DNA of 32,000 nt from an archaeon (GTDB lineage Archaea; Asgardarchaeota; Thorarchaeia; Thorarchaeales; Thorarchaeaceae): positions 1 to 32,000 of the forward strand of contig JAJRZD010000049.1 of the NCBI GenBank assembly GCA_024275415.1, written 5' to 3'. The notes under the pieces are model-generated. The model did not search any database. It saw only the letters and a list, made by a program, of their open reading frames with translations, and had not been told where the DNA came from. Each line of letters begins with the position of its first letter. The stretch's first letter is position 1. Positions 1 to 32,000 of the stretch are shown here, piece by piece. Both the position numbers and the translations under genes were made by a program.

Positions 1-137
1 AAGCCTACCTGTGTGTCAGATGTGCTAACATGAAGCAGGAAACGCCCTGCGACATTTCTTTATATATCCTCTACTGTATGGGCTAATACCCACCACAAAC
101 TGCTTCTGGCAGCAGGCTGTAATGTGAGGTAGATGTA

Positions 138-530
138 ATGAAGGTCGATGAGGGTGCATACTTCCTATTGAAATCTGCCATGGGTGCTTTCTCATGTAAG
201 GTGCCCCCTCTCCCAAAGACATGGGATCCGGCTGCACGCCCTCACATTGCGAATCTTGTATATTTTGATCATTCAGTGTTTCGTGTGTATCTTTCTACAC
301 CAAAGAGATTGAGTGGCACAATGAAATATGACCTTCTTGTCTTTGACCTGAATTCTTTACCTTCCGGTTCCATCATTGAAATACGCTATGACAACGCGGA
401 ATATGGGTACTACAGAAAGGACGATAGTATTTGGACAAAGGTGGCTGAGTCAAGGGATGTGTTTACTGTAGAAGTGTACTCGCACAGCACTTCGCCAATC
501 ATTCTTGATAGTATCAACGCCAGCGAGTGA
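138..530 (+). CDS. Hypothetical protein (130 aa)
   Basis: ATG-TGA ORF with GAGGTAG SD-like element just upstream and an AT-rich TATA-like stretch (TTTATATAT, about 59-67); protein-like composition but no recognisable motif. Confidence 0.55.
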   Translation: MKVDEGAYFLLKSAMGAFSCKVPPLPKTWDPAARPHIANLVYFDHSVFRVYLSTPKRLSGTMKYDLLVFDLNSLPSGSIIEIRYDNAEYGYYRKDDSIWTKVAESRDVFTVEVYSHSTSPIILDSINASE

Positions 531-611
531 TGTTCTCGCAACAGAATCCAATTCACCTTAATTCCCAATCATCTTTCTATTTCTCGTTGTGCTACTCAGA
601 TTGTTTACTTC

Positions 612-810
612 TCCATCTCCCTGATCCCGCACACACTACTCCCAAGGCGATTGATGCGCGGAGGCAGCGTCCAAAAGAAAGGTTCGCTTGGTTGCTTGCT
701 TGAGGAGGTTTCCCTCGGCCCGGGAATTCCGGGTCGATAGAGGATGTGTGTGCACGCGTGTGCATCAGGGTTTCAGGAGGAGTATCTTGACGCCACCTCA
801 ACACGCATTC
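612..810. ncRNA. Candidate structured RNA or inverted-repeat element (unidentified)
   Basis: GC-rich island in a non-coding region: CCCTGAT(620-626)/ATCAGGG(764-770), GCACACAC(629-636)/GTGTGTGC(746-753), internal hairpins 653-671, 704-715 and 716-736. Possible minus-strand TATA (TTATATGTAAA) at about 829-839. No match to tRNA, SRP helix 8 or RNase P consensus by eye. Confidence 0.3.
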
Positions 811-850
811 TAGTATTACCAGCAACCATTTACATATAAGTGTTGTTCAT

Positions 851-880
851 ATCGCAACAATATTCATAATTTATTGCGAT
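851..880. promoter_or_regulatory. Inverted repeat, possible transcription-factor operator
   Basis: ATCGCAA (851-857) and TTGCGAT (874-880): perfect 7-bp arms with a 16-bp AT-rich spacer, next to a TATA-like element. Confidence 0.3.
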
Positions 881-951
881 TCTCTCAACTAACCACTTCG
901 AAAATAACGATTTCTAGTAAAACTATACTCAAACAAGAATCTATTATATAC

Positions 952-1060
952 ACTCATGAGTATGACATATTCAGGAGAAACTCAAGAGTCACTCTCTCTT
1001 TGCTAATGATGATTCTCTCTCTCCTCCTTCCACGTTCTGGCTCTTGAGTTACTCTCTCTT
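952..1060. repeat. Array of ACTC-WW-GAGT palindromes
   Basis: ACTCATGAGT (952-961), ACTCAAGAGT (980-989), GCTCTTGAGT (1040-1049); the last two are each followed by (C/T)ACTCTCTCTT, forming a 20-bp imperfect direct repeat (981-1000 and 1041-1060). Confidence 0.55.
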
Positions 1061-1364
1061 CTATTATGCCGTTTATTGTAAGTTGATCAACCTTGGATCC
1101 CAGCGTGTTGTAGTTTCAGATAACGGCACTGGGTGGACTCTGCGAGGGTAGGGTCGTGTCATGTCGAACCTCATATTCCTGTGGGAGTGATCGAGTATAT
1201 GAAGCCCTATAATTACTTCGAGTGTCCGTCTAAGAGCTGTCCACGTTTGGGTACGTTTAGCACAGCTGTTTGCAATCCGCAATCCAACTGTCACCGGATC
1301 ATGACAGCGAACACCCGCCTTAACTAACAGTAATACTTATAACATAATATAAACTATTATTATC

Positions 1365-1460
1365 GTGCGGGGGCTACGATCTACCGCTACATATCTCTCA
1401 AATCCAACTACCTATCCTCGACAACAAAGATTGCTTTCTGTAGCCCCCCGTGCCCTTTTT
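1365..1460 (+). ncRNA. Candidate small RNA or leader structure (about 90-95 nt)
   Basis: Terminal stem GTGCGGGGGCTAC (1365-1377) / GTAGCCCCC(C)GTGC (1440-1453) with G-U pairs valid only on the + strand; TTATAA at 1337-1342 about 25 nt upstream; T5 run at 1456-1460. Confidence 0.45.
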
Positions 1461-1523
1461 CGTTTTCAATTCTGAGGAAACGTTAAAAGTAGAATGCTGT
1501 TCGCATCATGTGGAGCGAATACG

Positions 1524-1952
1524 ATGTCAATTGCTAAGAAAGCGGTCGATAGCACACTAAAGCGAATATTGAAATACACGGCAGAGATTATCGCATCCAT
1601 ATTCCTGCTTATTCTAATCTCTTTGCCTCTTGCTTTCGTTGTGCCAATGTGGATCCAGCGTGTCGTTCTTGGCACTCCAGCGAACGAATTATTCGTCAAT
1701 CCTGCTGCATGGTTTGGGTCAGCGATGTATGTGCTTATAGTAGTAGGACTTGGTGCTGTCAGCTTCATATTTGGCTATCCGTTTCTCCTCAAGCTCATCC
1801 CAGGTACTCACCAAGAGAAATCAGTTGCTGGTGAGGCGGACGAGGAAGAACCTGAGTCGTCAGCCGATGCGGGAAATGAACCCCAAGATAATTCGGAATC
1901 CTTAGCAGACGATGAGTCTGTCGCAGATGCCGAAGCTGAAACTGAAGAATAA
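1524..1952 (+). CDS. Hypothetical membrane protein, two TM segments plus acidic C-terminal tail
   Basis: Two long hydrophobic stretches (IIASIFLLILISLPLAFVV; AMYVLIVVGLGAVSFIFGYPFLL) then a D/E-rich tail; start moved to ATG 1524 (GGAG upstream). Confidence 0.8.
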   Translation: MSIAKKAVDSTLKRILKYTAEIIASIFLLILISLPLAFVVPMWIQRVVLGTPANELFVNPAAWFGSAMYVLIVVGLGAVSFIFGYPFLLKLIPGTHQEKSVAGEADEEEPESSADAGNEPQDNSESLADDESVADAEAETEE

Positions 1953-2000
1953 ATGATGCAGAACGACACACTAAACCTGTGTCGTCCTCCTAGCAACGAG

Positions 2001-2807
2001 TCACATACCGACCTTGGCTGAGATTCTCTCAACAATAGACTCAAAGTCTTTTGCGACCTTTGACTCGGGTTCTTGGACTACAAATGGCGTTCCTTCGTCG
2101 CTCAAAGTAATCACTCTTGGATCCAATGGTAATGTCCCCAGATGCTCGATTGAATATGTGTCAGCGGCTTCTCTTGCTGCTCCTTCTCCAAAAATGGTAT
2201 GTGCCTCTCCACATTTCGGACAAACGAACTCTGCCATATTCTCAATAATGCCGATGATTGGAACATGCATTTTGGTGACTAGTTGGATTGCACGTCGTGC
2301 GTCAAGTACGGCGACCTCCTGTGGTGTGGACACAATGACTACTCCTGAGACATCAGGGATTGACTGCAAGATACTTAGAATCTCATCGCCTGTTCCGGGT
2401 GGCAAATCTACCACCAGAATGTCAAGCTCGCCCCAACTTACATCTGCTAGGAATTGATTGATAGCACGAGCAACCAATGGACCTCTCCAAGCAACAGCAT
2501 CATCTGCCTGCTTGAGCAAGAAACCCATGCTCATCACCTTTACCCCAAGGGGCCCAATGATTGGCTGAATCTTGTTCTCCTCTGCTACTGGATGTTGCCC
2601 TTGCATGCCCAGTAGCTTTGGGACATTTGGTACATAAATATCCACATCAAGGATGCCCGCCTTCAATCCCTTCTTTGCGAAGACCATGGCCAAGTTTGTG
2701 GAAACAGTTGTTTTCCCAACTCCGCCTTTACCAGAAAGCACTACGATCTTGTGTTTGATGTCTTTCATCGCTTCCTTCACTTCATCTGGAACAGTTACTG
2801 TCGCCAT
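2001..2807 (-). CDS. Mrp/NBP35 (ApbC) family Fe-S cluster carrier ATPase
   Basis: Deviant Walker A GKGGVGKT, WRGP, DLPPGTGD, TPQ and C-terminal CPKC motifs; likely start ATG 2807 (MATVTVP). Confidence 0.95.
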   Translation of the reverse strand: MATVTVPDEVKEAMKDIKHKIVVLSGKGGVGKTTVSTNLAMVFAKKGLKAGILDVDIYVPNVPKLLGMQGQHPVAEENKIQPIIGPLGVKVMSMGFLLKQADDAVAWRGPLVARAINQFLADVSWGELDILVVDLPPGTGDEILSILQSIPDVSGVVIVSTPQEVAVLDARRAIQLVTKMHVPIIGIIENMAEFVCPKCGEAHTIFGEGAAREAADTYSIEHLGTLPLDPRVITLSDEGTPFVVQEPESKVAKDFESIVERISAKVGM

Positions 2808-2867
2808 ATCAGTCGCCAGTAATTTGTGGTATTCCTTCACATTTAAAGAGTTAGATACAACTAAGAT

Positions 2868-3683
2868 TCACTCGTGACCATTGAAAGCATGGAGAAGTCC
2901 CCTTGCGAGTGTTTCATTAGATGCCGCAACGAAACTCATACGCTTGTTCATATCGAAGTCCTGTTTGAAACGGTTGCCAGATCTATCGATGACGAATCCT
3001 CCTGCCTCGAATACCATATGAGTACCCGATGCGTGGACAATCGGAAGAACCCCCCGAAGGTCAATCATGGCATCTAGTGCTCCGCTTGCTGTCCAACAGA
3101 GGTCGAGAAGATTGCTGCCTGTCCTTCTCATATCATATACGTAATCCAGAGTGCGAAGGGAGCTCTCCCCAAAATCGTCCCTCATAGGTTTCTTTGTATC
3201 GTACGATATTATTGCATCCTCATGATTGACTTCTTTCGCTGCCTTGATAGGAGTACCGTTCAGTGAAACCCCCTTCCCCTTTTCTGCCACATAGAATTCC
3301 TTCGTAAAGAAGGACTCGATGATACTCAGCTCGATGTCGTCCGTGGTCATAGTATCTGAATAGGGTATCGCAGAGATGCCCACAGAACAGAGCGGAATGC
3401 CTCTTTCAAGATTAGTAGAGCCGTCAATTGGATCCATGACCACTAGATACTCAGGGCGTTTCCTGGCTTGGATTAGTCCCTTCTCCTCAGTGAGTATCAT
3501 ATAGGAGATGTCGGAAGATTCTAGAACCGCTATGGCACTATCCTCGGCTGACTGATCCAATACAAGGGTCTTATCACCGAAAGGATTCGAATTACCAGTC
3601 CTAATCTTAGCCATGTCCAGATTGTCCAAGACTGCACTTTTAGCCGCTTTCACTGCGCTCATCAGATCCTGCCTAACAGTCAT
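2868..3683 (-). CDS. Inositol monophosphatase / fructose-1,6-bisphosphatase family protein
   Basis: GD.T...D..AE, EE, DPIDGSTN and R..GS..LDLC motifs of the FIG superfamily; start ATG 3683 or GTG 3692. Confidence 0.9.
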   Translation of the reverse strand: MTVRQDLMSAVKAAKSAVLDNLDMAKIRTGNSNPFGDKTLVLDQSAEDSAIAVLESSDISYMILTEEKGLIQARKRPEYLVVMDPIDGSTNLERGIPLCSVGISAIPYSDTMTTDDIELSIIESFFTKEFYVAEKGKGVSLNGTPIKAAKEVNHEDAIISYDTKKPMRDDFGESSLRTLDYVYDMRRTGSNLLDLCWTASGALDAMIDLRGVLPIVHASGTHMVFEAGGFVIDRSGNRFKQDFDMNKRMSFVAASNETLARGLLHAFNGHE

Positions 3684-3797
3684 TTTAAGCACTCAATCTG
3701 TGTTCACGAGTCCGCTCTATAACATTATTCATCGGTTCACAAATCATAAATACGCTGATGTCGAGGTTTGGGTGAAAGGGCACAATGGTGTACTATT

Positions 3798-4460
3798 ATG
3801 GGATTCCTAAGCGGTAAGAAAAAGATGGATGCAGAACGTGGGGTCTTAGAGATAAAGGGCACTATGAATGCGCTCACTCTAAGGATTAGACGGCTTGAAA
3901 CTCGAATGGCTGAAGAAAAACAAAAGGCAAAAGAAGCCATGAGCAGGGGTGATCGCACCATTGCTCGCCATCACCTGCGTGTAGCTGTTGATCTGGAGAA
4001 TCGACGAGGTAGGTACCAACAGCAATTCCTGACTTTAGAAACCGCTTTGATGAACATAGAGGAAGCAAAAGACCAGACCGAAGTTCTTCGGGTATTCACT
4101 ATTGCGAACGAGGCTCTTACTGCTGCACGTGCCATGTTGAAACCTGCTGAGATTCAGACGCAATTGGACAAGCTATCCCAATCTTTCGAGGAGATCTCGA
4201 TTGCTGGAGAACTACTCTCCGAAGACCTTTCTACTGGGGATATGAGCCTAGAAGCGGAGGACAGGATCGAGCGTCAGCTGGACGCTATGGAAGCAGAAAT
4301 CCTGCTGGAGAAGGAAGGAGTGCTACCACCATTGAAGACAGGTGCGGTACCAGAATCTCCTGCAGCGGCAAAGGAATCGGATACCAAGCGAGTAGATGAT
4401 CTTCTCGCAGATCTTGAAAGAGAAGCAAAGGAAGAACGCGAAAAAGAAGCCGAAGGATAG
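3798..4460 (+). CDS. Snf7 family / ESCRT-III protein (Vps20/32/60-like)
   Basis: All-helical, basic N-terminal half and acidic C-terminal half; pattern AKEAMSRGDRTIARHHLR...LE..R...QQQ..TLE matches the Snf7 core; acidic linker and terminal helix. Start moved to ATG 3798. Confidence 0.85.
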   Translation: MGFLSGKKKMDAERGVLEIKGTMNALTLRIRRLETRMAEEKQKAKEAMSRGDRTIARHHLRVAVDLENRRGRYQQQFLTLETALMNIEEAKDQTEVLRVFTIANEALTAARAMLKPAEIQTQLDKLSQSFEEISIAGELLSEDLSTGDMSLEAEDRIERQLDAMEAEILLEKEGVLPPLKTGAVPESPAAAKESDTKRVDDLLADLEREAKEEREKEAEG

Positions 4461-4496
4461 AACCCCTTCTGTTATATATTGGTGTGATTTCACATA

Positions 4497-5135
4497 ATGA
4501 TTAGACTAGTTGTGTTCGACTTAGATGGCACATTGACAGTTCACAATAGCTCCTGGCTGCGCCTCCATGAGGCATTCAACACCCAAGAGAAAGGACGAGC
4601 CTATTATGATGACTATTTTGCAGGTAGGATTACATATCAGGAATGGGCTGAGTTGGATGCAGGCTTGTGGAAGGGACAAGCTCTCTCTGAAGTGCAAAAG
4701 ATTGCTGCTGACACTGAACTCATGCCCGGTACGTTAGAAACTATCCGTTCATTGAAAGAGCGTAACATAGAACTCGCTATCCTCTCAGGTGGTATTGATA
4801 TCATCGCCTGTCCAATCGCACAGAGGGTCGGAATCGACTATGTGCTAGTGAACAAGATTGCCCACGTAAATGGAGTGTTGACCGGCGATGTGGAAGTGCA
4901 TGTCGGCTGGGGTGGAAAAGTGCAGGAGATAATGCAGATATCGAAGGAGTTTGGGATCCCCCTCACAGAAACAGCTTTTGTCGGAGATGGGAAGAATGAC
5001 ATCCCCGTTTTCTCCGTTGTGGGACTGTCAATTGCAATCAATCCTGAAACTGAAGAGGTCGCTACTGCTGCGTCAGTGGTGATCAGAGAGAAGAACCTAC
5101 GAAGGATTCTTCCTTTCATCTTGAACCATCAATGA
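4497..5135 (+). CDS. HAD-superfamily phosphatase (SerB/phosphoserine phosphatase-like)
   Basis: Motif I FDLDGTL, motif II LSGG, motif III K, motif IV GDGKND. Confidence 0.9.
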   Translation: MIRLVVFDLDGTLTVHNSSWLRLHEAFNTQEKGRAYYDDYFAGRITYQEWAELDAGLWKGQALSEVQKIAADTELMPGTLETIRSLKERNIELAILSGGIDIIACPIAQRVGIDYVLVNKIAHVNGVLTGDVEVHVGWGGKVQEIMQISKEFGIPLTETAFVGDGKNDIPVFSVVGLSIAINPETEEVATAASVVIREKNLRRILPFILNHQ

Positions 5136-5168
5136 GGAAACCGAACAAAGAGGCACAGGACGAGCCTA

Positions 5169-5240
5169 CTTGATGATTACCTCGGAGATGCAACTGGCGA
5201 GGTTTATGAAAGATCTGCGATATACGAACCGTTTCACTGA
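5169..5240 (+). ncRNA. Candidate kink-turn hairpin / box C-D-like element
   Basis: TTGATGA (5170-5176), 6-bp stem ACCTCG/CGAGGT, TGA at 5207-5209 closing tandem G.A pairs, CTT/AAG outer stem; CTGA at 5237-5240. Confidence 0.25.
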
Positions 5241-5362
5241 TTCCTAGTGCTATTCTCCAGATAGTCTATTATTGTAATGCGTGATGAGTATGTTCCAGTG
5301 TCCAATTTTCTTTTTCATCCGACTATAAAGTGATTCATTTCTCTCTCCTACTGTATCGGCAA

Positions 5363-6511
5363 TCAACTATATTTGACTCCAGCGCCCGTATTCAGAACCA
5401 CGATATCTTCATCATGGTCAACCATTCCAGATTCTATTAGATTCCGCAGTCCTGCAATAGCCACCGCAGCCTCAGGGCATATGTCGATACCTTCCATCTT
5501 TGCAACGAAGTGTCTAGTAGGGACTATTTCACTTTCAGTGATTGCAATCGCCCCTCCTCCTGAACGCCTGAGAGCTGCAAGTATAAGTCTACCCGCAAAT
5601 GGCGAAGGTACTCTAAGACCGTACGCCTGCGTCTGTCCATTATCCCACGCCTTTATTGTCGATGCATTTGACTCGAATGCAGCAACAACAGGCGCACACC
5701 CTTCACTTTGTGCAGCATACAACCGAGGTCTCTCCTTGCCGATAAGGCCGATTGCTTCTAATTCTTCTAGCCCTTTCCATATACCTATCAACGCTGTGCC
5801 CCCTCCAGTAGGACAGATAATCACATCGGGCACATTCCATTCAAGCTGCTCTGCAATCTCGAAAGCGAGAGTTTTCTTACCCTCTACTCGATATGGCTCT
5901 TTAGTCGTAGACAAATCAACCCAATTGCCATTTTCCTGCCTCATCACCCGACCACTATCCGAGATTGTACCTGGGGTGGAATGGGTAACTGCCCCATACA
6001 TCTTGCAATCATTAAAGAACTGTTGAGGTGTGTCCTCTGGCATAAAGATGTGTGCTGGCACACCGGCCACAGCACAGTATGCACTGGTAGACACAGCTGC
6101 ATTCCCTGCTGAGGGTAGAGCGAATGCCTCTGCACCGAGCTCTAGATGCTTGGAGATTGCTGCACACAATCCTCTATCCTTGAAGCTCAAAGTGGGATTC
6201 CTTGATTCATCCTTGATTCTTAGGACATGCAGCCCAAAATGTGTGTTCAGCCTTCTTGTCAGGATCAATGGTGTCGCGCCCTCACCCAAGCTCATGATGA
6301 ACGAAGGTGATTTGACAGGGAGCAGCATCGAGTACCGCCACATCGAGTTGACAGGGCTCGGGAACTCGCCACAATCAACAGCATCGGTCACTTGATTCAG
6401 GTGGTATCTTGCAAGAAGGGGTGACCCACAGATGCAATAGGTCGCTTGGGCGTCAGGGGAGTATTGTTTGCTACATTCAGGGCATTCAAGATGTGAGATG
6501 TAGGATATCAT
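5363..6511 (-). CDS. thrC: Threonine synthase (PLP fold type II)
   Basis: N-terminal CxxC...C knuckle, SLGEG.TPL, NPTLSFKDRG (PLP lysine), SAGNAA, EGKKTLAFE, PTGGG, EAAVA; start moved to ATG 6511. Confidence 0.9.
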   Translation of the reverse strand: MISYISHLECPECSKQYSPDAQATYCICGSPLLARYHLNQVTDAVDCGEFPSPVNSMWRYSMLLPVKSPSFIMSLGEGATPLILTRRLNTHFGLHVLRIKDESRNPTLSFKDRGLCAAISKHLELGAEAFALPSAGNAAVSTSAYCAVAGVPAHIFMPEDTPQQFFNDCKMYGAVTHSTPGTISDSGRVMRQENGNWVDLSTTKEPYRVEGKKTLAFEIAEQLEWNVPDVIICPTGGGTALIGIWKGLEELEAIGLIGKERPRLYAAQSEGCAPVVAAFESNASTIKAWDNGQTQAYGLRVPSPFAGRLILAALRRSGGGAIAITESEIVPTRHFVAKMEGIDICPEAAVAIAGLRNLIESGMVDHDEDIVVLNTGAGVKYS

Positions 6512-6587
6512 TTTTCGGCATATATTACATCTAAGCGTACTGTTATATTTGCCCCTGTATCTTGTAACGGATGAGGATGTTCGCATA

Positions 6588-7796
6588 ATGGGTCAGTTAA
6601 GGCGAAAGGTTCTTCCTTTTTCTGCACTGGTTGGATTGAGTCGACTTAAGTTGGCCCTTATTCTAAATGGAGTGAATCCCCGTATTGGGGGTCTGCTGGT
6701 TTCCGGTTCGAAAGGTACTGGAAAGACAACACTCGTCCGTGCATTTGCAGAACTATTGCCTGAAGTAGATGTCGTTGAGGGTTGTCGGTTCGGGTGTAAT
6801 CCTAACCAGCAGGACGCCTTATGTCCTGACTGTCAAGCAAAGGTCGACATGGGCGAAACCCTTTCGTCAAAGAAGAGGCCCATGCGTGTTGTCAACCTTC
6901 CCCTGTCTACTACTGAGGACCGATTGATTGGAGCTCTTGATATCGAACGTGTACTTTCTGAGGGCATTCAGGCATTGAAACCCGGTATCCTCGCCGAGGC
7001 TCATCAGAATGTTCTCTATGTGGACGAAGTGAATCTTCTCCCAGACCATTTGGTGGATGATTTGCTGGATGCCGCGGCGACAAAGGTCAATGTCATTGAA
7101 CGCGAAGGTATTTCCATCTCACACCCCTCTGACTTTGTGTTGATGGGCTCGATGAATCCTGAAGAGGGTGAGTTGCGTCCTCAGTTGCTGGATCGTTTCC
7201 CCCTTCATGTATCTGTAGGGTCAGAATACAGCATTGAAGAACGCATGGAGCTAGTAAGGAGGAATCTGGCGTTCGAACAGAACCCCGATGCGTTCATGAG
7301 AAACTGGGAACCAGAGCAGAACGAACTGCGTCAGCAGATCATTGATGCTCGAGCGTTACTCCCAGATGTGGTTCTAAGTGATACTCAGCTTCGTGCTATA
7401 GCAATGGCGACCGACGCCCTTGAGGTAGACGGGGTTCGTCCTGATATCATCATCAGTAAGACTGCCATTACACTTGCTGCATTTCTTGGTAGAAAAGAGG
7501 TGGGTATTAAGGATCTGCAATTGGCGTCCCAACTGACATTGAGTCACCGCACACGGCGTGGAGGACTTCTAGAGCCTCCCTTACCCTCGGAGATCAATGA
7601 AGCCATCACTAAGGCGCATAATGTAGCACAGAAGCAAGATCGGAGAAAGTCCCCGACCCAAACGCCTCCTGAGAAACAAAGTGATGATAGTAAGAGTTCT
7701 GGTAGGCGCATGAGCGGAGGGAAATTTGGTCGTCAAGACACCTTTGCAGAGATGAGCATGGGTGAGAAGGGCAAAAAAAAACTCCGAAGAAAATAA
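6588..7796 (+). CDS. ChlI/BchI-like chelatase AAA+ ATPase (5' part of a frameshifted chlD-like gene)
   Basis: PFSALVG, Walker A GSKGTGKT, C.FGC.P...CPDC, LYVDEVNLL (Walker B), NPEEGELRPQLLDRF; ends in a Pro/charged linker and GGC AAA AAA AAA CTC. Confidence 0.93.
   Translation: MGQLRRKVLPFSALVGLSRLKLALILNGVNPRIGGLLVSGSKGTGKTTLVRAFAELLPEVDVVEGCRFGCNPNQQDALCPDCQAKVDMGETLSSKKRPMRVVNLPLSTTEDRLIGALDIERVLSEGIQALKPGILAEAHQNVLYVDEVNLLPDHLVDDLLDAAATKVNVIEREGISISHPSDFVLMGSMNPEEGELRPQLLDRFPLHVSVGSEYSIEERMELVRRNLAFEQNPDAFMRNWEPEQNELRQQIIDARALLPDVVLSDTQLRAIAMATDALEVDGVRPDIIISKTAITLAAFLGRKEVGIKDLQLASQLTLSHRTRRGGLLEPPLPSEINEAITKAHNVAQKQDRRKSPTQTPPEKQSDDSKSSGRRMSGGKFGRQDTFAEMSMGEKGKKKLRRK
7773..7781 (+). 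other. A9 slippery site, candidate programmed -1 frameshift or transcriptional slippage signal
   Basis: Nine A residues in frame (AAA AAA AAA). The -1 frame opens only after TGA 7763-7765 and the 0 frame closes at TAA 7794-7796, so the roughly 28-nt overlap is centred on this run. Confidence 0.75.
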
Positions 7797-7840
7797 GGAA
7801 CCCGCGCGGCAATCCCATCAAGGGGACAATCTGTGCAATC

Positions 7841-9280
7841 ATGATGGTTGCGACTTTTTCCTATTTTGCGTGGATTGCTATCTCTCCCGTCAATCTGATA
7901 TTGGGTTATCCCTTTGGTCAAATCCCCACTGATAACATCCCACTGCTTATGATTAACTCGATTCTGTACTTGCCTGTGATCTATACATTAATCAGACGCT
8001 GGCTTAGAACGATGGCTAAACGAAAATCTGGGCCGGCATCAGGTATTGATACTGTCGAGTCTGGGCCTGCTGAACCTGAACCAGGTGATGAGTGGGGCAA
8101 AGCAACCCGACCCTACAAGACCCAAGACACAACAAAGATCACAGGGTCTAAGTCAGACTTGCGTGACTCTGCTCTTGCGATTGATGCAGCCTTCTTTGTC
8201 AGGTATCCTGATCTTGATACAGGTGAAACTCTCTTCGATGCTGAAGAACTCCATCAAAAAGCAATGATCCGTTCTAAGGTTTCGTCGGGAGGCTGGTCGG
8301 ATAAACGTGCATCCACCCGTGGTGTGGGGTCTCTTGGTGCTGTGGAGTCTCTCAAGAGTGGAAGGCCTACTAGGTGGAGGCGTCCTGTGGGCGAGGTAAC
8401 ATCTATTCATCTGCCCTCGACAATCATCGCCGCAATATCAAGGATTGGCAAGTTGAAGAAGGGTGAACCAATAAAGATTCGGCCCGAGGATATCCGTGAG
8501 AGTGTCTTTACCAACCGGACTCCTCTCACCATCATCTTAGTAATCGATGTCAGTCTATCTATGAAGGGAAGCCTATCCGTAACGAGGAAGATAATTGAAA
8601 GGATAGAACGGGAAACCCGCGGATCGAAGGATCGAGTGGGAGTCGTGGCGTTCAAGGATAGTGGCGCTATCGAGGTTCAGGCACCAACAACGAATTGGAA
8701 CAAGATATATCGTGCATTGACTCGACTGAGAATCTCCGGTTTGACACCTTTGGCTGAGGGGCTGATGAAATCACTAGAAACCATCAAGCGAGAACGAATG
8801 AGGAATCCTGATGTCGAGTCGCTAGTCATTGTGATATCGGATTTTGCCCCTAACATCCCACTTGCGCAATCAGTGGGTCCTGGCCATGCCCAGTTTACTC
8901 CAATCAAAGATCTCGTCAAAGCTTCCCGTCTGATCCGTAAGCACAATGTTCGGCTAGTAGCTGTCGATGTGGATCGCGACCATAGAATGTGGTCTCGTGT
9001 ATTGAAACGACCTTACCACGAGGCCCTTGAACTGGCAGTCACACTTCGAATGAAAAAGGATGGACTCCCGTCTGTTTCCGAAACCATTCTTCGTGTCAAT
9101 GAGTTCAGACAGCAATTCAGTGCCTTTCTCATCGCACGGGCAAGCGGTGGTAAGACCTTCCTTGTTGAGGAGCTGCTGAAGGAGAAATCCGTACTTGGGA
9201 GGATCTTATCAGCTACCAGATCGGATGTACGAATAGATTCTGCCTCCCTGAAGTCAGCGGAAACCTATCTTGTCAAGTAA
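7841..9280 (+). CDS. vWA-domain (ChlD C-terminal-like) protein with two N-terminal TM helices; probably the 3' part of a frameshifted chlD-like gene
   Basis: MIDAS motif VIDVSLSM, GLTPLAEGL, VISDF, IHLPSTIIAA (ChlD-like IH..AT..AA); the frame is open from 7766 and is -1 relative to the upstream ATPase. Confidence 0.88.
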   Translation: MMVATFSYFAWIAISPVNLILGYPFGQIPTDNIPLLMINSILYLPVIYTLIRRWLRTMAKRKSGPASGIDTVESGPAEPEPGDEWGKATRPYKTQDTTKITGSKSDLRDSALAIDAAFFVRYPDLDTGETLFDAEELHQKAMIRSKVSSGGWSDKRASTRGVGSLGAVESLKSGRPTRWRRPVGEVTSIHLPSTIIAAISRIGKLKKGEPIKIRPEDIRESVFTNRTPLTIILVIDVSLSMKGSLSVTRKIIERIERETRGSKDRVGVVAFKDSGAIEVQAPTTNWNKIYRALTRLRISGLTPLAEGLMKSLETIKRERMRNPDVESLVIVISDFAPNIPLAQSVGPGHAQFTPIKDLVKASRLIRKHNVRLVAVDVDRDHRMWSRVLKRPYHEALELAVTLRMKKDGLPSVSETILRVNEFRQQFSAFLIARASGGKTFLVEELLKEKSVLGRILSATRSDVRIDSASLKSAETYLVK

Positions 9281-9363
9281 TTTGTGCCTTCTCGATTAGG
9301 TTATTAACGTACCATCCAAGCATCAGGTGCGCACAGAGTCCAATACACTCTTCTAGCGTCATA

Positions 9364-10467
9364 GTGAGTACTGAGAGCCTGATGCAGGTGTTCGATGACT
9401 GTACTTTTCATACGTTAGAAACAGGACTCGTGCGCACTACACCACTGGAGTACCCCCCCATGTTATCAGGAAAAGTCCCTCCCGAGGTATTGAAGTCACG
9501 AGTGTTCAAGCACCTAGGATTTACGAATCCTGACCTAATCCTAGGTCCGGCTGTTGGACAGGACGCCTCTCTGATTCGGATAGGAAACCGCATCATTGTC
9601 GCTTCCACTGATCCAATCACGGGTTCTGTTGAGGACATCGGCTGGCTGTCAGTGCATGTGAACGCCAATGATATCGCTACCTTTGGCGTCGAACCAAAGT
9701 GGTTTTTGGCTTCGATTCTGTTACCCTCTGGGTCAACTGAACACGAACTCGAACGGATCATGGCGCAAATCGATGATGCCGCAAGCTCACTGGGCATTAC
9801 TGTTGCCGGGGGACATACCGAGATAACGGAAGGAATTGACAGGCCTATTATCGCTGGCTTCATGATAGGCGAAACTACTGAGGGTGACTACGTGACCTCT
9901 CAGGGAGCTCAGCCTGGTGATGCCATCATAATGACAAAGTCGGCTGCTATTGAAGGGACTGCAATACTGGCTGCCGAAAACGCATCTGCATTGCAGCATC
10001 ATATTGAAGAAAGCATCATAACCGATGCTCTTGCCCTCCGAGAACAAATCAGCGTCGTCAAAGATGGTGTTATCGCTTTCAGGACGGGATTCATAACTGC
10101 GATGCACGATCCCACCGAAGGCGGGATTGCCAACGGGATTCATGAGATATGTGATGCAAGCAATGTCGGCTGTACCATTGTCAAAGAGCACATCCCTATC
10201 GCAGAGTCCACGCAGGCTATCTGTTCCTACCTGAATCTTGATCCCTTGCAGCTTATCAGTAGTGGTAGTATGTTAATGACCTGCGTAGCGAAGCATGCTC
10301 AGGATGTTATTGCATCTCTTACTTCCCATGGGATTCTGGCATCCAAAATCGGAGTAATTGAGAAGGACTTCACGAAACGCGATTTGCAGACTAGTGACGG
10401 AATTGTAGATCTTGTCCGTCCAGAAACGGATGAATTGTGGAGTGGTTTGAAAAAGATCAACTCATGA
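9364..10467 (+). CDS. AIR synthase-related protein (PurM/ThiL/HypE/SelD superfamily)
   Basis: GKVPPEVL, GP.VG.DA, STDPIT, HVNANDIA, GGHTE, MHDPTEGG, LISSGS; true start uncertain (9364, 9382 or 9460). Confidence 0.9.
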   Translation: MSTESLMQVFDDCTFHTLETGLVRTTPLEYPPMLSGKVPPEVLKSRVFKHLGFTNPDLILGPAVGQDASLIRIGNRIIVASTDPITGSVEDIGWLSVHVNANDIATFGVEPKWFLASILLPSGSTEHELERIMAQIDDAASSLGITVAGGHTEITEGIDRPIIAGFMIGETTEGDYVTSQGAQPGDAIIMTKSAAIEGTAILAAENASALQHHIEESIITDALALREQISVVKDGVIAFRTGFITAMHDPTEGGIANGIHEICDASNVGCTIVKEHIPIAESTQAICSYLNLDPLQLISSGSMLMTCVAKHAQDVIASLTSHGILASKIGVIEKDFTKRDLQTSDGIVDLVRPETDELWSGLKKINS

Positions 10468-11236
10468 AACGTCGCAGGGCATCCATTTCTTTCTCTGTGA
10501 CTGACTCGATGACGATTGGGGAGATTGCTATGTTGCCATCAGTCATTACGATTCGCACATCCTCGCCCTCTTTACCATCAATCTCAATTCCCTGAAGCCA
10601 AAAGTAATCTCTGCCATGCGGATCCACCCGATGGACTATCCGGTTCTTCATCCGCACACGTGCAGGTATGGCCAATAGGATCTCGGTGTTCTCAGTGACA
10701 TTGCATGGAAAGTTGACGTTGAGTGCATCGAATTCAGGAGGGAGTCCTTTCTCAAGAGCTCTTCTTACAATATCTGACGCAATTTTGCATACACGGTCAT
10801 AGTTCCGTTCTGTACCACTAGTATTGAACCAGTCATCAGGTGCTGCTTCTTGGGAGAATGCAATAGCTGGATATCCTTTTAGCGCAGCTTCAAAGGCTGC
10901 GCCAACAGTCCCGCTTGTCAACATGCTTTGGTATCCTATGTTACCACCTGCATTGATTCCAGACACAAAGAGGTCTATACCCTCAATGAAGTGAGTTGCC
11001 AGCACCACTGAATCCGCTGGGGTGCCATCGTGTGTGATCAGCCTATACCCTCCCTGGTTCCCCCTGTCAGTAGCCCGCAATGGCCTATTCAATGTGAGCG
11101 ACTTCCCAGTAGCGCTTCGTTGCCCTTCTGGAACGACTACAGTAAGATCACAAAATTCAGAGAGTGCTTCGGCAAGACGAAGTAATCCTTGGCTTTGAGG
11201 TCCGTCATCGTTAGTCAGGCAGACACATTTCAACAT
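10457..11236 (-). CDS. surE: 5'/3'-nucleotidase SurE
   Basis: LTNDDG, P...RS..G.SLT, GTPADSV, SGINAG.N, SGTVGAA.EA, DPHGR.YFW, I.ISP. Confidence 0.95.
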   Translation of the reverse strand: MLKCVCLTNDDGPQSQGLLRLAEALSEFCDLTVVVPEGQRSATGKSLTLNRPLRATDRGNQGGYRLITHDGTPADSVVLATHFIEGIDLFVSGINAGGNIGYQSMLTSGTVGAAFEAALKGYPAIAFSQEAAPDDWFNTSGTERNYDRVCKIASDIVRRALEKGLPPEFDALNVNFPCNVTENTEILLAIPARVRMKNRIVHRVDPHGRDYFWLQGIEIDGKEGEDVRIVMTDGNIAISPIVIESVTEKEMDALRRFMS

Positions 11237-11324
11237 TCATCACACTCAAGGGTTCTCCTCATCAGAAGCTCTACTGATAAGAGTGCCGTTATGGAACTCT
11301 CACATATTGCCAATGAATGTCCCT

Positions 11325-12401
11325 CTACAGTGCCTGCTCAAGAATGTCCACGATTTTGCTGGCCGCGTCACCCCTGCCATACGGACATTCAGACTTTGGT
11401 ATCTCACCACTTTGTAACACTCGCTTGATGGTCTTGGGGAATTCTTTAGGATCAACACCAACGACTGTGACATGTCCTGAATGCACTGCCTCAGGTCTTT
11501 CTGTCGTGGTTCTCAAAACAAAGGCACGTTTGTTGATTGAAGGTGCAGTGACCTCTTCTTGAATCCCTCCAGAATCAGTGAGGATGTACTTCGAATTAAG
11601 CATAAGTCCTATGAACTGCAAGTATCCTACAGGTTCGATGATCTCGATGTCTGCTCTCTGCTGGACATCATCCCACATGCCAAACTGTTTTAGCCTGCTC
11701 ACGGTTCTTGGATGAGCCGGAAACACGACTTTCTCTTGGAGTGACGAGATTCCTTGAATCAGCCCTGAGAGTGTTTTCCTATCATCGACATTCTCTGCCC
11801 TATGCAGAGTGAGTAGGACGAACTCTTCCTCTGGCATGTGTCCTTCGGAACTCCTTATGGCTTTTGGTACTATGCTTTCAAGAATATCAATCACAGTATT
11901 GCCGGTGACATGGATCTCTCCCCAAACATGCTCCTCTCTGAGGATGTCTGCCGACACTTCGGTGGGCGCGAATAGATAGCTGGACGCATGGTCAGTCAAT
12001 CTCCGGTTATGCTCTTCTGGCATCCGGTAGTCATAGCTTCTTAGTCCAGCTTCTACATGACCCACAGGTATCTGTAACTTCACAGATACCAGCGCTGCTG
12101 AGAGTACTGCATTGGTGTCTCCTTGCACCAGCACAATATCGGGATCGTATTCTATCAGTTCCTTCTCTATCCCCACCAGCGCCTTAGCAGTCTGTTCAGA
12201 ATGTGAACCGGAACCAATGTTGAGATTCTTGTCTGGCAATCGTACATCCAAATCGGCGAAGAACTGCTTGCTCATATTTGATGAGAAGTGCTGGCCTGTA
12301 TGGAGCAGGAAGTGGTCAATTCCCCTTCGTTCACATTCATTGACAATCGATGCCATCTTGACAATCTCAGGTCTCGTTCCCACGATTATTGCTGCCTTCA
12401 T
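11325..12401 (-). CDS. wecB: UDP-N-acetylglucosamine 2-epimerase (non-hydrolysing)
   Basis: GTRPE..KMA, HTGQH, VQGDT, HVEAGLRS, PEEHNR, VTGNT, TLHRAEN, TDSGGIQEE, ERPE, PYGRGDAA. Confidence 0.95.
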   Translation of the reverse strand: MKAAIIVGTRPEIVKMASIVNECERRGIDHFLLHTGQHFSSNMSKQFFADLDVRLPDKNLNIGSGSHSEQTAKALVGIEKELIEYDPDIVLVQGDTNAVLSAALVSVKLQIPVGHVEAGLRSYDYRMPEEHNRRLTDHASSYLFAPTEVSADILREEHVWGEIHVTGNTVIDILESIVPKAIRSSEGHMPEEEFVLLTLHRAENVDDRKTLSGLIQGISSLQEKVVFPAHPRTVSRLKQFGMWDDVQQRADIEIIEPVGYLQFIGLMLNSKYILTDSGGIQEEVTAPSINKRAFVLRTTTERPEAVHSGHVTVVGVDPKEFPKTIKRVLQSGEIPKSECPYGRGDAASKIVDILEQAL

Positions 12402-12759
12402 GATGCAATACCTATCACTCTGAAAGTACGACTGCTCATAAACTTCGTGGGGGCTTCGTTTAGGTTTCCGTAGAATTGTCCTGAATGCTGCGAGAATGAA
12501 TTCCGATGATATGTGTTTCTTCTTTAATCTGTTAGTTTCTAGGATAAACCGTCCTTTTCTGACCTTTCACGCCATTGTCAAGAATAGGGACTCTAAAGTA
12601 ATGGGTGAATTCATGGAAGCAATACTAACGATTGGGGAATTTGCTCATAAAGATGAAGCCTGATTCCTGCCCAATGTCTGGAACTGTGATTTATTTTACA
12701 GCGCCAAGAACAGACACAAGTTTATATCGCTACATCTCTACCATGCTATGTGTTTTGTC

Positions 12760-13479
12760 ATGAACTTATCTACTGTTAGTGCTGTTTCTTGCAGGAATTT
12801 TTTTTAATACCTACAGGGGTCACCCACACCCCCCAGCATATATGCAGGAGGCTTCGCTTGATACTAGTGTAACATCTGAATACGATGTTGAGCCCGCATG
12901 GGTTCCTCCCGATAGGACAATCCGTGTCGCACTGTATAATGAAACGAACGTGACGACCCCATCCATCCTACTCGTTTGGTATCATGAATACCAACTACAG
13001 CATCATCACTGCTCTCCTCACGTCAGCAGGATACGATGTGACAGCCCTTACGTTCCAAGACATCTTGGATCACAAGCTCAAGACAGCTAGCTTTGTTGGT
13101 TCTCGTAAATAACAACCCACGAGAGAACATTGTTGACCTTGTCAAGGAGTTCTGGCTGAGCGGGGGAGGGATCCTCAGCTCTGACAGCAGTGCAGGTTAC
13201 CTTGGCTACGCAGGGATCCTTCCTAGAGAGTCCGCAGGTGTGGACGATGGTTATCCCACCTATTGGGACTACGTCTGGTCTAGCGGTGGGAACATCTCCG
13301 AGAGGCACCCTATCACAAAGAGCTATGCGCTGGGATCCCCACTACCCGACAACCTCCTGTTGATTGTCGCCATCGTAGCTGTGGGGCTTGTCATCATCGT
13401 CATGACAAGAAGGAAATCGTCGTCTAGTTCAAGAGAACCTCCACTAGAGGTTCTCATCATTTTTTTGTCAAGATTTTAG
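12760..13479 (+). pseudogene. Decayed cell-surface protein gene (signal peptide, extracellular alpha/beta domain fragment, C-terminal TM anchor)
   Basis: Coherent protein is read across three frames: ...RVALYNETNVTTPS / YSFGIMNTNYSIITALLTSAGYDVTALTFQDILDHKLKTASF / LVLVNNNPRENIVDLVKEFW...; ATCC tandem duplication at 12961-12968, a second shift at about 13093, and a broken signal peptide at about 12766. Confidence 0.75.
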
Positions 13480-13480
13480 T

Positions 13481-13629
13481 CCTTCTTTTAGGAGTTGCGT
13501 GAAAAGTCCGACCGGATGTCAATAGGATCGATAGTGGTAAGATTCGAGGAGTTGAAATTCTGACACGTAACCATTCATGCTAGTTCCAAACAGAAATCCG
13601 CGTTCGACTTTTCACAGAGCCCTTCTTTT
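13481..13629. mobile_element. MITE-like or structured element
   Basis: 9-bp direct repeats CCTTCTTTT (13481-13489, 13621-13629) flank a 131-bp segment with perfect 10-bp inverted repeats GTGAAAAGTC (13499-13508) / GACTTTTCAC (13606-13615) and an inner CGGAT/ATCCG stem. Confidence 0.35.
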
Positions 13630-13695
13630 GAAAACACCTTTAAGACAGATTATCACATGTGTTGGTAAGATACCAGATTGGGGTGATTTGAAGAG

Positions 13696-14472
13696 TTGCG
13701 ATATGCATACGGAGTGTTCTTGGGTTTCATCATTCCTGGCATCATTTTCATAGGAAGTGCCATGATCAAGATTGCAGGTTTGGGCGTTACCGATAGTGCT
13801 ATACTTGCATCTCTTTGGGATACCTATGTTGCTTGGATTTTCATTTCCATCATCATGATTGCCACACCCCTAATAATCATCTTCATCAGGAATAGGGCGT
13901 TGTTCCGTGAGTTTCTGCTTTTCGAAGCTGGTGGTTTCTTACTCTTCTCGCCTCTTTGGTTTGCCATTGCAACAGAGATAACCGGCGACTCCTTCGTTGC
14001 CATTTTGCTTCAAGGCATCGAGAACGGGCTTGCTTTTCCAGGGCCGAATGGCAGGCTTGTCGGTGTCAATATTGGGCCCATATTCATCATCCCATACTTC
14101 ATCGTAGGAATGATTCTTGGTGCCTTTCTCATCCGACCTGGATTCATTGAACGAATTCCCTCAAAATCGCCTCCCCCAGAGCTGGAAGTCTTGAAGGAGA
14201 AACCTACTGATGAACTGGAGGAAGAGATGCCAGGGGTTGCGCCTCCTGTTGCTGACTCTGGTAGCATCGATGAGCTCAGAAACCTGCTGGCTGAACTATC
14301 AATCCCTGCAACAATCATAGATACAATGGTGAATGCAGGTTATGCAACAATAACAGACCTGATATCGACCAGCCCTGACAAGTTAGCACAAGATGTCAGG
14401 ATTGATTTGAAGATGGCTCAAGACATCCATCTTTCAGTGCAAAAGAAGGTCTGGTTCGGCGGTATAGAATAG
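13696..14472 (+). CDS. Membrane protein (about four TM segments) with C-terminal helix-hairpin-helix-like domain
   Basis: TTG start with GGGGTGA SD; hydrophobic N-terminal about 145 aa; Pro/Glu linker; C-terminal IDTMVNAGYATITDLISTSPDKLAQDVRIDLKMAQDI resembles the HhH_5 (RadA-N/NusA-C) pattern. Confidence 0.8.
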   Translation: MRYAYGVFLGFIIPGIIFIGSAMIKIAGLGVTDSAILASLWDTYVAWIFISIIMIATPLIIIFIRNRALFREFLLFEAGGFLLFSPLWFAIATEITGDSFVAILLQGIENGLAFPGPNGRLVGVNIGPIFIIPYFIVGMILGAFLIRPGFIERIPSKSPPPELEVLKEKPTDELEEEMPGVAPPVADSGSIDELRNLLAELSIPATIIDTMVNAGYATITDLISTSPDKLAQDVRIDLKMAQDIHLSVQKKVWFGGIE

Positions 14473-14478
14473 TTCAGC

Positions 14479-15225
14479 CTATATCTTCACTGAAATCATC
14501 GCATCAAGAGCAATTCTGACCATTGTATCTAGTTTTGGTTTATCAGTGATCTTGGCTTCTTTCTCGATTGGTTCGCCGACAATTACACAGATAGTGCCCA
14601 CCATCACCTTCCTCAGCTGTCCAATAACAAAGAGAACCGCGCTTTCCATTTCGGTCGCAAGAACCCCTGCTTTTCTATAGGCGTCCCATTTGGCTTGCAT
14701 ACCTTGGGAATCCGCGACCATCTCAGGGAACTCGCTATAGAACGAGTCCTTACTATGTCCTACCCCGACCCTGAATGATGAACCACTCTTTTCTGCTGCT
14801 TCAGTTAATGCCTTGAGAAGAACGGGGTCTGCAATGGCGGGAAATTCCAGTGGCACATATTGTCTTGATGTACCATCGTCCCGCACGGATCCCGTGAATA
14901 CCACTACATTCCCAGCTCGAAGGGTATTGTCAATCGCTCCTGCTGTGCCAACTCTCACGAAGACACGGCCTCCAACCTTGATTAACTCTTCAATGGCAAT
15001 GGCTGCTGAGGGGCATCCGATTCCTGTAGAGCAAACTGCAACGGGAACTCCCTTGTAGGTTCCTTTGAAGCTCCAGTATTCTCTCTTGTGGGCTATCTCC
15101 TGATAATCATCAAAGAAATTCTGTGCGATGAGTCTTGCTCTATCAGGGTCTCCAGGAAGTAGAATCCTTGAAGGTATCTCTCCTGGGGCTATGTCGATGT
15201 GGTATTCTTTCTCATTTTCTGCCAT
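14479..15225 (-). CDS. udp: Uridine phosphorylase / nucleoside phosphorylase (PNP_UDP_1)
   Basis: YHI, LLPGDPDRA, REY, STGIGCPSAAIA.EEL, RVGTAG, VRDDGTS..Y.P..FPA.AD, DSFY, EMESA. Confidence 0.9.
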   Translation of the reverse strand: MAENEKEYHIDIAPGEIPSRILLPGDPDRARLIAQNFFDDYQEIAHKREYWSFKGTYKGVPVAVCSTGIGCPSAAIAIEELIKVGGRVFVRVGTAGAIDNTLRAGNVVVFTGSVRDDGTSRQYVPLEFPAIADPVLLKALTEAAEKSGSSFRVGVGHSKDSFYSEFPEMVADSQGMQAKWDAYRKAGVLATEMESAVLFVIGQLRKVMVGTICVIVGEPIEKEAKITDKPKLDTMVRIALDAMISVKI

Positions 15226-15335
15226 TTACTGACAACCCAAGGGGAACCCACATGGTACGATTAAAAACAGTTTCTGAACCACGAACAGCTCCACTCCGAC
15301 ATCCTTAAAAGAACCTGATAGACCCGCCCTTCTGA

Positions 15336-15569
15336 GTGGCTGAAATGAGCGACGACATCACAAATCTAGAGCGCAAGATACTTGCTGTCATCATTAAAGA
15401 CAGTCATAGGCCTGCTGCAATAACACGGATTCTGAATAAGCGTCAGATAGATTGTGATCAGAATTTAGTTGTTCAGTCATTGAACGCTCTAGAGAAGAAA
15501 GGCCTGGTCGAACGGTTCACATCGAAGACGTGGATTGCTAAGGGCAAAGCACAGGATTACATCGAGTAG
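15336..15569 (+). CDS. Small winged-helix domain protein
   Basis: Pattern LE.KIL.....I...L.....V...L..LEKKGLVER followed by a beta-wing; TTAAAA TATA-like box at about 15305. Confidence 0.75.
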   Translation: MAEMSDDITNLERKILAVIIKDSHRPAAITRILNKRQIDCDQNLVVQSLNALEKKGLVERFTSKTWIAKGKAQDYIE

Positions 15570-15589
15570 GCATATGCACCACTGTTTCT

Positions 15590-16576
15590 TTATAGAACCT
15601 TGACTAGTTTGTCCACGACATTGTAGGTGAGTTCAGGATTCTTCACGGAGAACACATGTGTTCTGATAGTATTCGATGCCACAATGTTCCCTTCAATTTT
15701 CATGACCAGATTCTCAAGAAGTTCCTCGCCCAAGTCGACCAAGGGCAAGACATGCACTACTGCAAGAGCGACTCGTTTTGCACCCTGTTTACGTAATCTA
15801 TCAGCGGCTTTGAGCAGTGTACTGCCGCTCTTTGTGAGGTCATCGATTACTATGATATCTCTGCCCTCGACTGTAAGTTCTCCTGATAGCTCCACACTGA
15901 ACGAATTAGTTCTGCTCTTAGCGAAGCCCTCACAGTCAAACCGCTCTTGTCCGCCTTCGTCAGGAGATATTACTAGGTAGTCGCCGAACTCGAACTGCCT
16001 TGCTGCAAAATCCACCATCTCAGGAATAATATTGACAACCTCAAGTTTTCCCTGATCTATCAGATCCTTCATCCAATCGAGCCCTTCTGGTGCGTGAGGA
16101 TTCAGAACCCAAATCTTGTCACATGCCCTTGCAATCATCTCCATCGCCCATTTAGCGGAAACAGCCTCTCCTGTCTTGAATGCTTTATCCTGAAGAGCAA
16201 AGGGTTGGAAAGTGAGTACCACCTCAATTCTAGATGGTGGTTCTACCGGTGTGACACAATAGTTCTTATGGCCCACTTCCTCGATGGAAAGTGGGTTGTT
16301 TAGCAGATCAAGCATGAGCAATAACTCAATCAGTCTGTCCGCCGTTGAGTATTTTTCCTGCTCATCAGATCCAGAAGCAGTACAACTTTGAAGCACGACC
16401 ACTCTCCTGCCCGATAATCTGGATATCCGTGGAATCCTGACATATAGATCGCCGTTTGGGAACATGCGCCTACTATCATAGTTCGTTGCAGAACGATAGA
16501 CTGTGTATCCATGCTCCTTGAAGCGTAGCCCAAGATGCTCTGCTCCGCTCGCAAGTATCACTTCGTATTTTGCCAT
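15590..16576 (-). CDS. Divergent ribose-phosphate pyrophosphokinase (PRS) family protein
   Basis: FPNGDLYVRI, VVVLQS, SPDEGG, IIVIDDLTKSGSTL (R5P/PRPP loop), GAKRV....VH; several canonical residues are altered (see findings). Confidence 0.8.
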   Translation of the reverse strand: MAKYEVILASGAEHLGLRFKEHGYTVYRSATNYDSRRMFPNGDLYVRIPRISRLSGRRVVVLQSCTASGSDEQEKYSTADRLIELLLMLDLLNNPLSIEEVGHKNYCVTPVEPPSRIEVVLTFQPFALQDKAFKTGEAVSAKWAMEMIARACDKIWVLNPHAPEGLDWMKDLIDQGKLEVVNIIPEMVDFAARQFEFGDYLVISPDEGGQERFDCEGFAKSRTNSFSVELSGELTVEGRDIIVIDDLTKSGSTLLKAADRLRKQGAKRVALAVVHVLPLVDLGEELLENLVMKIEGNIVASNTIRTHVFSVKNPELTYNVVDKLVKVL

Positions 16577-16630
16577 GTCCCGTACACCATCGAGCGAAGC
16601 CCCGAGCTTTCTCCTTAAGGAGCTTTCCCC

Positions 16631-17173
16631 CTAACCAATGCTTGGTTCCTTTTGGCCGACATATCTGCTTTCTTTGCGTCTATCATATCCGACTTCTGCT
16701 TTACTGCTCAGTGGCATAAACATGAGCTGAACAATCCTCATCCCCGGATAGAGCAGCACTGGACTCAGATTCTCACAGAAGATTTCGAGTGTCAGTTTTC
16801 CTGGTTTGTCTAATCCAGTTCCCGGATTCACGAGACCTGCTGCATGTACGATTATCCCAAGTCTGGCAATACTGGATCTCCCTTCAAGGAAGCCTGCGTA
16901 TCCGAGTGAAAGTTTGACTGCTTCAATGGTCTGTCCAAGGATGAACTGACCTGGAAGTATCATGAATGGCTTGTTATGAGTATCCACCAATCTTGTGCCT
17001 TGATTTATTGGGTTGCCTGATCTCACGTCGATGGGTTCTCCAGGATGATACACTCGAAAGAGGCTGTCAAGCCTCAGGTCGATGCTGCATGGTCCGATGG
17101 CATCTGGGTCTAAAGGCTCAACCGAAATCTCCCCATCCTCTATTGCTTTTCGTATGTCATGGTCAGACAGCAT
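16631..17173 (-). CDS. dcd: dCTP deaminase
   Basis: LSD.DI, IGP.SIDLRL, LPGQFILG.T.E, EGRSSIARLG, TLEI, LYPGMRI.QL.F, Y.GQ. Confidence 0.93.
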   Translation of the reverse strand: MLSDHDIRKAIEDGEISVEPLDPDAIGPCSIDLRLDSLFRVYHPGEPIDVRSGNPINQGTRLVDTHNKPFMILPGQFILGQTIEAVKLSLGYAGFLEGRSSIARLGIIVHAAGLVNPGTGLDKPGKLTLEIFCENLSPVLLYPGMRIVQLMFMPLSSKAEVGYDRRKESRYVGQKEPSIG

Positions 17174-17318
17174 TCCCTATCACCACTGAGAATCTGGTTC
17201 TTCTTACCGAGCAGAACCCGCCTTTTAATATGCCGAATTTCCACCACTTCATCTAAACAATAACCTTTAACGAATGAATGGAATGTATCTTTCACGCCAC
17301 CAAGGTAAAGTGTAAAAT

Positions 17319-18011
17319 GTGAGCCCAACGGCTAGAGACCTATTATTGAGGATTACGAAAGAAACAGGGATTCCTTACCGCAAGGTAGCAGAGCGTGTCA
17401 ATGCGTCCATGGCCAAAGGCGAGGGGTTTCTCGAATCTGTCAGAACTCTTGCTCTGGAGTCTGGGCTCAATCCCGAGGACTTTCATCTTGACCCTCTGGA
17501 GATTGTAAAGGAGATTCGTAAGATACTCGTACAAGACTATTCCCAGACCCTCATGATATCTGCAGTTCTTGGACAACTTGTAGAATCTCACGATAAAGAA
17601 AGATATCCTCCCCCAGCGTTCTTTATCTTTCTAGAGATTCTTGCAGAGATAGATGATGCGCCTAGAAAAATAGGTTCTGAACCCCCTCCCAACGTCGATG
17701 AAGCTACTACTCGAATAATTGAGCTCACGACTACATTAGTTTCTCTGATTTGCGAATGGGGTGAAACCGGAATTATAGGCGTGTCCAAGGAGTGCGCTCC
17801 CTCACTATATGACCTTGCTCGAACAGTGTTCAGAAAGACGAAGCTGCTTCAATCTGGAATGTGGACATGCGTATCGTGTGGGAAAATTGTCAACGTCAGC
17901 GAAACGAGGTCTCTATTGTGTCCGGCATGCAACTCGGAGATTGTTAATGGCTCCCCACAGATCTTTGATGATAAGGCTAGAGATCGAACAGGATATGGCC
18001 AACTGAATTGA
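17319..18011 (+). CDS. Hypothetical helical protein with C-terminal C4 zinc ribbon
   Basis: Long ORF with protein-like composition; WTCVSCG...LLCPAC motif near the C-terminus. Confidence 0.75.
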   Translation: MSPTARDLLLRITKETGIPYRKVAERVNASMAKGEGFLESVRTLALESGLNPEDFHLDPLEIVKEIRKILVQDYSQTLMISAVLGQLVESHDKERYPPPAFFIFLEILAEIDDAPRKIGSEPPPNVDEATTRIIELTTTLVSLICEWGETGIIGVSKECAPSLYDLARTVFRKTKLLQSGMWTCVSCGKIVNVSETRSLLCPACNSEIVNGSPQIFDDKARDRTGYGQLN

Positions 18012-18026
18012 GATGAATAGTATCGT

Positions 18027-18668
18027 TTACATTGACAGATGGAAATCCAATCCCTGCTGGAGCATCTGCATCGTGGTTTCTATCTGTGAATCTGCAATTG
18101 TCAGGCTGGGATGCTGGTCGACGAGATTCTCCGCAGATATGTGTTCTATAAAGAGAATGACAATGTCTATGTTTGCTGCTGCTCCTATGCTTACCATGGG
18201 TGCTGTCAGCCCGTCATAGAATTCGCTGTTTCCACTTGGGATGTCCATTCTTCTGAGAAGGTTCTCACCTTTCTTTGAAAAAGCCTGGCCTACAGTCGGG
18301 CCATCATATGGTTGAAGGCCAATGAGGAATCTCATAGGGACGGTTCCCCTCAGGAAAAACAACAAATCCGTCACCCATTCGTAGTCTTTGACAAACACAT
18401 CTCCGAAGACAAGCATCAGCTCGTCAGAAACCATCGCTTGGACTGGGATTACTGGTGGTTTTGTTTCTGCCCTGTATGTACTCAATATCCTGAATGCAGG
18501 AGAATCGAAGATAAACACCGGCTCGAATGGAGCCCTTTCATACAAACGCCGACAGATGGCCTGCCCTAACGGGTTCAAACCAAGTATCACTGCATGTTGT
18601 TCGGTTATCTTCCGTTTCTTGTACACCTCTAATATTGGAGAGATCCATTCTTGTTCGAAGGTCGTCAA
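18027..18668 (-). CDS. PAC2 (proteasome assembly chaperone)-like protein, divergent
   Basis: Order of motifs AVILGL.PLG..I...L, F.SP.F, LMLVFGD, FLIG, V.....LL, DGLTAPM...G....I..V.LFIE resembles the archaeal PAC2 fold; TTG start. Confidence 0.5.
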   Translation of the reverse strand: MTTFEQEWISPILEVYKKRKITEQHAVILGLNPLGQAICRRLYERAPFEPVFIFDSPAFRILSTYRAETKPPVIPVQAMVSDELMLVFGDVFVKDYEWVTDLLFFLRGTVPMRFLIGLQPYDGPTVGQAFSKKGENLLRRMDIPSGNSEFYDGLTAPMVSIGAAANIDIVILFIEHISAENLVDQHPSLTIADSQIETTMQMLQQGLDFHLSM

Positions 18669-18738
18669 TCATACTCGCCCTCTTTGGTTTCTTGTCCATG
18701 CTCTCGTTGATGGCAGGTAATGATGACACCCCCCCTGA

Positions 18739-20286
<1,548 letters not shown>

Positions 20287-20354
20287 CCTAGAATTTTAGG
20301 ATTCATTCCAAACGGAGTGAATCCTGTTCTCTTCTTTTTTGTAACTAAAATTCG

Positions 20355-20984
20355 TCATCCACGGATAATATCAAGCAGTTCTCCAAGTCTTTTCTTCACA
20401 TCACTTTCAACGATACTTAACTCAGCAAGTCCACGAATCTGTTCGACTCTTCTCTTACTGAACTCCTCATTGGATATCTTGCCTGCCTTCCGTAGTACTT
20501 CAAGTTTATCCATTTCTGTGTTGATTTCTCTTCTTCTATTTCGCACCAGGTCGAAACCCTGTTTCAAGGACATCCATTCTATCATCGCATTCGTTCGCTC
20601 TTGCTCTATCTTCTCTTTCCTGATGCGTTCTTCGTCCATCTGTTTCAATTCTTTGTTTGCCTTTCGTATCTCCTTTTGAATCTCGAACAGTCGCGATTCG
20701 ACTTCCCTCTTGACCCGTACGAGCTGGGTAGACATCTGCCAACTCTTGTGGTACTCGTTCAGATGTTCTTTTTCGCTAATCTCTTTTCTCGCAAGTCTTT
20801 TGTCCAATTCATTCAGCTCTTCTTGGACTTTTGCAAGCTGTGACTTGACCTCTGCATATGACTTTCTCAGTGCGACCCATTCCACTGAGAACTGTGAGAG
20901 TACCTCCTTAGGATCCATATAATATGGGTCATCCTCAGCCCGAGGTCTATCGGTTCCATGGCTCATGGGGTTTCTTACCTCCAT
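20355..20984 (-). CDS. Coiled-coil protein with two internal repeats (CdvA-like/SHOCT-like hairpins)
   Basis: Two 73-aa units align without gaps (EW..L.....V......E...L.......IS..E.........L..V...V..RL.E....IR); start ATG 20984 or 20966. Confidence 0.8.
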   Translation of the reverse strand: MEVRNPMSHGTDRPRAEDDPYYMDPKEVLSQFSVEWVALRKSYAEVKSQLAKVQEELNELDKRLARKEISEKEHLNEYHKSWQMSTQLVRVKREVESRLFEIQKEIRKANKELKQMDEERIRKEKIEQERTNAMIEWMSLKQGFDLVRNRRREINTEMDKLEVLRKAGKISNEEFSKRRVEQIRGLAELSIVESDVKKRLGELLDIIRG

Positions 20985-21085
20985 CCTGTCGATTTCATGT
21001 ATGGTAGGGACTTAAGGATTTGGAGCTTGTACTTGTAAACTATCAGCTTAAAAGGTAGATTGGCAACTAATGAAACTGTGTCAAA

Positions 21086-22162
21086 ATGCATTTAGAGATT
21101 GAGCCAGTACCATCTAGCTTTCGTAAGGCGATTCCCCATGATGTGTTGAATCTGGCATTTGGCTCCGTCTTCACGGATCATATGTTCACCATGCAGTATT
21201 CCGGGGGGATTTGGCACAGTGCCAAGATTGAGCCCTATCACCCTTTGCTCATCGACCCCGCTGCTTTAGTGCTTCATTATGGTCAGGGCATCTTCGAAGG
21301 TCTGAAAGCATATAGGCGGGGAGAACGAATCTTCCTATTTCGGCCAAGGATGAACCTTGAACGGATGAACAGATCCGCAGAGCGAATGGTAATGCCCCAA
21401 ATTAATTCAGACTTTGTTCTTTCCTCGCTTGAGCAGCTCCTGACTATCGAAAAAGAATGGATTCCAACTCAGAACGGAACGTCACTTTACATCCGTCCTA
21501 CAATGATAGCAACGGAGCCCAAGCTGGGAGTCAAACCCTCTGATGACTACCTATTCTTTATTCTTCTAAGTCCCGTAGGACCCTATTTCAAAGAAGGATT
21601 TCGCCCTGTGGGAATATATGTGGCTGACCAACACGTACGTGCGGCCGAAGGGGGTACCGGTCAAGCAAAGACTATTGGCAACTATGCCGCATCACTGCTT
21701 GCAAGCACCATTGCCAAACAAGCCGGGTATTCCCAAGTACTATGGCTAGATGCAAAAGAACGCAGATATTTGGAAGAGGTGGGGACGATGAACATATTCG
21801 TGGTCTTTGACGATGAGATTGTCACCCCTCCTCTGAGAGGAACAATCCTCCCGGGCATAACCCGTGATTCTGTTTTGACACTGCTCAAACATTGGGGATA
21901 TACTGCCACTGAGCGACTCCTATCTATTGAGGAGGTTCTAGATGGACTAACCTCCGGAAAAATCAAAGAGATCTTTGGCTGTGGCACTGCTGCAATTATC
22001 GCCCCTGTTGGTAGGCTACACTACCAAGATAAGACCTACACAATTGCTAGCGAGTCAATTGGCCCGTTATCGCAACGTCTTTTTGACGAGTTGACTGGCA
22101 TCCAGTGTGGTGAGCGTGACGACCCCTTTGGTTGGGTTCGGGTCGTGAATGAGAGCGGCTGA
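21086..22162 (+). CDS. ilvE: Branched-chain amino acid aminotransferase
   Basis: FG..FTDHM, LHYGQ.IFEGLKAYR, LFRP..N..R, SLYIRP, GTG.AKT.GNYAASL (PLP lysine), EEVGTMN, ILPGITRDS, GTAA.I.PVG. Confidence 0.96.
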   Translation: MHLEIEPVPSSFRKAIPHDVLNLAFGSVFTDHMFTMQYSGGIWHSAKIEPYHPLLIDPAALVLHYGQGIFEGLKAYRRGERIFLFRPRMNLERMNRSAERMVMPQINSDFVLSSLEQLLTIEKEWIPTQNGTSLYIRPTMIATEPKLGVKPSDDYLFFILLSPVGPYFKEGFRPVGIYVADQHVRAAEGGTGQAKTIGNYAASLLASTIAKQAGYSQVLWLDAKERRYLEEVGTMNIFVVFDDEIVTPPLRGTILPGITRDSVLTLLKHWGYTATERLLSIEEVLDGLTSGKIKEIFGCGTAAIIAPVGRLHYQDKTYTIASESIGPLSQRLFDELTGIQCGERDDPFGWVRVVNESG

Positions 22163-22169
22163 CCCGATG

Positions 22170-22625
22170 TTAGTACAAGTCCTCAGAAGACCTCTTCTCG
22201 ACATCCGATTCTGGAGGAGAGATTTCATCAAGGGATTCCCATGACGGAGGATCTAAATATGCCTCTGATGGTATCGCAGGTTTCTCAAAGCTAGTGTCTT
22301 CAGGTATGGGTTCAGATAGGATGTCATCGGTCGTTGTTGGTTCTTCTGTGCTGTCTTTTGTTGTTCCAGAGAGATCAGTGCTGTCTTCTTCCTCTTCAAA
22401 TTCTTCTTCCTCTTCTTCTTCCTCCTCTTCTTCATATTCCATGAGTCGAAGGGTGGCTACGAGTTTTCCTTGTTCTATCTTTTCAAGAAGTAGTCTGAAC
22501 ATTCTTTCTACGACCAAGCTTTTTCCTTTTGCCTCGAACTCGATATTGCCAATCTCGAATTCGACCTCTGCATAATCGATTTTGTCCTTCTTCTTTTTGT
22601 CTGATGTGTTTTCTTTCTCGGTCAT
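22170..22625 (-). CDS. Hypothetical acidic protein with poly-Glu tract
   Basis: Small beta-beta-alpha-like N-terminal segment followed by a poly-Glu tract and a disordered acidic tail; likely start ATG 22625. Confidence 0.7.
   Translation of the reverse strand: MTEKENTSDKKKKDKIDYAEVEFEIGNIEFEAKGKSLVVERMFRLLLEKIEQGKLVATLRLMEYEEEEEEEEEEEFEEEEDSTDLSGTTKDSTEEPTTTDDILSEPIPEDTSFEKPAIPSEAYLDPPSWESLDEISPPESDVEKRSSEDLY
22386..22433 (-). repeat. GAA/GAG codon run (poly-Glu)
   Basis: TTC/CTC trinucleotide run on the + strand encoding EEEEEEEEEEEFEEEE on the - strand. Confidence 0.85.
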
Positions 22626-22734
22626 GCAATTACCCGCCCTCGATACTATCTCGGAAGTTAATAAACACTTCACATAGATGCTCGTGTGTCCCAAAGCTTT
22701 TAGAATGATTCAGGTGTAGAGCATATCCTCGAAG

Positions 22735-23244
22735 GTGCAAGCATTGCCATCTCGTCTCTCAGTCGATTATACCAAATGTACAGGATGCCGAATCTGCGAG
22801 CTAGCGTGTTCAGCAAAGAACGAAGGAAGATTTCAGCCCAGCATTGCTCGTCTTAAGATTGTGAAATATGATGATCTAGGACTGGACATCCCACACGTAT
22901 GCAGCCCCTGCGAAGAGGCTCCCTGTGTGGAGATATGCCCCGTGTATGCAATGCGGCAGGATCCAATAAGCAAGATGACCTATCTTGATGAGGACAAGTG
23001 TATCCTGTGTAAGTCTTGTGTGGGAGTATGTGTGAATGGCGTGATACTCCTTGACACAGTAAGGATGCGCATCATCAAGTGCGACCATTGTGATGGAGAT
23101 CCTGAGTGTGCAAAGGTCTGCCCTACTGGTGCTATCCATTACGGATCAATCAGCAAACTGACGACAATTGAACGACACGCCAAAATAGGCACCTATCTGG
23201 ACGAAATAAAACGAGTCGCTGAGAAATCCACTGGAGAGGCGTGA
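22735..23244 (+). CDS. 4Fe-4S dicluster (DmsB/HydN-like) electron-transfer subunit associated with AOR
   Basis: CTGCRICELAC, CSPCEEAPCVEICP, CILCKSCVGVC, KCDHCDGDPECAKVCP; ends 2 nt before the AOR start. Confidence 0.95.
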   Translation: MQALPSRLSVDYTKCTGCRICELACSAKNEGRFQPSIARLKIVKYDDLGLDIPHVCSPCEEAPCVEICPVYAMRQDPISKMTYLDEDKCILCKSCVGVCVNGVILLDTVRMRIIKCDHCDGDPECAKVCPTGAIHYGSISKLTTIERHAKIGTYLDEIKRVAEKSTGEA

Positions 23245-23245
23245 T

Positions 23246-25120
23246 TTGGTGAATGGTGGGTATACTGGCAAGATTCTACGGGTTGATTTGACCAAGGGCG
23301 ATTTCAAGGTCGAGAGCCTTCCAACAGAGTGGGTTCTCAAGTACATTGGGGGAGATGGCTTTGCAGCTCGTCTGCTCTACGACGAGGTTCCTGCAAGGAC
23401 AGATCCTCTGAGTCCCGAGAACAAGCTTCTCATTGCGACCGGCCCCATTACAGGCACATTGTGGCCGATGAGTGGTAGAACTGTCTTTGTTTCAAAGGCT
23501 GCCCAGACTGGGATTTGGGGTGAAAGCCATGTTGGAGGATTTCTTGGCCCAGAGTTGAAATATGCTGGATATGATATGCTAGTAGTAGAAGGTCGTTCAG
23601 AGAATCCGGTTCATATCTCAATCCATGATGGCGATTTGGAACTGATTGATGCAACTCCACACTGGGGGATGAGAACCGATGAGGTCACAGCAGCCATGCG
23701 AAAACACCATAATGATCCTGACGTCCAAGTGGGCGCCATCGGCCCTGCTGGAGAACAACTTGTCCGATTTGCCTCAGTCATAGTGAACAATGCTAGAGCA
23801 GCTGGGCGGACAGGGATGGGTGCTGTCTTGGGCTCGAAGAATGTGAAAACCATATCCATTCGAGGACATGGGTCGGTGGAAGTTGCTGAACATGAGGAGT
23901 TCTTCAAGCTTGCAAAGAAGGCTCATCAAAAGGTTCGTCAAAATCCCCAGGCTCGTGAGATGGGTAAATGGGGTACATGGATTCTTACCGCTGTGAAACA
24001 GGAGATTGGCGAACTTCCCACATTTAACCACCGGACTGGCGTCTTCTCTGGATGGGAATCTCTCAGTGGGGAGTATATCCGCCCTAGGTTCACAGTCAGT
24101 GACCGAGCATGTTTTGGTTGCTCTCTGGGATGCAAGAAGATGAACTACATCCCTGATGGGCCATATGCCGGCACGCTCGAAGAGGGGCCAGAATACGAAG
24201 GTCTGATGGCATTTGGCAGTCTGCTTGGAATTGACGACTATCCTACAACTCTCAAGGCGAATCAGATTTGCAACAAGTACGGGATGGATATAATCTCAGT
24301 TGGATCTACAATCGCTTTTGCAATGGAATGCTACGAGAATGGCATCATCGACGACTCGGATACCGGTGGTGTTCCACTTGAATGGGGAAATACGGAGTCC
24401 GCAATCAAGATTCTTCAGATGATTGCTTCTCGTGAAGGATTCGGTGACATACTTGCAGAAGGGAGCAAGATTGCATCCGAAAAGATTGGAAAAGGTTCTG
24501 AGGCGTACGCGATACATGTCAAAGGACTGGAGGTTTCTGGACAAGACGGTCGCACTCATCGTAGCATTGGGCTCTCACATGCAACATCAGCCAGAGGTGC
24601 GGATCATCTGAGGTCTCTGGTCGTCGTCGATCAGCTCGGTTATGAGAAGGTCGCGGCTGAACGCTGGGGTGTAGACAAGCTGCCTGAGATTCTCAATCCC
24701 TATACTGAACAGTACAAGGCTACTGCTGTTGTCGAAACTGAGAACACATATTGCATCCGAGACACACTCATTGTCTGTTGGTACTCTGTATCGTGGCCCC
24801 CAGTATTCTGGATGAGTGACTTTGCGGAGATGCTGCCTCTGGCAACTGGCATAGATGCGTTTGGCGATGTCACTACACTGGTTGAGATCGGTGAGCGTCA
24901 ACTTAATCTGAAACGGCTGTTCAATGCTCGGGAAGGGATTACTCGAAAGGATGATCAACTCCCAAAGCGGTTCACTCACGAGCCGATGCCTGAAGGACCT
25001 GGGAAGGGACAGGTGGTTGACCTAGAATCGCTTCTTGATGATTACTATAGGCTCCGGGGCTGGGATCCCGAAACAGGTTTGCCCACAAAAGAAACCCTGC
25101 GACGCTTGTCACTTGAATGA
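23246..25120 (+). CDS. aor: Aldehyde:ferredoxin oxidoreductase family (tungstopterin) enzyme
   Basis: GY.GKILRVDL, IGGDG, GP.TG, LKYAGYD, IGPAGE.LVRFA, AGRTGMGAV.GSKN.K, CFGCSLGC, EYE, G.D.IS, RGA.H, LDDYY.LRGWD. Confidence 0.95.
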   Translation: MVNGGYTGKILRVDLTKGDFKVESLPTEWVLKYIGGDGFAARLLYDEVPARTDPLSPENKLLIATGPITGTLWPMSGRTVFVSKAAQTGIWGESHVGGFLGPELKYAGYDMLVVEGRSENPVHISIHDGDLELIDATPHWGMRTDEVTAAMRKHHNDPDVQVGAIGPAGEQLVRFASVIVNNARAAGRTGMGAVLGSKNVKTISIRGHGSVEVAEHEEFFKLAKKAHQKVRQNPQAREMGKWGTWILTAVKQEIGELPTFNHRTGVFSGWESLSGEYIRPRFTVSDRACFGCSLGCKKMNYIPDGPYAGTLEEGPEYEGLMAFGSLLGIDDYPTTLKANQICNKYGMDIISVGSTIAFAMECYENGIIDDSDTGGVPLEWGNTESAIKILQMIASREGFGDILAEGSKIASEKIGKGSEAYAIHVKGLEVSGQDGRTHRSIGLSHATSARGADHLRSLVVVDQLGYEKVAAERWGVDKLPEILNPYTEQYKATAVVETENTYCIRDTLIVCWYSVSWPPVFWMSDFAEMLPLATGIDAFGDVTTLVEIGERQLNLKRLFNAREGITRKDDQLPKRFTHEPMPEGPGKGQVVDLESLLDDYYRLRGWDPETGLPTKETLRRLSLE

Positions 25121-25127
25121 GCGACTG

Positions 25128-25361
25128 TCAGAGCAATCGTTCCTTGTCAGCCGTTCTTGGGATTGACACGTACAGGACGTCCTCATATCCCAAAATGCCA
25201 TATCCTGATGGATTCTCGAGTCTGACCATGTCATCATATGCTTCGCTGACTCGCACATTGGGTATTTTTGCTAACGTATCCTTTTGCATATAGCGTAAAT
25301 AGACAGTGAAGATCTGCCCGGTCTGCTTCAAGTTGTTGAAAATGGCTTTCCAATCAGGCAT
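25128..25361 (-). CDS. Small Sm/Hfq-like fold protein (77 aa)
   Basis: AGGAG SD before ATG 25361; helix plus five-strand pattern parallel to Hfq (IFNNLKQTGQIFTVYL...VRVSEAYDDMVRLEN..YGILGYEDVLYVSIP). Confidence 0.6.
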   Translation of the reverse strand: MPDWKAIFNNLKQTGQIFTVYLRYMQKDTLAKIPNVRVSEAYDDMVRLENPSGYGILGYEDVLYVSIPRTADKERLL

Positions 25362-25417
25362 CCATGTATCTCTCCTGTGTATATCTACGGAACTATATGA
25401 ATGCATTTAACAGTTGT

Positions 25418-25897
25418 CTATTGTGTAATGTCAAAATCATTAGGTTTTGTCTGCGAGTACAATATTGGTTCCAACCCCATTGCAATGAATGTGTTTCGTA
25501 CAATCTTCAGTGGGCTCTCACCCAGCTGGTGCATTACAATATGTGAAGTACATCCTTTCTTGCAATCCGAGGAGCCGAACCCTTTTGGCCCGTATTCGAA
25601 TTGACCAGAGGCAAGTAATTGTGAAACTACCTCGCATTCCCTGTTTCGTTCTGATGTGGACCAGATCGCATCAAGCAGAGTTACGTTCTCTCTAAGCAAG
25701 TAATCGATGTGCCAATGACTCTTCTTATCAGACCTGAAATGACGAGATAACCTGTTCGCAAGGTTGGTCGCTGTGGTTCCTAGTGCCGAGCCGACATACA
25801 CCCAGAACCCCTGCTCGAAAACATCTTTCCTCTTGGCCCCGACATTCACGGCTGTGGTTTTTGGCATCTCGATGATGAGCGTATATACACCTTTCAT
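25418..25897 (-). CDS. GIY-YIG nuclease family protein (DUF123 / Uri superfamily)
   Basis: MKGVY, YVGSA, RLSRH, KK.HWHIDYLL, ECE, FGSSDC..GC.SH. Confidence 0.88.
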   Translation of the reverse strand: MKGVYTLIIEMPKTTAVNVGAKRKDVFEQGFWVYVGSALGTTATNLANRLSRHFRSDKKSHWHIDYLLRENVTLLDAIWSTSERNRECEVVSQLLASGQFEYGPKGFGSSDCKKGCTSHIVMHQLGESPLKIVRNTFIAMGLEPILYSQTKPNDFDITQ

Positions 25898-25958
25898 TCG
25901 ACTAACATCTCTTTCGTGACATCAACTTCAACTTGCGATATTATCATAAGGTCTTTGG

Positions 25959-26921
25959 ATGATAACAAAATTGACAATGTATGGTAGTGAGATTATCCCC
26001 GGAATCTATGTCGTCAAGGGAAAGTTTGCTGACGAGTTTGGCTTCATTTCAAGTTACGTCATTGTAGATGGGGACACTGCGGCAGTAATCGACCCGGGGA
26101 CAGCTGGTGACCCTGGAAAAGACACGTTGGAATTTGTAAAGCACCTTGGTCTGAATCCCAAGAGTGACATCACAACCATCCTTTGCACTCACGGTCATCC
26201 TGACCATATCGGAGGGGCGGGGATTTTGAAGAAGGCTACTGGTGCTTCGATCATGATTCACGAAGATGATGCAGTCCTTCTATCCAATCCTTCCGAGTTC
26301 ATTGACTCCCGATTGAAGCTGACCTTTGCAGGACGGATGGCGATGAAGGTCGATAGGGGTCCGCTCCGTGTGAACTACCGTCCAGTTGATCCTGACAGAT
26401 TACTTGATCGTGGTGATACGATCAGGATTGGTGATGTGTCCTTGAGAGTCATCCATACCGGAGGGCATTCTGCTGGACATTGTGTCTTTTATGACTCGGC
26501 TAGGAAGGTGTTGTTCTCGGGTGATGAAGTGAACAATTTCCCAAATGACCCCCGAAAGTTCTATATCGACCTTAGTGGGAGTCTGGCAATCCGCCGCTCA
26601 TCGTTGGAATCGCTTCAGAAACTAGACATCGAATTTCTACTTCCTTCTCATGATGTGTCCCACATGATGGGAGAGGTCAGTCTGCAATTCCGAGAGGCTG
26701 CTGATGCAATATTACAATTCCAAGACAATGTCCTCAGTCATCTATCAGCGCGAGGGTCAGCAGATTTGGAACAGCTTGTTTTTGACATTCAACAAGCACG
26801 GAGTATACCTATCCCTACTGACGCCTATTCACTGTTCACCACAACACTTGAGGCATGTCTTCAGGACTTAGCTCGTGCCGGTCTGATTAGGTGCAATGAA
26901 GGGATTTGGAACCCCATCTGA
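25959..26921 (+). CDS. MBL-fold metallo-hydrolase with C-terminal helical/winged-helix extension
   Basis: VIDPG, THGHPDHIGG, HTGGHSAGH, LFSGD, PSH motifs. Confidence 0.9.
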   Translation: MITKLTMYGSEIIPGIYVVKGKFADEFGFISSYVIVDGDTAAVIDPGTAGDPGKDTLEFVKHLGLNPKSDITTILCTHGHPDHIGGAGILKKATGASIMIHEDDAVLLSNPSEFIDSRLKLTFAGRMAMKVDRGPLRVNYRPVDPDRLLDRGDTIRIGDVSLRVIHTGGHSAGHCVFYDSARKVLFSGDEVNNFPNDPRKFYIDLSGSLAIRRSSLESLQKLDIEFLLPSHDVSHMMGEVSLQFREAADAILQFQDNVLSHLSARGSADLEQLVFDIQQARSIPIPTDAYSLFTTTLEACLQDLARAGLIRCNEGIWNPI

Positions 26922-27035
26922 TTACTACGTTCCAGCTATATTCAAAAAGCGGTATCGCTATTGTTATTCTCCCAGCTCAGTTCGTACTTAACGAGCTACA
27001 CGGACTGTCCCACGATTCTTGAGAGGGATTTTGAG

Positions 27036-29639
27036 ATGTCAGGTAAGAAACGCGGACTTCAAACACCTAGTACGGTAGAAGCGATTCGGATGGCCTCTGC
27101 TTCGATTCTTGGCACTACTACAGGCAAAGGGTATCCGCTTGGGAGTGCAATTGGTACAGGTAGTAAGATGGAAGAGAATTCAGAGGATGTCGCCCTTCGT
27201 ATCACGCCATTGATTTTCTCATTACATGATGAGTTGCTCTCTTCTGAGAATCTAGAACTCCTTTCAATTGAATGGGATTTGGAAGGTGGACATGGACAAG
27301 AAGTATTACCTGAACATCTAATTATCACCGGAGGGAAATTTGGTGATGTGTCCTCTCATATCTGCGCATTGAGTTGGGAGAAGGGTATCATCGATCCTTT
27401 CAAGATGGATTCCTATATCAGTGGGGTTGCGAAAAAGCTGTCTGATATTGAGCGAGCAATCATTGTGAACTCGCTAGAGTACGAAACTGATGGTATTATG
27501 ATCTTGAAGCGTTTCTCCGACCGCTTCAATAGTGTGACCTTTGTAGAGATGCTTGACCGTCAGTTTCAGGAAACATGGGAGTCCCAAAAGGTAAAGGTCG
27601 AGAATGTTGATATCGAAACAGTTCTGAAGTATGAATATCGGGATGACTTCGCATCTAATCCTCCCGGCCCCCGCATCCAGAGAAGAAAATCTGCCGAGTT
27701 CATGATGCCTGATGCAAATGAAAATGAATTAGTACTCCATCTACAACATCGTCTTCTTTCACCAAAGGGGCTTGAAGCAATAGCATCACGTATCCCTGAT
27801 ATGGGACGGAATATCCTTGCAGAACTCAACGAGTATGCATATAGCATAGAAGAGGTTGACATCGCACGGGCCGGCATTGCTGCTTTGGTTTCATTCCTCG
27901 GGAAAGAAGAGGTCACCTTATCTGAACTGTCTTATCTTGCCTCTCAGACAGGGGAGTTCTCCGAGGCCATGTCTGATACAGTTGATGCTCTTGCTGAGGT
28001 CTTGGAGCAGCATGCGACATCAGGGAGCCGATTCACCATTGACGAACACCAGCAGGCACTGCTGTCTCTTTTGGAAAACCAATCTGACTATCTCAATCCA
28101 CTTCAGATAGCATTTGGGAAGGCACTTCTTGAGCACTTAGCCAAATCCATTCGAAGGGAATTCCCGACAGCAGAGGTTATCCGTGCTTGGGAACTAAAGG
28201 CTACCCTCTCCTATTTCGTTGCCTTTGCAAGACGGGTTCTCGGATACATCTCCCGGGAGCTACAGCAGTTCCTTCAGCTGTCATCGGTTCACAGCATTAT
28301 GCGTCAGACGCTGCAAGAGTTCAAAGATGAAGCGGAAGGCGAGATATCTGATCCCACTGAACTCATGCTGTTCCACAAGTTCTACTCTGAGCTGTATTCG
28401 TTGCTTAATGCGATAATTGATAGAAAATCCTACGAAGGGTTTGAACGCAAACCCATCGAGGTTCTTGTTGATGAGATTACCAATGAAGTAAGTGGTGCAT
28501 TCAAGTCAATCGATGTCTGGGAGTTGATTGGTTTTGGAGATCTGGCTGAGATAGCCCGAACCGAGATTCAGTCGCGTTCTGATTCTGAATCACAGGCCGT
28601 TTCCAATGAAACCCTCCTATCTTTACTGTCGGACTATGAGAAGTTCGTGACCGAAACACTTCCAGATGTAGCTGAAACCTTCCTTTCGAAGCATTTTCTC
28701 ACGGCCGTCATTGACACGATGTCCGAAACAGAGGACGGTCTAATCGCTATCATACGGAGATTGATTGATGCTGAGTCTGAAAAGCCTGATGAGTGGCGCA
28801 AAGAAGCCGAACTCTGGCTTTCACAGCTTGGTGCGCTTATCGATGAATCAATGCCTCTTTCTGAAAAGCTATTCACCCTAATCAAATTAGCCTACATGCA
28901 GCTCGGGGAAGGAGTTTCTCCCGACAGTGTGATTGAAAGGATTCAAGAGGATACGAATGATTTGGAAACGGCATACAATGAGGAAGTCGAAAAATGGGTC
29001 GAAACGTGCCGACAGATTGATCGGGAAAATGAACCTATACGCGAGAACAATGAGAAGCGTGAAGCAAAACTTGTTGAGGCTGTCAAGTCTTTTGAGGCAG
29101 AAATGAAACAGTACGAGGAAGCTTTGGAATCTCACAAGCATTTGCTTGCAGCACACCAGCTCGAGGCGGACGGGTCTTCACCACCCCCTCCATCTCCAGA
29201 AAAACCCGAGAGCTTGGAGTCTAGACGGGCACGAATTGACAAGGAATTCCCAGAGATGGTGGAAAAGCAGAAACCTCCCAAGCCCGAACCATCTGAACGA
29301 TTGATAATACACGCAGCTCTAAGGGATTTATTAAAAGAGAGCTTTGAGAAAATGAAACGAAGTCAAGAACGGATGGAGCAAGTGTTAACGCTTCGTCTTA
29401 GGGCTTTGAGGGCAGAAGGTGCAAAAATGGCTGAGGGATTGACCATTGGGATCAGCACAGGTTTCTTGGAATTCCTGATGAACTCCGAGATTAGAAAGCT
29501 CGGTCAGCTGCTACCTCGGGTCAAAAGAGCGTACTTGCGAGATACTGACGATCCTAGCTTGGTCTATTTGGTCACTTATGAATTCCGAGGAAACATGCTT
29601 TCAGTTTCCATCGGGAACAATCTACTGAGGAGGCAATGA
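27036..29639 (+). CDS. Large hypothetical protein (about 867 aa): N-terminal alpha/beta domain, long helical body, Pro-rich coiled-coil stalk
   Basis: Uninterrupted 2.6-kb ORF; likely start ATG 27036 (GAGGGA upstream); stop overlaps the next ATG. Confidence 0.9.
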   Translation: MSGKKRGLQTPSTVEAIRMASASILGTTTGKGYPLGSAIGTGSKMEENSEDVALRITPLIFSLHDELLSSENLELLSIEWDLEGGHGQEVLPEHLIITGGKFGDVSSHICALSWEKGIIDPFKMDSYISGVAKKLSDIERAIIVNSLEYETDGIMILKRFSDRFNSVTFVEMLDRQFQETWESQKVKVENVDIETVLKYEYRDDFASNPPGPRIQRRKSAEFMMPDANENELVLHLQHRLLSPKGLEAIASRIPDMGRNILAELNEYAYSIEEVDIARAGIAALVSFLGKEEVTLSELSYLASQTGEFSEAMSDTVDALAEVLEQHATSGSRFTIDEHQQALLSLLENQSDYLNPLQIAFGKALLEHLAKSIRREFPTAEVIRAWELKATLSYFVAFARRVLGYISRELQQFLQLSSVHSIMRQTLQEFKDEAEGEISDPTELMLFHKFYSELYSLLNAIIDRKSYEGFERKPIEVLVDEITNEVSGAFKSIDVWELIGFGDLAEIARTEIQSRSDSESQAVSNETLLSLLSDYEKFVTETLPDVAETFLSKHFLTAVIDTMSETEDGLIAIIRRLIDAESEKPDEWRKEAELWLSQLGALIDESMPLSEKLFTLIKLAYMQLGEGVSPDSVIERIQEDTNDLETAYNEEVEKWVETCRQIDRENEPIRENNEKREAKLVEAVKSFEAEMKQYEEALESHKHLLAAHQLEADGSSPPPPSPEKPESLESRRARIDKEFPEMVEKQKPPKPEPSERLIIHAALRDLLKESFEKMKRSQERMEQVLTLRLRALRAEGAKMAEGLTIGISTGFLEFLMNSEIRKLGQLLPRVKRAYLRDTDDPSLVYLVTYEFRGNMLSVSIGNNLLRRQ

Positions 29640-32000
29640 ATATGTCAAGTTCCTGGTTACTCAAGACTCGCCAGATGAGTGAGGCTGGAAAAGAGATTAT
29701 CCTTTCTGAGGCATTAGCGACACATATGCGTAGCCCACGTGACCGGAAATTGGTAATGGGTGAGTTTGCAGAGAAACACCCACTGGAGGATCTTATCTCA
29801 TTCTTTGGCGCATTCTATCTCTATCACTATCAGGGTCTCCGACTTCTCCAAATCGATAGTGCTGACGATTTGTCAATTGAGGAAATGGAGGCGCTCACAA
29901 AGAAGGAACGAGAACTTCTTGAGGTAGAGGTTCGAATGATGCTCGGAGAGAAGCAGCGAGAAGAGATTGATGTGAGTAGGATCTCCAGTGAGTTCATCGT
30001 TTCAATGTGCGATTATCTCTTGGGTTCTGTCCCGAAAGATGACCGCGAATCTATCAGTGATGTCATTTCTCTTCTAAAGGATCATTTTCAAATGATTCCG
30101 ACTTCCTATTCGCTGAATAGCGAGATTGATTTTATCAACGAGGTCGCCGGATGGGGCAGCACATGGCGTCGTGAACTATATGTTAAGGCATCTGGTCTCA
30201 AAGAGGCTGCATTGTCTCTTCGAGACGAGCTGCTCAAGCCTCATTATGAAGAGATTGTCGAGTCAACGGTTCTCCTGAAAGGGATTGAGAAAATCACAGG
30301 CCAAATTCGTCTGATGTGCGGAAGGGTATTCACTGACGACCTACCCCGTGAACAGTGGGCGAAGGTCGCAGAGGCCGTCCTAGAACACTTCAGAAACCCC
30401 AATGTTTCTCTTCCTGCGCTCAGAGAAGCCAACCGGATTCGAATCTCAGTGATAGATGTCTTGGAACAGGAGATAGAAACCCCTATGACCTTTGAAGAGT
30501 ACGAGTCCCTCCTCGTGAAGGTCATTGTTGAGGGGATAGGAAAGATTCCTGATGGTGTTGATCTTCTTGATACCCTTTCTTATTTTGTTGCAATACCATT
30601 GGATGATGTTCGGGCCGCCTTACGATCCAACAGGATTACGGATCCCTCCACGATCATCGAAGGTCTCAATGCAACCGTTGTTGACATGGACGCGTCAGAA
30701 TCAGCAGAAACATCCGATTCTCCATCGTTGAGTCAAGAAGAACTTGAAGAACTCACGCGAAACATAAGGCGCTTGGAGAAGATAGAGCATACACTGGAGA
30801 GACCTGTCAAGGGTATGTTGAAGGCGAAAGGACTGCGTGCTGCTGAGCTTGACAAGATTTCCATCGAGTTCTTGACTAAGCCCCGTTCATCTCTACTGGG
30901 TTTTGAAATCCAAGTCCTTGAAGAACTCAAGAAAAAAATACGGGTTCCTCCACCTGAGGAAATATCTCGTCTTCTTCAGCTTCGTGAGGAGTTCAAAAGT
31001 GGCTCACTTACTGGAGTTGAAATGTCTAGGTCTTCTGAATTGGGTCGGCAAATCCAGCATGGGAAGCATATGGTGACGCTAAGGGACGACTTGGTTTGGT
31101 TCTTTACTATTAGCATTCTGAAAAATCTTTCACGAGTTATTGAAACATATATCCGATCCAAGCATGACATTCAACGTTCAAAGACTTTGTTGAAAAGCAT
31201 CTATGAAGACTCGAATACGCAACTCCAATTCTTGAGAGAAGAGATCTTGATTGACCTGCTGTCAATGAGACTGTACGAGATGAAGATGATTCACCCTGAA
31301 CTCGATACCCAAACAGTCTGCACTTGGTACCACGCTCGTTTGTCCAATACGGATCTCGATACAGCAAAGGAACGACTGGAAACCACCACCTCGCCTGTCT
31401 TTGGAGGAGTTGTCGATATGCCCTTGAAGCTATCCGAACTGAATTATGATAACTATGCCATCGCGTATGATCTTATGCAGAGGTTCCTTGATCGCCAACG
31501 GTCAGAACGTGAGGTTAGAATCGAAATAGTCGCCAAAACAAAAGAGGTTGAGAAGCAGAAGATTGCAGAGAAGAAGGCAGGCCTCGATGTCATGAATTTC
31601 ATTTATACGAAGGCACACACCGTCTTCAGGGCTATCGGACGAGTCGGCGCCCGAGGCCTTGAATGGAACGCTAATGATGATGCGAAATGTGCGAACCTTT
31701 TGGCTTTCTTCCTCAACACAAGCCGCGGGCGTTCGATATGTGCTGTATGTGGTGAGGTTGCAAAGGATGGTGCCTGCAGTCTGCATGGCAAGGGACAGGT
31801 GAATGTTTCAAATGACATCGACAATCTTTCGTGGTTTGTGATGCGTGCCCATACGGACATTAAAGAAGGATTGCTCGGTGCCAAGGCGGAACCTATGAGC
31901 TGGTCAGATGCACGACAGATTGTCCAGAGGGAACTTGCCAATCTAAGACGACGCGGAAAAATCACGAGCAAAACCAACCCCAAGGAAATGATGCCCGGGG
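29636..32000 (+). CDS. Large helical hypothetical protein with C-x2-C-x8-C-x2-H zinc finger, 3'-truncated by the window edge (at least 788 aa)
   Basis: Read by hand: open from ATG 29636 (ATGA overlap, GAGGAGG SD) to the window end without a stop: MNMSSSWLLKTRQMSEAGKEIILSEALATH...CAVCGEVAKDGACSLH...KTNPKEMMPG. Absent from the ORF track because it has no stop codon. Confidence 0.9.
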   Translation, partial: MNMSSSWLLKTRQMSEAGKEIILSEALATHMRSPRDRKLVMGEFAEKHPLEDLISFFGAFYLYHYQGLRLLQIDSADDLSIEEMEALTKKERELLEVEVRMMLGEKQREEIDVSRISSEFIVSMCDYLLGSVPKDDRESISDVISLLKDHFQMIPTSYSLNSEIDFINEVAGWGSTWRRELYVKASGLKEAALSLRDELLKPHYEEIVESTVLLKGIEKITGQIRLMCGRVFTDDLPREQWAKVAEAVLEHFRNPNVSLPALREANRIRISVIDVLEQEIETPMTFEEYESLLVKVIVEGIGKIPDGVDLLDTLSYFVAIPLDDVRAALRSNRITDPSTIIEGLNATVVDMDASESAETSDSPSLSQEELEELTRNIRRLEKIEHTLERPVKGMLKAKGLRAAELDKISIEFLTKPRSSLLGFEIQVLEELKKKIRVPPPEEISRLLQLREEFKSGSLTGVEMSRSSELGRQIQHGKHMVTLRDDLVWFFTISILKNLSRVIETYIRSKHDIQRSKTLLKSIYEDSNTQLQFLREEILIDLLSMRLYEMKMIHPELDTQTVCTWYHARLSNTDLDTAKERLETTTSPVFGGVVDMPLKLSELNYDNYAIAYDLMQRFLDRQRSEREVRIEIVAKTKEVEKQKIAEKKAGLDVMNFIYTKAHTVFRAIGRVGARGLEWNANDDAKCANLLAFFLNTSRGRSICAVCGEVAKDGACSLHGKGQVNVSNDIDNLSWFVMRAHTDIKEGLLGAKAEPMSWSDARQIVQRELANLRRRGKITSKTNPKEMMPG

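Follow-up and report, generated by a model that had tools for sequence, protein, structure and literature searches.

A poly-A run conserved in a ChlD-like gene of Thorarchaeota is very probably a programmed -1 recoding site

Introduction

In the genome of a member of the Thorarchaeaceae (Asgardarchaeota; GCA_024275415.1), nucleotides 6588 to 9280 of the stretch analysed here very probably constitute one ChlD-like gene, composed of AAA+, membrane hairpin and vWA parts, that is interrupted by a programmed -1 recoding site at a run of nine A's (7773-7781). This reading comes from sequence comparison. The whole stretch, hereafter the window, comprises the first 32,000 nucleotides of contig JAJRZD010000049.1. 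Standard decoding of the gene would meet a stop four codons past the run and thus yield a ChlI-like ATPase of 402 amino acids, lacking both the hairpin and the vWA domain. Slipping back by one base on the run would instead give a protein of 897 amino acids, in which the same ATPase is followed by the hairpin and the vWA domain and the junction would read ...G-K-K-K-T-P-K-K-I-R-N-P.... Such a slip could be either a tandem slippage of tRNA-Lys on the heptamer A_AAA_AAA or the addition of one extra A by RNA polymerase, and the resulting protein would be identical. The site would set the ratio of short to long subunits sharing one AAA+ module, as it does in the published frameshifted chlD genes. 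Presumably both products are made and assemble together.

The principle of such an arrangement is not new. Poly-A recoding of chlD genes, those of methanogenic archaea included, was published between 2013 and 2022 (Antonov et al. 2013, PMC3711429; Antonov 2020, as cited in PMC9227772; reviewed in PMC5009743), and the precedent that the original prediction for this locus had cited does indeed exist. In the Mg-chelatase cluster of frameshifted genes there are poly-A sites, with a -1 shift in Pseudomonas, Delftia, Methanocaldococcus and Methanococcus, and Escherichia coli reporters shifted at 63%, 40% and 10% for 11, 9 and 7 A's, respectively (PMC3711429). The signals of these genes are "usually" associated with a downstream stimulatory structure, and some carriers, designated "stage 1", have no large chelatase subunit at all (PMC9227772). 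Among the archaea, fucA is considered in reviews to be the sole firmly proven case of -1 frameshifting, the methanogen chelatase genes being "suggested" ones (PMC8211752). The Thorarchaeota locus is a further, publicly unannotated example of a frameshifted chlD gene, with the predicted membrane hairpin as an added twist.

Results

Anatomy of the Locus

The features of the locus are collected in table 1. On re-reading, the sequence bore out the original prediction with respect to the A9 run, the -1 relation of the two frames and the positions of the stop and of the crossover window, and the products of 402 and 897 amino acids were reproduced from the ATG at 6588. Around the run the ATPase frame reads GGC AAA AAA AAA CTC CGA AGA AAA TAA; the -1 frame, once past the TGA that closes it, is open from 7766 to 9280. 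A crossover from the 0 to the -1 frame is possible only within the 28 nucleotides 7766-7793, and the run falls inside this interval. The 0-frame TAA overlaps an Ile codon (ATA, 7793-7795) of the -1 frame, whose earliest ATG, GTG or TTG is at 7841, 60 nucleotides past the run.

The 0-frame ORF matches TIGR02030 (BchI-ChlI) over residues 23-347 with 386.2 bits, below the equivalog cut-off of 466.95 bits, and so it is ChlI-like rather than an equivalog. It also matches positions 2-354 of the TIGR02442 profile (452.7 bits) and the Pfam families Mg_chelatase, AAA_5 and AAA_lid_2, and its translation contains a Walker A (GSKGTGKT) and a Walker B (LYVDEVNLL) motif. The -1-frame part encodes, in order, a basic juxtamembrane motif, a two-helix hydrophobic hairpin (segments at about 7823-7903 and 7937-7993), a linker and a vWA domain, in the translation of which a MIDAS-type motif (D-x-S-x-S) is visible. 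Its matches are to positions 394-617 of TIGR02442 (96.6 bits), to TIGR02031 and to the Pfam families VWA_2, VWA and VWA_CoxE. The two ORFs thus correspond to the two halves of a single fused model.

Table 1. Coordinates, in the window, of the features of the putatively recoded locus
Feature	Position	Strand	Basis or remark
0-frame ORF, ChlI-like AAA+ ATPase (short product)	6588..7796	+	Profile matches; Walker motifs in translation
Longest version of 0-frame ORF	TTG start at 6549
AAA+ core of the ATPase	about 6615-7589		Followed by a basic low-complexity tail
TGA closing the -1 frame upstream; 5' limit of crossover window	7763..7765	+	Sequence
A9 slippery run, proposed -1 recoding site	7773..7781	+	Read from sequence
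In-phase heptamer A_AAA_AAA	7775-7781	+	In phase with the 0 frame
-1-frame continuation, 499 codons plus stop	7781..9280	+	Joined to 6588-7781, gives the 897-aa long product
Conserved peptide [IV]-R-N-P-x-G-[DN]-P-I-K-G-T-I-C-A-[IV]	7793..7840	+	-1 frame, upstream of any ATG/GTG/TTG
0-frame TAA stop; 3' limit of crossover window	7794..7796	+	4 codons past the run
Predicted membrane hairpin between AAA+ and vWA parts	7823..7993	+	Kyte-Doolittle hydropathy alone, no topology predictor
vWA (integrin-I-like) domain, ChlD type	8531..8985	+	Pfam VWA residues 256-406 of P0002; VWA_2 256-360

The A Run Is Rare in the Genome and Conserved in the Family

Long homopolymers are scarce in this genome (3.53 Mb, 47% GC), which has 10 A/T runs of at least 9 compared with the approximately 34 expected from its base composition. 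The A9 at 7773-7781 is the only one of them that lies between two long ORFs in different frames (423 and 498 codons). To assess its conservation, 60 distinct Thorarchaeota loci were compared; these come from many independent assemblies, research groups and programs, with identities in the vWA half that go down to about 54%, but they are mutually related and hence the counts exaggerate their independence. The -1 relation is found in 53 of the 60 (A9 in 42, A10 in seven, A11 in three and A7 in one), and the exceptions are six loci in which one extra A puts the two parts in frame and one (L065) whose relation is +1 and which may be an assembly error. An uninterrupted run of at least nine A's is present in 58 loci, A9 being the length in 43 (the 42 above and the +1 locus); of the other two, one has A7 and the last has a G within a longer run. 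Two loci with defective sequence, L006 (a truncated contig) and L058 (a run of N), were both -1 on inspection by eye. The original prediction had counted orthologues split without a run and with an independent start among its possible refutations; the loci compared here proved not to be of this kind, 53 of the 60 keeping the run and the -1 relation together. Nonetheless, the six in-frame loci and the +1 locus mean that the frame relation, at least in these assemblies, is not absolutely fixed.

The details of the variants confine the site further. In eight relatives a TAA of the -1 frame overlaps the first two A's of the run, so that any shift is restricted to its last seven A's. In the lineage of L016 and L055 the long run is interrupted and the sequence becomes CCA AAA AAA TAA, with a seven-A heptamer in phase and the 0-frame stop as the next codon. 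An in-phase A_AAA_AAR heptamer is retained in every variant. Two heptamers had originally been noted in the run, and only A_AAA_AAA is in phase; A_AAA_AAC is not. The run has also remained uninterrupted despite the fact that AAA accounts for just 38% of the Lys codons elsewhere in the window, that third codon positions around it are near saturation (1.46 bits) and that A/T runs of at least nine are avoided genome-wide, which argues for selection on the run at the nucleotide level.

Could the interruption be simply an assembly homopolymer error, the true sequence being A10, or the scar of a recently broken pseudogene? We regard this as highly improbable. Homopolymers are prone to error, and there are six related assemblies with one more A and an in-frame gene; but the -1 state recurs across the divergent loci and assembly programs described above, and both halves of the gene are under purifying selection. 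Moreover, four of the six in-frame loci were long enough to be placed on a tree, and each is a single tip beside -1 sisters. This scattered distribution implies that the -1 state is ancestral and has been maintained. Two of the in-frame contigs carry coverages of about 64x and 68x in their names and look like real alleles. A search of public reads listed a single DNA run, with a word share of 0.04, and none of RNA; one 195-nucleotide contig of a relative (less than 90% alike) from that DNA run spans the A's without a gap, which does not suffice to establish A9 in the population sampled here.

The Start-Less Stretch Ahead of the First ATG

At the protein level, no part of the junction is better conserved than the 16 codons that precede the ATG at 7841, and the motif [IV]RNPxG[DN]PIKGTICA is near-invariant in 58 loci. 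Column entropy over 7784-7840 is 0.71, 0.38 and 1.46 bits for the first, second and third codon positions. The invariance of the motif and this codon-position pattern argue that the -1-frame stretch before the first ATG is translated and is under purifying selection. The motif opens with ATA, GTA, ATT, GTT or GTC in 50 of 59 loci and with GTG, a canonical start, in the other nine; these nine GTG codons overlap a 0-frame TGA, and in 55 of the 59 a 0-frame TAA or TGA overlaps the I/V codon. An ATG lies 58-66 nucleotides past the run in all of the loci examined, where it encodes the conserved Met of I-M-M in helix 1.

These observations bear directly on the view that the locus is simply two genes, the vWA membrane protein being initiated at ATG 7841 or by termination-reinitiation and the A run being nothing other than the Lys-rich tail of the ATPase. 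Public records do give the downstream ORF an entry of its own, as a "VWA domain-containing protein" of 492-513 amino acids, and adjacent chlI and chlD genes are known in other organisms (PMC9227772). The ever-present ATG makes some initiation of an N-terminally shorter vWA protein conceivable, and GTG over the TGA stop could permit termination-reinitiation in the nine loci. But none of the five codons found in the remaining 50 is a usual start, ATG 7841 sits within the first hydrophobic helix, and initiation there would leave out the very codons that are best conserved. Two independent genes would also leave unexplained why almost every locus writes its three Lys codons as AAA, why the addition of just one A creates a complete fused ORF in six of them and why there is a single uninterrupted ORF in other families. 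We consider such an arrangement very unlikely. The recoding reading is upheld both by the purifying selection on the peptide ahead of the ATG and by the existence of homologues fused in frame.

Uninterrupted Homologues and the Origin of the Run

In other Asgard families there are five loci whose AAA+ and vWA parts share a single ORF (833-900 amino acids). Hydrophobic segments occur at the same place in four of these five homologues, and a comparable hydrophobic hairpin is present in 22 of 68 long representatives of a global library. In the four uninterrupted homologues that were read, the homologous basic patch is encoded by mixed codons and contains no A run. Since there is no run at the site in these other families, it seems to have arisen within the Thorarchaeota family. 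TIGR02442, "putative cobaltochelatase", is an NCBIfam hypothetical equivalog with a curated cut-off of 779.45 bits. A natural in-frame relative matches it in two stretches with 568.8 bits and a second fused relative scores 549.9 bits; both, like the two halves in the window, fall under this cut-off. The ATPase of the in-frame relative matches ChlI structures (6l8d, E = 4e-99; 6l8d and 8osf about 1e-98).

In the Thorarchaeota loci, synteny extends to thrC on the upstream side and to an AIR-synthase-like gene on the downstream side, both of which are absent at the loci of the other families; this may be no more than a common gene order.

Stimulatory Elements and the Level at Which Slippage Occurs

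The two elements originally noted as possible stimulators gained no support. The downstream hairpin failed on both counts: the single-sequence fold of 7782-7860 is no better than that of shuffled sequences (z = -0.34), and RNAalifold finds no conserved pair in the junctions of 30 relatives. The GGTGAG at 7761-7766, put forward as a Shine-Dalgarno-like element, is present, but it is unconserved outside the genus, within which it corresponds to the codons M-G-E. A terminator-like match at 7834-7852 is at chance level (one found versus 0.5 expected). ARAGORN detects only 16-23 tRNAs in the metagenome-assembled genome, none of them a tRNA-Lys, and this inventory is uninformative as to how slippery the run is.

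The original prediction of a programmed -1 frameshift stands as far as recoding is concerned, but its ribosomal nature is not established, because polymerase slippage gives the same protein and the two cannot be told apart by the present comparison. A purely ribosomal shift, in which two tRNA-Lys slip together on A_AAA_AAA while the mRNA stays A9, is nested within the recoding reading, and we give it somewhat under an even chance. It accounts well for the heptamer that every variant keeps in phase and for the seven A's of L016 and L055, which are short for polymerase slippage. Furthermore, the published family is referred to as programmed ribosomal frameshifting (PMC9227772, PMC5009743), and fucA provides an established archaeal case of -1 frameshifting on A_AAA_AAT (PMC8211752). 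It accounts less well for the 9-11 A's of 58 of the 60 loci, which go beyond what a heptamer needs, and for the missing conserved stimulatory structure or Shine-Dalgarno-like element; the +1 relation of L065, if it is not an assembly error, would not be served by a -1 slip, and the E. coli reporter data left the two levels unseparated (PMC3711429). The conserved length of at least nine, together with the lack of a stimulator, makes us lean, if only slightly, toward slippage by RNA polymerase as the greater of the two contributions.

A Classical Chelatase Role Is Doubtful

The two products had been labelled chelatase subunits, and this label is doubtful. Neither the window's own genome, which is 92.9% complete, nor any of 36 further family genomes gave a match to the large porphyrin-binding subunit ChlH/CobN (PF02514), whereas the same search was positive in five other Asgard families and in five control genomes. 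This absence from the 37 family genomes searched makes a classical (porphyrin) chelatase role doubtful. The cellular role is probably that of a membrane-tethered AAA+/vWA machine for remodelling or metal handling rather than that of a porphyrin chelatase.

Discussion

The Thorarchaeota gene shares the essentials of the known frameshifted chlD genes. Downstream of a ChlI-like AAA+ frame, the -1 frame encodes a ChlD-type vWA part for which the overlap provides no start codon, the poly-A site in the overlap (A_AAA_AAR, often 9-11 A's) is under purifying selection, in-frame fused homologues exist and databases annotate two genes. Archaeal cases (Methanocaldococcus, Methanococcus) and carriers devoid of a large subunit are also among the known genes. 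The Thorarchaeota locus differs in its Asgard lineage, for which the literature searched contained no report of a frameshifted chlD, and in the two-helix hydrophobic hairpin just past the shift site, so that the long form would gain from the slip not only the vWA domain but also a membrane anchor. It differs further in that its fused relative is below the TIGR02442 cut-off (568.8 vs 779.45), in that no conserved downstream RNA structure was found, and in that the run seems to be family-born.

Three other systems offer useful comparisons. The dnaX gene (tau/gamma) is recoded in E. coli by a -1 frameshift at A_AAA_AAG and in Thermus thermophilus by transcriptional slippage on A9. Like the Thorarchaeota locus it is one AAA+ gene that gives rise, by a one-base slip on A's, to a long and a short protein with a common ATPase, and the A9 length matches the Thermus case. 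However, in dnaX the slip makes the short form and not the long one, and E. coli dnaX has a Shine-Dalgarno-like element and a hairpin as stimulators, neither of which is conserved here (dnaX recoding is covered in PMC5009743). The alpha-L-fucosidase gene fucA of Saccharolobus solfataricus is an archaeal cellular gene divided between two ORFs that a -1 shift at an A-rich heptamer (A_AAA_AAT; PMC8211752, PMC8037382) reunites, but it belongs to an unrelated gene family, its slippery site is 7 nucleotides compared with a run of at least nine, and only its full-length product is functional, so there is no two-subunit logic.

The CoxD/CoxE-like pairs combine a MoxR-type AAA+ ATPase with a vWA/MIDAS partner and have no porphyrin-binding subunit, which fits the missing CobN/ChlH in the Thorarchaeota family. 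Nevertheless, the ATPase described here is of the ChlI type (386 bits with TIGR02030; 19 bits with bpMoxR, below its cut-off), and the Thorarchaeota parts are encoded by one recoded gene, not two.

A bolder interpretation, which we put forward tentatively and consider rather unlikely as a whole, is that the slip acts as a switch of both localisation and stoichiometry in a non-chelatase machine, a soluble ATPase versus a membrane-anchored and vWA-bearing one. The ratio would be heritably resettable by changes between A9 and A10, as in the six in-frame alleles; the site would have originated independently in the Thorarchaeota ancestor and would be the first conserved recoding of a cellular gene to be described from the Asgard archaea. 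If this were true, it is at the A run that the balance between free and membrane-anchored subunits of a single AAA+ ring would be determined.

The finding has more immediate consequences. Thorarchaeota records that split the locus into an ATPase and a "VWA domain-containing protein" should instead show a single recoded gene that gives two products. Few cellular recoding sites in archaea are well supported, and a site kept across a whole Asgard family is a strong comparative example. Its natural allele series (A7, A9, A10, A11, in frame and +1) is suited to testing ribosomal against polymerase slippage. Finally, the hairpin and the absence of CobN/ChlH indicate a ChlI/ChlD-like pair that does something other than porphyrin metalation, a question that is raised as well for the "stage 1" carriers of frameshifted chlD genes (PMC9227772).

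Organization of the Locus

The upstream frame encodes a ChlI-type AAA+ ATPase (TIGR02030, 386 bits; Pfam Mg_chelatase, AAA_5, and AAA_lid_2) in which the Walker A and Walker B motifs are intact, and it ends, just as the original prediction had described, in GGC AAA AAA AAA CTC CGA AGA AAA TAA. In the −1 frame a basic stretch comes first, followed by two hydrophobic segments, then a linker, and finally a vWA domain bearing a D-x-S-x-S motif. Since these ORFs correspond to the two halves of the fused TIGR02442 model (profile positions 2–354 for the ATPase and 394–617 for the vWA ORF), they are two parts of one ChlD-like protein. The −1 frame contains no ATG, GTG, or TTG ahead of 7841, and the predicted product sizes hold: 402 aa for the short form, from the ATG at 6588, and 897 aa after a −1 shift on the run.

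Features of the junction and of the neighboring genes
Feature	Position	Strand	Basis or remark
A9 run	7773-7781	+	sequence
0-frame stop TAA	7794-7796	+	sequence
TGA closing the −1 frame upstream	7763-7765	+	sequence; −1 frame then open to 9280
Hydrophobic segments (predicted hairpin)	about 7823-7903 and 7937-7993	+	hydropathy scan
AIR-synthase-family gene	9364-10467	+	Pfam AIRS, AIRS_C; directly downstream of vWA frame
Threonine synthase gene	5363-6586	-	NF006050, 477 bits; divergent from ATPase gene (6588, +)
Snf7/ESCRT-III family gene	3768-4460	+	Pfam Snf7, 66.9 bits
L065 junction	L065:1970-2010, JAOUFI010000013.1		Thorarchaeota MAG; A9 kept; GAGGC in place of GAAGGC

The 3.53-Mb genome (47% GC) contains 10 A or T runs of at least nine, against about 34 expected from its composition, a scarcity that suggests a general avoidance of slippery runs; none exceeds nine. 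The junction run is the only one that parts two long open frames with a change of frame, and it is no chance feature. ARAGORN also finds a tRNA-SeC(tca) in this genome.

The AIR-synthase-family gene, whose NCBIfam matches (HypE, ThiL, and SelD-like) are weak and all below cut-offs, occupies the downstream position in 74 of 84 related loci; where other Asgard families carry an uninterrupted gene, it is absent from that place. The longest ORFs of the threonine synthase and ATPase genes leave only one base between their start codons, so that one of the two genes probably starts at a more internal codon, or else they are transcribed without leaders. The Snf7/ESCRT-III gene is consistent with an Asgard genome.

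Diversity of the Junction in Thorarchaeota

Record titles assign the related loci to Candidatus Thorarchaeota, within the Asgard archaea. Sixty distinct junction-bearing loci from species-representative genomes were compared, and in 53 of them both the A run and the predicted −1 relation of the ATPase and vWA frames are kept (A9 in 42, A10 in 7, A11 in 3, and A7 in 1). Another six loci are in frame, each with one A more than its nearest relatives. In a single locus (L065) the relation is +1, one base having been lost immediately 5′ of the run; this is an error of assembly or else a natural allele that would need another slip. Two apparent exceptions, L006 and L058, reflect a truncated contig and a stretch of N, respectively, and both are −1 by eye. 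Identity in the vWA half falls to about 54% and third codon positions are near saturation around the junction, yet the three lysine codons stay AAA; in neighboring genes AAA makes up only 38% of lysine codons. In eight loci a TAA in the −1 frame reaches into the first A's of the run, which confines the shift there to the last seven.

Downstream of the run and ahead of the first ATG, the −1 frame specifies a peptide, [IV]-R-N-P-x-G-[DN]-P-I-K-G-T-I-C-A-[IV], that is near-invariant in 58 loci. Column entropies for the three codon positions (0.71, 0.38, and 1.46 bits) are the signature of a coding region, and this start-less stretch ahead of the ATG at 7841 appears to be translated. The first codon of the peptide, which overlaps the 0-frame stop, is GTG in only 9 of 59 loci and ATA, GTA, ATT, GTT, or GTC in 50. 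Because these 50 have non-start codons, neither independent initiation nor termination–reinitiation can be the general route to the peptide. The ATG at 7841 lies inside the first hydrophobic helix.

The conserved run, the −1 relation, and the coding constraint on the start-less stretch thus support the proposed programmed −1 recoding, and it is very probable that this recoding at 7773–7781 gives two products.

Possible Mechanisms of the Slip

Whether the ribosome or RNA polymerase slips back by one base on the run, the junction would be the same, ...G-K-K-K-T-P-K-K-I-R-N-P.... Of the slippery heptamers originally proposed within the run, A_AAA_AAA (7775–7781) is in phase with the 0 frame and no other is. 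An in-phase A_AAA_AAR heptamer is kept by every variant, which argues for the ribosome, as does the sole locus with an interrupted long run (L016/L055; G028; WJMJ01000071.1; AAAAAGAAA): 10 nt downstream it has a second site, exactly CCA AAA AAA TAA, a seven-A heptamer in perfect phase with the 0-frame stop adjoining. Three observations point to the polymerase: the 9–11 A's in 58 of 60 loci go beyond the needs of a heptamer, only the removal of an A at the RNA level could serve the +1 locus, and no conserved RNA structure or SD-like element was found at the site. The upstream GGTGAG, noted as complementary to the archaeal 16S 3′ end, simply encodes M-G-E in this genus and is unconserved, and the supposed downstream hairpin folds no better than shuffled sequence (z = −0.34). 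We lean slightly toward polymerase slippage as the larger contributor, a role in which ribosomal slippage is a little less probable.

Homologs, Function, and Known Cases

Other families of this phylum supply five loci in which a single ORF of 833–900 aa covers both the AAA+ and the vWA part; hydrophobic segments stand at the matching place in four. Where the homologous basic patch was read (four of these five loci), it has mixed codons (e.g., AAG AAG AAA or AGA CGT AGA) and no A run. The fused protein is probably the functional long form, and the A run looks like a derived feature of the Thorarchaeota lineage. In another Asgard family (genome G041), a ChlI-like gene shifts frame inside its AAA+ domain at GATATGAAAAAGC (L037:1330-1345), where relatives have L-D-I-E-R/K-A; this resembles a one-base loss (error or pseudogene) rather than a recoding site. 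Of the 68 long relatives retrieved from a global library of representatives (among P0019–P0102), 22 are chains of 775–1060 aa with a ChlI-like AAA+ domain, 2–6 mid-protein hydrophobic segments, and a vWA domain, apparently a broad, uncharacterized set.

Of the six in-frame Thorarchaeota loci, four had the length needed to be placed on the tree; each forms a lone tip with a −1 sister, so the −1 state is ancestral to the Thorarchaeota family and maintained. Coverage of about 64x and 68x, given in the names of two of the in-frame contigs, makes these probably real alleles. A10 alleles that are in frame meet stops within a few codons in both alternative frames, as read from the sequences; a slip there would still give the short ATPase, with the ratio inverted.

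A 2013 study described poly-A −1 recoding in a cluster of 23 "magnesium chelatase" (chlD) genes from Pseudomonas, Burkholderia, Delftia, Herpetosiphon, Methanocaldococcus, and Methanococcus, with shifting in Escherichia coli reporters of 63%, 40%, and 10% for 11, 9, and 7 A's (PMC3711429). A 2016 review covers the subject (PMC5009743), and work of 2020–2022 took it further, with carriers that have no large subunit among the cases (PMC9227772). In a 2021 survey of recoding in archaea, the methanogen chelatase case is treated as suggested and no Asgard example appears (PMC8211752), and the literature searched yielded no report of frameshifted chlD in Asgard archaea. Particular to the Thorarchaeota gene are a membrane hairpin, predicted from hydropathy, just after the shift site, the lack of a conserved stimulator, and the lack of a large chelatase subunit in the genomes searched. 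With this locus an established recoding family gains a new, unannotated member in a new lineage, Thorarchaeota.

CobN/ChlH (PF02514) was found neither in this genome (92.9% complete) nor in the 36 other family genomes searched. Five other Asgard families have it, as do five control genomes, and in one CobN-bearing genome (G050) it lies within about 600 bases of a ChlD-type vWA match on the same contig. Neither the Thorarchaeota protein nor a naturally fused relative reaches the cut-offs set for TIGR02442 and TIGR02030. The protein is therefore classed as ChlI/ChlD-like rather than as a chelatase, and the slip would set the ratio of short to long subunits in a putative membrane-tethered AAA+/vWA machine.

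Follow-up and report, generated by a model that had tools for sequence, protein, structure and literature searches.

A predicted membrane hairpin between the ATPase and vWA modules of a chlD-type gene with a putative poly-A frameshift site in Thorarchaeota

ChlI/ChlD-type motors have, to our knowledge, been described only as soluble machines that drive magnesium and cobalt chelatases. [quoted passage not shown] The poly-A frameshift in chlD-type genes is thus already known from the 2013-2022 literature and is not new. The cluster of such genes, termed fs-chlD, has been reported in archaea (Methanocaldococcus, Methanococcus) and bacteria, and some of the species carrying them have neither a large subunit nor a tetrapyrrole pathway (PMC3711429, PMC9227772). 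For orphan copies, in which no large subunit accompanies the motor, the function has been called unclear (PMC9227772), and a pre-chelatase function was proposed for fs-chlD genes of this kind. In NorQ/NorD and CbbQ/CbbO, an AAA+ ring and a MIDAS-bearing vWA adaptor remodel a client for cofactor insertion, and the client of NorQD is a membrane enzyme (PMC9976466). The present analysis followed an earlier examination of the DNA from its letters only, here called the sequence-only reading, which knew of no described membrane-anchored ChlD. Our literature search likewise turned up neither a membrane-anchored ChlD nor an AAA+-TM-vWA architecture.

The gene lies in a window of 32,000 nucleotides (positions 1 to 32,000 of contig JAJRZD010000049.1) from an archaeon of the Thorarchaeaceae. 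Examination of the plus strand revealed an ATPase ORF whose 3' end overlaps, in the -1 frame, a long open frame encoding a vWA protein (Table 1). The ATPase ORF carries a Walker A motif (GSKGTGKTT), a Walker B motif (DEVN) and a Cys-x3-Cys-x9-Cys-x2-Cys insert. Its product, counted from ATG 6579, is about 405 aa long, and an in-frame TTG is also present upstream at 6549. The stitched long product comes to about 900 aa from the same ATG, a recount that differs immaterially from the 897 aa given before. Neither hydropathy nor an approximate insertion scale revealed in the ATPase ORF any hydrophobic segment on a par with the pair downstream. The zero-frame stop is 27 nt upstream of the first hydrophobic segment, and most orthologues keep a TAA or TGA in the zero frame within a few codons of the A-run. 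The MIDAS residues D261, S263 and S265 of the D-x-S-x-S pattern are invariant.

Table 1. Features of the ATPase-vWA locus, in positions of the window.
Feature	Positions	Strand	Remarks
ChlI-type AAA+ ATPase ORF	6579..7796	+	Pfam AAA_5, Mg_chelatase, AAA_lid_2
Overlap of ATPase and vWA frames	7766..7796	+	-1 frame preceded by TGA 7763-7765; zero frame closed by TAA 7794-7796
-1-frame part of the putative long product: hairpin, linker, vWA, C-terminal helical region	7766..9280	+	
A9 run, putative recoding site, GGC AAA AAA AAA C	7773..7781	+	sole homopolymer of at least 9 in the window
Basic N flank KKTPKKIRNPRGNPIK	7775..7822	+	net charge +7; strongly conserved in the family; upstream of annotated ATG 7841
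Predicted hydrophobic helix 1 GTICAIMMVATFSYFAWIAISPVNLILGY	7823..7909	+	29 uncharged residues; KD19 peak 1.94; holds ATG 7841
Loop PFGQIPTDN	7910..7936	+	Pro/Gly-rich; predicted outside; mean net charge about 0 (29 orthologues)
Predicted hydrophobic helix 2 IPLLMINSILYLPVIYTLI	7937..7993	+	19 uncharged residues, two Pro; KD19 1.94
Basic C flank RRWLRTMAKRK	7994..8026	+	net charge +6
Acidic/Pro-rich linker SGPASGIDTVESGPAEPEPGDEWGKATRPY	8027..8116	+	predicted disordered; conserved columns
vWA domain	8531..8983	+	Pfam VWA_2 and VWA; MIDAS D-V-S-L-S at 8546-8560

Comparison with structures and profiles placed both parts near the chelatase motors. The best PDB relatives of the ATPase ORF were ChlI (6l8d, E 2.4e-94) and BchI (1g8p, E 1.9e-87). 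The vWA ORF aligned to positions 394-617 of TIGR02442 and 319-577 of BchD-ChlD, each of the two ORFs covering one half of these profiles, and the vWA domain also matched the BchD chain of 2x31. NCBIfam TIGR02442 and TIGR02030 gave matches to the ATPase ORF, yet these fell under their cut-offs. The curated cut-offs were not reached for BchI-ChlI (386 versus 467 bits), for BchD-ChlD (244 and 60 versus 500 bits) or for TIGR02442 (453 and 97 versus 779 bits). By sequence comparison, the ATPase module is a member of the ChlI-type AAA+ family. A MoxR-proper ATPase was also considered and rejected, as the best matches were ChlI/BchI and the Pfam bpMoxR match (E 7e-4) was under its cut-off.

Twenty-nine family loci, with 54-76% protein identity, hold both ORFs. 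An A9 or A10 run is found at the same site and with the same -1 frame relation in 26 of these; one further locus has A7 followed by a stop, and the remaining two have A10 and are in-frame fusions encoding proteins of 898 and 893 aa. The run varies in phase and length across the orthologues (T+A9, G+A10), and a -1 event is still needed. The peptide upstream of ATG 7841, the start chosen by gene callers, shows purifying selection in no frame but that of the vWA protein: over the 14 codons upstream of helix 1, pN/pS is 0.21 in that frame versus 1.4 and 2.5 in the other two. Given this selection, the conserved A9/A10 run and the two in-frame A10 fusions, it is very likely that the long ATPase-hairpin-vWA product exists. 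A stimulatory RNA structure after the A-run was not supported, the 80-nt downstream fold having a z of -0.5 and the per-orthologue folds showing no common hairpin at a useful distance from the run. The codons of the conserved P-I-K-G form a small CCC/GGG stem some 30 nt past the run.

The same region might be explained by two separate genes without any fusion, in which the vWA protein starts at ATG 7841 and is an anchored adaptor partnering the soluble ATPase, in the manner of the bacterial Bat proteins discussed below. Gene callers agree on such a protein, which stands in the public NCBI annotation as a "VWA domain-containing protein" of 476-479 aa. All 29 orthologues have a methionine inside helix 1, at either of two neighboring positions, so an independent start of the vWA protein is possible, and 23 hydrophobic residues of the helix remain from Met 7841. 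The 20 residues before this methionine are nevertheless among the best conserved of the protein and are selected in the vWA frame only. The A9 is kept at the nucleotide level despite the fact that AAG would equally give lysine, and the two A10 relatives as well as every homologue outside the family are in-frame fusions. Furthermore, no motif resembling a Shine-Dalgarno sequence could be seen by eye at the usual distance upstream of ATG 7841. We consider separate genes unlikely, with the qualification that independent initiation could occur alongside the slip.

The sequence-only reading had described two hydrophobic segments right after the shift site, bordered on both sides by basic clusters, and had pointed out that the short product would stop just before them; the sequence reads as it claimed, with the TAA at 7794-7796 and the first segment starting at 7823. 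Hydrophobicity was expressed as Kyte-Doolittle means over 19 residues (KD19). An approximate scale puts the free energy of insertion of segment 1 at about -0.4 kcal/mol and that of segment 2 at about +3.1 kcal/mol, suggesting that the first is strong and the second marginal when taken alone. The hairpin and both basic flanks are kept in 29 of 29 family orthologues, among which the mean net charge is +5.7 for the N flank, about 0 for the loop and +4.9 for the C flank. These charges bear out the positive-inside argument made earlier and fit an N-in/C-in topology. Helix 1 is free of charged residues in every one of the 29 and has conserved positions at G-T-I, M, Y, W and S-P-x-N, and the R-x-W-L of the C flank is almost invariant. 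In the AlphaFold2 model of a natural in-frame orthologue, helices at 414-444 and 453-480 are flanked by disordered stretches, with block pLDDT values of 56-81, mostly above 70. The pN/pS of the hairpin, 0.44, lends weak support, since synonymous sites are saturated (pS 0.79). Two helices free of charge, each some 20 residues or longer, joined by a short loop and bordered by basic flanks, form the pattern of a membrane hairpin, and the hydrophobic pair is probably a transmembrane hairpin tying the long form to the membrane.

The hairpin had been presented as an insertion in the ChlD linker, in contrast to the soluble Pro/acidic segments of canonical proteins. The hydrophobic pair is present, but the canonical linker has not been replaced: a strongly conserved acidic/Pro-rich stretch (SGPAxGIDxVExG...PEPGDEWG) is located downstream of the hairpin. 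Its invariant columns include G89, G93, I94, D95, V97, E98, E105, G107, D108, G111 and Y117, and the AlphaFold2 model of the orthologue assigns it a pLDDT below 50.

A less probable explanation than separate genes is a hydrophobic pair that fails to cross the membrane, serving instead as an anchor of monotopic or re-entrant type or as a buried element for oligomerisation, or a helix 1 that spans alone and leaves the vWA domain outside the cell. The marginal insertion score of helix 2, with its two prolines and an Asn (Asp in some relatives), would favor such an arrangement. It is harder to reconcile with helices of about 25 and 21 residues joined by a neutral loop between strongly basic flanks throughout the 29 orthologues, or with homologues of other lineages in which the pairs are stronger or four segments are present. 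In addition, a vWA domain acting as in its relatives would need access to the AAA+ ring in the cytoplasm. We regard a non-spanning or singly spanning segment as improbable, and a spanning hairpin is retained in what follows.

An exhaustive search of representatives revealed hydrophobic linkers in 18 of 129 two-domain proteins. When a tree of the two-domain representatives was built without the linker columns, all 18 fell inside one well-supported set of 31. The in-frame homologues with hydrophobic linkers bear the names Promethearchaeota, Bathyarchaeota and Thermoprotei, all archaeal; they are 830-900 aa long and have no A-run. Some of their hydrophobic pairs are more hydrophobic than the one described here, with KD19 up to 3.0, and one homologue has four segments. 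Among bacteria and euryarchaea, about 55 ChlD-like loci with a vWA part, -1 frameshifted Chloroflexota included, were free of hydrophobic linkers. Conservation of the pair among orthologues, which the earlier reading had proposed as a check, thus holds within the family and is joined by similar linkers in further archaeal lineages. The hairpin marks, as judged by sequence, an archaeal ChlD-like subgroup with the names Thorarchaeota, Promethearchaeota, Bathyarchaeota and Thermoprotei.

A separate ChlI gene was not found for the in-frame homologues of other lineages, which encode the anchored form alone, and the soluble short subunit is therefore not required for function generally. An A-run adding a soluble short form was observed only in the Thorarchaeota family. 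The idea that the frameshift switches between a soluble and an anchored product would apply to the Thorarchaeota layout, but the hairpin itself is not tied to frameshifting. A homopolymer miscall or population variant, with a true A10 and the long anchored protein as the sole product, would need only one base in a homopolymer and would agree with the two in-frame A10 family genomes and with the lineages outside the family, which encode the fused form alone. It is nevertheless very improbable, because upward of 25 genomes from many genera, each assembled independently, have the same -1 relation with a zero-frame stop soon after the run, and the need for a -1 event persists through changes in the phase and length of the run.

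The sequence-only reading had noted that no ChlH/CobN gene is in the window. This absence extends further: a profile search for CobN/ChlH (PF02514) found none in this genome, which is 92.9% complete, and none in 36 family genomes, many of which exceed 95% completeness; the controls gave hits, as did other Asgard genomes. Because the large subunit was found neither in the genome nor in the 36 family relatives, the target is probably something other than a tetrapyrrole. The order threonine synthase, ATPase-vWA gene, AIR-synthase-like gene and SurE does not extend beyond the family; in three other lineages, the anchored homologues have unrelated housekeeping genes as neighbors, and no partner gene was conserved across the neighborhoods of the anchored form in the four lineages. 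A true class I metal chelatase motor with a large subunit too divergent to be recognized or left unassembled would be in keeping with the genome's incomplete assembly and with ChlI/BchI and ChlD/BchD as the nearest characterized relatives, but has very little likelihood given the negative family genomes, the unrelated neighbors of the anchored form and the fact that CobN, where present in other Asgard genomes, adjoins ChlD-like paralogues devoid of a hairpin or hydrophobic linker.

We consider it likely that the locus belongs to the chlD/fs-chlD kind as a single recoded gene, giving rise to a soluble ATPase and a membrane-tethered long form. Standard decoding would yield the soluble ChlI-type ATPase. 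A -1 event at the A9 run, either a ribosomal slip on A_AAA_AAA or the addition of one extra A by RNA polymerase, would yield the long product, in which the ATPase would be followed by a basic patch, the two-helix hairpin, a second basic patch, the acidic/Pro-rich linker and the MIDAS-bearing vWA domain. Since the flanks obey the positive-inside rule, the ATPase and vWA modules would both be cytoplasmic and the hairpin would act as a tether. By analogy with ChlI/ChlD, CobS/CobT, NorQ/NorD and CbbQ/CbbO, the vWA adaptor may dock on the AAA+ ring and hold the client through its MIDAS (PMC9976466; bioRxiv 10.64898/2026.10.09.757910). A ring of soluble ATPase could in this manner assemble on the tethered partner and serve in membrane remodelling or as a chaperone. 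As the adaptor would be fixed to the membrane and CobN/ChlH was not found, the client would most likely be a membrane-bound protein or complex rather than a tetrapyrrole chelatase subunit.

More speculatively, the ratio of A9-type to A10-type decoding might set the amounts of free ATPase and tethered adaptor, with a mixed ring at the membrane maturing or remodelling a membrane client, for example by insertion of a metal cofactor into a membrane-associated enzyme. The subgroup might then be an Asgard/TACK-specific branch of chelatase motors that never used tetrapyrroles, and possibly a living example of the pre-chelatase function. We hold this extension to be possible but doubtful.

If the predicted tether is conserved as such, the client should be sought at the membrane. 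It would also make an archaeal subgroup, with Asgard and TACK names, separable from true chelatase motors by sequence alone, and defining this subgroup would correct annotations as "Mg-chelatase subunit ChlD".

The order of AAA+ module, acidic/Pro-rich linker and MIDAS vWA domain, the ChlI-type fold and the expected docking of the vWA domain on the ring are shared with ChlI/ChlD (BchI/BchD) and CobS/CobT. The Thorarchaeota protein differs from these in the hairpin with basic flanks ahead of the linker, in its scores below the cut-offs and in that ChlH/CobN was not found in the genome or family. NorQ/NorD and CbbQ/CbbO are separate soluble proteins with MoxR-proper ATPases, whereas here the ATPase is of the ChlI type, a single recoded gene would supply both parts and the adaptor is predicted to be membrane-anchored. 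In bacterial Bat (aerotolerance) operons, vWA proteins are held in the membrane by N-terminal hydrophobic helices, work with an AAA+ ATPase and are encoded with MoxR ATPases, as separate genes of multi-gene operons with DUF58 and TPR partners. Such DUF58/TPR partners are absent around the Thorarchaeota gene and the anchored homologues. In fs-chlD, a ChlI-like AAA+ ORF overlaps a -1-frame vWA ORF at a poly-A run to give a small and a medium subunit (PMC3711429, PMC9227772), and in-frame fused homologues exist both there and here. The published descriptions of fs-chlD consulted here make no mention of a membrane anchor, and the -1 frameshifted genes of Chloroflexota that were examined have soluble linkers. 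What is known is thus the poly-A slip, and what we found in no paper is the anchor; in Thorarchaeota, a single slip would choose between a soluble and a predicted membrane-tethered product of one gene, an unusual use of recoding.

Matched to NCBIfam TIGR02442 ('putative cobaltochelatase') and to BchD-ChlD, the ATPase open reading frame (ORF) covered the N-terminal half and the vWA frame the C-terminal half, with all scores of both ORFs below the curated cut-offs. The solved structures nearest to the ATPase were ChlI and BchI (E 2e-94 to 2e-87), and its Walker A and B motifs, like the MIDAS of the vWA domain, are intact. An insert with the pattern Cys-x3-Cys-x9-Cys-x2-Cys, soon after Walker A in the AAA+ module, could be a metal-binding knuckle; across 50 aligned ChlD-like sequences, one Cys was invariant and each of the other three at least 90% conserved. 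The ATPase frame, in which a TTG at 6549 upstream of the ATG also lies, overlaps the -1 frame by 31 nt. Re-reading of the sequence bore out, at the coordinates given, the two hydrophobic segments and basic flanks placed right after the shift site by an earlier, sequence-only reading.

Features of the probable recoded gene and of neighbouring genes in the window
Feature	Position	Strand	Basis or remark
ChlI-type AAA+ ATPase ORF	6579 (ATG) to stop 7794-7796	+	translation of window
Cys insert, GCRFGCNPNQQDALCPDC	6782-6838		AAA+ module
-1 frame	closed by TGA 7763-7765; open 7766-9280	+	translation of window
A9 run	7773-7781	+	sole homopolymer of at least 9 bases in window; inside frame overlap
KKTPKKIRNPRGNPIK	first peptide from A9 run onward	+	-1 frame reading
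Hydrophobic segment 1	7823-7909	+	29 residues, all uncharged
Pro/Gly loop, 9 residues	between segments 1 and 2	+	-1 frame reading
Hydrophobic segment 2	7937-7993	+	19 residues, all uncharged
RRWLRTMAKRK	directly C-terminal of segment 2	+	-1 frame reading
Conserved acidic/Pro-rich stretch	8027-8116, after hairpin	+	family alignment
vWA domain, D-x-S-x-S MIDAS intact	after acidic/Pro-rich stretch	+	-1 frame reading
AIR-synthase-related gene	9364-10467	+	84 nt downstream of chelatase-like gene
Threonine synthase gene	5363-6586	-	divergent; NF006050 above its cut-off
Snf7/ESCRT-III family gene	3768-4460	+	Pfam Snf7, E 2e-18; metabolic genes around

By the names of its near relatives, the source organism is a Thorarchaeota (Asgard) archaeon. 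The long product was examined in the loci of 29 genomes of its family having both ORFs (54-76% protein identity). The peptide from the A-run to the annotated ATG at 7841, KKTPKKIRNPRGxPIKGTIC, is among the best-conserved stretches of the protein. Over 14 codons, pN/pS was 0.21 in the vWA frame, while the remaining two frames gave 1.4 and 2.5. Together, these observations indicate that the vWA frame is translated upstream of its annotated start, and ribosomes could enter it there only by changing frame out of the ATPase ORF. The vWA protein might instead be initiated independently at a conserved Met within helix 1, which could coexist with recoding, but the purifying selection ahead of the ATG makes this less likely than the frame change.

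A run of nine or ten A's was found at the same site in 26 of the 29 loci, with the vWA frame at -1 in every one. Its A's are kept as nucleotides even though AAG codons would also specify lysine, and most loci retain a zero-frame TAA or TGA no more than a few codons away. A homopolymer miscall would also break the frame at the run; we consider it less likely than recoding. Two further loci (L021, G035:C1, and L022, G017:C20) carry A10 in place of the A9 of their relatives, so that each encodes a single in-frame protein, of 898 aa and 893 aa respectively; a short ATPase from these genotypes would require a slip in the reverse direction. In one locus (L015, G028:C37) the long run is broken up, leaving A7 abutting a zero-frame stop (CCA AAA AAA TAA), a classic heptamer-plus-stop arrangement. 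Separately, a Thorarchaeota-like MAG (L039, CAZSTY010000099.1, about 2018-2030) shares the A9 run with the vWA frame at -1, and a second frame change within its vWA part is probably an assembly error. Folding of the sequence 3' of the run, here and in the orthologues, revealed no RNA structure that was stable or common to them; with this and the occurrence of both A9 and A10 genotypes, transcriptional slippage fits no less well than a ribosomal slip.

Every one of the 29 orthologues has both hydrophobic segments, helix 1 is free of charged residues throughout, and conserved positions within the helices include G-T-I, M, Y, W, S-P-x-N, and Y-I-P. Each segment peaks at a Kyte-Doolittle 19-residue mean of 1.94. 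Insertion energies of about -0.4 for segment 1 and +3.1 for segment 2, on an approximate scale, mark the first as strong and the second as marginal alone. The mean net charges of the N flank (+5.7), loop (about 0), and C flank (+4.9) follow the pattern expected of a helical hairpin with both ends cytoplasmic, as previously proposed from the window alone. For a natural in-frame orthologue with a 50-sequence alignment, AlphaFold2 modelled the AAA+ module with confidence and, C-terminal to it, a pair of long helices at 414-444 and 453-480, whose block pLDDT of 56-81 was mostly above 70. Disordered stretches separate the helices from the AAA+ module on one side and from the vWA domain on the other. 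We infer, with good support, that the predicted hairpin inserts into the membrane; a non-spanning hydrophobic element is less likely. The acidic/Pro-rich stretch after the hairpin (SGPAxGIDxVExG…PEPGDEWG.ATRPY) has many residues invariant across the family despite its predicted disorder, as might be expected if it serves in docking and is more than a spacer.

With the in-frame orthologue as query, an exhaustive search that used no profile returned 129 representatives with both domains in order, 18 of them with hydrophobic linker segments, in clusters named Thorarchaeota, Promethearchaeota, Bathyarchaeota, and Thermoprotei. In a FastTree tree built without the linker columns, whose support values need cautious reading, these 18 rows and the query fell within one well-supported set of 31 rows, inside which at least six gains or losses of the hydrophobic linker are required. 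Elsewhere in the genome collection, further Asgard families encode the protein in frame at 830-900 aa; of five examined, four have hydrophobic linker segments (two helices, four in one case) and the fifth has none. No A-run precedes the hairpin in these genes, and no separate ChlI-like gene was found in one genome carrying the in-frame gene. Among 80 ChlD-like loci from a broad genome collection, only a Thorarchaeota-like locus and a Thermoproteota locus had a hydrophobic linker. It was found in none of the approximately 55 bacterial or euryarchaeal loci with a vWA part, including those of Streptomyces, methanogens, and -1 frameshifted Chloroflexota. On this distribution, the hairpin is the mark of a subgroup of archaea and either predates the Thorarchaeota A-run or has a broader range. 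The frameshift as a switch between soluble and anchored forms, as first proposed, therefore holds within the Thorarchaeota family only; elsewhere anchored homologues are encoded in frame without the run.

The earlier reading saw no large-subunit gene in the window; CobN/ChlH was likewise not found in the source genome (92.9% complete), nor did any of the 36 genomes searched from its family yield a match, against positive results for control genomes and for six Asgard genomes outside the family. A large subunit that escaped detection is less likely than the mechanism proposed below. In the CobN-positive genomes, the CobN gene has ChlD-like paralogues (640-725 aa) next to it or close by, none with a hydrophobic linker, and one genome has both this kind and the anchored form on different contigs. 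These findings indicate that the anchored form is uncoupled from the chelatase large subunit. The threonine synthase/AIR-synthase-like/SurE context is conserved within the family only, and neighbours of anchored homologues in three other lineages were unrelated housekeeping genes giving no functional clue. The AIR-synthase-related gene, which follows the chelatase-like gene across the family and not in other lineages, had HypE as its best NCBIfam match (129 bits, under the cut-off of 252), then ThiL and SelD. The listed ATG of the threonine synthase gene, at 6586, overlaps the ATPase start; since alignments with orthologues set in only around residue 24, the true start of this gene is probably further in. 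The window also holds a Snf7/ESCRT-III family gene.

The anatomy is clear and widely conserved. Our literature search, covering part of the journals, found no description of a membrane-anchored ChlD-like protein, in line with the sequence-only reading. The poly-A recoding is known, not new: the window gene has the layout of the -1 recoding published for 'magnesium chelatase'/chlD genes, for which reporters gave 40% frameshifting with nine A's (PMC3711429), and chlD-type recoding has been discussed also for species without the large subunit (PMC9227772). The sequence shows one locus with two overlapping frames, a conserved slippery run, a junction peptide judged from pN/pS to be translated, a conserved hairpin with positive-inside flanks, and intact ATPase and MIDAS motifs. 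In the mechanism that we consider most likely, the short ATPase would join the long anchored form in an AAA+ ring at the cytoplasmic membrane face, and the MIDAS site would hold a membrane-associated client for remodelling by the motor. The tethered vWA domain would dock on this ring, as vWA domains do in ChlI/ChlD, CobS/CobT, NorQ/NorD, and CbbQ/CbbO (PMC9976466; bioRxiv 10.64898/2026.10.09.757910).
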